Shown: positions 1 to 64,000 of the stretch, piece after piece
How the letters are laid out: every line of letters begins with the position of its first letter
Position numbering within the stretch: the first letter of the stretch is position 1
Source: Blastocladiella emersonii ATCC 22665
Taxonomy: Eukaryota > Fungi > Blastocladiomycota
Assembly (NCBI GenBank): GCA_025594325.1
Contig: JANHCV010000004.1
Coordinates: forward strand, 1,550,001-1,614,000
Reading direction: 5' to 3'
DNA length: 64,000 nt
The notes under the pieces: generated by a model
The model's database searches: none
Told to the model about the DNA's origin: nothing
Seen by the model: the letters and a program-made list of their open reading frames with translations, nothing else
Translations under genes and position numbers: made by a program

Positions 1-2537
1 TGCCGTACCTCTACACGTGCCGCGTCGGCGCCCACGCGTTCCCGCAGTGTCTCGTCGGCGTCCACCCGATCCTCGGCTCCGAGCGGGCCGGCGACGAGGA
101 GGACGACGAGCTGCTGCTCCTCGACGAGACCGAGCCCGCGTCTCCATCACCCACCGCCCCCGCCGCCGAGGCCGCCCGACCGTCCGATGCCGTCGCCGTG
201 TCCCCGCCACCATTACTCGCCAAGGCCCCACCACCGCCGGCCCCGCCGATTGTTCCCGACCTCGCCCTCGTCTCGGCCGACGGTACCCTGTCGACGGCGG
301 ACCCCGACGATACGCTGGGTCCCGCGGTCGGCGCCATCGTCGTCATCTCGGACCCGACGGGCGCGTCGTCATCCCAGTCGGCCGACCCCGCGTCGACCGC
401 GTCGCGCAACGGCAACGTCGTCAACAAGCGGCTCAAGATGCCGTTCGACATTGACGTCGAGGTCGAGGTGTCGCCGCAGACCGGGTTCGGGTTCGGCGTC
501 GCCGTCACGCTGCTCACCGGCGGACTCACGCTGTTCATCTACCGCAAGGTCCAGAACTACACGCAGTCGCGCCGGAGCAAGCAGCGCAAGCGTGCGGCCG
601 CTGCCGACGACGATGCCGCGGCGGCTCAGGCCACGCCCGCCCCGCCGTCGCTCTCGCAGACGCTCGCCATGTTCGCCCAGCAGCTCGTCATCCACTACCT
701 CACGCGCATGACGGGGCAGGGCGGGTTTTACGGTATGCGCTCGCCCACGTCGCCGACGGCGGCTGCCGCCGCGCCGTCGCCGTCCATGGATCCGCCGACG
801 TCGTCGTCGTGGTGGTCAGGGTCGTCGAGCTCGATCCCTGGCGGATTCAAGCGGCCGTCGACGCCGTCGGGTTCCGCAACTCCCGTAACGCCAGCAGCGA
901 CGCAGCCGAGCACGCCCGCCGCCGGTGGACCAACCCCCGCGCGTTCCGGGGGTGGAACCCCGCCGCTCGACCCGACGGCGCCGATCGTGCAGCCCGTGGT
1001 GCTGGCGGACGGGTCGACGCGGCTCGGCCGCCTGCTGCTGAGCGACCAGGTGCTCGGGTATGGGTCGCACGGGACGGTCGTGTACCGGGGCAGCTACGAC
1101 GGGCGCGACGTGGCGGTGAAGCGGCTGCTGCGCGACTTCTTTGACGTGGCGACGCACGAGGTGTCGCTGCTGGTCGAGAGCGACGACCACTACAACGTGG
1201 TCCGGTACTACTGCAAGGAGCAGTGCGACCGGTTCCTGTACATTGCCCTCGAGCTCTGCGACTGCTCGCTGGCCGACGTCGTCGAGGGGCTCGGGTCCGC
1301 CGAGGCCCACGAGGAGGTCCGCCGCGCGTGGAACCCTGCGCGCATCCTGTACCAGGTGCTCTCGGGCCTGCATCACCTCCACGCGCTCAAGATTGTGCAC
1401 CGCGATCTCAAGCGTATGTTCACCACTTGTCCTCTTGCGCGAATGCTAAGGCTCACTCGCTGTCGCGGTCGTGTAGCCCACAACATTCTCCTTGTTCGCA
1501 ACCGCCGCCAGACGTGGAACCCCGCGGGCGCGCGCGTCCTCATCTCCGACTTTGGCCTGTGCAAAAAACTCGAGGTCGACCAGTCGAGTTTCGGCAACAC
1601 GGCGACGCACAACGGCGGCACTGTGCGTATCTTCGCATTCGAGATCTGAACTCGAGCACTGACTCTCGCATATTGCGTGTAGTTTGGCTGGCGTGCGCCC
1701 GAGCTCCTGACGCACCCGACGGCGCCCACGACCTTCTCGTCGCACTCGTCCATCGACAAGTCGAACGCGAGTGCGAGCGGCACCCCGCCGCACTCGCCGT
1801 CAACGGCCACGCTGCCGCGGCGCCGGCTGACGCGCGCGCTCGACATCTTTTCGCTTGGGTGCCTGTTTTACTACGTGCTGACCGAGGGCGACCACCCGTT
1901 CGGCGACCGGTACACGCGCGAGATCAACATCCTGCGCGACCAGGGGACGCTGGCGGGGCTCGACCCGGCCGTGGTGCGCGACGCGCCGCTCGCACGAGAC
2001 ATGATCGGGGCCATGATCGCGCACGACCCCGCGGTGCGGCCGACTACGGGCCAGCTGCTCGTCCACCCGTACTTTTGGACGCCCGCGCGCCGGCTCAACT
2101 TCCTGGCCGACGTGTCGGACCGGTTCGAGACCGAGACCAAGGACCCGCCGAGCGCGCTGGTCCAGGTGCTCGAGCGCGGCGCCGAGAATGTCGTCGAGGG
2201 CGACTGGACGCAGCGCATCGACCGCAGCCTCGCGGGGAACCTCGGCAAGTACCGCAAGTACCGCGGCGAGTCGGTCGTCGACCTGCTGCGCGCCCTGCGC
2301 AACAAGAAGCACCACTACGGCGACCTCCCGCCCGGCGTCCGCCGCGCCCTCGGCCCGCTGCCCGACGGGTTCCTCGCCTACTTCACGTCCAGGTTCCCGA
2401 ACCTGTTCCTCCACGTCTACGGCGTCGTCCGCGACACGCCCGAGCTCAGGGCCGACTCGCTGTTCGCGGGGTACTTTGCGCCGTCCGCGGATCCCGCGGG
2501 CGGCGACCGGCCGGGTAACGGCGGGTTCTTTGGCTAG
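1..2537 (+). CDS. IRE1: IRE1 ER-stress sensor kinase/endoribonuclease, 5'-partial (exons 1-1413, 1477-1622, 1683-2537)
   Basis: TM helix (GFGFGVAVTLLTGGLTLFIY), then kinase motifs GYGSHGTVV, VAVKR, HRDLKPHNIL (rebuilt across intron 1414-1476), DFG and GGTFGWRAPE (across intron 1623-1682). The KEN RNase motif DLLRALRNKKHHY follows; stop TAG at 2535-2537. Confidence 0.96.
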
Positions 2538-2600
2538 GCAATGTGTGCTGGATGTATAATTCGAAATAGTTCTTAGATGTATAACGGCCGCTCCGCTCAG

Positions 2601-4752
2601 TCAGTCGCGCACGGGAATCCGCTCCAGCACCTCGGCGTCGCTCAACGTCGGGCTCCCCGCCGCCGCGTGCCCTTGCGCATCACTTCCACCACCCGCCGCC
2701 CGCCGCGCCGCGACCAACACGCTGGCCTCCCCGTCGTGCGCGAGCGACGCAAACTCGGCGGCCGTCACGCCCTCGCCCGTCGTCCTGACGGTCGCCGCGC
2801 CCGTGATCCGCGGCCCGCGCAGCGTCTCGACGCCGCCGAGCGACTCGTACCGCGGCGGCGGCCACCGCGGCCGGCTCGGCGCTGCATCGTCGTTGTCGGC
2901 AGCGAGGACGAGCAAGAGCAGCGCGTCCCACGTCTCGGGGACGCTGACCGCGGACGACGCCGCGGCCGTCACGCTCCCGGCCTGTGACACGACGACGGTC
3001 GAGCCGGAGCGGAGTGGCGTAGTTGGCGACGATGCGGTTGCGGACGAGAAACCGGAACTGGCTGTGAGCTCGGCGTTGAAGAGCGCCAGGCTCGGGTGCG
3101 CGGCCGCGGCGAGCGACTCGCGCTCGGTCCGCGAGAAGGTGCGGCCCGGGAGCGCAGCGAGGTAGCGCGCGAGCGGGACCGAGGTCGGGTCGGCGAGCTG
3201 CGCGGCCGACCACGCGAGGAACGCGGTGCGCGTCGCGCGGTGCCGCGAGGTCGCGAGGAGGTCGAGGATCGGGCTACATTGCGCGAAAGTGAGTGGAGGT
3301 TCTGAAGAGCGTGCCAGGAATGCGTACCGAGCGTGCTTGACGACCTGCTCGATACACGTCCTCGACCGGACGACGCCGAGCGCGGCAGCGGCCACGGTCT
3401 CGGGGTCGGACCACCACCACGCTTTTGGGATAGCGAGCAGCACGCCCCACACGCGCTCCTGCTGCATGTTCGCCTGTGCGCGCTGGAGGTACCCGGCGGC
3501 CTGGACCGCGGTCGCGACGACCGCCGCGCTCGACGCCGTTTTTGCGACCGTGGCTAGCCACTCGAACACGGTCTCGTCAGCGAGAACCGGCGCGTGCTGG
3601 ACGTGGTAGTCGCCGAGCGTGCGGGCGAGGTCGAGCACGAACGCCGCGATCTCGGCCGTTTCGTGCGGCGTGAGCGGGTCGCTGGAGGGGTCGACGAGGA
3701 CGTGCAGCACGGCGTCGAGCACCCACAGGTCGTGCGTCTTCGGGTCCACGGCGTGCAGCGCCAGCGCGAGGAGCGCCGACCGGACACCGGTCCACGCGTT
3801 GCACCGCGCCGTGTGCCGGTGGAATAGCGCGATGGTCGCGGCGCGGAGGAAGTGTGGCTTGTCGTCGAGAACCGGAGAGAAGACGATCAGGCGAAGTGCG
3901 ATGGCGAAGAGGGCGAACATGGTGTCGTCGCTGCACCGCGGCAGGCCGGCGAGGATCGACAGGAGCAGGTGACGCGGCACGTTGCCGCTGCCGTGCTCGT
4001 AGTACGACAGGACGGCGTAGAGCGCGGGCAGGACGCACGGCGAGGGGCCGCACTCGTCGAGCTGGGTCGCGACCGTCGATGCCCATGATGCTAGCTCTGT
4101 TTCGAGTTGGGGAACGTGTCCTGCGTCTACAACGCGCGGGAACATCAGCGCGTGCCCGTACGCGAGCACGACGACGTGACGTACCTCGAAGCATGCGTAT
4201 CAAGTGATGCACGGCCGAACCGTTGAGCTCAGCGAGCCGGAGCTGGTTCCGCCACAACCTCCGCATCCCGGCAAGCGCGAGCAGCGACGCGAGGATGTTG
4301 GTCCACGCGACGGCGTTGCCGGCCAGCGTCCGGTGCTCAACGAGAACCAGCACCGACTGGAGCAGCACGGGGAGCGCGGACCGTGGGCCCGTGGCGGGAT
4401 CGTCGTCCTGCCCGGGCAACGGCGCGGGTCCCGTCGTGTCGACGGCCTCGCGCACGGCATCGAGCCCGCGCTGTAGCGTCAGGAGCAGCGGCGTGCCGGC
4501 TTGCCGGGCGGGGAACCGGCACGCGGCGTGGAGCAGACTCGTCCACAGCATCCCCGCCGCGGCCGACTGGCTCAGCGCCGGTGGGGCGGGCGTCGATGCG
4601 GGCCGCGGCGAGGCGGAGAAAAAGTCGTGCGGCGCCGGCGGCGGCGCATGCGTCGGATCGTGGGTGTGGCCGTCGTCCTCGTCAAAGACGGCGAGCTCCT
4701 CGGCCAGGCCGGGCCACTCGGCGTGTCGATCGTGGGTGGTGCTGCTTGACAT
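2601..4752 (-). CDS. Uncharacterised ~697-aa Leu/Ala-rich, probably helical-repeat (ARM-like) protein (exons 4752-4185, 4126-2601)
   Basis: Two long ORFs are joined in frame by a 58-nt GTACGT..CTGAT..TTGTAG intron (4184-4127). Codon usage is host-like and no family motif was recognised. Confidence 0.7.
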
Positions 4753-5197
4753 GGGTTTCCAGATTCATCAAGTGTCGGGGCAGGGGGTATCCGGTGGGGG
4801 GTATCGAGGGCAGCAGCTGCTGCGGCGCCGATGTGGCGAGTTCCGTGCCGCGGGCGGGCATCCGAGGTCCCGCCTGCCCGGGCAGCGACGCGTGCGTTCG
4901 GCGCGCCGTGCGTGTGAGAGACGCGTCTCTCATGACACGTGGTGTGGCGGCGTGCGACGGGAGTGGCGGGCCGATCAGCCTGCACGTTTTTTTGGCCGGC
5001 CGCCGCAGCGCGAACTCGAACGAGGAGCGACCGACGCGGCGCGGGCAATTCGAGTGCAGCGCCTGGCTTCCCCTTCTCTCCGCCGAAGCATAAAACCAAA
5101 CTCGCTCCCTGCAACGTATCGACACTCTCGACTGCGCGCAGTTGCTACGCATCGCTCAGCCATACCCAACCGCCCACCGACACCACCACGCGTCACC

Positions 5198-6342
5198 ATG
5201 GAACGGTGCGTTGGGCATCGGGACAACGCGAGCTCGTGCCCAGCACCGTGCTGACGGGCGCCCGCTGCCGCGCCGCGCCGCGTAGCTACGAGAAGCAGGA
5301 GAAGCTCGGCGAGGGCACCTACGCGACCGTCTTCAAGGGCATCTCGCGCCTGACGGGCGACATTGTCGCGCTCAAGGAGATCTCGCTCGACCCCGAGGAG
5401 GTACTGGACCCCTGCGCGTTGCGGGACTGACGGAGCCCGACGCGGCGCTGACGCACCCCCCTGTGCACCGTGTAGGGCGCGCCGAGTACCGCCATCCGCG
5501 AGATCTCGCTCATGAAGGAGCTCCGCCACCCCAACATTGTGCGGCTGCACGACGTGATCCACACCGAGAACAAGCTGATGCTCGTGTTCGAGTACATGGA
5601 CCAGGACCTGAAGCGGTTCATGGACCGCCACGGCCGCCACGGCGCGCTCGAGCCCGCCCTCATCAAGTCGTTCATGTACCAGCTGATGCGCGGCATCGCC
5701 TTCTGCCACGAGAACCGCGTGCTGCACCGCGACCTCAAGCCGCAGAACCTGCTCATCAACTCGCGCGGCGAGCTCAAGCTCGCCGATTTCGGTCTCGCGC
5801 GCGCCTTTGGGATCCCCGTCAACACGTTTTCGAATGAGGTGGTCACACTGTGGTACCGCGCGCCCGACGTGCTGCTCGGGTCGCGCAACTACTCGACGTC
5901 CATCGACATGTGGTCGACCGGGTGCATCATGGCCGAGATGTTCACGGGCCGCCCGCTGTTCCCGGGCAAGACCAACGAGGACGAGCTCAACCGCATCTTC
6001 CGCATCATGGGCACGCCCAGCGAGCTGACGTGGCCGGGCATCTCGCAGTACACCGAGTACAAGTCCAACTGGCAGTACCACCCGGCCGCGCCCTTCACCA
6101 CGCTGTTCCCGATGATGGACATGTACGCCATCGACCTGCTGCAGCGCCTGCTCCAGTACCAGCCGCAGCTCCGCGTCTCGGCCAAGGACGCGCTCAACCA
6201 CGCCTACTTCTCGGACATCCACAACATCTACAGCCAGGCCCAGCAGGCACAGAACAACGCCGCCGCCGCCGCCATGGCCGCGTCACACCAGCAGCAGCAG
6301 CAACACCACGCCATGCAGGGCCAGGTTAGCCAGTTCCAGTGA
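5198..6342 (+). CDS. PHO85: Pho85/CDK5-type cyclin-dependent kinase, 329 aa, with Ala/Gln-rich tail (exons 5198-5205, 5286-5400, 5476-6342)
   Basis: [62 protein letters not shown]; two canonical introns. Confidence 0.93.
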
Positions 6343-6480
6343 CCGTCGCGCGCTGTGCCCCTCATGAATGTACATTTTTCTTTCCACCTCGCCCTTTATC
6401 CCGCTCTCAGCAACCCGTGTACACCTCCGTGAAGCAAGAAAGTAAAGTTTTCGACTAGACACGGTACTCCCGTCAGCTCG

Positions 6481-7970
6481 TCACTGCATCGGGTCCTTGC
6501 CCAGGGCCTTGAGCGCGGCGTTGATCTCGCTCTTGTTCCGCTTCTTCATATCCGCGAGGATCTCCTCCCAGCACGTCTTGACGTCGCGCTTGAAGCGGGC
6601 GGCAATGTGGAACGACATGATCCGGTTCGGGTCGCCGACCGTGACTTGCTCCTGCACGCGGGCGGGCAGCCATCGTCAGTTCCCCGACTTAGAACTTGCG
6701 ATCCACGTTCGAAAGAACGTAGCACAGCAGCAGAGAAACGTACCTTGAAGCGCTTGTCGATGAACTCGAGGACCGGCTTGACGTCGTCGCTCGAACCCGT
6801 GTAGTCGGCGAAGCACTCGCACACCGTGATCGGGTCCTTGCGGATCTTGGACTCGAACAGGTCTTTTTTGTTGTGAATAATGTAGCACGGGAGCTTGGAA
6901 AACGCGGGATTGTTGATGGTCTGCTTGAAGAGCGTCAAACACTCCTTCATGCGGTTCTCGGTCGGGTCCTCGAACAGCACCGAGTTGTACCCGGCCAGGT
7001 TGCACAGGAACAGGATCCCGTTCACGTTGTCGAAGGCGTGGATCCATTTGCGACGCTCGTTGCGCTGGCCACCGACTACAAAGTGGAAGGGGTGGAGTGA
7101 GTGACCGTGGTCGCGCGGCCATGGCCACGGCCACCGTGCGGGCGGCGTTTCGCCGTACCATCCACGAGCGTCACGTTGATCGGTGGAATGGGAATGTCGG
7201 TCTGCAGGATGCCCACGGTCATGACTCGTGCCATGACAATGTCCTCCTCGGTCGGCTCAAAGTCGTCCTCGGCGAATCGCGCAATGTGCTCCATGTAGCT
7301 ACACGGCGCTCGGTGTCAGTGGCGCGCGGACCGAGGGTTGCAGAGCGCATAGGCATACAATTCGACGGCCTCGAGGATCCAGAACTCGGACCTGCGCGCG
7401 TACGTCTGCTTGATCGAGTCGTGCACCCATAGCGCCTGCGCGGCGGCGACGAGGTTCGGGTCCACCTCCTCGTCGAGCTCCTCGAGGTCGAGCGCCTCGA
7501 TCATGCTCGCCGACGACTACACACGGGAAGCGGTGAGCGGGGTGGACCGAAGCGCGAGGTGATGAGCGAGAGTGTGTACCTTGATGTCCTCGCCATCGAG
7601 CGGATAGCCGAACGTGTTGGCCTGGTTGACGAGGATGGTGATGCACTCGAGGGCGTTCTTGCGGAGCGACCGCGTAATGTCCTTGAGCTCCTGCGGCGTC
7701 AGGTTGATCTTGTGGATCAGCTTGATCAGCTTGAGCACCGTCGACTTGCCCGACTCGCCGGATCCTGGTTCGAGACGCGAGTGAGCGGTGGGACGAGTCG
7801 TGCGACGACAAACAGCGAGGCGTACCGAGCAGGAGCAGCTTGAGGTTCAGCTTCTCCTTGTGGGCCGACTCCTTGAGCTCGGCGTCAATGTTGCGCGAGC
7901 TCTCGTTGCCCGGGTTCAGGCCGCCAGTCTCGGACGGGTCGATCTTGCCCCCGCAGCACGGCAGCGGCAT
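6481..7970 (-). CDS. Heterotrimeric G-protein alpha subunit, divergent, 376 aa (exons 7970-7826, 7764-7580, 7516-7359, 7298-7159, 7075-6744, 6651-6481)
   Basis: G1 GSGESGKST, switch I RVMTVGI, G3 DVGGQR and G4 NKKD are all rebuilt in frame across 5 introns; the helical domain is present. Confidence 0.93.
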
Positions 7971-9040
7971 GGTGGGGGGTAGTGGGGTATGGTCGGTCGA
8001 TCGATCGAGAGCGAGCGGGTAGCAGCAGTGCGCGAGGTAGTAGTCGATGTACAGTCCAGCCGTCAGTCTACGGGATGATGCGAGGCGAGGGCAGTGAGAT
8101 GACAGGTCCACGGATACATCTGAGGGTGAGGGTGAGGGACAATCGAGCGAGGAGCTATGGATATCGGGGGACCGGTGAAGGGGTCGGCGGCGGCGATATT
8201 GGCCGACGGCGACCCGAGTCGCTCGCTCCCGCCCGCCCGTGCGGCGAGTTGCCCCCGAAACAGCATGCATTGCAAGATCGGTACGGACGAGGTGCGGTAG
8301 TATGCGTTGCAGGAAGAGAGGAGGAAGGGGGTTGACGAGGCCAAACTCCCCGCGATCGGGTCCAAGGCAGCTCGGATCTGGATCGCAGCGAGGGGGTATG
8401 CAGGTGCGGGTAAAGCGCCTCCGAGATCGGAAACACTGAGGAGCGCTTGGGCGCGGAGGGTTGCGGCGTATGCGAGGTGCGAGGCGCGAGGCGGCGGCAC
8501 GGGTGCGCGCGTGTGTGGCGCGTGAAACAAAGACGATGGCGGCCGAGAAGGGAGAGCGGCGATGGAACCCGCGCGGGATGCGGGATGGCGCTGGGAGACG
8601 TGGTACAATTGGATGGACTCAAGGTGATGTCATGGAAGTCCCCGGCGGGTCGTGTGCGCGGGTGATGGCGGGGAGTGAGCGAGCGAGGCCGAGTTGTCCA
8701 GCGACGGGCGGCGGCGTGCGGGCTCGCAACGGAGCGAGGCGTTCCGAGACGAGACGCGTAAAATGTCTCGCACTCGGTCGAAACACCTGACGCGCGACGC
8801 GCGTGACAGGTTCGGTGCCCATTTCGCGCGGCGGCTCGAGACGCGTCGCGCCGCTTGAGACACTGGGCACGTGAGGGGCTAAGCCGCAGGCGGTATCTGA
8901 TCAAGGTTTTAGCCCCGCACTCACAAGTTCTCCCTCGCTCGAGGGGATCCGATGACGCCGATGGCGACGGCCGGCCGCCGACGAGGGCGGCTCTGGTCCA
9001 TCCTCCTCGCGCTGGCCCGCGCACCACATGAAGCTCGGCC

Positions 9041-11761
9041 ATGGTCGCCGCCACGCTCGGCTCACCTACTGCAATGCATCCGCCGTCGCCGGCCTCGCTG
9101 CCTCCCAGGCACCCGCGCACCTGCGCTACCGCCTCTCCCGCCGCGCTCGAACCGGTGGCCCAGTCTCCCGCCGCGTCCCCGCCCATGTCGGCGACGCCAT
9201 CCCGTGGCCCAAGGACGGCCGCGAGGACGAGATCAGTCACCATCACGGCCGACCCGGCACGCGACGCTGCCCCGGCCTCGGCCACGTCGCCGCTGCCGCC
9301 GGTCCCCGAACCGCGGCGCGGCCGCACCATGACCCGGCGGTCGTTGCGCCGGCCGCGGCCCGCCGAGTCAGCCGCGCTCGGTGAAATCGAGGACGCGCTC
9401 GCTGCACGTTCCACGTGGCTCCCGCAGGACCCGGCCGCCGATGCGGCTGCGTCCCCGACCGTGGTCGCCAGCACCAGCAGCAAGTCGCCCGACACGGAGC
9501 GGGAGGCGGGCCGGCGCACCTCGGCGGCGGTCGACGAGAACGCCGTCGGGCTCTCGCTCTCGGCGTACCTCTCGTTGCGTGATGCCGGCCTGCTCGGGGT
9601 CGCAGCCGCCTCGCAGCCCAACTCGGCCCACGCGCTTCACGCCGCAGTTGCGGCGTTGCCGCCAGCCGAGCTCGCGGCGGCCGCCGCGCCTGGACTCGGA
9701 CCTGCCCGCATGGCGAGTGTGCATCGGCGCCGATCGCGTTCCCGCACCGCAACCGGCAACGACCTGCAGCCGCTCATTGTGCCTCCGCCATTGCCTCCAT
9801 TGCCGGATGGCGCAGCAGCAGCAACAGCGCCCGGTTCGGCTGCGCGAGGTGGGCCGCCGTCCCCGTCGTCGGCCGTCGACAGCGGCGTCGCAATCGTATC
9901 CCCGACGCTGCCCTCGCCATCACGGCCGCTCGATACCCCGCTGCTCAGCCCGACCCGCGACGGCCAGTTCTTTCCCGTCCCGCGCATCCGCCGCGCCAAG
10001 AGCCGCAAGGCCTCGGTCGTCCGCACCCTCACCCTCGGGACCCCGCCCGGCTGCGAAATCGAGAGCCCCATGCCCGGCGGCGACTTTGGCGGCGTGCTCC
10101 CGCTGGGCGCCTTCGCGACGGGCGACGCCATTGCCGCGGGGCTCGCGCAGCCGCCACCACCCGTCCACGTCAGCCTCCTGCGGCGGCGGCTCACCGAGCT
10201 CGACTTTGCCCTCGTGTGCCCGACCCCGAGCCCGCGCGCGTTTGCCGCGCTGCAGACGCTCGACCTGTCGCGCAACAAGCTGACCAAGCTGCCCGCGGCG
10301 CTGGCCGAGCTGACGCAGCTGCGGTCGCTCAACCTCGCGTGCAACCAGCTGACGACGGTCCCGCGCGTTGTGACGGCGTTCGAGTACCTCGAGACGCTGA
10401 TCCTGTCGCAGAACCGCATCGACTCGCCGATCCCGTCGTCGCTCGGCTACCTGACGCAGCTGCGCGTGCTCAAGCTCGACGCCAACAGCTTCTGCGGGCC
10501 CGTGCCGCTCGCCCTGGCGTCGCTCGCGCGCCTGCGCACGCTCGCGCTCGGCAGCAGCACGTACGGCGGCAACCGCATCACGGCAATCCCGCCCGGCGTC
10601 CTCGGCGCCATGCCCGAGCTCGTCGAGCTTGACCTCGCCAACAACGAGCTCATGGCGCTCCCCGACGACACGTTCACGTCGCCGCACCTCCGCACGCTCA
10701 CCGTCGAGGGCAACCGCCTCGATACATTACCCGAGACGATCGCCGACGCGCCGCACCTCGTCACGGTCCTCGCCGCCAACAACCTCTTCTGCCGCCTCCC
10801 CACCGCGCTCCCGCGCTGCCCGCGGCTCCAGGTCCTCGACCTCAGCGGCAACGCACTCTGTTTCGTGCCCATGGAGCTCATCCAGGCCGTCCACCGCCGA
10901 CGCGTCACGGTCCTGCTCACGGGCAACCCGTTCACGCGGTTTCAGGAGGAGGCGGCCGCGCTCGCTGCGGCCACGGCGGCTGTTGGGCTCGCGGGACCCG
11001 TCCAGGACGGTCCGAGCGATGATGGCGACGACGAGGCCCCGCTGACGGACCAGAGCACGAGCGCCGGCAGCGACGACGGCGCCGACGACGATCCGCTGCC
11101 CCCGCCCCCGCGCGCCTTCGAGTTCTCGCCGCGCGAGCTCGGATACCTGCACCCGGAGGCGGTCGCGTTCGACGTCCAGACCAACGCGTACCTCGGGTTC
11201 CCCGCCGACGCGCCCGCGTGCTGGTGGCCGCCCGCCGACGGGCAGACGCAGCCGTCGCAGTCGCCAACGCCGCCGTCCAGCTCGGGCAGCCCGTCCCCCG
11301 CGCGACACACGTCGCCCGACTCGGCCGGTGCGGCGCACCCGGCGCGCGTCCTGACGCTGCGCGAGCTCGCGGCGCGCAAGTACGTCGAGACGCACCTCTC
11401 CTCGCGCGACTCGTCCGGGTACCACCACCACCACCCGCAGGTCGAGGACTACGTGCCCGAGCGCCTCGCGGCGCTGCTGCGCGCGGCGCACGACCCGTGC
11501 CCGCGGTGCGCCAGCCCTGTGGTCGGCGAGTACCTGGCCACGGTCGAGCTCGAGCGCGCGCTCGGCCACACCCTGGTGCCCGTGCACAAGCGGTACTGCT
11601 CGGCGCACTGCCTCCTCCAGGCGCCCGCCGTCGCGGAGCGGCCCGCTGCGAGTAGCGGGTTGCCGCGGTCGGCGTCGGTCGCGGCGCTCGCTGGCGAGGC
11701 GGCGTCCGCGGCGCAGATTCGGCGGCAGGGGTCGGCCGCCGGGTATCACTGTCTGTGGTAA
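9041..11761 (+). CDS. Intronless 906-aa leucine-rich repeat protein with C-terminal BC-box-like and Cys4 motifs (LRRC58/LRRC28/LRRC69-like)
   Basis: About 9 typical LRRs (LxxLDLSxNxLxxLP) at ~10250-10930, with a disordered Pro/Ser N-terminus. The C-terminus has TLRELAAR, VPERLAALL, CPRC and YCSAHC. The true start may be a downstream ATG. Confidence 0.85.
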   Translation: MVAATLGSPTAMHPPSPASLPPRHPRTCATASPAALEPVAQSPAASPPMSATPSRGPRTAARTRSVTITADPARDAAPASATSPLPPVPEPRRGRTMTRRSLRRPRPAESAALGEIEDALAARSTWLPQDPAADAAASPTVVASTSSKSPDTEREAGRRTSAAVDENAVGLSLSAYLSLRDAGLLGVAAASQPNSAHALHAAVAALPPAELAAAAAPGLGPARMASVHRRRSRSRTATGNDLQPLIVPPPLPPLPDGAAAATAPGSAARGGPPSPSSAVDSGVAIVSPTLPSPSRPLDTPLLSPTRDGQFFPVPRIRRAKSRKASVVRTLTLGTPPGCEIESPMPGGDFGGVLPLGAFATGDAIAAGLAQPPPPVHVSLLRRRLTELDFALVCPTPSPRAFAALQTLDLSRNKLTKLPAALAELTQLRSLNLACNQLTTVPRVVTAFEYLETLILSQNRIDSPIPSSLGYLTQLRVLKLDANSFCGPVPLALASLARLRTLALGSSTYGGNRITAIPPGVLGAMPELVELDLANNELMALPDDTFTSPHLRTLTVEGNRLDTLPETIADAPHLVTVLAANNLFCRLPTALPRCPRLQVLDLSGNALCFVPMELIQAVHRRRVTVLLTGNPFTRFQEEAAALAAATAAVGLAGPVQDGPSDDGDDEAPLTDQSTSAGSDDGADDDPLPPPPRAFEFSPRELGYLHPEAVAFDVQTNAYLGFPADAPACWWPPADGQTQPSQSPTPPSSSGSPSPARHTSPDSAGAAHPARVLTLRELAARKYVETHLSSRDSSGYHHHHPQVEDYVPERLAALLRAAHDPCPRCASPVVGEYLATVELERALGHTLVPVHKRYCSAHCLLQAPAVAERPAASSGLPRSASVAALAGEAASAAQIRRQGSAAGYHCLW

Positions 11762-12076
11762 ACGACTCTCCCTCTACCCGTACCCTTCCCCATCATTCAT
11801 CCCACGGCCTCGCACTGGGCCGGCACTGTACAGTAAGATATCCTCGAATGAACCATCCATGCACTCCTCCCCTAGTCTCCTCGTCGTGAGGCCGCACGTC
11901 GACTTGTGCGTCGACGGCGTGGTCGGCAGAAGCCAGCGTAGCGGCTTGATGCGCGCCACTTCAGCGACCTTTGTGTGGCGCACTCTCGGCCTGCATTGCT
12001 TCGCTTCCGCCCCTCGGCCCACGCTCTCTCCGTCCATCGATAGACGACCCACCCTTGCAACGTAAACAACATCATC

Positions 12077-12695
12077 ATGACCGTGACCGAGGACGCTGTA
12101 CGTGCGGCACCATGCCCGTGCGCGCGGGCTGGATGAAGCCGGGCACCGTGCATGCGCTGACGGCCGGCCCGTGGGATCGCGCACACGTGTGTGTAGCAGG
12201 CGGCAGTGATTGCCAACCGGTTCACGACGGCGACCATGGAGGAGCGCAAGGCGGAGCTATCGCGGTTCGTGGTCATCAAGGCGGCGCGCGTGCGCGAGCT
12301 CGAGGAGGAGCTGATGGCGCGCCGGGGTACGGACTCACCCTCACTCATTGGCGATGTGGTGCGAGGTGGAGAACTCACGAATGTGACGCCCGCGCGTGTG
12401 TGTAGACGAGCTGGCGCTCCTCGAGGAGCAGCTGGCCGAGATCGAGCGCGCCGAGGCGACCGAGCAGTGGCTCACGAGCGAGGATGCCGCGAGCCTGGCG
12501 TCCCTGTTGCTGGCCGAGGCCGCCGAGGCCGCCGCCGTGTCCCCCGCGGCCGAGGACGGCGCGGCGGCCGGCGACGAGGAGGACGACGACTACGTCCCGC
12601 CCGTGTTCCCCGAGAAGGTGATCGCCGAGATCCGCGCCGAGCACCGCGCCGCGCGCGAGGCCCGCGAGGCGCACCTCCACGAGCCGCGTTCTTGA
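12077..12695 (+). CDS. Small acidic coiled-coil protein, ~145 aa, unknown function (exons 12077-12097, 12200-12326, 12406-12695)
   Basis: ATG in CATCATG context and two GTAC..GTGTAG introns give one open frame (EELMARRDELALLEEQLAEIE). The first acceptor is a tandem TAGCAG. Confidence 0.7.
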
Positions 12696-13457
12696 GCGAG
12701 CGTCGTTCGGGTTGTCCGTCCGGTCGCATCGACGCGACGCGACGACGGCAGCACGCGTCAGTTTTTGTGTCTCTTCCCTCCCCCTCCAGTCTTGATGTGT
12801 CCCCCTCAGCCTGCATGTATCTATCGTCTCCCTGACATTGCGCATCCTGCCAGCAAGCCCATCACGGCGCCATGCATCGGCAGCGACGAAGAGCCCGGAA
12901 CGGCGCTTCGGAGAACGCGAAGGTCGAAGCGAACGCGTTTTCCTCGCCGCCCGCCGACCGACCCAGCTCGCCGTTTTCGCCGGCGGAAAACCGTGGCCAC
13001 ATGCCCGCCGGCTCGCCCGCAGCAGCGTGGTCGAGCAAAGGTTTAAGACAGTGGGAGAGCCCCGATTGCGGTTGCTTCTCCCCTCCCTCCCTCCGGCCTC
13101 GCGTTTGTTCCTCGCCGCGACCGACCATCGCCGACCGCGGCGACTAGAGAGCAGCAGCGCGACGACCTTCCCGCCCGGGCACACCCACGCCGGCCTCCTT
13201 CGCCACCCATCATCCGCCCCCGGTCCGGCCCCGGCCCGCACCCTAGACGCGGGCGAGCCACGCACCCTCTCCCTCCCCTCGCGCTTCGCGACTACCCGCA
13301 ACCGATACCTGCGACCTCGACGACGTGTCTCCACGGCTCGCGTCGCCACCACCCTCGTCAACAAGGTGCGAGCGAGCGAGCAGCGGTGATCGCCGCACGC
13401 GTTGGTCTTGCAGCCGAGTCGAGCTGACCGTTTTCACTCCTCCTCGTCCAGTGTACC

Positions 13458-14368
13458 ATGACGGCCACGCTGCAGTTCCAGGGCAGCGCCGCCGCCGACA
13501 ACAACGGCACCGCTGCCGGCCGCATGGCCATCTCGATCGACACGACGGGCGACTCGTCGGCCTCGTCGTCATCGTCGTCGTCCGACTCGTCCGTCACGGC
13601 CCACCATGCCGCTGCCGCCACGACCACCACCGCCACGACCGCCGCCTCGGCCTCCGCTGCGCCCGCCGGCAAGAAGCCTGAGCCGCCGCGCAAGGCCGTC
13701 GTGGCCACGGTCGGCACGACGCAGTCGGGCAAGTCGCAGCTGCTCGCCTTCATGCACGACTACTGCGAGCAGCCGCACGACCAGGCCGACCTCGCCATCG
13801 GCGACGGCGTCAACTCGTGCACCAAGCTCGCCAAGCGCTACTCGCTCACGGTCCCGCGCCGCGAGGTCCGCCTCGTCCCCAAGGCCACGGCCCGCGGCGC
13901 CGGCCGCTTCTCGAGCCGTATCACGGCCACGGCCGCGTCGTCGTCCTCGTCGTCCGCGCACCACCATCAGCAGCAGCAGCACCAGCAGTCGTCGTCCTCG
14001 GCGAGCTACCAGACCTCGTCGTCGGCCTCGTTCGGTGGCAGCGCTGGCTCGACGGCTGGCCATGGCGGCGCCGCCGCGTACCAGGTCTCGGGCACCGCGA
14101 CTTACGGCGCTGTCGCTGGTCACGGCCACGGCCACGGCCACGGCCAGGCGGGCGGTATGGTGACGGCAACGTCGTCGTCGACCACAGTGTCGGCCACCCA
14201 CGACGGCCCGTCGTACTCGGGATCGGCGTCCGCCGTCCACCAGTCGCACTCGCAGCAGCAGCAGGCCCACCATCAGCAGCAGCAGCAGCAGCAGCAGCAG
14301 GCCCACCACCACCACCACCAATACCAGCAGCAGCTCACCCAGCAGTTGCACCACCAGGCCCAGCACGC

Positions 14369-14404
<36 letters not shown>

Positions 14405-17400
14405 CCAGTACCACCAGAACCAGCACACGCAGCAGCAGACCCACCAGAACCAGTCCAACTGGCCGTCGTACCCGCCCACCTCCTCGGCCACCTCGACCGT
14501 CCAGGGCAACACCACCTCGTACCAGGGCAACAACGCCAACACTAGCCAGCAGCAGCAGTACGGCGGCGCCGACGCCTCGTATCAGGGGAACGCGTCGTAC
14601 CAGGGCAACGCCAGCCAGCAGCAGCAGCAGTCGTACCAGGGCAACGACTCGAACACGAGCCAGCAGCAGCAGTACGGCGGCGGCAACGCCTCGTACCAGG
14701 GCAACGGCGGTAACGCCTCGTACCAGGGCAACGACGGCAACGCCTCGTACCAGGGCGGCAACGACGCCGGCGCGAGCCAGCAGCAGCAGTCGTGCCAGGG
14801 CTCCAACACGAGCCAGCAGTACCCGGGCTACGACACGAACCAGCAGTCGGCGCGCGGTCTCGGGCCCAACTCGGGCATCGTGCGCCCCGAGAGCGCCGCC
14901 GCGACCCGCTCGCTGCACGTCAACACGGCCGCCGCCGACCTGAACCGCCCCGCCTCGGCCCCGCAGCCGCACGGCGCCACGGCTGCCTCAGTCGCGGCGA
15001 CCGCCGCCGCTGCTGCTGCCTCCAAGGCCGCGGCCGCGTCCATGGCGCTCGCCGCCGAGGCGTTCGCGCTCAGCGCCGACGACGACTTTGACCTGACGCC
15101 GTCGACCGACTCGCCCGACAGCCCGCCCGCCGACACGCGCCCGGGTACCGCCACCGCCGTGTCGCGCGGGATCCCCATGTTGTCCACGTCCATGTCCATC
15201 TCCAACGACGCGTCCATGGTCATCACCGACGGCTCCAGCTCCGGCTCGGGCCACGGGTCGCCCGAGCTCACGTCGCTGCACACGTCGGCGTCCGCGAGTC
15301 CGATTCGTGGTGCCGGTGCGGCGACCAACATTGCGGCCCGCGGCGGCACCGCGTTCGTCGCCGACGGCATGCCCGACAGCTACGCGTCGTTCACGTCCGA
15401 AGACACCATGACGTCGAGCAGTGTGCGGTCGTCGTCGGCGGGCGGCGCCGACCCGTTCGCGCGCCCGTCGCCCATGATCTCGCCGCACACCCCCGCCGAC
15501 CCGCACATGAACCCGACCGTGTTCGGCACCTCGTCCACCGAGTCGGCCGCCGATGAGGGCACGCGCCGCGCCATCCGCGACGCGCTCGTCGCCGCGGGCA
15601 TCTCGACGCACGTCACGGGCAGCGGCGGCGGCGAGACCGCCACGTCGCGCGGCATGGGCGCTCCCGACTCGGGCGTAGGCGCCTCGCGCTCGCTCGGTGC
15701 GCCGGCCGCGCGTAGCGGCCCGCAGGACACCACCGTCACGTCGCAGTACGCGCCGCCCGCGCCCGGCCAGTGCGACACCACCGTCACGAGCCAGGTCCCG
15801 CCCGAGGCTGCCGTCATGGCCACGTACCCGCACAGCAGCGGCTCCGAGACGATCCAGATGCCGCAGCCGCAGCCGCCGACCATCGCCATGCCGCAGCCCC
15901 AGCCGCCCGTGGCCGTCCACCACGCGGGTGCCTGCGCCACCGCCGACTCGACCGCGGTGACGAACCAGCAGCAGCAGCAGGGCACCAACTACGACCAGCA
16001 GTACATAGCCGGCCAGGTCGCGCTCCAGAACCAGGTCGTGCAGGCGCAGGCCCAGTACCACGCCCAATACCAGCAGCAGCAACAGCAGCAGCAGCTCGCC
16101 CAGATCCAGCAGCTCGCCCAGATGTCGCAGCAGCAGAACCAGCAGATCCAGCAGTCGCAGCAGCACCAGCAGGTCCAGCAGCACCAGCACACGACGACGA
16201 CGACCACCCACCATACCCAGCAGACCCACAACGTGCAGGTCCACCACCACCACCACTCGCACAGCACCTCGTCGTCGTCGTCCTCGTCGCAGCACCACCA
16301 GCAATCCCAGTGCCAGCAGGTCCAGCTCACGTCCGAGCAGCAGCAGGTCCAGCAGTACTACCAGCAGCTCGCGGCCCAGAACCTGCACCAGGCGGCCGAG
16401 AAGCACCAGTGCCAGGACCACTTCTACGACAAGTACCACGGCCACATGCAGCTCCAGGCCCACGCCGAGCAGCAGCTGCAGCTCCACGCCGCCATCGCCA
16501 ACAAGCACCAGTGCGAGGAGCACTTTGCCCTCGAGTTCACCAAGTTCGAGGACGAGAAGAACGCCGCCGCCGCCGCGGCCGCCGCGACGACGACGACGAC
16601 CACCACCACCACCAAGACGGGCCGCCGCCAGCGCCTCAAGAACCGCTTCAAGAACACGGCCGGCCACCTGTTCGGCAAGGTGTTCAACCACTCGGACTCG
16701 GACTCGGACTCGTCGTCATCCGACAGCGACTCGGACTCGGACACGGAGCACGCCGCCAACCTCACGGTCCAGTACAACAGCGGCAACGAGCAGAACGCGG
16801 CGTCGTTCAGTCTCGGCGGCTCATTCGCGTTTGGCGCCGCCGCCGCCGGCGCGGCTACGGCTGCTGCCGCGACCTCGAACACGACCTCGGGCCAGTCGAC
16901 GGCGATCCACGGCGACGTCCAGGTGTTCCAGGGCACCGACTACCAGTCGCACCAGCAGGCGATCCAGCAGCAGCAGCAGTCGGAGGCCGACCTCGCGCAG
17001 CACCTGCTCGGCGCCCAGATCGCCCACGAGTCGCAGATCATGGCGTCGCAGCAGGTCGGCAACGACACCAACCAGCAGCAGCAGAACCAGACCCAGTCGG
17101 GCTTCGGTATGCAGGTCCAGTACGGCGACGCCAAGCAGCAGCAGCAGGCCGGGTTCGGCGCGCAGGTGCAGTTCGGCCAGACCGAGCAGACGCAGCAGAC
17201 GCAGCACACTCAGCAGACTCAGCAGCAGCAGCACCAGGGCACCGCCGTCGGCGTCCACGTCCAGGGCCAGAACAACCCTTCTGGCGTCCAGGTCAACCAC
17301 ACGCACCAGAACCAGGCGCACCATGCTCAGCACCAGCAGCAGCATCACCATCACTCGCAGACCCACCACCATTACCACCACACTCAGCAGCAGCAGCAGC

Positions 17401-19142
17401 AGCACCATCACCTGCAGAGCGCGACGGGCGGGTTCGTCGCGCCGATCCACCCGAACCACAGCCTGTTCCTCGCGAGCGACGTGGACGGCTGCTCGCTGAC
17501 GACGCTGCTCAGCCGCCTCGAGGAGCAGTTCAGCATCACGACCACGACGACGTCGGCCAACTTCACCGAGACGGTCGTCATGAACGAGGAGCAGCGCATC
17601 GAGTACCTCGAGGAGGTCGAGGACCTGTTGCACGACCGCACGCTCGAGCTCAAGGTGACGCGCCCCGCGCTCGGCACCCCGCCGCGCATGTACCTCGACA
17701 TGATCGACACGCCCGGCCTGCTCGACAGCGACTCGTTCCGCGACCCGTTCGTCGACCTCGACCACCTCACGTCGATCCTCACCCAGGTCAAGCGCGCGGG
17801 CCACGTCACGGCCATCGTCTACGTCATCAAGTACGTTTTCTACTCGCTTGCTCGCGTGTGCGAATTACGAAAACTGACCCCGTCCGCGTACCCCCGCGTA
17901 GCGTCGATCGCCCGTACGACTCGAGCGCGCTCATGGCCCTGTCGACGTACCTGACCAACCTGCGCGAGCTGTGCACCAACCTGATCGTCGTGCACTCGTC
18001 GTACAACGTGCACAAGGCGCTCGAGGTGGCCAAGTCGTGCAAGGAGCAGTCCGGGTTCTGCCTGTTTGACCTCGGCGCGCGCGTCCGCGAGTTCAACGCG
18101 CGGCTCGGCGAGCTCGGGTTCCCCGACGTGCGCCCGCTCCACGTCGCCATGGACAACCTCGTGCAGCCCACGGCGCGCGCTGGGCTCAAGGCCATCTGCT
18201 ACGAGGGCGCGCACGTCCTGCTCGACATTGTCGAGGAGCTCGCCAAGGCGCCCGTCGTGCCCATTGAGCGCGTCAACTTTGTCAAGCTGCGCATGATCCG
18301 CGACGTCGACGTGGTACGCTGACTCGGGGCGCCGCACTCGATTTCCGTTAACGATGCTGACCTCAACTGTTTGTTCGCTCGCGTAGCACGTTTCGGTGCA
18401 GCTCACCAACTCGATCGACATGCTGCGCACCGAGCTGTACTCGCTCGGCAACAGCGACCGCGAGTCGCAGCTCGTCACGGCGGCCGAGGCGCTCGCCGAG
18501 ACCCGCGCCGAGCACCGGCGCGTGCTGTCGGAGCTCGCGCGCCTCGACACGGACGACGAGGTCGAGGTGGACCTGCGCAAGTGCCGGCGCATCCCGCAGG
18601 CGTCGGTGCGCGAGGGCCGGTCCGTGATGCTGGTCGTGATCGCGTACGAGTCGACGGAGGTCCCGCTGCGCGCGGCACGCCTCGTGCAGCCGCACTGGCC
18701 GCGCGGCATCGTGCGCCACGAGCACCTCGACACCAAGCGGTATATTGCCGTCCTCGCCACGCTCCCGCAGTGGCCGTGCTGCGCGCACGTGCAGCTGTTC
18801 ACGCACCGCCGCGACGTGCACGCGGCCGAGATCCGCCGACTCCAGGTGCAGCGCGGCACGCTCGAGGGCCAGCTCACGGAGCGCCAGGAGGAGCTCGCCA
18901 AGTGGACGCGCGCCCTCGGCGAGGAGAAGCGCCGCGTCGCCGAGCTCGAGGCCCGACTCACTATCCTCAAGCGCGCCGTGGCCACGGTCGACGCCGACCG
19001 CGTCCCGCTCGACCTGTTCGTCGACGTCCACGACTTGTACCGCGACCTCGCCCAGGACATCCACCTGCGTCGCAAGGTCGACGTCGCCAAGGTCCGCGCC
19101 CTCGCGCATCTCGTCGAGCGCTACTACTACCGCCGCTGCTGA
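13458..19142 (+). CDS. Giant (1846 aa) P-loop TRAFAC-type GTPase with ~1200-aa Q/H/S/N-rich insert inside the G-domain and C-terminal coiled coil (exons 13458-17830, 17902-18313, 18387-19142)
   Basis: G1 VGTTQSGKS (aa 86-93), G2 IGDGVNSCT (T122), G3 MIDTPG (D1417), then the VTAIVYVIN strand and LIVVHS in the G4 position. The 4.3-kb first exon is uninterrupted. A probable 5'UTR intron lies at 13366-13451. Confidence 0.85.
14248..14402 (+). repeat. Coding CAG/CAC trinucleotide tracts (polyQ/polyH); further tracts at ~16070-16340 and ~17190-17410
   Basis: Runs of (CAG)n and (CAC)n are read directly from the sequence, in frame with the giant GTPase. Confidence 0.95.
14500..14840 (+). repeat. Imperfect coding tandem repeat SYQG(N), 7 copies plus one SCQG, with NTSQQQQYGG spacers
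   Basis: The nucleotide unit TCGTACCAGGGCAAC recurs; translation reads SYQGNNANTSQQQQYGGADASYQGNASYQGNASQQQQQSYQGN... Confidence 0.9.
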
Positions 19143-19297
19143 GGAGCGGGCGACGCGTCGCGAGGCCCGCGATGCGCATGATGAGGATGGTGTTCTTTCG
19201 TGATTGCTTTCGATATTTTGTGCGTATAAACATTGTATTTGTATCATCAAGTCGATTCGAGAGGCGGGTCGGAGGGCGCTCAGCGAACGGAGCCCGT

Positions 19298-21921
19298 TCA
19301 ATCATCATCCTCGTCAACGTAGGTCACGGCCACGTTCTCCGGCTCCCGCGGAGCCGCGTTCGGCTGCTTCACGTCCGCGATGAACTGGTCCGTGATAGCG
19401 TTACCGGCGAGGTCGAGCGTCTCGAGGCGCGGGCAGGTGTCCGGGATGGCGCGGAACAGCACCCTCGCACCGACGTCCGACAGCCCGCACCGACCCAATG
19501 ACAGGTTGCGCAGCGAGCGCGGTCCGTCGAAGTTGACCATGCCCGCGTCGCCAAACGGGATCTCGCCGGTCCGCAGCGTGTGGAGCTCGGCAGCGATCCG
19601 GGCGAGCGTCGTGAGCGAGGCGCTGGTCAGCTGCGCGTTGCCGCACAGGCGCAGCTTCTTGAGCGAGCGGGGCAGTTTGGGCACGAGCGCGGCGAGACCT
19701 GCGTCCGTGAGCCGGTTCTTGCGCAGGCTGAGGTCCTTGAGGTTGGGCGGCAGCTTGGCCGCGAGCACCTCGATGTCCGCGTCGGCGAGGTTGTTGTGCG
19801 ACAGGGACAGCTCCTCGAGGCCGGCCGGCAGGTTGGCGACGAGCGCGGCGAACGCGCCCGGGAGGAAGTCGACGCCGTGGATCGTGAGGTCCTGGAGGCC
19901 CTGCGGCAGGCGCGCGGCGATGGCCGTGGCCGCGGCCACGTCGATGGTCAGGTTGGTGTTGTTCTCGACGACGAACATGGCGAGCTTCGGGGTCAGGCAG
20001 TCAGCAAGCTGGCCGAACATGGCCGTGTCGAGACGGACGCTGTCGAAGATCAGCGTGTTCACGCGCTGCCGGGCCGACGTCAGCGCACGGGCGAGGATGC
20101 GGATGCCAGCCGGCGTCAGGATCTTGCTCCGAAGCGTCAGCGAGTCCGACCGGCCGCCGGTGAGGTTCAGGCGACGCTCCCAGATCGTCTTGTCGCCTGT
20201 GCTGGTCGGCGCCTCGAAGCCCGCGAAGAAGACGTCCTACTCCACGACGCAGCGAATGGCGATCCGTCAGCAACGGCTTAGATTCTCGGTTTAGCGCATC
20301 GTACCTGCTCAGAGGGAGCCGGCTGAGGCTGAGGCTGTGCCTGACTGTTAGGCTGCGCGGCCGGTTGAGACTGCTGCGCGGCGGGCGCAGCGGCCGTGGC
20401 TGGAGGCACAGCGGCAGGCACAGCGGTGACGGGCACGGCGGCGGGCGTCGGTCTCGCAGCGGTCACGCTGGCCTCGTAGAGAACCTTGAGCTGGAGCATG
20501 ACGTTGGCCATGGTCGGGCGGCTGGGCGCGTCCGGGGACCAGCACCGCTCGATGATCGTCCAGAGCGAGCCGAGGTACGTGGCCGAGTCTTTGGGGCACG
20601 TCGGGCGCTCGCGGCTGAGCAGCTTCTGCTGGATGACGGTGGCCGAGTCGCCCACGAACGGCGGGGTCCCGCCCATGATCTCGAAGGCGAGCATCCCGAA
20701 CGCGAACACGTCCGCCGCAGGCGTCGCTGCCACGGGGCTGTCACCGAACAGCTCGGGCGCCGTGTACGCGGGCTCGCGCGGGTGGACCGAGAGCGCGCGC
20801 TCGATTGACGTCGGGAAGATGACGGCGTTGCCGTGGCCGTCCATGAGCACCTGCGGCGGGCAGAGGTTGCCGTGCACGACGCTGCTCGCGTGGAGGTGCG
20901 CGAGCCCCTGCGCGACCTGGTAGAGCAGGCGGAGGTGCGCGTCGGGATGGAGCCGGGCGTAGTCGACGAGAGCCTCGGTGAGCGCGTCGCGGAACACGAG
21001 GAACGGCGGCGACGCGAGCGGAGCGAGGCCGAACACGCACGCGAGGTGCGGGTGGGAGACCTTGACCCAGGCCTCGGCGTGTTGCACGGCGGCGACGAGT
21101 TCGTTGAGCGACGGCTTCGCGCGAGCGTGCAGGGACTTGACAGCCACGGACAGGTCGAGATCGAGGCGCGTCGCGGTGGTCCACGCGCCAGCGTTGCGCG
21201 GGCCCGGCTCAGTGAAGAGGTAGCCGAACGTTGTCACGAGCGGCACGGTGTGCGCCTCGGCCAGGACGGACGTCGTGAGTTTGGCCTCGCTATCGAAGGC
21301 GGCCTTGCCCTGCGACAGGTAGCGGGTGGCCGCCGATGCGCAGGAGCGGGTCACGTCGTCGGCGTGCGGGGAGGCCTTAGCGCGGGCGTCGAGGGCGATC
21401 AGGGCCTCGGCCGGCCGGCCGGTCTTGTTGATGCGGAACTTGACCATGGACTGCGTGTGCGTCTCGTACTCGGCCATCTCCTTCATGATGCGCAGCATGT
21501 CGCGGCGCGTGGCGTTCTCGAGCTGCTCGGCGATCTTGTCGAGCGACACCTTGACGCCGGCATCCTTGAGGTCGTTGCCGATGGCAACCACGACGTTGGC
21601 TGCGTTGAGCAGGGAGGTCAGGTGGTTACCGAAGTTGAGGATCTGGTCCACCTCGTTGGCGTCGGGCATCTGCTGCTGCGAGACGCGGGCCGAGTCGACG
21701 GCCGCTCGCAGGGCATGGACGCCGCGGTCGATGAGCTGGACGTGGTTGAGCGGGGCCGGCATCGGCGTGGAAGCTACGGCGTCTTTGAACTTGAGCGAGT
21801 GGGTGGCGATGAAGCGACGGAGCTCCCAGGTCTTGCTCTTCGGCAGCTTCTCGATGCTCTCGCCGAGCTCGGCGAGTGCGGAGAGCGAGAGCGTCGCGCT
21901 CGGTGGACCGGCGGACGGCAT
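19298..21921 (-). CDS. 851-aa protein: N-terminal helical domain + TKL-like pseudokinase + Pro/Ala/Gln linker + ~10 RI-type LRRs (exons 21921-20305, 20236-19298)
   Basis: A 68-nt intron (20304-20237, GTACGA..CTGAC..GAGTAG) joins the kinase-like ORF and the LRR ORF in frame. Motifs VAVK, HPH, HGNLCPPQVL, YTAPE, DVFAFG and RCW..RP are present, DFG is absent, and the LRRs have a ~26-aa period (LxxLxLxxNxLxDxxxxxL). Confidence 0.85.
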
Positions 21922-22001
21922 GGTTGATGCGTTCTTCAAGTGTGTGATACGTTGCTCCAGTCCTGAGGGGGGAGTTGCAGTTCAGCGAGCAGGAGCTCCA
22001 A

Positions 22002-22007
22002 TTTATA
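22002..22007 (-). promoter_or_regulatory. Putative TATA box (TATAAA) of the pseudokinase-LRR gene
   Basis: TATAAA on the minus strand ~80 nt upstream of the ATG in a locally AT-rich promoter. Similar TATAAA/CATAAA elements precede MEP (33552-33557, minus), Hva1 copy 2 (~23163), PHO85 (~5089) and HNT2 (~39867). Confidence 0.5.
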
Positions 22008-22424
22008 CCTTCTCCGTGATCGTGGTTTATTGCCCAGCTCACTTTCACCGCCTTGAGGGTAGACAGATGGACAAATCATGGACAGAGTACAGCCCTTGTC
22101 TCGGTCCGCATTGGAAAGGATCAACCGGGAGAAGGCTCAGAACAACGGAGAACAACGGGCCGCGCAAGGTGCGTGCGAGCGGTAACGCGTGAGACGCGAG
22201 ACATGCGAGACGCGTTGCGATATCACGTGTGGCGCGCTGATCCGACCAACGCGGCGCGAGTCACCCGCCCGCGGCTGCGCACGGCGCCGCCCGCCTTCGC
22301 CCTCACCCCCTCGGACCCCCGCACCGACTTGGCCGCCATCGCAGCCTCCCCGCTCGACCAAGCAAGGCCCCACGCCGCTACGCGTTACCACGTAACTGCA
22401 CCAAGAACCACCACCACCACCACC

Positions 22425-22841
22425 ATGTCATCGACCCGCCGCGGCCACGCGCACGAGGACGTGCCCGAGGAGCACGTTGCCGTCGACGAGCTCGACCTGG
22501 GCGGCGTGCTCAAGCTGCACCCGGGCGACCGCGTCGTGTACCACGTCATCGGCGGCGGCAGCGAGAAGACGCCGACCGCGACGGGCACGGTCGAGGAGAT
22601 CCTGATCGCCGACTTCGACATGGGCCACGGCCGCCACGCGCACGCGAGCGAGCGCGACCCGCGCCTCGTCATCCGCAACGACCACACCCAGAAGACCACG
22701 CCGTACAAGGCCGAAGCCATTGTCGGGCTCGCCGACGACGCGACGGGCGAGGCGTCGGCCACGGGCGAGGTCGAGATCGTCGAGGACTCGGCCGGCGCCG
22801 ACGACGACGCCGAGTACGTCGACGACGAGCTCGTGTCGTGA
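22425..22841 (+). CDS. Hva1-type Tudor/SH3-fold (DUF2945-like) small protein, copy 1, 138 aa with acidic tail
   Basis: GDRVVYHVIGG..TGTVEEI..ASERDPRLVIRNDHTQKTTPYKAEAI matches the fungal Hva1_TUDOR pattern as I recall it. ATG is in (ACC)n context and the gene is intronless. Confidence 0.75.
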   Translation: MSSTRRGHAHEDVPEEHVAVDELDLGGVLKLHPGDRVVYHVIGGGSEKTPTATGTVEEILIADFDMGHGRHAHASERDPRLVIRNDHTQKTTPYKAEAIVGLADDATGEASATGEVEIVEDSAGADDDAEYVDDELVS

Positions 22842-23259
22842 GCGCGCCGCGTCGCGTCACCCAATCAAGCGGCGGCCACGGCGGCGGCCATGGCCCGCGC
22901 GAGTGTGCTTTGTTGTGCCCGATAGTGTATTCCCATGGTGATGATGAATCACGAGCCGATTTTTCCTTGGTCTCATCTCGGTGTGCTCATGCATGTGTCT
23001 CAGAGATCGGGGCGTGCCCCGTGTTTGGCGCTCATCAAGGCGTCGACGCGTCGCTTAGCCGCCGATCACCGCCGAACGCTCATCAGCGGCCATGCATCCC
23101 CTTGGCCGTGCTGACGTGCCTCGGCGCCCTGCCCATCGCTGCCCTGCCCATGCCCGCCGCCGCCATAAAAGCGCGCGCGCCCCCGCGGCCGCCCCCGCTC
23201 TCTCCTTGCCACGCACCGCCCGACGGAACGCACACGCATAAACCACCACTGCCACCACC

Positions 23260-23574
23260 ATGTCTTCGACCCGCCGCCACTCGCACGAGGACGTCCCCGA
23301 GGAGCACCACCCGATCGACGAGCTCGACTGCGACTCGTACAAGCTGCACGCCGGCGACCGCGTCAAGTACCACCCGATCGGCGGCGCCGACTCGACCGAC
23401 ACGCCGACGACCACGGGCACGGTCCAGGAGATCCTCGTGGAGCCCTTCGACATTGGGCACGGCCGCCACGCGCACGCGAGCAAGAACGACCCGCGCGTCG
23501 TCATCAAGTGCGACAACACGGGGAAGACCACCGCCTACAAGCCCGGCAACATCATCGGCCTCGCCGACGACTAA
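23260..23574 (+). CDS. Hva1-type Tudor small protein, copy 2, 104 aa (tandem paralog)
   Basis: Colinear with copy 1 (MSSTRRHSHEDVPEEH..GDRVKYHPIGG..GHGRHAHASKNDPRVVIKCDNTGKTTAYK). Confidence 0.8.
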   Translation: MSSTRRHSHEDVPEEHHPIDELDCDSYKLHAGDRVKYHPIGGADSTDTPTTTGTVQEILVEPFDIGHGRHAHASKNDPRVVIKCDNTGKTTAYKPGNIIGLADD

Positions 23575-23713
23575 TTCGGGCCGCAAGTCGTCGTTCGTCG
23601 CCGTGTGTCGCTCGCCGTGGCCGTGGGTCGTGGGTCGTGGTCGCGGTGTCGGCGTCGGCGTCGCGCGCGCGTAAGCGAGCGGCCGGCGTGTCGCTCGAGT
23701 TGTGTTTTTGTCT

Positions 23714-23953
23714 AGTTGTGTCATCCATTCATTTCTCCCACCCTGTGCCTCGCCCTCAATGTAATTCCCCGTGGATGGCCGACCTGATCGTCTCTAGCGG
23801 TGCTGGTGGCGTGCGGTGAGACCTCGGCGAGCGAGTGAGTGAGTGGGCCCGCTTGGTCCTCGAGCGACGGCGTGAGCGAGAAGCGCGCGAAGCGCGTGAA
23901 TCGAGCAGGAAGAAGTGTGGGTGGTGAGCCGGAAGCGTGGGAGGGTCGACGCG
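23714..23953 (+). repeat. Diverged non-coding direct repeat, copy 1 (~240 bp)
   Basis: Aligns by eye with 27651-27875 and shares AGTTGTGTCAT, an identical 24-mer GTAATTCCCCGTGGATGGCCGACC, CTCGGCGAGCGAG and GGTGAGCCGGAA. Confidence 0.85.
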
Positions 23954-25700
23954 TGAAGCCCGAGACGGTCCCGCTTCGCGAGAAACCGACGCGCTCGTTC
24001 GCCGCTCTTTGCCGCTCACTCGCATCACCATGTACACGCTCGACGACTTGATGAGGCTACATGCAACCCATGCAATGAACACGGATCCGACGACGGGTGT
24101 GGTCGGGAAGGCTCGTCGCGCACATCAAATGTGGCATCACGGGCATGCTGCTTTCGCTCGTGTGTCACTCCGCCCACGGCCACGACTCAGTTCGGAGGCG
24201 CGCAGCGGAGGTACAGCGTGCTTCGGATGCTCGTGGTGGCGGTCTGTCCCCGTCGTTGACGGTCTTCCTGCTTCTCGATCACTCGCTCGTCCCTGAAGTC
24301 CATGAGTGGTACACGCTCGCACGTGGTGCGCCGCCGCTGGGAGCGGATGCCCACGTATTAATATTGCTACAGCGCGGCCTCGGCTTCGAGCACGGCATGC
24401 GGCCGGCTTCTTCTCCTCGGGGCGTGACCGTGCATGAAAACCTCGAAGAGCTTGCTCTCCGTTACATATTGCTGGGCTACCGCCGCCAACTCCGAGACGG
24501 GCGGAAACGGCTCGGACATGAGAGCTCCGTACTCGCACCCACCTTGGCCGCTCGTGACCCTTGTACGCCGTGACATCAGGCCCCGATGCACTCGCAGCAA
24601 ATCCTCCGAGGCGATCTACACGACGGCCAGGAGCTCGAGGCGACGCATTGGATCGCCGAATTATGCGATGCTCACGCGCGTGGTGCGTCGCGACTCCAAG
24701 AACGCGTCTAGATCGCCTAAACATCCCACTTCGATGTTAACGTTCATGACACCCACATGTAGTGTTAATCGACTTGCAGCATTATGGCCTCGGGGTGATC
24801 CTCGACACGCTGGTCAAGGTGGGTCGGCCGATCCGTCAGCACGGCGTACCCCTTCACCACGGTAGCCGCCAAGCTCGCTCGGTCAAGTCGACAAGCGCGT
24901 TTTCTCCTCCTTCAAAGCTCGATCACGTCCTATATACTTATTCTGCGTGGTCGTTGATGCTCAAAGTTCGTGATCGGCCATTCCGTTGCAGATCGTCCCG
25001 CGCGGTGGACGCGACGCGCCACCTCCGTGCCTGAACACGTGTAATTCAGCCGACGCGCCTGGCCACCTGACTTGGCCGAAGCGCTCCCCTCACAGGCCCG
25101 ATCCGCAGTTGACGTATGAGGCGCAGTCATGGGATGCCAGAGCCACCGCCCGCAAGCCGGCCTCGGGCGCCGCCACTCGCAGCGCTGACTCGCTGATCGT
25201 CACGCTTTCATGTCACACTCGCGCAGACCAGTCAGTCGCGGGCTGGTGCCTGCAATGCGCGCGCTCGCGAGCGCACCCTCAAAGCGCCGGGCGACCCGCC
25301 CACTCTCCTCTCGCTCCTCACTTGAGTGCATTTTGCCCGTTCAAGACGTATTCAAGTTGTCCGACAAGACAGACCCCCCAAGCACCTCTTCCTCGCCGCC
25401 TTCTGTACCGACTCAACCTCGGTGCACCTCGCTTCGACGAAGAACCCACGCCAAGCTGCAGCAGTACTACCAGACCGTCCCCGCGCGTCCGTCGCCCCCG
25501 CCGCCGTCGTCATCTCCACGCCGGCCTCCAGCAACCGACACGCCTCGGTCTACTACTTCTGCCTCTCGGTGTAACCTCGGCCGCCTCTTTGACGGTCGAC
25601 CCCCGTGAGCTCCGCACCATCGACACCCGTCCTCGGTCGCAGCTCGCCGCCCCACACGGCCTTTGTGCTCATCGACCTGTTCATCGCCTGCATCCTCACC

Positions 25701-27256
25701 ATGCACGTCAAGTCGTTTGCCGCCGCCAAGGTCAACCCGGCCGCCGCCGCCTCGCCGGCGCTGCTCGCTTGCGCGAAGCCCGTGCGCAACGAGGCCGCCG
25801 CCCCCGCCTCCACGGTCGAGACCAAGCTCACGCTCCTCGGCCACATCAAGGCCCGCGCCATGGCCGGCGTCCGCCGCATGGTGCCCGGCCGCAACAACAA
25901 GCAGCAGCAGCAGCACTCGCGCGACGCCGCCGTCAAGGCCGCCGCCGCGGCGCAGCTGGCCATCAAGAACCAAATCGCGCAGCGCCAGCTGTTCATGCTC
26001 ATGGAGCGCAACGCCAAGGCCGGTGCCACCGTCGCGGCCCCGGCGGCCACGCTCAAGATCCCGGTCTCGCGCGCCGCGTCCGAGGCCATCATCGACGCCG
26101 GCAAGATCAACCACTCCGGCCCCGACGCCGTGCCCGCTGTGCCGCACGTCCAGGCCGTCGAGATCCAGGCCGCGGTCGACAACGGCGATTCGGCCGTCGT
26201 CGACACGGCGCCCGCCGCCGTGCCTTCCGTCGTGCCGTCGCTCGGCTCGGCGGGTCCGTACCCGTCGCCGCTCTTCACGATGCCCAGTTTCGCCTCGTTC
26301 GACCTCGGCCTCGACAAGATGTTCACGGGCGCCTCCGACTCGGTCGCCGAGCACTCGGAGGCTAGCTCGGGTACCGGTTCGGGTACGCTTTCGACTCGTG
26401 TGCCTCATTACGTTGTGCGTGGTCACTGACTTTGCTTCCCGCTCGTTCTACAGAGGACTCGCTCGACACGATCTCGGTCATCACCTCGGCCGACGACATC
26501 GTCGCCAAGGAGGAGGAGGAGGCCGTAGTCGCCGCCATGGACAAGGGCCGCCGCGACTCGGGCGCCGGCCAGGAGGTCCCGGCGCCGCGGGCGCCAACCG
26601 CGCCAGCTCTCTCAGCCATCCTCTCCACGCCGTACGACCCAGTCGCGTTCGAGACGTCCGTGGCCGCGACCATGGTGGCCATCGACAAGCTCGTCGCCAA
26701 GTTCCCGTCGTTTCTCGAGGACGCGGCGGACAAGGCCCTGATCCTCGCAAAGGAGTTTGCGCCGTCGTGCAACGCCAGCGAGCTGTTCGTCTACCACCGC
26801 GCCAACAAGTACGTGCGGCCCGCGTGCTCGATGCACGGCAACGTCATCCTCGCGTGCCCGCTCGACGTTTTCCGTGGACTCGCGCCGGAGCGCCTCGTCG
26901 CGCTCGCGTACGACCAGCAGCCCGGTGCGACCGTCCCGAGCCAGCGCGCGTCCACGCAGGTCGACTTCACAACCCACTTCCGCGCCGTCTCCAAGGCGCT
27001 CCCGCAGGACAGCTTCACGATGCGCCTCGGCGTCCTCGACAAGGTGGCCGCGCTCCGCCCGCAGTACTGGGCCGTGGCGCTCGTGTTCGGGTTCGTGTTC
27101 ATGCACGCGGGCCACAGCCTCGAGGCGACCATGGACGCGCTCAACGTGCTGTGGTGGTCGCCGACCCCGGCCAAGGACAGCTTCGCCGTGTTCCTCATGG
27201 GGTCCGCCACGGCGCCGCTGCCACCGACCACATCGTCGCCCGCGTCGTCGACTTGA
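25701..27256 (+). CDS. Uncharacterised ~494-aa protein with Ala-rich N-half, globular C-half and a hydrophobic segment near the C-terminus (exons 25701-26382, 26454-27256)
   Basis: Two ORFs are joined in frame by intron 26383-26453 (GTACGC..CTGAC..TACAG) and codon bias is host-like. The start codon is uncertain. Confidence 0.7.
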
Positions 27257-27650
27257 TCCGACGCGGACGGGCGGCGGTCTCTCGTGCCACGGCATCGACT
27301 TCACTACCGTCAAGCTCGGCTCTCGGAGACGGCCATCGTTTGGACCGGTCAGAGTGCGCGCCGATCAAGGCGGGGACGGGCAGCTCGCATCGCTGCCCGC
27401 TGACACGACTGCGCTGGTCGCAAGTATCGTGTCTAGATACGGGCATTTGGAAGCCTGAATAGATTTGGTTATTTTGTTGTTCATATCATTGCGTCTTCAG
27501 GCCGTGGAACTGGCCGTGGTCATGACGGCCTCGAGCTGCGGAAGTACGCTTGATTGCATCGTCGCCACCCTGGTTCCGCGGCCGGAACTGATGATGGCCA
27601 CAGTGATGTTGCTCCAGTCTGCCCTGTGACGCTCAACGAGTCGTCTCGTC

Positions 27651-27875
27651 AGTTGTGTCATTCACTCCCTCCCTCCCCATTCCTGGTCTCGCTCTCAACG
27701 TAATTCCCCGTGGATGGCCGACCCGATCGTCCCTCGACATGTGCTAGTGGTTTGCAACGGGAACTCGGCGAGCGAGCGAGTGAGCGGGCACGCTCGGGCC
27801 TCGCGCGACGGTGTGAGCGACAGCGTAAGCAAGAAGCGTGTGGGGTGAGCCGGAAACGTTGGAGAAAACGACGCG
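27651..27875 (+). repeat. Diverged non-coding direct repeat, copy 2
   Basis: Homologous to 23714-23953 in the same orientation, 3.94 kb downstream. Confidence 0.85.
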
Positions 27876-28091
27876 CCAACTAAGCAGTGCGCGTGGATAT
27901 CGCTGGAGGCGACGCGCTGGCACTCGACGAGAGTGTTGATGAGGGCCAGGGCACCGTCACACTCAAGAGTCATCTCACTCGTGGTGCAGTCGTAGCTCGT
28001 CGACGCGACGCGGTGCCATTCGCAGCGGAGACGTTGGACGGGTACCCAAAAGGCAGATCTGCATTCAAAATGTCCACGACGAGCACCGAGC

Positions 28092-28978
28092 TCACCCGAC
28101 CATGGACCGCTTGCGGCCGCGTAGCCGGACTACACAACCCGCAATCGCCAAGTCAGCCCTACCCGCCCTCCCTCCCCACACCCAGACTCGCGTACCCTCT
28201 TCGAGCTTGTCAATCACCGGTTTCGCGAGCGCGGCGCCGGCCTCGGCCTCGTACGCGGCGAGGATCGCGTCGACCATGACACGCTCGAGGCGCGGGTGGG
28301 TGCTGCGAATCGCGCGCTCGAGAACGTAGAGGTCGACGCCCTTGTCCTCGGCGAGCGTGGTGACGGTGGCGAGGCCAAAGTCGATGACAACGAGGTCGCG
28401 CGGGTCGCCGTTGCGCACCACGAGGTTGGACGTCGTCAGGTCGCCGTGCACCAGGTCGATCCGGTGCAGCGCGGCGACGGCGCGGCCGATGCCTGCGCAC
28501 AGCGCGTCTAGGGGTGGAGGGGACGCGTGGTCAGAGCCGGTATCGGCAAGGTGACGCGGAAGAACGTACTGAGCGACTCGCCGTGCTCCTCCTGCTCACC
28601 GTGCTCAACGACCCAGTCGCGCGCGGTCCGCCCAGGAATCTCCTCCATGGTGAGCGTCATGCGGTCGAGGTCGACGAACAGGACGCGCGGGGTGTCGACG
28701 CTGGCGACGGTGCGCGCGCGGTGCAGGGCGCGGGCCTCCTGCAGCAGGCGCGACTTGGTGAGCTTGGCGTCGAGCGCCGGGTGGCGGTACGCCTTGGTGA
28801 AGCGCTCCTTGGTCACGGCCGGGATGCCGAGCGTGGCATGGCGGAAGATGCGCTACGCGGAAGGCGAGGCGCGATGGCACGCGCGCGCGGGTACACGATC
28901 AGATCCATGGATGGTGACAGATTGCATTGCAGCGAGTGAGCTCACCCCTTCGGCGCCCTGCTTGATGAGCTCGGCCAT
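28092..28978 (-). CDS. BUD32: BUD32/TP53RK kinase of the KEOPS complex, 221 aa (exons 28978-28946, 28852-28570, 28507-28196, 28129-28092)
   Basis: IKQGAEG, KERFTKAYRHPALD, VHGDLTTSN, VIDFGL, EDKGVDLYVLERA and the C-terminal VRLRGRKRSMVG. Confidence 0.96.
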
Positions 28979-29130
28979 GGCGGGATGCGGGTTAGAGAGC
29001 GCGGCTCGTCGCGGGCAAGGCGGATCATCACGTGTCGCTCTGTCTGCGCTGCTGCCCTCGTTGCTGCCGTCGTCCCTCGCCCTTTCTCTCCCGGATCAGC
29101 TCATCCAACGAACCAAACCCCCACCCTGCC

Positions 29131-29684
29131 ATGGAGTGCATCAACCCGCAAAAGGCGCTGCTATCGAACTACGAGGTGTACGCGCTGCTGCAGTCCAAAC
29201 GGGCCGAGGCGGCGGCGGCGGCCAAGCGCGGGCCCAAGCCCGACAAGGGCGACAAGGCGGCCAAGGCCAAGAAGCAGGGCATGGCCGTCGAGCGCGAGGT
29301 GTACTACTACCTGACCAAGGTGCACGACGTTGCGACGCACTGGTCCGCCGAGAACGTGACGGCGTACCTCGAGGCCATGGCCCACTACAAGCTGCTCAAG
29401 GGCGAGAAGCTGATGCTGCTCAATGTGCGGCCACGGAACCTCGTTGGCCTGTTGACGGTGCGTCATCCCCTTCCTGTGTCGTCGCCCTGTCCGATAGCTG
29501 ACCGCTCGAGCAATCGCGCGTGTAGTGTATCGAGGAAGCCGACGACCGCTTCGACAACGACGAGCTGGCGGGCATCCTCGAGGTCCTCGACACGACGCTG
29601 CCGCTGCCGATGCTGGAGGACGAGGAGATGGCAGAAGCCGGCGCCGCCGAGCCCGAGGAGACCATGGCCATGGACGAAGACTGA
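29131..29684 (+). CDS. RPC17: RNA polymerase III subunit RPC9/C17 (Rpb4-like, HRDC), 161 aa (exons 29131-29457, 29526-29684)
   Basis: LLSNYEV..EVYYYL..KLLKGEKLMLLNVRPRN..CIEEADDRF; one GTGCGT..GTGTAG intron. Confidence 0.88.
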
Positions 29685-29901
29685 CCCTGTCGTCATTGCT
29701 CGCTGATACACAAACACGTTGAAAGCCTTCGATCTGCATTCTCTCAAACCAGCACCCTTGCGCGAACCGCTTGCCTCGCGGGTGCGAGACACGGCGTGAC
29801 TCCCGCGTGATTTCGCGACGCGTCCTTTGTCGACGCGTTCTCCTGCTCCGCCCGAAACCCCATGCACCGCGAATGAACTGAGCCCCCCGTAACCCGATGC
29901 A

Positions 29902-31758
29902 ATGGCGGGCGACAAGAAGGGCAAACCGAAAAAGGCCAAGAAGAAGGCGCGGTCTAAGTCGCGCGGGGCCGCCGACGATGGGCCCGCGGACGGCTCAGCA
30001 GCGGCCGCGCACCTGACGGCCGTCGAGCGCGACGCTCTGGCGAGGCGGCAGCTGCTCCTGACTACGCTCAAGGCCGCGGCGCCGTCGCTGGCCGACGAGC
30101 TCGGCGAGATGAATGAGTTCCAGCTGCGGCAACGGTGCGCTTGGTGGCCTCGCTGCATGAGGTTCCGTAGGAGATGCTGATGGTCGGTCCGGTTTGTAGT
30201 CTCGAGGTCCTCGACGACGAGCTGCGCCAGTACAAGGAGATGGTCGACGAATGGTACACCTCCCTCCTCTGTAACTCCCCCTCGCCCCGCACCGCGCTCA
30301 CACCGCGCCTCCTCGTAGCAAGAAGGAGAACGACACGCTGCGGCAGGAGATCGAGGACGCGCAGCGCGACTCGGCCGAGTACACGGCGTACCTGCTGCTG
30401 AAGCGCGCTGAGAAGCAGGCCGTCATCGACCGCATGAACGGCGAGCACGACAAGTCCATGGCCGAGTACCACGCGCGCCGCGCCGAGATCGAGGCCAAGC
30501 TGAACAAGGAGGCTCAGGGTACGCGCTGTCGCGCGTCTGATGCCAGTGTTTGCGAGTGTTGACTGTATATGGGCGCGGGTAGAGATCACGGACGAGATTG
30601 CCGACCTGCAGGAGAAGCTCGACTCGAAGAACCAGGAGATCCTGTCGCTCGCCGACGTCCTAGTACGCCCTCCTCCACTCACACCTCCTCCATACCCCCA
30701 ACCTAACCCCGACCCCGCCATAGCACCAACGCCAGCGGCACGAAGCCCAGCTGGCCGCGTACCGCAAGGACCTCGAATCTCTCCAAGCCTCGCACACCCG
30801 CTCGATCCTGGAACTCGAACGCCGCCTGCTCGAAGAACGCGTCCGCGTCCAGCGCCGCAGCGACGCGCAGGTCGCCGCGATGCAGGCCGCCGCGCAGCAG
30901 CAAGCGCTCGCCTCGCTCGCCGAGCACACGCAGCAGCTCGCCGCGCAAAACGACGCCATGGCCGTGGACCTGCGCGCGGCCGTCGCCGCGACGATGACGC
31001 TGCAGCAGCGGAAACACGCGCTCGAGATGCAGTGCACGGCACTCGAGCAGGAGCTCGCGGTCCGAGAGCGGATGGTCGCCGCGCGCACGGCCAAGGTCGC
31101 GGCAGTCGCGCGTGCGGGGCCGACGACGGCGGCGCCGCTCGCGCCGATCCCGACTTCCTCGTCGCCCGCTGCGGACGAGCCGGCGGTTGCCGCGGGTCCC
31201 GAGACCACGCTCAGCATCCCAGACCCCGGCCGGCGCGGCCGCCCACCGCCCGCCCGCGCCGTCGCGTCGTCGCCGGTCCCGCCGTCCAAGAACCGCCGCG
31301 TGTCCGTGTTCCCTGCGCCCGCAACCCCCGTCGCGCCGCGCCGGCCCGCTTCGCCGGAACCGGGCACGACGCCGCTGTCGGGCGGAGCCGATACCCTCGA
31401 CGACGACGAGGAGTGGCTCGACGAAGGCCCTGCAGGGGCCGAGGGCGGCGGCGGCGGTGCGACCGCGACGTTCCTCGAGTCGCTGCTGGAGAGCGACGTA
31501 CGGGGTCGGTCGGGCCGACAGCGGCGCGGGTCGAGCACTGCCGCCGCGCAGTACCAGCAGGATCTCGCGGCGGCGGCGGCAGTCGCGGCAAGGCGCGAGT
31601 CCAACAAGACGCCGGCGAGCGGGCGCAGGGTGACGCTGACCGAGGCCACCAAGAAGGAGCCCGCGGCGCCCGCGGCAGCGCTCCCGCCGCTTGACGACGA
31701 CGCGTTGCTGGAGCGGGTGCGGGCCAAGATGTCGGCGTTGTTCCGGTTCGGGGTTTGA
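29902..31758 (+). CDS. Coiled-coil protein of the DUF4515 (BBOF1/CCDC121/CCDC166) ciliary family, 533 aa (exons 29902-30134, 30200-30253, 30319-30518, 30583-30662, 30724-31758)
   Basis: Basic MAGDKKGKPKK N-terminus, then a long coiled coil with EYTAYLLLK..HTRSILELERRLLEERVRVQRRSDAQVAAMQAAAQQQA..HTQQL, matching the family pattern as recalled. Four introns splice in frame. Confidence 0.7.
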
Positions 31759-31892
31759 GTGAATGGAGAGAACGATTTATACAGAGAGCGTAACGGGCGG
31801 CCGTGTAGCAGAGGAAAGGAGGGAAGATGGCGGCGACGCGAGCGGGAGAGGGGCGAATACACACAAAAACGGGGATGGGGAGGCGCAGCTCA

Positions 31893-33459
31893 TCATGCGA
31901 CGAGGTCGGCCTGCGACTCGGCCTTGGGCATGGCGGCCATCTGGATGTCGCGCGACGCGGCGCGCTTGAGGTCGACGGACGTGGAGATGCGGTCGCCGAC
32001 GTAGTCGAACGTGTACTCGCCCACTACAGAGCGCGCGAGAGTCAGCGACGATGGCCTGATTCCATGACGAGAACCGAGCGAACGTACTCTGCGAGTGGTC
32101 CATGCCGTCCTCCTCCGACTCCTGCGACGCGCGGAGGTGGAGGCCGACCTTGGCCATGACAAAGACGATGATGTACGTGACGCCAAACGACCACGCGGCG
32201 GCGGCGCCGATACTCGCGAGCTGGTAGACCATCTGCATCGGGTTTCCCGAGATCCACCCGCCGGGCTTGTCGGTACCGTCGAGGGCAATGTAGTACTTGT
32301 CGGCGAAGACCCCCGTCAGGAAATTGCCGAGAATCCCGCCGACGCCGTGGATCCCGAACACGTCGAGCGTGTCGTCGAACCCGAGGTGGTGCTTCCAGCG
32401 CGCGGCGTAGTTGCACACGAGCCCGCCGAGCACGCCGAACGCGAGCGACGACGCCGGGGACACGTAGCCGCACGCGGGCGTGATGCAGACGAGCCCGGAG
32501 ACGGCGCCCGAGCAGAACCCGAGGGCCGAGACGCGGCGGTCGCGGATGTAGTCGACGACGAGCCAGGTGAGAGCGGCCGACGACGCGGCGAGCAGCGTGG
32601 TGACGATGGCCATGGCGGCGCGCGCGTTGGCGGCGCCGGCCGACCCGCCGTTGAACCCGAACCACCCGAACAGCATGAGCGAGGTGCCGAGGATCACCGA
32701 CGACATGGAGTGCGGCTTCATGGGCTCGTCGCTCGGCCGCCGCTTGCCGAGGAACAGCGCCAGGGCGAGCCCCGCCACGCCCGACGACATGTGCACGGGC
32801 GTGCCGCCGGCAAAGTCGAGCGCACCGAGCTGCAGCAGCCACCCGTTGGCGCCCCACGTCCAGTACGCGAGCGGGTCGTACACGAGCGTGGTCCAGACCG
32901 CGATGAAGATGCACATGGGGATCAGCGCGAAGCTACACGCGCGGTGGATATATCACGTGGTGAGCGAGAGACGGCGGCACGAAGCATTTTCGGGGACACG
33001 TACCGCTCGGCCACGGCGCCGACGGCGAGCGCGGGCGTGATGGCGGCGAACATGGCCTGGAAGATGCAGTAGGCGATGTTGGGCAGCGTCGAGATGACCG
33101 TCTGGTCGGCGCCGACGTTCATGAGGAAGGCGAACTGGCCGTTGCCGATGAACCGGTTGCTGGTGGTCGAGAAGGACAGCGAGTAGCCGATCACAAACCA
33201 CTGAATCATGACGATGGCGAGCGACATGATGCTGATGAGCATCAGCGACAGCGCGTTCTTGTCTCGCGCCATGCCCGAGCTGTTGTGGGAGGCGAAGCGT
33301 TAGCGATGACCGCGCGCGGAGCGGCAGCGCGGTGGAGACGCACTAGAAGTAGCCGAGGCCGGGAATCATGATGAACACGAGCGCCGTGCACACGAGGATG
33401 AAGGCCACGTCGCCCGCGGCCGGCGGCGGCGGGACGGGGGGTGTTGCGGTCTCGCCCAT
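31893..33459 (-). CDS. MEP: Ammonium transporter, Amt/MEP family, 455 aa (exons 33459-33344, 33279-33004, 32932-32088, 32023-31893)
   Basis: IPGLGYFYSGM, FQAMFAAITPAL, DFAGGTPVH, GWFGFNGGS, DDTLDVFGIHGVGG; multiple TM helices. Confidence 0.96.
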
Positions 33460-34080
33460 GGTTCGGTTCGGTTCGGTCTTGCTTCGTTGCCAGAGTCGGA
33501 GGGATAAGTTGCCGATGCAAGGTCACGGAGAGAAAGCGGAGTCCGCCGAGCTTTATAGCCACGAGAGGAGAGCGAGCGAGCGGAACCGAATCTTCTGGAC
33601 ACCGGATACCGTAGGAGATAGCGCGCGTGCCTCCCACCGCCGTCCGCGCACGCTGGCCATCGCCGCCGTGGCCGTCGTCGCCGTCGCCGTCGTCGACGCG
33701 TCCTCTTCCCTCCCGGGTTTGCCCGCGATAGGCCGTCGCGGCGTGGCGCATCGCCCCGCGTGGCCACGGCCCGAGGTGGAACGCGACGCGCTGCGCCCGA
33801 GCCAGCGCCTATCACAGGGAAATGAAGCCCCGCGTGACGCGCTCGGGCGGGCTGAAATCAGCGCACCCGAACCTTGAGCTTACGGCGTGAAAAGGACGCA
33901 GACGGGTTTCAGCTTTAGCCCGGCCAGTGATGCCACCGAGGCGCGAGGCGCGAGGGAGACACGCGGGTGCCACGCGCGCGTGACCGCGTGATACCGGCCA
34001 GGCACGCGATGCGCCACATTCTCGGCTTCCGCCATTTGGTCACGCACGCGAAATGGGGGAGGGTATATCAAATAGCGCTA

Positions 34081-36817
34081 TCACTGCGAGTCGTACGACG
34101 GCCGGCCCGACGTGCGCCTATCACATCCGCCACCACTACGGACCTCGAGCCCGGGCGGGATGGGCGCGGGGAGCGGCGACAGCGGCGGGTCAAGTCTCGG
34201 CGACGCCATGGCGGGTTCGCTCGCGCGCGCGAGCGTCGTCATGTCGACCGAGTACTCGCACGCCGTTTCGTCGTGGCCCTCGTCGTCATCGTCGTCAGCG
34301 GCGGGCAGCGAGATGAGCCCGAGGTAGTGGAACGGCAGCACCTCGTCGTCCTCGTGCGCGCGCGTCGGCGACCCGCTGCCGCCCGCGTGGAGCGCGCTGC
34401 GTAAGCTGAGCGACCGCGCGAGCGACGCCATGGACGAGCCGTCGAGCGAGGGGAGCTGCAGGAGGAAGCTGAGTGTTGGCGACGCGCTGCGCGGAGGTTC
34501 GTCACCGATGGGCTGCTGGGTGCTGCTGAGCACGTTGCGCGCCGAGTTGGCGCGCCCGAGCCGGGTCAGGGCGTGCAGCGCGACGTTGAACGGCGTCGGG
34601 ACCATGGGCGGGTCGGGCACGGGAGCGGCAGGCGGTGGGATCGGGCGCGGGAGCGCGGGCATGTGGAACCCCTGGCTGCTGCCGTCGTCGTCACAATCCT
34701 CGTCGGTATCGGTCCCGTTCCCGTCATCGACCGCGTGCGGCGGGACGGACGTGGTCATGCTCGACGAGTGGTACGACCGGTGCGACTCGCCAACCACCGC
34801 TGTCGTTGCGCCGTACACGGGCTCGCTCTCCGTCTCCTCGCCGTCCTCGAACCGGTTCGGGTGCGGCAACGTGCCGGGCGGGAGAAACAGCGTAGGCTTG
34901 CGCGTGAGCGAGACGCGGTTCGACTTTGCCGTGCTCGGGTGCAGCGACGCGAGCGTCGGCGACTCGCCCGTGAACTGGTGCGGCGGCGTGGGCGTCGTCG
35001 GGGCCACGGCGGGCCGGAGCGATGGCGACAACCAGCTGCGCCGCGATGGGGACGCGCCGCCGCCACACGACGAGCTCGCTGCGTCGTCGCCGCCGCCGCC
35101 GCCGCACGCGTCGGTGAACCGCCGGTGGCGCCCGCTGACGGCCGTCGACGCCGATGCGGACGTGTCATCGTCGTCGTCGTCGTGGTCGAGCGGGCGGCCG
35201 AGATCCATCTCGGGCGCCCCTGCAGCGAGCGAGGGCGGCGCCGCGGCCGCGGCTGATGTGTCGAGCACCGGCGTGTGCCGCCAAAGCGTCCACATGGCCA
35301 TGGCGTCGTGCGCGCCGCCGCTGCCGCCTCCAAGCGAGCTGTGGATGGTCCCGCCGCCCTGCGACTGCGGCCGTGCGCGGGACGATCCCTGCAGCGGTGC
35401 GCTCGCAGCCGCGATCATGCTGAGCCGTGGGCCCGCCGTGACCGGCCGCTGCCCCGCCGCTGCCGCGCCACCGCGCTTGGCCACCGAGTGGAACGAGCCT
35501 GTGACGGACGCGTAGTCGTCGAACGAGTGCTCGGACCCGATCCACGACGCGCGCGCCGCGTGGTGGTCGGCGAACGGCGGGTGCAGCATGGCGCCGTACG
35601 ACGATGCGACGGACGGCGCGGGGCGCGGGCTCTCGAGGCCGGGCGGCGGGTCGGGGAGGAAGGTCGGGGCGAGGGCGAGCGGGGTGCCGTCGGGACCCGA
35701 CTGGGTGTGCGGCGGTGGCGGCGGCGGCGGATGTTGGCCGAGCGTCGACAGGATCGAGGCGCGCCTCCGCCCGAGGAACGCGCCCTCGGCCGGCGCACCG
35801 GGTGGTAGTGGAGGCGGCGGGGCGTGCGAGTGGCGGCGGGCGTGGACGAGCTGGATCCGCTGTTCCTCTTCGAGAAACTTGGCGCGGCGGCGGTAGCGGA
35901 ACGCGGCGAACGCGAGGACAACGAGCAGCAGGCCCGTGACGGTGCCGGCGACCACGGCCATGGTGATCTGCCACGAGGTCGCAGGCAAGGAGGGGGTTGG
36001 GCACGCGGTGACGGACGCGGTGGCCAGCGTTGAGCGGCAGGGCGTCGGGATCGACTCGGAGTAGCACGAGTAGGCGTTGGTGCCACCAGCCAGTTCGCAG
36101 GCGGCGACCGAAAGCGGGAGGCTCGGGACGGACCCGATCAGACGGTTGTTGGCGAGCGAGCTACGCGATGACGGTAAGACTCAGGCTACAACTGAAGCGG
36201 CGCGTCGAGGCGTACGTACAGTGTCCGCAGGTCGCGCAGGTCGGCGAGCGAGGCGGGAATCGGGCCCGTGAGCGAGTTCTTGTCAAGCGCGCTAGCCATC
36301 CGCGTCAGTCTCGAGCCATGGGCACGACGGAGTGGTGGGCGAGCGTACAGAGTCTGGAGGCCGACCAGGGTGCCGTACGTGTACGGGATGGTGCCCGTGA
36401 GCTGGTTGTTGCTCAGATTCCTACTCGCGCACTTGGGCCGTGAGTTATCCAGTAACCAGAGCGCTGCGAGTCAAGAAGGAACGCACAGCGACGTGAGCGA
36501 CGACACGAGCGCGAGCTGCAGCGGCAGCGTCCCGTTGAGCCCGAGCCCGGACCAGTCTCTACCCGTTGCGAGCGAGGCGTCAGCGAACAACTTGCCGACA
36601 ATGAATGGAGCCAAGCGGTCGCGACCTACATGCTCCGGACCTGGCCGGGCGCGGAGCAGGCGACGCCGCGCCACCCGCAGCACGCGTCGTTAGCCTGCCG
36701 CGCCGATTCGGGAAGCCCCGCGGTCAGAGCGGCCGCGTCGATCTGGACGCAGTCGGTCGGCGGCGCGGCAGTCGTTGCTGTTGGCAGGGCAGCAGAGGCG
36801 GTGGTTGTCGATGACAT
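34081..36817 (-). CDS. LRR receptor-like protein 1: Cys N-cap, 4 plant-type LRRs, Cys C-cap, single TM, long disordered tail, no kinase; 827 aa (exons 36817-36630, 36558-36487, 36420-36349, 36291-36220, 36160-34081)
   Basis: CCGWRGVAC cap, repeats LxLxxNxLxGxIP, and TM MAVVAGTVTGLLLVVLAFAAF followed by RYRRR. There are three internal exons of exactly 72 nt. Confidence 0.85.
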
Positions 36818-37462
36818 GGTTGGTGATCAGATCGGCGTGGGCGGCAGCGGCGAAGAAGCGCGGAGTCTTCACGGCACGCGTGGTCGCGATCCGTTGCAAG
36901 AGGTGCGATGCGACGACGACCTTGTCGGCGTCGTGCAGGTTACATTGGCAGAGCGCAGGGGCAGCGACGGCGGAGGGACCCGTTTGCTGTCTTCCTCTCT
37001 GCATCGCTTCGTCGGACTTGCCCGAACCGCCCCCCGCCGCCGCCACCGCCACTACGCCGTCCGGCCGTTCGACGACACGCGGTGCACCCTTGTTGCGGGG
37101 CCGCCATCATCATCCGACGTCCATTGTCCTGACGACGACGGGGAACGGAACGCGGCGTGATGCTCCCATCGAAGGCGGTGACGCGTTGCGCCAAGACCCG
37201 CGAGAAGAGCGAGCTTCTCTCGCTGCTGCGACGTCGCAGGCCGAAGCGTCGCTGGCGGCCGCGGGCGCGCGTGCTGGTCCAGACCCGCGAGCGCGCGCGT
37301 GGGACGTGCGGTGCGTACGGTGGAGCGCCTGAAACGCGTCGTGTCGCGTTGTTCATTTCGGTCGGCGCGCCGCGTCAGGTCGTCGTGGAAACCGCAGTGT
37401 AGCAAAGATGGGGGTATCAAAAACACAACTTCACACCGCGCGCGCACCACTTCTACGCTGCT

Positions 37463-39565
37463 TCACCATTGCCGCCCCGTCGTCGGCGGCCCCTGCCCCT
37501 GCGGCTGTTGCTGCGGGTGACCGTCCATGACGAACCGCTCGCGCACGGGGCTCCCGCGCGGGCCCGCCGCCACGAGCGCCTGCGTCCACGACGTGCGGTA
37601 CCCGGCCGCGCCGGCCGACGGCAGTGTACGCGAGTGGCTGGCCGCGGACCCGGGCCGCGACAGCGCGGGCGCCGGCGGGAGGTACAGCGCGGGCGCCGGC
37701 GGGAGGTACAGCCGGCCGCCGCCGCCGTCGCTGTCGCTCTCGTACCCACCACCGCCGCCCGTGCCCGCGCGAGACCGGCCACCGTCGTACTCGCCGCCGC
37801 CACCGCCGCCTTCGTGGCTGCTGCTGCTCCCGACCGTGATCCACGACGACCGAATATCGGCCGCCGCGGTGCTGCCGCGCGAATGGCGGTGCCCGCGTGC
37901 GTGGCCGTGCCCGCTCGTCAACGTGGTCGCGACCGAGTCAGCAGCACTCGTCCGGCGTGACGCCCCCGGCGTGCCGCCGGCGGACTGCGTGCTGCCGCGC
38001 CGGCCAAACGACGCGAGCGACGCGAACCAGCTGCTGCGCTTCTTGTCGCCGCCGCCTGGGACACTGCGCCGCAGCGGGCCCTCGCCGACGAGCGTCTCGA
38101 CGTTGCTCTCGGCCGGGGTCGGCGGGACGCCGGCGTCCGACTCGTCGGTCATGGTCGCGCGCGAGACGCGCCGCGATTCGGTGGCGGGCGGATGCTGGTA
38201 CGGCGCGCTCTGCACGCTCCATCGCGGCGGCTGACCGACCGGGGCGGGGCCCGTCGGCGCGCTCTGCGGCCGCGGCGCGTGCAGCGGGTCCTGGACCCAC
38301 CCCGGAGGCGGCGGCGGGTACCCACGGCCCGCCGGCCACGACGCGTGCTGCTGCTGTGGCTGCTGGCCGGCGTAACTGTACCCGGCCGGGCTCGTCGGGT
38401 ACATGGGCGCGTGCGGCGGCGGCGGCGGCGGACACCGCGGATCGACGACCCCCACCCCGCGCGCAGGGATCTGGTCCGGGAACAAGAGCCGCGGCGGCGC
38501 CGAGGGCGCGCGGACCTCGTGCGTGTTTTGGTCCATGAGGAACGCGGGCGCGTCGTCGTCGTCGACGATGGTACTCGCGCGGTGCGCGTGCGGGTCGCGG
38601 TGCGCGGCGGCCTCCTCGATGGCGTGCAGCTGGGCGAGCAGCCGGTGCTTCTTGTCGCGGAGCGCGCGCCGCTGCGAGTCCCACCGGCACAGCACCACGG
38701 CGATGATGATCACGGCGAGGACCGCCACGGCGCTGCTGCCTATCGCGATCACGATCTCCTGCTCCCAGAAGGGTTTCGGGCACGCGGGGACGGAGGGGCC
38801 GAGCGACGCGACGCAGGGCGCGGGCGCGGGCGTTGTGTAGCAGGTGAAGGGCGAGGAGGGGCCGGCGGAGCTTGGGAGCACGCACGCCGAGATGGAGAGC
38901 GGGAGCGAGGGCACGGTGCCCGACAGGCGGTTGCCCGCGAGGTCGAGGACGGCGAGGTTGGACAGGCTCGAGATGGTCGGCGGGATGGAGCCCGTCAGGT
39001 TGTTCTGGGAGAGCGACCTACACGCGCACGCGGGCGGGTGAGGTGCAGATGAGGCGCGCGGTGCGTCACGAGAACGTACAGCTGGCGCAGCGCCGTCATG
39101 TCGCCGATCTTGAAGGGCACCTCGCCAAAGATCTTGTTTCCGCGCAGGTCGCTTCGCTGGAGGTCAGTTCCGATCCATCGCACGCCGACACCCAGAGAAC
39201 GTACAGGACGGTGAGCGCGCGGAGCCTCACCACATCTTCGGGGATAGTCCCGACGAGGTCACTCTGAGGCCACGTTCTACACATCCACACCCCCACAGAT
39301 CAGCTCCCTCGCCCTACGACTCGAACCAGCCGCTCAAACATACGAACATGCGCAGGACGCGGCCATCGCCGCCGCACGCCACGCCCTTCCACGCGCAGCA
39401 CGGCGCGTCGGCGGGCGTGTCGGCGGGGTTGCGGGCCAGCGCGGTCCCGAGGTCGCGCACCGTGGCGCAGTCGCCCGCGGGGGCGCCGGCGGCGGCCGCG
39501 GCGGCGGCGTCGGACTCGGCGAGGTGCTCGGGCGGCTCTAGCGGCCGTGCTGGGTGCGGTGACAT
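37463..39565 (-). CDS. LRR receptor-like protein 2 (tandem paralog), 638 aa (exons 39565-39348, 39276-39205, 39151-39080, 39017-37463)
   Basis: CCAWKGVAC cap, 4 plant-type LRRs, the same 4-Cys C-cap, and TM IVIAIGSSAVAVLAVIIIAVVLC. It has two 72-nt exons and requires a GTTCGT donor and an AAG acceptor. Confidence 0.82.
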
Positions 39566-39923
39566 GGTAACAGCGCCGATGGGTGGCGGATCAGTCAGAG
39601 ATACATGGGGCGGCGGCGCGGCTATATGGTCGGTTCCCGCACGGTGCACGGACAAGGGAGAGGAGAAGCGGGGCGCGGTGCCTGCAGCGGCCGGCCGGCC
39701 AAGGTTGAAAGGGAAACCTTCCCAACGCGTGCGATCTACCCGCTGCGGCGGCGCACACGTGGGCACGCGTTATACTTGGCTGCCTATCCTGCCCCCTTCG
39801 CGCGCCTTCAAGGTCTGCAACCGTACGCACTTGCGACCATGAAACTCGATGCATCGGGCTCGCGCTCATAAAGACTTGTGAAGTTGACCGTTGCGGCTCC
39901 GCGCTCCCCAGACTCTTGCCACC

Positions 39924-40512
39924 ATGTCCGCCGCAACCGCCGCCGTCTCCAAGGTCTTCCAGTTCGGCAAGTGGACGATCCCCGCCGGCGAGGTGTTCCT
40001 CGTCACGCGGCTGTCGTACGCCATGGTCAACTTCAAGCCGATCCTGCCGTACGCCCTCCCCTCCCGCTCCCTCCCTCCCCACTCACCTCCCCCCACGACC
40101 ATCTAGCGGCCACGTCCTCGTCTGCCCGCGCCGCCTGGCACCTCGCTTCTCGGACCTGACGTCAGACGAGGTGACGGACCTGTGGCTGACCGCTCAAACC
40201 GTGGGCCGCGTCGTCGAGCGCGAGTACGAGGGCTCGTCGCTGACGTTCTCGGTGCAGGACGGCGTGGCCGCGGGGCAGACGGTGCACCACGTTCACATCC
40301 ACGTCATCCCGCGCCGCGCGGGCGATTTCGAGAACAACGACGATATCTACACGGCGATCGAGGGGCACGAGAAGGCGAGTGCCGGGGTTCTCGAGAAGAA
40401 GGCGGCCCCGCCGATGGATAACGAGGAGCGTCCGCCCCGCACGCTCGAGGATATGATGGCCGAGGCCAAGGCGCTCCGCGGCTTCTTTGAGCAGTTTGAG
40501 TCGCTCGACTAG
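39924..40512 (+). CDS. HNT2: FHIT/Hnt2 dinucleoside triphosphate hydrolase, 176 aa (exons 39924-40048, 40107-40512)
   Basis: VNFKPILPGHVLVCPRR, QDGVAAGQTVHHVHIHVIPR (HIT motif), DFENNDDIY. Confidence 0.95.
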
Positions 40513-40758
40513 ACGAATACATGGTCGTTTCAGCTTGTCCTGCTCTCCTCAGCTGTGTTCTTTGACCAGTTGTGCTCGCAGGACGCGTCGATGTTCCCAC
40601 GCGTCCCCGAGCGAGCTCGCGATGACGACGATTGAGTTAGATGATCCAAGTAAGGGTTTATCGCGCGCGCGGGCGCCAAACAACAACGAGGGGGGTGGTA
40701 GGAGGGGAGAGAAGAGTGGGGTGTGCTATGAACAAAGGCCGAGGCCAGACCGATAACC

Positions 40759-43318
<2,560 letters not shown>

Positions 43319-44309
43319 GGTGGAGGAGGGAAGGGGAGGGGGAGGGGGTGTACGGATCGCAGACAGAGGAACGCGGACCGGAGAAGAGCAGAGCAGGGGA
43401 GCGGGGACGCGGGCCTTCTTATAGGGCGGGCCGAGCGCGCGGCGGGGCGGCGGTGGCCGCGGCCTTGGACAGCCTCGGGGTGAAAAAAAAGGACGTGGAA
43501 AAAAGAATTTAGGTTTTTCGCGCGTCTCGCGCTTCCCACCACACCTCCGGCGATCCACTCGACGTGCACGGCCGGCCGCCTGCTTCTACTCAGGAAACGT
43601 GGCCGCAGCTTTCCACTCTCCCGCAAGCAACGGCCGGCCGCTGCGTGGCTCGGCTCCGCTGCTGCCCTCGTTTCGCGGGCTGATGGATGTGGCAGGACGC
43701 GTTTAATCGCGGCCGGCGCACGCCCTGCCCAATCCGGGCTCGCCCACGTGCGGATGAGGTGCCACCCTTCGCGATACGCTTCCCCCGCACGCCTCACCAA
43801 GAAACTTAATCCCGAGTCCTCAACCAATCGCATGGGCCGGCACCACGCTCGTCTCGCTTCCGTTGCGCACTCCGGCAGTGTCTCCAACTGTCTCCCGCCG
43901 TGATCCCCTCTTCCCTCGCCGTCCCTGCAGTTGATCACGCATCACATCACTCGGCAACCGATCATCCAACGCTCACGCATGCGACGGCCCGCGTTTCAGC
44001 GCCGTTGCGCGACCGGCTGGTCGGATCGAGGGCACGCTTCTCCGCGCGCGCGCGCGCTCTCGAGTTCACGCTCGCGCGAGAGGTCCTCGAAGAAGAGTCC
44101 CCGCCGAATTCAGGGCTTCGACTTCCCGGACGACATGAGCTTCGACCGGCCGCTGCAATCGCACAAGTCCGTGGTGATACGCTAACCTGGGGGACCGCCT
44201 CACTCGCTGCGGCGGACCAGCCGCTGCAGCGGCTCGCGCTCACGACTGCGGCGGCCGCTCCGGCCACCCGTCATCGTGTGCGCAAAATTCTCGTGTATCG
44301 CTATCCAAC

Positions 44310-45357
44310 TCAGTACCCGCGGTACCCGTGCGGCGGCGGCGGCGGCATCTGCGCTCCCGCGCCGTACCCGGGCGGCATGCCGTACCCCATTGGCGGCGGC
44401 GGTGGGGGCATCCCGTAGGCGCCGTACGGCGCGGCGCCGGGCGGCGGCATGCCGTACTGGCCCATGGGCAGCGCCACTGGGGGCATGCCCATACCCATCG
44501 GCATGCCGACGGGCGGGCGCATCCCCAGTGCGACCGAGGGGAGCGGCGGTGGTGCGTTCTTGCGTGCCTGCGCGGCGAGGGCGCGCTCGGCGGCGGACCC
44601 GTGACGCTCGCCCTTGCCGTCCTTCTTGAGCGCGTAGTTGACGTTCATGGGCCGGTTCATCAAGTACTGCCCGTTCATGGACTCGATGGCCAGGTCCGAC
44701 GCCTCGAACGAGTCGAACCCGATGAACGCGTACCCCTTGGACTCGCCCGAGTCGGGGTCGCGCGCGAGCTACACGGCGCCGGTGATGACGAAGGTGAGGG
44801 AGAGGTTCGTGATGTCGAGTGCAGCGACGAGGCGTACCTTGGGCGCCTGCACGATCACGCCAAACGAGCTGAAGGCATCGAACAGCGCCTTCTCGTCGAC
44901 CTCGGGGTCGAGGTTGCCGACGAAGATGGTCGCGCCCACCTCCATGTGCTTCTTGTCCGACGACGCCTACACACACGCGCATGCGCTGTCGTCAGCGCGG
45001 GTCGACCGAGCGAGCGAGGGCCGAACACGATCGCACCTTGTTGACGCGGATCGGCTTGCCGTACATCTTGGTCATGTTGAACATCTTGATGGCGTAGTCG
45101 GCGTCCTCCTCGGTCGCAAACTCGCAGAAGCCATACCCCTGGTGCTGCATCGTCACGCGGTCCTTGGGCAGGTGCACGTTCACTAGACGACGTCCGGCAT
45201 CATGAGCACTCGTCGTGGGAGTACAACGCTGAAGCGGCAGCATACCGACGGGTCCGGCCTGGACCATGAGCTCCCACAGCATGGCCTCAGTCACCTTCTC
45301 GTCGAGGTTGCCCATGTAGACGGTGGCCTCCTGGTTGCGTTCATGGTGTGCGTTCAT
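44310..45357 (-). CDS. SF3B4: Splicing factor 3B subunit 4 (SAP49/Hsh49), two RRMs plus Pro/Gly/Met tail, 4 exons
   Basis: [30 protein letters not shown]|[19 protein letters not shown] and [15 protein letters not shown]. Confidence 0.96.
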
Positions 45358-45691
45358 GGCGGTGATGCGTGTGCGTTGCACCAAGTGGCGAGCGTATGTA
45401 GACGCTACAACGAGGGACGTGAAGAGCAGGAGTGGCCGAGCGAGACGAGAAGATGATCGAACCGAGTCGCGTCACCTGATGCACGCGCCGACGTGTTCGA
45501 GACGCGCCGAGCCGCGCGCCGAGAGCGAGGCAAGTAAAAGAAACGTTGACGTGTTGAAATCATCAAAGGACAGGGAACATGAAGGGCGGTGGGAGCGAAA
45601 AGAGTAGGGAAGGGGTACAGCGAGGAGGGACGAGGACGGGGAGGTCCAGCAATTTGATGAGGCGGGCGAGCGACCGACCGTGCGCGAGCGC

Positions 45692-46697
45692 TTACAGGTC
45701 CTCGGCGCTTCTCCGCACGATGCGGCCGACGCGCTTCTTGAAGGACTCAAAGTTTTCCCGCCACTCCTTCTACGAGACCGGGAGGGGGGAACGCGAGAGT
45801 CAGTGCTGAGTCGGGCGAGCGGGAGAGCAGCCAAGACGTACCGCGGCGTCAATGTTGGCCGGCGACTCGTCGTTGGGGTCCGAGAGCATCGAGATAACGC
45901 TCATCATGATGGTCTCGACCGTGAAGATCGGGAGCCAGCGCTCCGAGGCCTTCTCGTAGCCGTACGTGTCTGTGTGGAGAGGGTGGGGAGCGAGGCGGAT
46001 GGGCGGGGGTGGCGCAGTCAGCGAGTGAGTCGCACACGCGCGTCGCGACGGAGAGCAGACGTACCGTCACCGGGCGGGTGGAGCGTCGAGATGCAGACGG
46101 TGCCATCGGGGTAGACTAGCAGGGGTGACACGTCAGCATGATGCGAACGCGCACGAGTCGGTAGCGGAGCGCGGCGTACCGTTCGGGTGCCACATGGCGC
46201 TGGTGAAGCGCAGCTTGGGCGGCATCTCGGGGAAGTTCTTGGGGAACGACATGATGGCCTTGAAGAAGCCGCCCTCGTACAGGGTGCCGGCGGGCGGGAT
46301 GATGAGGATGTCCCACTACGAGAGCGCGATGATGGAGCGCGAGATCGATCGAGGCGGGTATCGTGAGCGGTCACGGTCGAGTCACGAGCGTGTGACACGA
46401 CAGCGGTCAACGACGCGTGGGCAAGTACCTCGTAGATGTTGTCGTCGTCGACGAGACCTAGAGTGGGCAGCAGCATCGAGCGTCAGTCGCGGCACCATGA
46501 CTCAAAGACTAAATGAAAGACGCGTACCGGCACTAAAGTACTCGTGGGGCGACTTGGACAGGTCTGCAGCGAAAGAGTCACGCCGGCGGGGGAGGCGCAG
46601 TCGCGAGCGAGTCAGCGCACGGGCAGGCGGGATCGCGGCGCGCGCAAGGCGTACCCTTGAGCTGGCGGCGGAGGAGAAGAGCAGAGGCCTCGGTCAT
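45692..46697 (-). CDS. UBC7: E2 ubiquitin-conjugating enzyme Ubc7/UBE2G, 7 exons
   Basis: [41 protein letters not shown] (family acidic-loop insertion), [12 protein letters not shown]; six introns splice in frame. Confidence 0.93.
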
Positions 46698-47361
46698 GGT
46701 GACGATAGAGTGGTTGGTGGGATGTGGAGGAGAGGAGAGTGATGCTGGCGCGATTGAGGCGGGCAGTCGAGCGCAGGGCAGGGCGGAGGCGGCGGGGCGG
46801 CGGGCGGCGTCGTCGAGCACGGTGCAGGAGGTCGGGCGTGCGGCGCTACGTCGTCTTCGTGGTCGGTACAGGCGAGCGGTCGGGGAGGAGGAGCGAGCAG
46901 CGCCTCCCGCGATAGCGACCCGGCGGCCTGCCCGGCGGCGGTCGCGCAGAGAAGCAGGCCGGCGCGAGGCTTCACGTCACGGGGCGCACCTGCCACCGCT
47001 CGCGCGCGTTTCGGGCTGATGGGCGTGGCAGCTGCAGTCAACAGAATCTTTGAGCGATCGTCAGCCGCTCTGCTCCGCTCAGTTGCACAGGGGAGCAGTT
47101 GTAACGAGGCCCGCGGCCACGCTTCCGCTCCGCTCCCCTCCCCTAACCGATGAAGCTCGCCGCTGACGCTGACCCTGCCGTCGACGATTCGCTCCGCCGG
47201 CCTCTGCCTCCACGCTCTCCGCCCCCCGACCTCGCACCGGGAGCCCCGCTGCCTGCCCATCGAATCCGCGCTGATCGCTCGCGCCGCGACCCTGAGCTGA
47301 GCTGAGCCTCACGCTGTCCCTGAGCTACTACTCGACCTACGCTTGATCCCATCCGCGATCC

Positions 47362-48743
47362 ATGGCCTCCATCGCGCTACCCGGGACCGTGCTCCCGTCC
47401 ACGGCGGCCCCACCACCCGCCATCGCCGCGGCCCCGCGGCACTCGACCCTGGCCGAGAGCCCAAGGCCCAAGGGTCCTGACACTCCGGCGGTTCCTGCCG
47501 CTGCTCCTGTCGCCTCGGTGACGGCCGCGGCCAAGCCCGCCGTGTCGCCGGCCGTCAACTTCCTCGCTGGCGGGTACGCACGCTCCCACGCTCGCACGCT
47601 GAGCAGCGATCCCGCAACGCGAGCATGAGTCTGACGACACACACCCGTGTCTAGCATCGGCGGCTGTGTCGGCGCCATCATCACCTGCCCGCTCGAGGTC
47701 GTCAAGACCCGCATGCAGTCCTCGTTCCACACCCAGCTGCCCGCCAACCGCTTCTTCTTTGCCGACGGCGTCGCGCCGCTGTCGGGCACCACGGGCCTGA
47801 TCCGGTACGCTCGCTGCGCTCCTCAGTTCGCGACGTGAACCGGCCGCTGACTGGTCGCATCGCCGTGTAGCCAAATCTACCACCAGGAGGGCTTCAAGGC
47901 GTTCTGGAAGGGCATCGGCCCGACGCTCACCGGCGTGATTCCCGCTCGGTACGGTCGCCTTCACGCTCGCGCCCCGTCCGTTACGGCGCTCCCAGCTAAC
48001 GCGCGACACGGTGTAGCGCCATTTACTTTGCCACGTACAACGAGGCCAAGAAAGCGCTGACGGCGCTGCACGGCCAGGAATCGTCGCGCGTGTACATGGG
48101 CTCGGCCGTGGCCGCCGGCGTCGCTACCACCATCTCGACGAGCCCAATATGGCTCATCAAGACGCGCATGCAGCTGCAGTCGTCGCGCACCGCCCCCATG
48201 TACCGCAACTCGTGGGACTGCTTCGTCAAGATCGTCCGCCACGAGGGCTTCTTCACCCTGTACCGCGGCCTGAGCGCCAGCCTCATCGGCATCTCCGAGG
48301 GCACCATCCAGTGGCTCATCTACGAGAAGCTCAAGAAGGTGCAGGCTGCGCGCCGCCTCGACCACGACCGGGAGACGCGCACCCCCGCGGCGGCGGCGGC
48401 AGCGACCGCGTCCAAGTCGTGGACCGAGTGGCTCGAGTATTTCGGGTGCGCCGCGACCGCCAAGCTCACGGCGGCCACGCTCACGTACCCGCACGAGGTG
48501 ATCCGCACGCGCATGCGCGAGAGCCCCGCCGCCGGCACCACCGCGTACAAGTACAACGGCCTGCTGCAGACGGCCCGCACCATCGTCGCCGAGGAGGGCG
48601 CCATGGCCCTGTACGGCGGCATGGGTGTCCACCTGCTCCGCGTCGTGCCCAACTCGGCCATCATGTTCCTGTGCTACGAGGGCGTCGTCCACGTCGCGCA
48701 AAAGTGGCAGCACGCCGAGGCCGTCGCCGCCGCCGACGAGTAG
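47362..48743 (+). CDS. RIM2: Mitochondrial carrier, Rim2/SLC25A33/36 pyrimidine-nucleotide transporter type, 4 exons
   Basis: Three carrier signatures (CPLEVVKTRMQ, SPIWLIKTRMQ, YPHEVIRTRMRE), plus GPTLTGVIPARAIYF and HLLRVVPNSAIMF. Confidence 0.88.
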
Positions 48744-48835
48744 GAATCCGAGTCGAGACCCTGCGTGTTCGCGCGCACGCAGAGAGAGAATGTATTTGAC
48801 CACCTATCACTAGTACATCTGTTATTTATTTCTTA

Positions 48836-64000: not shown

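What the first reader, a model, noticed from the sequence alone, without database searches (positions are those of the whole stretch)
13458..19142. GTPase whose G-domain is split by a ~1200-residue prion-like insert
Seen: G1 (GTTQSGKS, aa 86-93) and the G2 Thr (SCT, aa 122) lie ~1295 residues from G3 (DTPG, aa 1417). The gap is one uninterrupted in-frame stretch of polyQ/polyH/polyS/polyT and Q/N/G/Y repeats with no splice signal that would remove it. Established: G2 and G3 in TRAFAC GTPases are normally a few tens of residues apart, and G2 sits in switch I. Inference: the flanks (YSLTVPRREVRLV and EYLEEVEDLLHDRTLELK..MIDTPG) resemble an uncharacterised fungal AIG1/septin-like G-domain family I recall from Mortierellaceae. 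The insert would then occupy that family's variable G2-G3 loop and couple nucleotide state to condensation or amyloid assembly.
Basis: partly seen in the sequence, partly recalled or inferred. Interest (0 to 1): 0.82.

Follow-up and report, generated by a model that had tools for sequence, protein, structure and literature searches.

The report
GTPase domain split by giant disordered insert
A fungal (blastocladiomycete) gene encodes an AIG1/Toc-like GTPase whose nucleotide-binding domain is interrupted at one loop by about 1,200 residues of mostly low-complexity sequence. The split is real and shared by related species, but nothing yet shows that the insert does anything prion-like.

Summary
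One three-exon gene (13458-19142, + strand, 1,846 aa) has G1 GTTQSGKS at aa 86-93, the G2 Thr at aa 122 and G3 DTPG at aa 1417. A single open, exon-like stretch (GC3 0.89-0.98 throughout) lies between them.

A profile built only from 64 unsplit relatives matches the window protein in two pieces. They abut at one profile position: aa 72-143 and aa 1377-1815.

The closest annotated relative (Allomyces, 356 aa between G1 and G3) models as one G domain. Its best structural match is Toc33, at Z 16.8 across both halves.

The insert site is the excursion between strands β2 and β3. G1-G3 spacing is about 95 aa in Pezizomycotina and 211-356 aa in Allomyces and Blastocladiella paralogues. It is 830 aa in Blastocladiella britannica, roughly 960 aa in Catenaria and 1,331 aa here.

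Three or four short islands inside the insert are conserved and mostly colinear across genera. The rest is lineage-specific Q/H/S/T/A/G-rich repeat.

The family is AIG1/Toc/septin-like and blastocladiomycete, not Mortierellaceae. No RNA run was listed, so translation is inferred. Coupling to condensation or amyloid is untested speculation.

Other first-reader notes in this scan, unchecked, report other domains in the same genome split by low-complexity inserts.

The parts
13458..17830 (+). Exon 1 (aa 1-1457 plus two bases of codon 1458): N-terminal low-complexity leader, first G-domain half, insert, start of second G-domain half
   Evidence: First ATG of the open frame. The frame and splice junction are confirmed by colinear alignment to Allomyces P0001.
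13671..13886 (+). First half of the G domain (aa 72-143): strand β1, P-loop, helix α1, switch I Thr, strands β2 and β2'
   Evidence: Matches positions 16-85 of a profile of 64 unsplit relatives, i-E 3.8e-13. It is 60% identical to B. britannica and 65% to Catenaria. The equivalent piece of P0001 has pLDDT 83-97.
13713..13736 (+). G1 / Walker A motif GTTQSGKS
   Evidence: The pattern G-x-x-Q-x-G-K-S/T is conserved through the family.
13821..13823 (+). Putative G2 threonine (Thr122, in GDGVNSCTK)
   Evidence: The Cys-Thr pair is invariant in the 10-sequence family alignment (C61, T62 of P0027).
13887..17435 (+). Insert proper (aa 144-1326): Q/H/S/T/A/G-rich, predicted disordered, in frame
   Evidence: No stop, and GC3 0.89-0.98. 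No Pfam family. Low in order-promoting residues and Q/N-rich. The profile of unsplit relatives skips it at a single position.
14252..14438 (+). CAG-type trinucleotide tract (polyQ/polyH)
   Evidence: Tandem Repeats Finder: period 3, 62 copies.
14515..14790 (+). Tandem repeats of 27 and 114 nt encoding (G)NASYQGN units, a Tyr/Gln/Gly/Ser/Asn-rich segment
   Evidence: Tandem Repeats Finder: 27-nt unit, 2.9 copies, 94% matches; 114-nt unit, 2.4 copies. This points to recent local duplication.
14922..14957 (+). Conserved island NTAAADLNRPAS (aa 489-500)
   Evidence: Matches STAAADTHRPAG of B. britannica, score 40. 1 of 40 local shuffles reaches it.
15261..15308 (+). Conserved island PELTSLHTSASASPIR (aa 602-617)
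   Evidence: Matches SIHTSVSASPMV (B. britannica) and PEITSLNTSASH (Catenaria), scores 40 and 43. 1 of 40 shuffles reaches either. Colinear in all three.
15438..15473 (+). Conserved island AGGADPFARPSP (aa 661-672)
   Evidence: Matches GGSADAFAHPSP (B. britannica), score 43, reached by 0 of 40 shuffles. The B. britannica to Catenaria match of the same island (EFARPSPPLPAT) scores 38, reached by 3 of 40. The window to Catenaria match alone (score 30) is not above shuffles.
16398..16526 (+). Two copies of KHQC(Q/E)(D/E)HF (aa 981-992 and 1012-1023)
   Evidence: Both match ARHQCQEHF of Catenaria, scores 46 and 45, each reached by 1 of 40 shuffles. BLASTP E 0.049.
17436..17830 (+). Start of the second G-domain half in exon 1 (aa 1327-1457): clade-specific helix, EYLEEVEDLL helix, extra strand, strand β3, G3, helix α2, strand β4
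   Evidence: 48-54% identical to B. britannica and Catenaria from aa 1327/1346. Profile match from aa 1377.
17706..17717 (+). G3 motif DTPG
   Evidence: Nearly invariant in the family.
17831..17901 (+). Intron 1 (71 nt, phase 2, GTACGT..CTGAC..TAG)
   Evidence: Removing it restores VYVIN-VDRPYD, colinear with P0001. An intron lies at the same place in B. britannica and Catenaria.
17902..18313 (+). Exon 2: remainder of the G domain
   Evidence: 66% identical to P0001. Part of the profile match aa 1377-1815.
17987..18004 (+). VVHSSY on strand β5, in the place of the G4 motif NKxD
   Evidence: The His is nearly invariant in the family (H532 of P0001, H189 of P0027). In both models this strand directly follows helix α3.
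18314..18386 (+). Intron 2 (73 nt, phase 0, GTACGC..CTGAC..TAG)
   Evidence: The frames of B. britannica and Catenaria break at the same place.
18387..19142 (+). Exon 3: helical hairpin with a β-rich domain at its tip, then the stop codon
   Evidence: Aligns to P0001 and to Catenaria P0005. The models show long paired helices flanking a β-domain.

Best explanation
This is one gene for an approximately 1,846-residue TRAFAC-type P-loop GTPase, or a close NTPase variant. It belongs to an uncharacterised family nearest to the AIG1/GIMAP-Toc-septin group, followed by a helical hairpin that carries a β-rich tip domain.

The G domain is interrupted at one point, inside the extra mini-subdomain that this family carries between strands β2 and β3. 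That is the far end of the hairpin joining switch I to switch II. The interruption is about 1,180 residues of intrinsically disordered sequence. The two ends of such a hairpin excursion lie side by side, so the domain can fold around the insert, which is extruded as a loop.

The insert is old in this blastocladiomycete lineage. It consists of a few short conserved linear motifs, several of them Ser/Thr-Pro-rich. These are most likely docking or phosphorylation sites. They are separated by lineage-specific low-complexity spacers that grow and shrink by replication slippage and local duplication.

Shown: the gene structure, the split, its conservation, the single-fold prediction for a relative, and the conserved islands.

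Inferred: that the insert is translated; that the protein works by nucleotide-dependent dimerisation or oligomerisation, like its nearest structural relatives; and that the islands are interaction sites while the bulk is a largely neutral spacer.
For: - Gene model and splice sites are confirmed by colinearity with P0001.
- A profile of 64 unsplit relatives hits aa 72-143 (positions 16-85, 3.8e-13) and aa 1377-1815 (positions 85-503, 4.6e-36), abutting at position 85.
- Family members reach Pfam thresholds: P0015 scores Dynamin_N 35.1 (cut-off 27) and MMR_HSR1 31.9 (cut-off 21.9); P0027 and P0029 score MMR_HSR1 27.0 and 28.5.
- In the AF2 model of P0001 both halves have pLDDT about 83-97 and most of the insert is below 50.
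- VIA-align gives Toc33 2j3e_A at Z 16.8, with 212 residues aligned over model range 89-652. All 50 top matches are GTP-binding proteins.
- The compact member P0027 (pLDDT 87.9) has the same β2-β2'-helix-strand-β3 topology. Its best matches are Toc33 (Z 16.5) and GIMAP7 (Z 15.9), then IAN10 and GIMD1. The nearest Atlas clusters are all AIG1/MMR_HSR1.
- The insert has exon-like GC3 in frame and no stops, and no intron-like candidate.
- B. britannica has one ORF (L002 4206-7100) holding both halves, 830 residues apart. In Catenaria the halves lie 2.7 kb apart on one strand.
- The tree puts the window with these two (95/93), sister to the Allomyces trio (97/99).
- Conserved islands exceed 37-40 of 40 local shuffles.
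- Recent tandem repeats lie inside the insert.
Against: - No RNA run was listed, so there is no direct evidence that the insert is in the mRNA or the protein.
- The window protein itself gives no Pfam hit.
- The one-fold result comes from a relative with a 270-residue insert, not from the window protein, which could not be submitted. It is spliced, and exon 1 alone exceeds the size limit.
- The G4 motif NKxD is absent (VVHSSY), so guanine specificity is unproven.
- The Catenaria locus changes frame three times, which could mean decay there.
- The Allomyces orthologues lack the conserved islands and have only about 270 residues, so most of the insert is dispensable in at least one lineage.
- The island statistics are from 40 shuffles only, and one match is not colinear (window aa 783 with B. 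britannica insert position 82).
Confidence: 0.72

Rival explanations
1. The architecture is as above, but the insert has no function of its own. It is neutral low-complexity bloat that a permissive surface loop tolerates, in a lineage whose genomes are generally prone to such expansions.
For: - The insert shares no detectable similarity with those of Allomyces P0001 or the paralogues P0002 and P0004.
- Length ranges from about 270 to 1,184 residues among orthologues.
- Fresh CAG and 27/114-nt tandem repeats are present.
- A. macrogynus is reported as an outlier, with 510 proteins whose complex low-complexity regions overlap domains (PMC11878562).
- Unchecked scan notes list PAS, cytochrome b5 and RGS domains split by such inserts in this genome.
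Against: - Three to four short islands are conserved, mostly in the same order, between the window, B. britannica and Catenaria, above nearly all local shuffles.
- No other large ORF in this 64-kb window has comparable low-complexity content.
Confidence: 0.3
2. The insert is a prion-like or phase-separating module, and its self-assembly is switched by the nucleotide state of the G domain through the β2-β3 (interswitch) hairpin.
For: - Four regions meet the Q/N-rich criterion, with up to 45 Q/N in 80 residues.
- aa 380-470 carry repeated SYQGN units with regularly spaced Tyr in a Q/G/S/N context. From my own knowledge, not tested here, this resembles FUS-type low-complexity domains.
- The insert enters at the hairpin that links switch I and switch II.
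Against: - The evidence is compositional only.
- The Q/N- and Tyr-rich tracts are not conserved in sequence or position among orthologues, and the Allomyces orthologues have a much shorter insert.
- The insertion point is the end of the hairpin far from the nucleotide. No register-shift mechanism is known for AIG1/Toc-type GTPases (general knowledge).
- Low-complexity inserts appear common in this lineage.
Confidence: 0.1
3. The gene model is an artefact. The insert is not part of the mature product, either because of an unusually long or non-canonical intron or because there are two transcripts. Alternatively, the locus is a decaying pseudogene.
For: - No RNA data could be obtained.
- Public annotations of the orthologous loci are fragmentary. 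P0003 starts in exon 2 and P0005 in exon 3, and antisense ORFs are called over the inserts.
- The Catenaria locus has frame breaks.
- Long ORFs are easy to get at 68% GC.
Against: - There are zero stops in 1,218 codons, against 3-25 in the other frames.
- GC3 is 0.94, as in exons, whereas introns here have GC 0.58 and are about 70 nt long.
- There is no intron-like candidate.
- B. britannica has the same uninterrupted arrangement. Single annotated genes span both halves in three Allomyces species and two Blastocladiella proteins.
- Both halves are well conserved, and neither is a complete domain alone.
- The islands are conserved in the reading frame.
Confidence: 0.07
4. The fold is that of a G domain, but the protein is not a GTPase. 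It binds another nucleotide or is a catalytically dead scaffold, because the guanine-specificity motif is missing.
For: - VVHSSY replaces NKxD, and there is no Asp at the specificity position.
- Pfam matches to GTPase families are weak or absent for the blastocladiomycete members.
Against: - The replacement (V-H-S) is conserved family-wide rather than decayed.
- G1, the G2 Thr and G3 are intact.
- The nearest structural relative, Toc33/34, also has a His-containing non-canonical G4 and still binds GTP (recalled, not tested here).
Confidence: 0.15

Closest known systems
AIG1/GIMAP/IAN GTPases and chloroplast Toc33/34/159 (the septin-related branch of TRAFAC GTPases)
   Same: - Same G-domain fold: Toc33 Z 16.5-16.8, GIMAP7 Z 15.9 with 255 residues aligned including C-terminal helices, GIMAP4 Z 13.9-14.7. 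IAN10 and GIMD1 are among the best AlphaFold/Swiss-Prot matches.
- The G3 context is DTPGL-x-D.
- A His lies on strand β5 in place of NKxD.
- Helical or coiled-coil extensions follow the G domain.
- Toc159 also combines such a G domain with a very long disordered acidic region (recalled).
   Different: - No member reaches the Pfam AIG1 threshold. The best is P0015 at 26.0 against 27, and the window protein has no hit.
- An extra β2'-helix-strand element lies between β2 and β3 even in compact members, giving G1-G3 of about 95 residues.
- The disordered region is inserted inside the G domain rather than appended.
- A β-rich tip domain sits in the helical hairpin.
Uncharacterised 'G domain-containing protein' family of Pezizomycotina (for example Metarhizium MGU_11313, about 520-550 aa)
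   Same: True homologues. The profile search links them to the window protein (P0027 E 4.3e-4 in the library search; 3.9e-44 for the reverse profile against the single window protein, Z = 1). Motifs and C-terminal architecture are the same.
   Different: They are unsplit, with G1-G3 of 94-99 residues. No function is published for them as far as the searches showed.
Heterotrimeric G-protein alpha subunits (helical domain inserted in the Ras-like domain)
   Same: A G domain that folds around a large insertion placed between its nucleotide-binding motifs (textbook knowledge).
   Different: The Gα insert is a folded helical domain of about 120 residues, placed before switch I (between G1 and G2), and it caps the nucleotide. 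Here the insert is about 1,180 disordered residues after G2, at the far end of the β2-β3 hairpin.
Low-complexity inserts within conserved domains in repeat-rich proteomes (Plasmodium, Dictyostelium; Allomyces in PMC11878562)
   Same: In-frame, fast-evolving, compositionally biased insertions in surface loops of otherwise conserved domains. Lengths differ between close relatives (general knowledge).
   Different: - The size is very large. From memory only, I recall no G domain with an insertion of more than 1,000 residues between G2 and G3.
- Short islands conserved across genera lie inside it.
Dynamin-like proteins (bacterial DLPs, IniA, mitofusin/Fzo1)
   Same: Weak sequence and fold matches: Dynamin_N at 35.1 bits in P0015; C. 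jejuni DLP2, IniA and Fzo1 among the Foldseek hits. Both have a G domain followed by long paired helices.
   Different: TM-scores are low (0.2-0.3) over the whole chain. No dynamin signature or middle/GED arrangement was shown. Only one distant family member passes the Pfam threshold.

Membership tests
TRAFAC-class P-loop GTPase fold | Walker A / G1 motif GxxxxGK[ST] | tested here: met
   GTTQSGKS at aa 86-93. Conserved in homologues.
TRAFAC-class P-loop GTPase fold | Conserved Thr in switch I (G2) | tested here: met
   Thr122 in NSCTK. The Cys-Thr pair is invariant in alignment A5. Its role in Mg2+ contact is inferred.
TRAFAC-class P-loop GTPase fold | G3 motif DxxG at the end of strand β3 | tested here: met
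   DTPG at aa 1417-1420. It follows strand 452-460 in the P0001 model.
TRAFAC-class P-loop GTPase fold | G4 motif [NT]KxD conferring guanine specificity | tested here: not met
   VVHSSY at the equivalent strand, with no Lys or Asp. His is conserved family-wide.
TRAFAC-class P-loop GTPase fold | One α/β G-domain fold formed by both halves | tested here: met
   Met by proxy. The AF2 model of P0001 superposes on Toc33 (212 residues, Z 16.8, model range 89-652), Era, Arl2 and others. The window protein itself aligns colinearly to an unsplit profile. The window protein was not folded.
AIG1/GIMAP family (Pfam PF04548) | Score above the Pfam gathering threshold | tested here: not met
   The window pieces give no hit. 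The best family member, P0015, scores 26.0 against a cut-off of 27.
AIG1/GIMAP family (Pfam PF04548) | Conserved hydrophobic box between G3 and G4 (recalled from the GIMAP literature) | not tested
   No residue-level comparison with GIMAP sequences was made.
AIG1/GIMAP family (Pfam PF04548) | G domain plus C-terminal amphipathic helices packing on it, as in GIMAP2/7 | tested here: inconclusive
   GIMAP7 aligns over 255 residues (model 21-499), but at rmsd 12.7. IAN10 aligns over 22-419 with TM about 0.3.
Dynamin family (Pfam PF00350 Dynamin_N) | Score above the Pfam gathering threshold | tested here: inconclusive
   Met only by distant members: P0015 at 35.1 and P0020 at 27.0, against a cut-off of 27. 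P0004 scores 22.3 and the window has no hit.
MMR_HSR1 (Pfam PF01926, generic G domain) | Score above the Pfam gathering threshold | tested here: inconclusive
   P0015 31.9, P0029 28.5 and P0027 27.0 exceed 21.9. P0001 scores 14.2 and the window pieces give no hit.
Prion-like / Q/N-rich domain | At least 30 Q+N in an 80-residue window (a census criterion recalled from the literature) | tested here: met
   Four regions, with window starts at aa 233-389, 800-896, 1151-1229 and 1232-1247. The maximum is 45.
Prion-like / Q/N-rich domain | Self-propagating aggregation or amyloid formation | not testable with these tools
   This needs biochemical or in vivo assays.

The most novel reading that the evidence does not exclude
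The insert is a regulated assembly module. GTP-dependent rearrangement of the β2-β3 hairpin, or G-domain dimerisation that brings two inserts together, switches a Gln/His/Tyr-rich disordered region between dispersed and condensed (or amyloid-like) states. The abundant His residues (86 in the insert) might add pH or metal sensitivity, and the conserved Ser/Thr-Pro islands might act as phospho-switches. That would be a GTPase whose effector output is a phase transition of a loop built into its own G domain.
Probability: 0.08. Interest if true: 0.85.

Novelty: new variant of a known kind. Interest (0 to 1): 0.45.

Why it matters
- It gives a natural and extreme example of how much sequence a G domain can carry inside the hairpin that links its two switch regions and still be kept by selection. 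The graded series of relatives (about 95, 211-356, 830, roughly 960 and 1,331 residues between G1 and G3) makes this usable for protein engineering and for studying how disordered regions grow.
- It defines a small, unstudied eukaryotic GTPase family near AIG1/Toc/septins. Only 29 representatives were found in 1.8 billion clusters.
- Gene callers break at such loci. The orthologues in Blastocladiella britannica and Catenaria are annotated as fragments overlapped by antisense ORFs.
- If the condensate reading were true it would be a new kind of GTPase output, but nothing here supports it beyond composition.

Tried and rejected
- Pfam on the window's own pieces and on whole exon 1 gave only sub-threshold chance hits or none. 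The family assignment had to come through homologues.
- No RNA-seq run was listed. The second look-up gave only DNA contigs of one sample, so transcription could not be tested.
- BLASTP of the insert against the inserts of P0001, P0002, P0004 and P0008 found nothing. The only hit was a 27-residue helix shared by the two Blastocladiella paralogues.
- A global MAFFT alignment of the three long inserts aligned only Ala and Gln runs. Ungapped 12-mer scoring with local shuffles replaced it.
- Foldseek on the 1,001-residue P0001 model gave only weak E-values, about 1e-3, because of the disordered bulk. VIA-align with trimming was used instead.
- The only intron-like pattern in exon 1 (14880-15121) was rejected: GC 0.78, 242 nt, and it shifts the frame.
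- The Mortierellaceae origin was rejected, since no hit comes from that group.
- GC3 cannot tell sense from the matching antisense frame, because antisense ORFs also show high GC3. Strand assignment therefore rests on continuity with the conserved halves and the absence of stops.
- The window protein could not be folded. It is spliced, exon 1 exceeds 1,200 residues, and I did not type long sequences.
- The Catenaria sequence used for alignment and the tree was stitched with X at the frame breaks. Its split-codon residue was assumed to match the window's.
- The tree used 20 rows. Fragments and most Pezizomycotina sequences were left out.

Full report
**Observation**

Translating 13458-19142 in frame 1 gives an open frame of 1,498 codons, followed by out-of-frame sequence. 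The DNA shows two short introns with fungal signals: 17831-17901 (GTACGT...CTGAC...TAG, phase 2) and 18314-18386 (GTACGC...CTGAC...TAG, phase 0). Removing them gives a 1,846-residue protein. Its junctions (VYVIN-VDRPYD and RDVDV-HVSVQL) are colinear with an Allomyces homologue.

Between them, frame 0 has no stop, while the other five frames have 3-25. Third-position GC is 0.89-0.98 in every 300-nt bin, in phase with the conserved flanks. The two introns have GC 0.58 and no periodicity. A search of exon 1 for donor, branch and acceptor patterns found one candidate, with GC 0.78 and the wrong phase.

Contigs from three DNA runs of one sample carry the stretch unchanged, apart from repeat tracts that the tool skipped. 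That sample may be the assembly's own source, so this is not independent support. No RNA run was listed.

**What the flanks are**

The window's own pieces hit no Pfam family. A word-based search with the tail of exon 1 found one protein, Allomyces javanicus GGF32_001496 (P0001, 1,001 aa). It has the same split: the P-loop at residue 104 and DTPG at 460.

An exhaustive profile search with the C-terminal half found only 29 representatives among 1.84 billion. They come from Blastocladiomycota, chytrids, Pezizomycotina and an amoebozoan transcriptome. A second search added about 70 Pezizomycotina proteins of roughly 530 aa, which UniProt labels 'G domain-containing protein'.

Some members pass Pfam thresholds for generic or dynamin-type G domains, and one nearly passes for AIG1: P0015 scores Dynamin_N 35.1, MMR_HSR1 31.9 and AIG1 26.0 against a cut-off of 27. 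A profile search of solved-structure sequences gives only weak septin, Der and mitofusin matches.

**One domain or two**

I built a profile from 64 unsplit members only and ran it against the window protein. It matches in two pieces that meet at a single profile position. Positions 16-85 align to aa 72-143 (3.8e-13), and positions 85-503 align to aa 1377-1815 (4.6e-36).

The AlphaFold2 model of P0001 gives high confidence to both halves and low confidence to most of the insert. With the low-confidence parts trimmed, it superposes as one body on whole G domains. The best match is Toc33 at Z 16.8, with 212 residues aligned over model range 89-652. All 50 top matches are GTP-binding proteins.

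The compact member P0027 models well (pLDDT 87.9). It shows that the family has an extra β2'-helix-strand element between β2 and β3 even without any insert. Its nearest structures are Toc33, GIMAP7, GIMAP4, IAN10 and GIMD1. The nearest Atlas clusters are all AIG1/MMR_HSR1. The insert therefore enters the excursion at the far end of the hairpin that links switch I to switch II.

The NKxD motif is replaced by V-V-H-S, conserved family-wide. Nucleotide specificity is therefore open.

**The insert across relatives**

G1-G3 spacing varies widely:

| Group | G1-G3 spacing (residues) |
|---|---|
| Compact members | 91-99 |
| Allomyces paralogues | 120-173 |
| Blastocladiella P0004 / P0002 | 211 / 271 |
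| Allomyces trio (P0001 measured; P0099 and P0100 are in its >90% cluster) | 356 |
| This window | 1,331 |

The public models P0003 (B. britannica) and P0005 (Catenaria) are C-terminal fragments, so I fetched their contigs. In B. britannica one ORF (L002 4206-7100) holds the P-loop half, about 745 low-complexity residues and the DTPG half, giving a G1-G3 spacing of 830. In Catenaria the halves lie 2.7 kb apart on one strand, but the frame changes three times. Both loci share the window's two intron positions. The Allomyces gene lacks these introns and has a different one inside the P-loop codons.

A tree places the window with B. britannica and Catenaria (95/93). That group is sister to the Allomyces trio (97/99), and the P0002/P0004 paralogues lie outside (100/99). 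The upstream neighbour is shared with the A. javanicus locus.

**Content of the insert**

Most of the insert is Q/H/S/T/A/G-rich and poor in order-promoting residues. Four regions are Q/N-rich. It contains CAG tracts and 27/114-nt tandem repeats that encode SYQGN units.

It has no detectable similarity to the inserts of P0001, P0002 or P0004. Against B. britannica and Catenaria, however, several 12-residue islands score above 37-40 of 40 local shuffles and are mostly colinear. They are NTAAADLNRPAS, PELTSLHTSASASPIR, AGGADPFARPSP and two copies of KHQC(Q/E)(D/E)HF. The insert is therefore old in this lineage, carries a few constrained motifs, and is padded by lineage-specific repeats.

**Context**

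No other large ORF in the window has comparable low-complexity content. A survey of fungal low-complexity regions singles out Allomyces macrogynus as an outlier, with 510 proteins whose complex low-complexity regions overlap domains (PMC11878562). Unchecked notes of this scan list other domains split by such inserts in this genome.

**Verdict**

The split is real and conserved, and it is compatible with a single G-domain fold. The family assignment as AIG1/septin-like is reasonable at the level of fold and nearest relatives.

The most likely reading is a disordered loop that bears short motifs and has been inflated by slippage, inside an oligomerising GTPase. The condensation or amyloid coupling remains a low-probability idea resting on composition alone.

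Noticed in passing
window 17831-17901 and 18314-18386; L002 about 7058-7126; L003 about 9255-9275; L001 10331-10426: The window's two introns sit at the same positions in Blastocladiella britannica and Catenaria. They are absent from the Allomyces javanicus orthologue, which instead has a 96-nt intron inside the P-loop codons (between aa 110 and 111). This points to intron turnover within one orthologous group.
   Followed up: partly
L003 about 6197-6200, about 7300 and about 8850: The Catenaria anguillulae orthologous locus changes reading frame three times, once inside the conserved P-loop half with no room for an intron. These are either assembly indels or a decaying copy.
   Followed up: partly
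L002 4245-4772(-), 4913-5371(-), 6516-7130(-), 7165-8566(+); L003 5909-7188(-), 7381-8859(+), 10001-10558(+): Public annotations at the orthologous loci cut the gene into fragments and call antisense ORFs across the GC-rich insert. The G domain itself is partly unannotated in Catenaria.
   Followed up: partly
window 16398-16526 (aa 981-1023): A duplicated Cys/His-containing motif, KHQC(Q/E)(D/E)HF, is also present once in Catenaria. It might be a small metal-binding or structured element inside the insert.
   Followed up: partly
window 17100-17177: A pair GFGMQVQYG / GFGAQVQFG lies in the insert. An earlier scan note calls it RHIM-like. I saw no counterpart in the B. britannica or Catenaria inserts among the top-scoring islands.
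   Followed up: no
window 12200-12328 and L001 7832-7960: The upstream neighbour gene is shared between the window and the A. javanicus locus (67% identity over 43 residues by tblastx). The downstream neighbours gave no match.
   Followed up: partly
window 13569-16691, minus strand: Long antisense ORFs (467 and 567 aa) overlap the insert. They share third-codon positions with the sense frame and look like by-products of the extreme GC3, not genes.
   Followed up: partly
P0021 (Thecamoeba quadrilineata transcriptome), P0012 and P0014 (chytrids): The GTPase family reaches beyond Blastocladiomycota and Pezizomycotina, to chytrids and an amoebozoan. The amoebozoan member is a transcript, which is expression evidence for a compact member.
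   Followed up: no

Follow-up and report, generated by a model that had tools for sequence, protein, structure and literature searches.

Gene Structure and Domain Organisation

The CDS of a two-exon gene on the minus strand occupies exactly positions 19298–21921 of the window (the whole stretch of DNA analysed, 64,000 nt) from Blastocladiella emersonii, a water-mould-like fungus, with its ATG at 21921–21919 and its stop codon at 19300–19298. Splicing at 20304–20237 gives a translation of 851 aa that is identical to the NCBI hypothetical protein H9P43_004303 (P0001) of Blastocladiella emersonii ATCC 22665, in agreement with the single spliced ORF of the original prediction. The order of domains proposed there, a helical N-terminus (predicted), a pseudokinase and RI-type LRRs, was also recovered within this one gene, whose features are arranged as follows:

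20305..21921, minus strand, exon 1 (ORF and ATG): aa 1–539, with the N-terminal helical region, the pseudokinase and most of the A/P/Q-rich linker
21226..21921, minus strand, N-terminal orphan region: aa 1–232, predicted all-helical from low-confidence AF2 secondary structure
20464..21225, minus strand, pseudokinase with a protein-kinase fold: aa 233–486, from Pfam, PDB alignments and alignment to active kinases
20219..20463, minus strand, Ala/Pro/Gln-rich low-complexity linker from the pseudokinase to the LRRs, spanning the intron: aa 487–545
20237..20304, minus strand, intron: 68 nt, GT..AG, CTGAC branch-like site
19298..20236, minus strand, exon 2: aa 540–851 and the stop codon, comprising the last part of the linker, the LRRs and an acidic tail
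19361..20182, minus strand, about ten LRRs of the RI/CC type, 24–29 aa each: aa ~558–831, parsed by eye

Judged from the sequence, the two-exon gene is real, and its predicted splice places the kinase fold and the LRRs in one protein. That these are two adjacent genes or transcripts misjoined by the predicted intron is very improbable, although the junction rests on sequence signals and the linker before the intron is of low complexity with a GC3 of 0.71. If left unspliced, the frame of exon 1 would stop at 20280–20278, just 42 nt short of the opening of the LRR frame, which begins immediately after the acceptor TAG and has no start codon before the third repeat; moreover, a promoter would not fit between the two parts. 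The intron itself, with its GT..AG borders and branch-like site, is clearly lower in GC (0.56) than the GC3 of the CDS (0.91).

All 851 codons are read without a frameshift or internal stop, and GC3 stays at about 0.92 across all three domains (0.92 in the N-terminus, 0.94 in the kinase part). At this locus the assembly agrees with contigs built from three DNA runs of the source sample, which show no difference and no indel. Long stop-free ORFs are frequent on both strands in this region, for example a 364-aa antisense ORF at 20833–21927.

A Degenerate Kinase Fold

On the whole protein, Pfam finds PF07714 (PK_Tyr_Ser-Thr) at E=2.7e-22 over aa 254–477 and PF00069 at 1e-13. Alignments to EGFR, AMPK and eight active kinases were used to place the motifs, of which VAVK and HGN have the coordinates given in the original prediction:

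21136..21147, minus strand, VAVK: the retained beta3 lysine, aligned with VAIK of EGFR and VAVK/VALK of active kinases
20851..20874, minus strand, HGNLCPPQ in place of HRDLKPxN: the catalytic loop, with HGN at 20874–20866 and CPPQ at 20862–20851
20806..20820, minus strand, IFPTS at the DFG position: Asp replaced by Pro, Phe by Thr and Gly by Ser

In the catalytic loop, Asn stands in place of the catalytic Asp, Cys in place of the Lys and Gln in place of the metal-binding Asn. The G-loop is degenerate as well (GPRNAG for GxGxxG), and the activation segment is short, with about 14 aa from IFPTS to TAPE, while the domain has retained the beta3 Lys, the alphaC Glu, the APE and DxWxxG motifs and the Arg of subdomain XI. 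A eukaryotic protein kinase fold lacking at least one of the beta3 Lys, the catalytic Asp and the DFG Asp counts as a pseudokinase; here both Asp residues are gone, and the domain is classed as such, catalytically dead by alignment. With neither the catalytic base nor the two metal ligands left, the fold can serve only as a conformational switch or a docking module, and it is predicted that it may possibly bind nucleotide without metal.

Alternatively, the gene could be decaying or relaxed: as a lineage-specific paralog within an expanded helical-bundle/kinase/LRR family, it would have given up kinase activity and be drifting, perhaps without a maintained function. Several catalytic motifs have indeed been lost together and the activation segment has been shortened, no ortholog or paralog was found for any domain past generic similarity (about 27–35%), and an open frame is weak evidence in a genome of 68% GC where long ORFs are common on both strands. 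However, the 851 codons are uninterrupted and carry a canonical intron, GC3 is evenly high throughout, the kinase fold has retained its structural residues (the Lys–Glu pair, APE, DxWxxG, subdomain-XI Arg), and the LRR consensus is regular and still matches ribonuclease inhibitor at 1.5e-14; decay is considered improbable.

The degeneration is MLKL-like in kind, as had been claimed, in that the beta3 Lys is kept while HRD, DFG and the G-loop are lost. The HRD-equivalent of mouse MLKL has Asn in the third position, as in HGN, while that of human MLKL is HGK (PMC4718504). In sequence, the kinase domain shows no specific likeness to MLKL and does not group with it over other families: the best 60 of 1213 PDB sequence matches include EGFR, AMPK, Roco4, ITK, TAK1, LRRK1 and MLK1, and MLKL is absent from these best 60. 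Whole-protein matches to MAD6, PD-T4-6 and PglW in PADLOC/NCBIfam were set aside as generic kinase similarity, far under the curated cut-offs.

The LRR Domain and Linker

The flexible linker between pseudokinase and LRRs is composed of 30% A, 22% P and 15% Q, with the low GC3 given above. The repeats behind it follow a regular consensus, LxxLxLxxN/CxLxDxGxxxLxxxLP, and are matched by the Pfam families LRR_4 (3.8e-16), LRR_6 (7.7e-13), LRR_1 and LRR_8. By sequence, their best solved relatives are ribonuclease inhibitor (1.5e-14), NOD2 (8e-7) and NLRP5 (1.6e-4), as well as NLRP3 and FBXL17. When the AlphaFold2 full-length model (pLDDT 43) was searched with Foldseek, matches were obtained for the LRR part only, and these were NLRP14, SKP2, RI, FBXL2 and NLRP3. 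The parse by eye agrees with the earlier count of about ten RI-like LRRs; ribonuclease inhibitor and the LRRs of animal NLRs are their nearest relatives, and the domain is predicted to be an RI-type horseshoe offering a protein- or ligand-binding surface.

The N-terminal Region

The region of aa 1–232 is predicted to form helices at about 13–24, 28–50, 60–83, 88–120, 127–156, 169–183 and 189–223 in low-confidence AF2 models, and in these models the last two sit just before the kinase fold, in the position that a brace would take. The first of them is acidic and not markedly hydrophobic. AlphaFold2 run without an alignment reached a pLDDT of 43 for the full length and 39 (38.7) for aa 1–232, and these models are unusable; Foldseek with the aa 1–232 model gave nothing below E=1. 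Searches of the N-terminus against Pfam at E<=10 returned no match, including MLKL_N, Helo_like_N, SesA, Goodbye and RPW8, and none was obtained against PDB sequences, NCBIfam and PADLOC at permissive E-values. The precomputed Pfam matches of the protein collection did not hold even a faint MLKL_N, and an exhaustive phmmer search with aa 1–245 against 1.84 billion representative proteins found no homolog at E<1e-3. The sole non-self match of phmmer, P0056, is spurious, being a 9-fold tandem repeat that matches one 25-aa stretch again and again.

A different signal comes from the language-model features of the Atlas, in which the best named clusters for aa 10–165 are MCAfunc, MLKL_N, RPW8, DUF7792 and PUB10_N, all of them four-helix-bundle families, with scores of 0.84–0.75 (0.75 with aa 1–245) that are sub-threshold: by the calibration of the tool itself, one shuffled protein in three reaches scores <0.9. 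Plant clusters of MLKL_N, RPW8 and MCAfunc make up most of the neighbours found for the N-terminus. This similarity to MLKL_N/RPW8/MCAfunc bundles serves as a lead and not as a test, and the N-terminus is regarded as a candidate for a diverged helical bundle of the MLKL_N/HeLo/RPW8 class with a brace, an assignment that is slightly favoured.

Location, Relatives and Genomic Surroundings

Hydropathy analysis revealed neither a TM segment nor a signal peptide, and the highest 19-residue Kyte–Doolittle mean (1.6) falls within the kinase fold, so that a cytosolic protein is expected. The original prediction of a pseudokinase without NACHT or NB-ARC agrees with the whole-protein Pfam scan, in which only kinase and LRR families appear and both NTPase domains are absent.

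Word-indexed searches, run with the full protein, with exon 1 and with the kinase region by itself, gave no ortholog or paralog beyond the protein itself; the matches were generic kinases and LRR proteins, mostly bacterial or oomycete, at 22–42% identity. P0072, P0073 and P0074 were rejected as relatives, their high scores arising merely from several kinase domains each. Within the window, tblastn found no paralogs. The neighbourhood was also considered as a defence island and rejected, as it holds two Hva1_TUDOR genes, one unannotated gene of 1996 aa and a further LRR gene, with no recognised immune gene among them. In the Atlas, the whole protein lies first among generic LRR and TKL-kinase clusters (0.94–0.90). 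The vertebrate MLKL cluster scores 0.90, having 199 features in common with the protein, and a basidiomycete cluster with kinase and MLKL_N is in the top 20.

A Possible Sensor–Switch–Executioner Mechanism

The order of output, switch and repeat sensor would copy the logic of NLRs, with the pseudokinase standing where NACHT or NB-ARC would be. In a resting state, the N-terminal bundle might be kept inactive by the pseudokinase and the LRRs; engagement of the LRRs by a ligand or partner could then free the bundle, which would oligomerise and act on the membrane. That the whole of this mechanism is contained in a single protein is a tentative proposal whose chances fall somewhat below even, and a role in cell death or immunity is reached by pure inference. 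The MLKL-like executor–switch–sensor of the original prediction was thus upheld in part: the gene, the domain order, the pseudokinase and the RI-type LRRs stood, while the bundle rests on sub-threshold Atlas similarity, and the reading as a whole is held with some reserve, as not quite probable.

A non-lethal scaffold is also a serious possibility, if short of a probable one. The protein might be an LRR–pseudokinase adaptor that takes hold of partners by its LRRs and exerts allosteric control over an active kinase or some other enzyme, like STRAD, BIR2/BSK-type proteins or the pseudokinases of tandem kinases, and its N-terminus would then function in oligomerisation, localisation or regulation instead of membrane permeabilisation. 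Consistent with this, the first Atlas neighbours of the whole protein are generic, its kinase part is closest in sequence to ordinary kinases of the TK/TKL and bacterial types, no Pfam profile of MLKL_N, HeLo or RPW8 matches, and the helix of aa 13–24 is acidic without marked hydrophobicity. The majority of pseudokinases are scaffolds or allosteric regulators, which is their usual role (PMC4718504). Against a scaffold, the helical head, switch and C-terminal LRR follow the order of NLRs, unlike LRRK- or RLK-type proteins in which the LRRs precede the kinase; moreover, the Atlas consistently places the N-terminus next to four-helix-bundle families of cell death or immunity, and MLKL clusters are among the neighbours of the whole protein.

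Extended to the organism, the executioner reading would mean that Blastocladiella has NACHT-less, one-chain intracellular receptors made of an RI-type LRR sensor, a pseudokinase switch and a membrane-killing bundle of the MLKL/HeLo class, which we consider rather unlikely but worth stating. If it were true, LRR-based cytosolic sensing would exist in fungi after all, and MLKL-type execution would be wired straight to a repeat sensor, without a RIPK-like activator or a STAND NTPase. In reviews of fungal immunity, the repeats of NLR-type receptors are WD40, ANK or TPR, with LRRs never used (absence of LRRs: PMC12881547), and MLKL-related bundles are seen as outputs of NLRs or of amyloid signalling. 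One fungal chain that combines a pseudokinase and NLR-like LRRs with a candidate MLKL-type bundle would constitute a third sensor–switch–executioner design, which would inform on how necroptosis-like modules were assembled before the divergence of animals and fungi. What the locus contributes is an architecture and a clear pseudokinase state, with the killing module remaining a candidate.

Comparison with Known Systems

ROCO/LRRK proteins and LRR-kinases carry LRRs before an active kinase, and in ROCO proteins Roc–COR domains lie between them. Like these, and like oomycete and bacterial LRR-kinases, the Blastocladiella protein combines LRRs and a TK/TKL-like fold in one soluble chain, and Roco4 and LRRK1 are among its PDB matches. 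Unlike ROCO/LRRK proteins, its kinase is dead, its LRRs are C-terminal and Pfam finds no Roc or COR match. It also differs from plant LRR receptor-like kinases in having its LRRs after the kinase and in carrying neither a signal peptide nor an N-terminal hydrophobic segment.

Vertebrate MLKL, the executioner of necroptosis, consists of a four-helix bundle, a brace and a pseudokinase. The present protein resembles it in placing a helical N-terminus (predicted) directly before a pseudokinase, and in the same pattern of a kept Lys and a degenerate G-loop, HRD and DFG. In contrast to MLKL, the N-terminus has no detectable sequence similarity, an RI-type LRR domain of about 300 aa follows the pseudokinase, the kinase is no closer to MLKL than to EGFR, AMPK, Roco4 or TAK1, and no RIPK3-type activator is known for the Blastocladiella protein.

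The original prediction had held the architecture to be unfamiliar from fungi, which needs narrowing. Fungal HELL domains, which are MLKL-related bundles, occur as fusions with kinases or pseudokinases (PMC12881547; PMC9815663), and MLKL-family proteins with C-terminal Sel1 repeats have been described from Glomeromycotina, the only group with MLKL homologs in that study (PMC8778642); the LRR-tailed form of an MLKL-like or pseudokinase fusion was not found in the literature searched. The likeness to the HeLo/HELL proteins and the basidiomycete MLKL-like domains (BaMLKL) includes the basidiomycete kinase and MLKL_N cluster among the Atlas neighbours, whereas those proteins come from Dikarya and have no LRRs, and here no profile of Helo_like_N, SesA, Goodbye or MLKL_N matches. 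With the MLKL–Sel1 proteins of Glomeromycotina (TCDB 1.A.105 homologs), the present protein shares an origin in an early-diverging fungus and C-terminal solenoid repeats, although the phylum is another and the repeats are RI-type LRRs instead of Sel1.

Plant MLKLs (AtMLKL1-3 and wheat Pm13) possess a HeLo-type bundle, a pseudokinase and a C-terminal extension, and have a role in immunity (10.1101/681015, PMC10951266). A pseudokinase followed by a C-terminal extension is found here too, and most Atlas clusters near the N-terminus come from plants; however, the extension of the plant proteins is not an LRR domain, and the likeness comes without sequence-level homology.

Compared with animal and plant NLRs (NOD2, NLRP3/5/14 and CC-NLRs), the NACHT/NB-ARC NTPase that defines them is missing and the centre is a protein-kinase fold, yet the tripartite order is the same, and the LRRs match RI, NOD2 and NLRP proteins in both sequence and fold.

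Gene structure

The region has a GC content of 65–70%, and the pseudokinase–LRR gene was read there as two reverse-strand ORFs in different frames, joined by one short intron:

20278-21939 (-), 553-aa ORF
19298-20062 (-), 254-aa ORF, in a frame other than that of the 553-aa ORF
21921 (ATG) to 20305 (-), exon 1
20304-20237 (-), predicted intron of 68 nt, bounded by GT..AG and containing a branch-like CTGAC
20236 to the stop codon at 19300-19298 (-), exon 2

Without splicing, exon 1 would run into a stop codon at 20280-20278, and the LRR frame begins precisely past the intron acceptor. The GC3 is 0.92 in the N-terminal part, 0.94 in the kinase part and 0.92 in the LRR part, with 0.71 in the Ala/Pro/Gln linker; the GC of the intron is just 0.56, and that of the flanks 0.58–0.60. 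The joined exons encode 851 aa identical to the NCBI hypothetical protein H9P43_004303 (Blastocladiella emersonii ATCC 22665; assembly GCA_025594325.1, contig JANHCV010000004.1). These several sequence signals support the two-exon model and the original prediction of one spliced ORF, and the alternative that separate genes were mis-joined appears highly improbable beside them. Moreover, the source sample's Logan contigs, drawn from three DNA runs, showed zero differences and zero indels relative to the gene and, therefore, its unusual motifs are not assembly errors.

A stop-free ORF of 364 aa was also observed antisense to the gene (20833-21927, +), with others of up to 850 aa elsewhere, and window positions 18000-23500 contain many long stop-free ORFs in several frames on both strands. 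Such ORFs result from the 65–70% GC of the DNA, and ORF length by itself is no evidence of coding or selection in the B. emersonii genome. Given the cheapness of open frames in a GC-rich genome, the intact frame also says little against the view that the gene is a drifting paralog from an expanded family, although we consider that view unlikely. No paralogs were found elsewhere in the window, and word-indexed searches retrieved no orthologs or paralogs of any part of the product.

Pseudokinase domain

The kinase fold was matched by the Pfam families PK_Tyr_Ser-Thr (2.7e-22, aa 254-477) and Pkinase (1e-13). Motif states were read from HMMER alignments to EGFR and AMPK, and also after aligning the fold with eight active kinase domains in MAFFT.

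Motif states of the kinase fold
beta3 Lys of VAVK: kept
alphaC Glu, within HAEAW: kept
G-loop GxGxxG: GPRNAG
HRD: HGN, 20866-20874 (-)
KPxN: CPPQ
DFG: PTS, within IFPTS
Activation segment: about 14 residues only
APE: kept as TAPE
DxWxxG: kept as DVFAFG
CW...RP: kept

In these alignments, the fold has no catalytic base and neither metal ligand, and it retains the structural core; as judged from sequence, it is a pseudokinase, and the motifs originally read (a kept VAVK lysine with HGN, CPPQ and IFPTS) were all recovered. Among the best 60 of 1213 PDB matches, the closest solved relatives were EGFR, AMPK, Roco4, ITK, TAK1, LRRK1 and MLK1, with no specific MLKL likeness of the whole kinase-domain sequence.

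LRR domain and localization

About 10 repeats of 24–29 aa each were parsed across aa ~558 to ~831, with Pfam matches to LRR_4 (3.8e-16) and LRR_6 (7.7e-13). The nearest solved sequences are ribonuclease inhibitors (RI; 1.5e-14), followed by NOD2, FBXL17, NLRP5 and NLRP3. The horseshoe is the sole confidently modelled part of the full-length AlphaFold2 model, and its Foldseek matches were NLRP14, SKP2, RI, FBXL2 and NLRP3. Since RI and NLRPs appear among both the sequence and the Foldseek matches, the label "RI-type" is correct and the predicted ~10 RI-like LRRs hold; the 26-aa repeats lean to the cysteine-containing F-box type. The 851-aa protein has neither a transmembrane segment nor a signal peptide and is, therefore, cytosolic.

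N-terminal domain

For the N-terminal domain (aa 1-232), no Pfam family was found at E<=10, no match was found among PDB sequences or in NCBIfam and PADLOC, and the collection's precomputed Pfam matches, faint ones included, contained none. An exhaustive phmmer search of 1.84 billion representatives with aa 1-245 returned only the protein itself and one tandem-repeat protein, a match rejected as spurious. Run without an alignment, AlphaFold2 reached a pLDDT of 43 on the full-length protein and 39 on aa 1-232, and Foldseek on the latter model found no match below E=1. These low-pLDDT models concur that the region is helical, with predicted helices at aa ~13-24, 28-50, 60-83, 88-120, 127-156, 169-183 and 189-223; this modelled layout would fit a four-helix bundle and two brace helices, without being diagnostic.

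The sole positive pointer to the domain's class is ESM Atlas feature similarity, in which, by calibration, scores <0.9 are leads only. The best named clusters for aa 10-165 were all MCAfunc, MLKL_N, RPW8, DUF7792 and PUB10_N (0.84–0.75), and aa 1-245 scored 0.75. With the complete protein as query, the leading clusters were generic LRR-kinase ones (0.94–0.90); lower in the top 20 stood one cluster of vertebrate MLKL, which scored 0.90 and shared 199 features, and one that combines a kinase with MLKL_N in basidiomycetes. On balance, an MLKL/HeLo-class fold of the N-terminal domain is judged only slightly more likely than not.

Genomic neighborhood

The genes around the pseudokinase–LRR gene are as follows (L001 is a second coordinate set with strands reversed relative to the window):

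22425-22838 (+), small Hva1_TUDOR (PF11160) gene, 4.3e-10
23260-23571 (+), small Hva1_TUDOR (PF11160) gene, 3e-15
~12077-19142 (+), L001 12780-19845 (-), unannotated called gene of 1996 aa, without a Pfam match on record
~9298-11761 (+), L001 20161-22624 (-), second LRR gene, called at 895 aa and extending past the locus end, with LRR_4 and LRR_14

The Hva1_TUDOR genes form a tandem paralog pair just past the 5' end, and the 1996-aa gene is convergent with the 3' end and has a coiled-coil tail, its last 248 aa giving only weak coiled-coil-type matches (Cut12, CENP-F leucine zipper, E ~0.007). The second LRR gene lies beyond it, ~10 kb away, and thus two unrelated LRR genes stand in close proximity. 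No recognized immune gene occurs among these neighbors and, therefore, a defence island is unsupported. In addition, tblastn with the kinase domain gave weak matches at 5488-5973 (+; E=2e-6) and 1341-1409 (+; E=4e-4), which indicate a separate, unrelated putative kinase-like gene near the window start.

Proposed mechanism

In one cytosolic chain, the gene product joins a predicted helical head through a dead kinase fold and a flexible linker to RI-type LRRs. In such a chain, a ligand or partner would be recognized by the LRRs, with the pseudokinase as a conformational switch and the helical head as the output. That this output is an MLKL-like membrane-active bundle, as the original prediction proposed, is a credible but tentative reading. 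The same chain might instead be a non-lethal LRR–pseudokinase scaffold, a possibility only slightly less probable.

Comparison with known systems

MLKL has a non-canonical G-loop, HRD and DFG, and its beta3 Lys serves metal-free ATP binding (PMC4718504). The loss pattern of the pseudokinase described here, with the beta3 Lys kept and the same three motifs non-canonical, is the same in kind, and the MLKL-type degeneration originally proposed (lysine kept, HRD and DFG lost) agrees with both the alignments and that study. The HRD site is HGK in human MLKL and has Asn at the third position in mouse (PMC4718504), as in the HGN found here; the domains are otherwise not close, and the shared Asn may be coincidence or convergence. 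However, the kinase domain does not group with MLKL, and membership of the gene product in the MLKL family is unproven.

In fungi, the MLKL bundle has homologs in the HeLo/HELL domains, some of which are fused to kinase or pseudokinase domains, and NLR-type receptors reportedly lack LRRs (PMC12881547). Hundreds of MLKL-like N-termini are known from basidiomycetes (PMC9815663), and MLKL-family homologs with Sel1 repeats were reported from Glomeromycotina (PMC8778642). No bundle–pseudokinase–LRR protein was found described in the literature searched on MLKL together with Blastocladiomycota, Chytridiomycota, early-diverging fungi, LRRs and pseudokinases; the original view that the architecture is not known from fungi stands to that extent, but HELL–kinase/pseudokinase fusions have been published (PMC12881547). 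Having no NACHT or NB-ARC domain, the gene product is not an NLR-family member, and it is classed beside the fungal MLKL/HELL–kinase fusions, its novelty being the C-terminal RI-type LRR domain.

Follow-up and report, generated by a model that had tools for sequence, protein, structure and literature searches.

What kind of protein do two neighbouring genes of Blastocladiella emersonii ATCC 22665 encode, given that their LRRs resemble those of plant receptors, and is the pair diversifying or conserved? The genes, here called A and B, lie on the minus strand at positions 34081-39565 of the window, the 64,000-nt stretch of DNA that we analysed and to which all coordinates refer. A preliminary description, made from the sequence, had proposed a modular and diversifiable family of surface receptors in a fungus; the organism is indeed a fungus, B. 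emersonii.

Gene models and the 72-nt exon

The exon chains in Table 1 predict 638 codons for gene A and 827 for gene B. Their spliced products are identical to two public hypothetical proteins, H9P43_004312 (gene A, 638 aa) and H9P43_004311 (gene B, 827 aa), which match the predicted lengths and every predicted junction. The deposited models are themselves predictions, made with funannotate, and we found no mention of RNA-seq or other transcript evidence in the genome paper. Our junctions are based on splice signals, reading frame, colinearity with paralogues and orthologues, and agreement with the deposited predictions.

Table 1. Positions of the exons and protein features of genes A and B in the window. 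A slash marks an exon-intron boundary.
Feature	Position	Strand	Remarks
Genes A and B	34081-39565	-	neighbouring genes
Gene A exon 1	39348-39565	-	start codon 39565-39563; N-cap with 4 Cys (C33, CC56-57, C64), CCAWKGVAC; phase-2 end AT/GTTCGT (GTTCGT donor of intron 1)
Gene A exon 2	39205-39276	-	72 nt, LRR1 (TWPQSDLVGTIPEDVVRLRALTV)
Gene A exon 3	39080-39151	-	72 nt, LRR2; preceded by AAG acceptor of intron 2
Gene A exon 4	37463-39017	-	LRR3, LRR4 (no intron between them), C-cap, TM, disordered tail; stop 37465-37463
Gene A C-cap	38780-38884	-	Cys166 to Cys200, C..FTC..PC..ACP
Gene A TM helix	38687-38755	-	residues 209-231, then RWDSQRRALRDKKHR
Gene A tail motif	37676-37711	-	LYLPPAPALYLP, two copies
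Gene B exon 1	36630-36817	-	start codon 36817-36815; N-cap DC..CCGWRGVAC; end AT/GTAGGT
Gene B exon 2	36487-36558	-	72 nt, LRR1
Gene B exon 3	36349-36420	-	72 nt, LRR2
Gene B exon 4	36220-36291	-	72 nt, LRR3
Gene B exon 5	34081-36160	-	LRR4, C-cap, TM, disordered tail; stop 34083-34081
Gene B C-cap	36001-36099	-	
Gene B TM	35899-35967	-	
Gene B tail motif	34879-34890	-	LFLP, context TLFLPPGTLP

All five of the internal LRR exons singled out in the preliminary description are exactly 72 nt long and are bounded by AG...GT. When one base is set aside at the start and two at the end, so that codons are split at both edges, each encodes one 24-residue repeat of the form LxLxxNxLxGxIP, and the exons are symmetric, as claimed, with phase-2 boundaries on both sides. 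The further claim that every intron interrupts the same Leu codon holds for the phase, but not for the residue ahead of the first LRR exon, where the split codon of each gene is Ile (AT/A) at the position homologous to Leu.

The 72-nt exon design is far beyond chance. We searched the genome with two degenerate DNA patterns, each describing an LRR motif followed by a CT/GT splice site, and obtained 28 matches with pattern 1 and 56 with pattern 2, compared to 0 in the reversed control for either. Although the patterns permitted 31 (pattern 1) and 19 (pattern 2) different gap lengths, the spacing was exactly 72 nt in 25 of 28 and 48 of 56 matches, respectively. The genome-wide count of loci with 72-nt phase-2 LRR exons is at least 17. 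The same design has been described in plant LRR-kinase genes, in which, as defined in rice, 72-nt exons each encode one repeat and the phase-2 introns fall within the codon for the first Leu of xxLxLxx (PMC3050792). Indeed, by this definition the position and phase of the introns in the B. emersonii LRR exons are those of the plant genes, in agreement with the earlier assignment of the repeats, cap and intron placement to the plant type. Similarly, in brown-algal ROCO genes each LRR occupies a phase-2 exon of 72 bp (PMC11378527), a parallel that the preliminary description had drawn with exon-shuffled brown-algal LRR genes.

A plant-type head in a family of Blastocladiomycota

The heads of A and B each comprise a 4-Cys N-cap, four 24-residue repeats (LxxLxLxxNxLxGxIPxx) and a 4-Cys C-cap. 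The CxWxGVxC N-cap reported for both proteins is CAWKGVAC in protein A and CGWRGVAC in protein B, and we likewise find in each the shared four Cys of the C-cap and a single TM. Matches to Pfam LRR_1, LRR_4 and LRR_8 exceed the cut-offs in both proteins, while LRRNT_2 (PF08263), aligned over its last 13 profile positions only, reaches 14.5 bits in A and 13.4 bits in B compared to a curated cut-off of 20.7; one paralogue scores 21.2 bits. The Pfam scan found no kinase in ten members (A, B and eight relatives), consistent with the preliminary description, and in A and B it found no domain besides the LRRs and no ROC-COR.

Structure comparison places the predicted head closest to the ectodomains of plant BAK1/SERK/BIR/SOBIR1. 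In a sequence search of the PDB, the N-cap and LRRs align to plant receptor ectodomains at their N-terminal ends. The pLDDT of the AlphaFold model exceeds 90 over residues 30-170 and is 73-91 over residues 171-200, and the best Foldseek matches of the model are BAK1, BIR3, SERK1/2, SOBIR1 and BIR2, with target TM-scores of 0.6-0.8 and, for BAK1, BIR3, SERK1/2 and SOBIR1, E-values from 2e-10 to 4e-8. Its PDB neighbours, among the best 50 ranks listed, are all plant LRR proteins and nearly all receptor ectodomains; the nearest Atlas cluster is BIR2-like.

The likeness to known receptors is partial in each case. BAK1/SERK1-3, BIR2/3 and SOBIR1 share with A and B the CxWxGVxC N-cap, four to five 24-residue repeats, a Cys C-cap and one TM, but they have a signal peptide and a cytoplasmic (pseudo)kinase, both absent from A and B, which have a different 4-Cys C-cap and disordered tails of 400-600 residues with the motif [LIV][YF]LP. 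The layout of A and B, a head and a TM with no catalytic domain, resembles that of plant RLPs (RXEG1, TMM), in which the tail likewise lacks a kinase; however, the RLPs carry signal peptides, their heads usually number 20-30 repeats and contain an island domain, their tails are very short, and they signal through SOBIR1. We found none of these traits in A or B, whose tails, at 407 and 605 residues, are not short. The oomycete LRR receptor kinases (PMC2939053, PMC8254037) are also single-pass proteins with a short plant-like LRR head in a non-plant, fungus-like host, but they have about two repeats and a kinase domain, which the blastoclad family lacks. A 2010 survey found LRR-plus-TM receptors to be almost absent from fungi (five genes in four species) and, as far as its text shows, sampled no blastoclad (PMC2939053).

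By sequence search, the family is traceable only in Blastocladiomycota (Blastocladiella, Catenaria and Allomyces). A profile of the C-cap and TM, run against 1.84 billion representatives, retrieved 49 proteins, including A (E-value 1.5e-19) and B (5.1e-21), and the named genuine members all come from B. emersonii, B. britannica, Catenaria anguillulae or Allomyces arbusculus. The family C-cap has the form C..NxF[ST]C..PC[FY]..LPxCP, followed by the TM and then a basic cluster; three Cys are invariant in an alignment of nine paralogues. We found no papers that describe members of the family, all of which are deposited solely as hypothetical proteins.

The proposal of a modular, diversifiable family finds support at the level of the family but not for A and B. 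At other loci of the genome, the two paralogues C20 and C6 carry the unit of exon plus intron as a recent 143-nt tandem repeat, and comparison of the repeated cassettes places their variable sites preferentially at codons of the predicted binding face: 12 of 18 concave-face codon sites vary, compared to 7 of 71 intron sites (p = 2e-6), and a second comparison gives 13 of 18 and 9 of 71. By contrast, no DNA-level repeat was found among the LRR exons of A and B, which are colinear and 37% identical. Because a supported clade unites A and B with an Allomyces protein, the sequences identify them as old, conserved tandem paralogues with an Allomyces counterpart rather than a diversifying pair. Tandem expansion of cassettes and variation at concave-face positions are also features of the brown-algal ROCO genes (PMC11378527), but these encode cytosolic LRR-ROC-COR GTPases with another repeat consensus, while the fungal proteins are membrane-anchored and have plant-type LxGxIP repeats, Cys caps and no ROC-COR.

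Membrane orientation and tails

The LRR head is predicted to lie outside on the basis of the charges that flank the TM only: summed over 21 members, the net charge N-terminal to the helix amounts to -23 and that C-terminal to it, in a strongly basic flank, to +90. The heads usually contain eight Cys, and 16 of 21 tails contain none. However, no signal peptide was detected in any of 18 members (A, B and 16 relatives), nor an N-terminal hydrophobic segment (maximum Kyte-Doolittle value ≤1.9 in a 12-residue window). This absence, which the preliminary description did not weigh, complicates the reading of the proteins as surface receptors. A disulfide-rich ectodomain of 170-330 residues without a signal peptide is unusual, and signal-anchors seldom translocate an N-terminal domain of this length. 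In most of the paralogues of B. emersonii a Met stands only 4-11 residues ahead of the first Cys, and one is kept 4-14 residues before it in most paralogues and orthologues of four species, which carry distinct locus-tag schemes (H9P43, BC828DRAFT, BCR44DRAFT and GGF31).

The tails of A and B had been described as unrelated and disordered. Both are predicted to be disordered and are rich in Pro/Ser/Ala, without a catalytic domain, but they are not unrelated, as they share a [YF]LPP motif, in two copies in A and one in B. The copies in A sit within a 24-nt tandem repeat (37660-37721), and the Allomyces protein has TLSLPPATLP at the place aligned to the LFLP of B. In the form [LIV][YF]LP the motif is enriched across the family, with 12 occurrences under a strict definition where 0.12 are expected and 29 under a relaxed one where 1.9 ± 1.3 are expected. 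It is often near the C-terminus and is absent from 4 of 21 members. We know of no named binding motif that it matches, and we regard acidic-[LIV][YF]LP as a candidate docking motif.

Explanations for the family and its origin

The explanation that we favour, which we hold to be moderately probable, is that A and B are anciently duplicated, adjacent, Blastocladiomycota-restricted single-pass LRR proteins with an outward head and an output through the tail. The head would be inserted facing outward without a cleavable signal peptide, the TM acting as a reverse signal-anchor (type III), and it would bind a ligand or the ectodomain of a partner. The tail would carry the output, most plausibly by way of its conserved acidic-[LIV][YF]LP motif, which may dock a cytoplasmic or sorting factor. 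A and B would then represent a conserved, four-repeat, long-tail, co-receptor-like branch rather than the fast-evolving one, and they may be surface receptors that signal through a partner, as the preliminary description had proposed. It is unlikely, in our view, that they are instead passive surface adhesins or linkers of wall and membrane, in which the head binds matrix, wall or host surface and the tail serves for sorting or anchoring. The absence of a catalytic domain from all ten members scanned, the disordered Pro/Ser/Ala-rich tails and the frequent position of the motif close to the C-terminus, like that of sorting signals, would suit such proteins, as would the biology of the group, since Catenaria parasitizes nematodes and zoospores have to attach. 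However, the heads of A and B match in size and shape the ectodomains of plant co-receptors, which act in signalling complexes, and the tails, which are 400-600 residues long and in which paired motifs and a basic juxtamembrane helix are conserved, look more like docking platforms.

A cytosolic LRR head, or residence in an internal membrane, would account for the missing signal peptide, and the lack of a hydrophobic N-terminus in 18 members and the short distance from Met to first Cys are consistent with it. This inverted arrangement is nonetheless very doubtful: the TM flank charges strongly favour N-out/C-in, the eight conserved Cys fall at sites in the caps where plant ectodomains have disulfide bonds, most tails have no Cys, and the closest folds listed are all extracellular domains. 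Could a short 5' exon encoding a signal peptide have been overlooked, given that the deposited models are predictions? We give this hardly any credence. In gene B a TGA stands in frame 12 nt ahead of the ATG, and the Met position is kept across the annotations of four species. For gene A such an exon is improbable because the ~360 nt between it and a divergent HIT-family gene offer no room, in-frame ATG or hydrophobic ORF. Horizontal transfer from a plant or alga, which concerns the origin of the family, would account for repeats of plant type and for where the introns lie; the best matches listed, in sequence as in structure, are all plant proteins, and the introns have exactly the position and phase seen in plant LRR-kinase genes. 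We consider it just as improbable as an overlooked exon, since the family spans three genera of the phylum and shows deep paralogy, has native composition (about 70% GC) and native intron signals (5' GTACGT, CTGAC-like branch sites and 3' YAG), and carries a C-cap/TM module without a plant counterpart among 1.84 billion proteins. Moreover, the 72-nt phase-2 layout is not diagnostic of plants, because it is also present in brown-algal ROCO genes.

More broadly, it is conceivable, though we would not expect it, that the zoosporic fungi of the Blastocladiomycota have a surface recognition system of their own, in which plant-type LRR ectodomains are inserted by the type III route without a signal peptide, are read out by a hitherto undescribed tail motif, acidic-[LIV][YF]LP, rather than by a kinase, and are diversified by tandem duplication of 72-nt cassettes under selection on the binding face. 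If so, the intron position shared with plants and brown algae would mean that the 72-nt phase-2 LRR exon is an ancient module of eukaryotes that an opisthokont has kept. An early-diverging fungus with at least 17 cassette-exon loci, and relatives in three genera, provides a non-plant, non-algal case of one repeat per 72-nt exon that bears on whether this architecture is ancestral or convergent. The long disulfide-rich N-terminal domains without signal peptides form a natural set for a testable problem in membrane-protein biogenesis, and the candidate docking motif of the tails could lead to a signalling or sorting partner. B. emersonii is under development as a model organism, and thus these ideas about the family can be tested at the bench.

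Gene models and the 72-nt exon design

Genes A and B (H9P43_004312 and H9P43_004311) lie head-to-tail on the minus strand, in a window of ~70% G+C. All five of their internal exons are exactly 72 nt long with AG and GT at the borders, and each encodes a single repeat of the form xLxxNxLxGxIPxxhxxLxxLxx; the frame leaves one base over at the start of each of these exons and two at the end, so that the introns are all in phase 2. The exon chains predict 638 codons for gene A and 827 for gene B, equal in length to the public proteins P0001 (gene A) and P0043 (gene B; KAI9183394.1), both deposited as ‘hypothetical protein’ from Blastocladiella emersonii ATCC 22665, and every predicted junction is matched in these proteins. 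This agreement is between one prediction and another rather than with cDNA, because the deposited annotation comes from funannotate and no mention of transcript data was found in the genome paper. Frame, splice borders and deposited proteins bear out the five one-repeat, phase-2 exons of the preliminary description, but its placement of all introns at the same Leu codon is correct only for the LRR-LRR junctions (split codon CT/N): at the junctions of N-cap and first repeat the split codon is AT/A (Ile), at a position homologous to the Leu split. Intron 2 of gene A ends in an AAG acceptor, as it does in the deposited model; splicing at a CAG found 5 nt upstream would result in a frameshift and an early stop.

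Coordinates of the features described (positions in the window unless a contig is named)
Feature	Position	Strand	Remark
Gene A exons	39565-39348, 39276-39205, 39151-39080, 39017-37463	-	
Gene B exons	36817-36630, 36558-36487, 36420-36349, 36291-36220, 36160-34081	-	
Gene A intron 2, acceptor	39152-39160	-	
Gene A juxtamembrane segment	38590-38686	-	conserved between A and B
Gene B juxtamembrane segment	35830-35898	-	conserved between A and B
Gene A tail, 24-nt tandem repeat	37660-37721		2.6 copies, 94% matches
HIT-family gene	39916-40512	+	one intron
Family member L015/L022	G000:C16:1467333-1470512		~80 kb from the window
C6 gene (L029), frame loss and following open frame	G000:C6:799000-807000, 4845-6998	-	
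P0042	C1:2.74 Mb		

Runs of 72-nt phase-2 LRR exons were found by script at many further sites among the fetched loci. We also searched the whole genome with two degenerate patterns (Asn-x-Leu-x-Gly-x-h-Pro, a variable gap, and a CT/GT splice site). The first gave 28 matches, compared to 0 in the reversed control, with a spacing of 72 nt in 25, 69 nt in 2 and 75 nt in 1; the looser one gave 56, again compared to 0 in the control, with 48 at 72 nt, 5 at 69 and 1 at 75. The matches are spread over at least 17 gene-sized loci on 11 contigs, a lower bound, because the pattern fits just three of the five exons in the window. In rice LRR-kinase genes, 72-nt exons are separated by phase-2 introns that split the first Leu of xxLxLxx (PMC3050792); intron position and phase in the Blastocladiella cassettes (each a 72-nt phase-2 LRR exon with its intron) are identical to this description, and the proposed plant-type intron placement is thus confirmed. 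The 72-nt phase-2 LRR exon is also common to the Blastocladiella family and to brown-algal ROCO genes (PMC11378527).

Protein anatomy and a family restricted to Blastocladiomycota

Both proteins consist, in order, of a short non-hydrophobic start, an N-cap whose four Cys follow the pattern DC...CCxWxGVxC, four repeats of 24 residues, a four-Cys C-cap, one TM helix, a basic cluster, and a tail (407 residues in A, 605 in B) that is predicted to be disordered. In Pfam scans of the full-length proteins only LRR_1, LRR_4 and LRR_8 exceeded the cut-offs, so A and B lack a kinase; LRRNT_2 matched below its cut-off, over the last 13 profile positions alone. Exons searched singly gave only sub-threshold LRRNT_2 and LRR matches, so full-length proteins were required, and P0001 and P0043 were used for all full-length analyses. 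The CxWxGVxC N-cap, four-Cys C-cap, single TM and absence of a kinase noted earlier stand. The juxtamembrane segments that follow the TM are alike in A and B (RRA...LLAQLHA and RRRA...IQLVHA) and are predicted to form a helix running on from the TM (model residues 204-260).

An AlphaFold model, built from an alignment of 16 family sequences, has pLDDT >90 for residues 30-170 and 73-91 for residues 171-200. The best PDB neighbours of this predicted structure are the small plant ectodomains of BAK1, BIR3, SERK1/2, SOBIR1 and BIR2, and the matches listed (50 ranks) are all plant LRR proteins, nearly throughout receptor ectodomains. Similarly, a PDB sequence search aligned the N-cap and repeats with the N-termini of plant receptor ectodomains, and the first-ranked cluster in the protein-language-model Atlas was BIR2-like.

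Within the genome, the C-cap and TM of A and B match strongly only each other, but weaker matches led to nine paralogues with the cap C..NxF[ST]C..(G)PC[FY]..LPxCP, a TM and RRRR in order. Other weak matches fell outside the family: L009, a CCR4-type LRR nuclease, as well as L013/L016, L012, L017 and L027. A C-cap/TM profile gave 49 matches among 1.84 billion representative proteins, and the named genuine members come from B. emersonii, B. britannica, Catenaria anguillulae and Allomyces arbusculus and from no other source; four non-blastoclad matches (P0075, P0061, P0071, P0082) were dropped as unrelated Cys-rich look-alikes with a TM and RRRR. Members are deposited as hypothetical proteins throughout, with automatic UniRef LRR names on some from Catenaria, and a Pfam scan of ten found LRRs only. 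A word-based protein search with the last exon of gene A recovered no orthologues; self aside, it matched plant LRR proteins over ~30% of the query and two type-II LRR proteins, one from JGI and one from a chytrid. We found no paper on this family in the literature, and a 2010 survey, which by its text did not include blastoclads, reported LRR+TM proteins to be almost absent from fungi (PMC2939053).

Over head and TM, A and B share 37% identity, and B is equally close to P0073 of Allomyces, which has the same layout of four repeats and a long tail. A tree of the C-terminal module places A, B and P0073 in one supported clade (96/90) with A beside P0073 (92/89). This makes A and B an old, conserved pair, and the duplication probably predates the Blastocladiella-Allomyces split. 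The member at L015/L022 is a single open frame of 911 codons whose LRR region lacks introns; it may represent intron loss or a retrocopy inside the cassette family. Two proteins are probably fused gene models: P0051 (Catenaria), in which two full family units, with two heads and two TMs, share one model and the tail motif pair EELYLPPP...ELxLPGDKP is present twice, and P0042 (B. emersonii), which has an additional Cys-rich region and a second TM.

Cassette duplication and the tail motif

The proposal of a modular, diversifiable family is borne out by two paralogues elsewhere in the genome but not by A and B themselves. The C20 gene (L028) has nine successive 72-nt exons, and there exon and intron together recur as a 143-nt tandem repeat (9.3 copies, 90% identity); in the C6 gene (L029) the corresponding repeat runs to 4.4 copies with 86% identity. 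In both, the variable sites cluster in six predicted concave-face codons (x2, x3, x5, x7, x8, x10), and most variable codons alter the amino acid. Variable sites make up 12/18 in the concave face versus 7/71 in the intron for C20 (Fisher p = 2e-6), and 13/18 versus 9/71 for C6 (p = 1.7e-6), but these p-values overstate the case, because the cassette copies are non-independent, few and related. Thus C20 and C6 are modular and diversifying, and their variation has the pattern expected if diversifying selection acted on the predicted binding face. The repeats of P0047 (Catenaria) are near-identical at the protein level. Among the LRR exons of A and B, Tandem Repeats Finder (TRF) detected no DNA repeat, and a repeat-by-repeat identity matrix was weakly diagonal: the repeats are colinear, with no swapped cassette. 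The reading frame of the C6 gene is lost beyond its fifth LRR exon and gives way to an open frame of 718 codons, which by eye reads as retrotransposon gag-pol and suggests that the gene was truncated through insertion.

The tails, earlier described as unrelated, give no BLAST alignment, but they have in common a motif, [LIV][YF]LP, which usually lies among the final 80 residues; acidic residues often stand ahead of it, and many tails carry it twice. In ten B. emersonii tails a strict form was counted 12 times, compared to 0.12 in shuffles; for a relaxed form, 21 tails covering all three genera gave 29 occurrences, compared to 1.9 ± 1.3 in shuffles, and 17 of the 21 proteins have it. The motif of gene A, LYLPPAPALYLPPAPA, is encoded within a 24-nt tandem repeat that specifies a duplicated LYLPPAPA and was therefore recently copied. 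Gene B has TLFLPPGTLP, and P0073 has TLSLPPATLP at the aligned position. To our knowledge, [LIV][YF]LP fits none of the YxxPhi, acidic dileucine, PPxY/LPxY, YPxL, EVH1 or LIR motifs.

Topology and proposed role

Judged by the hydrophobicity of the N-terminal 40 residues, a signal peptide is absent from all 18 family proteins examined, which represent four species; the TM of the same 18 does reach a hydrophobicity that those residues never attain. The gene A ATG is only ~360 nt from a divergent HIT-family gene (HVHIHVIPR), with which it shares this upstream region, and the stretch contains neither an in-frame ATG nor a hydrophobic ORF. In gene B, an in-frame TGA precedes the ATG by 12 nt, and in most B. 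emersonii paralogues a Met stands 4-11 residues ahead of the first Cys (MSSSDC, MPTADC, MASDC etc.). We consider it very unlikely that a signal-peptide exon was missed. Summed over 21 members, the charge flanking the TM is -23 N-terminally and +90 C-terminally; eight Cys are usual in the heads, and 16 of 21 tails lack Cys altogether. These charges and the Cys distribution point to a head outside the membrane, for which the simplest reading would be N-out insertion with the TM as a reverse signal-anchor. Such insertion is uncommon for N-terminal domains as long as the family heads; even so, an inverted or internal topology appears improbable.

The gene structure of the family is that of plant LRR-kinase genes. 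Horizontal acquisition of a plant or algal gene has little to recommend it as the origin, given the native composition and intron signals, the deep paralogy across three genera, and a C-cap/TM module without a plant counterpart. A signal peptide and a kinase are defining features of plant LRR-RLKs/RLPs, but tests found both absent in A and B, and their tails are long where a short tail is expected of the plant type; we therefore place them in the LRR receptor-like kind, outside the plant families. The heads look, in the predicted model, like plant SERK/BIR/SOBIR1 ectodomains, and by analogy may work like them. A purely adhesive or structural role strikes us as rather unlikely. From the anatomy and the plant analogues, we lean towards outward-facing recognition or co-receptor-like proteins, in which the LRR head would recognise outside the cell membrane and the output would pass through the tail motif.
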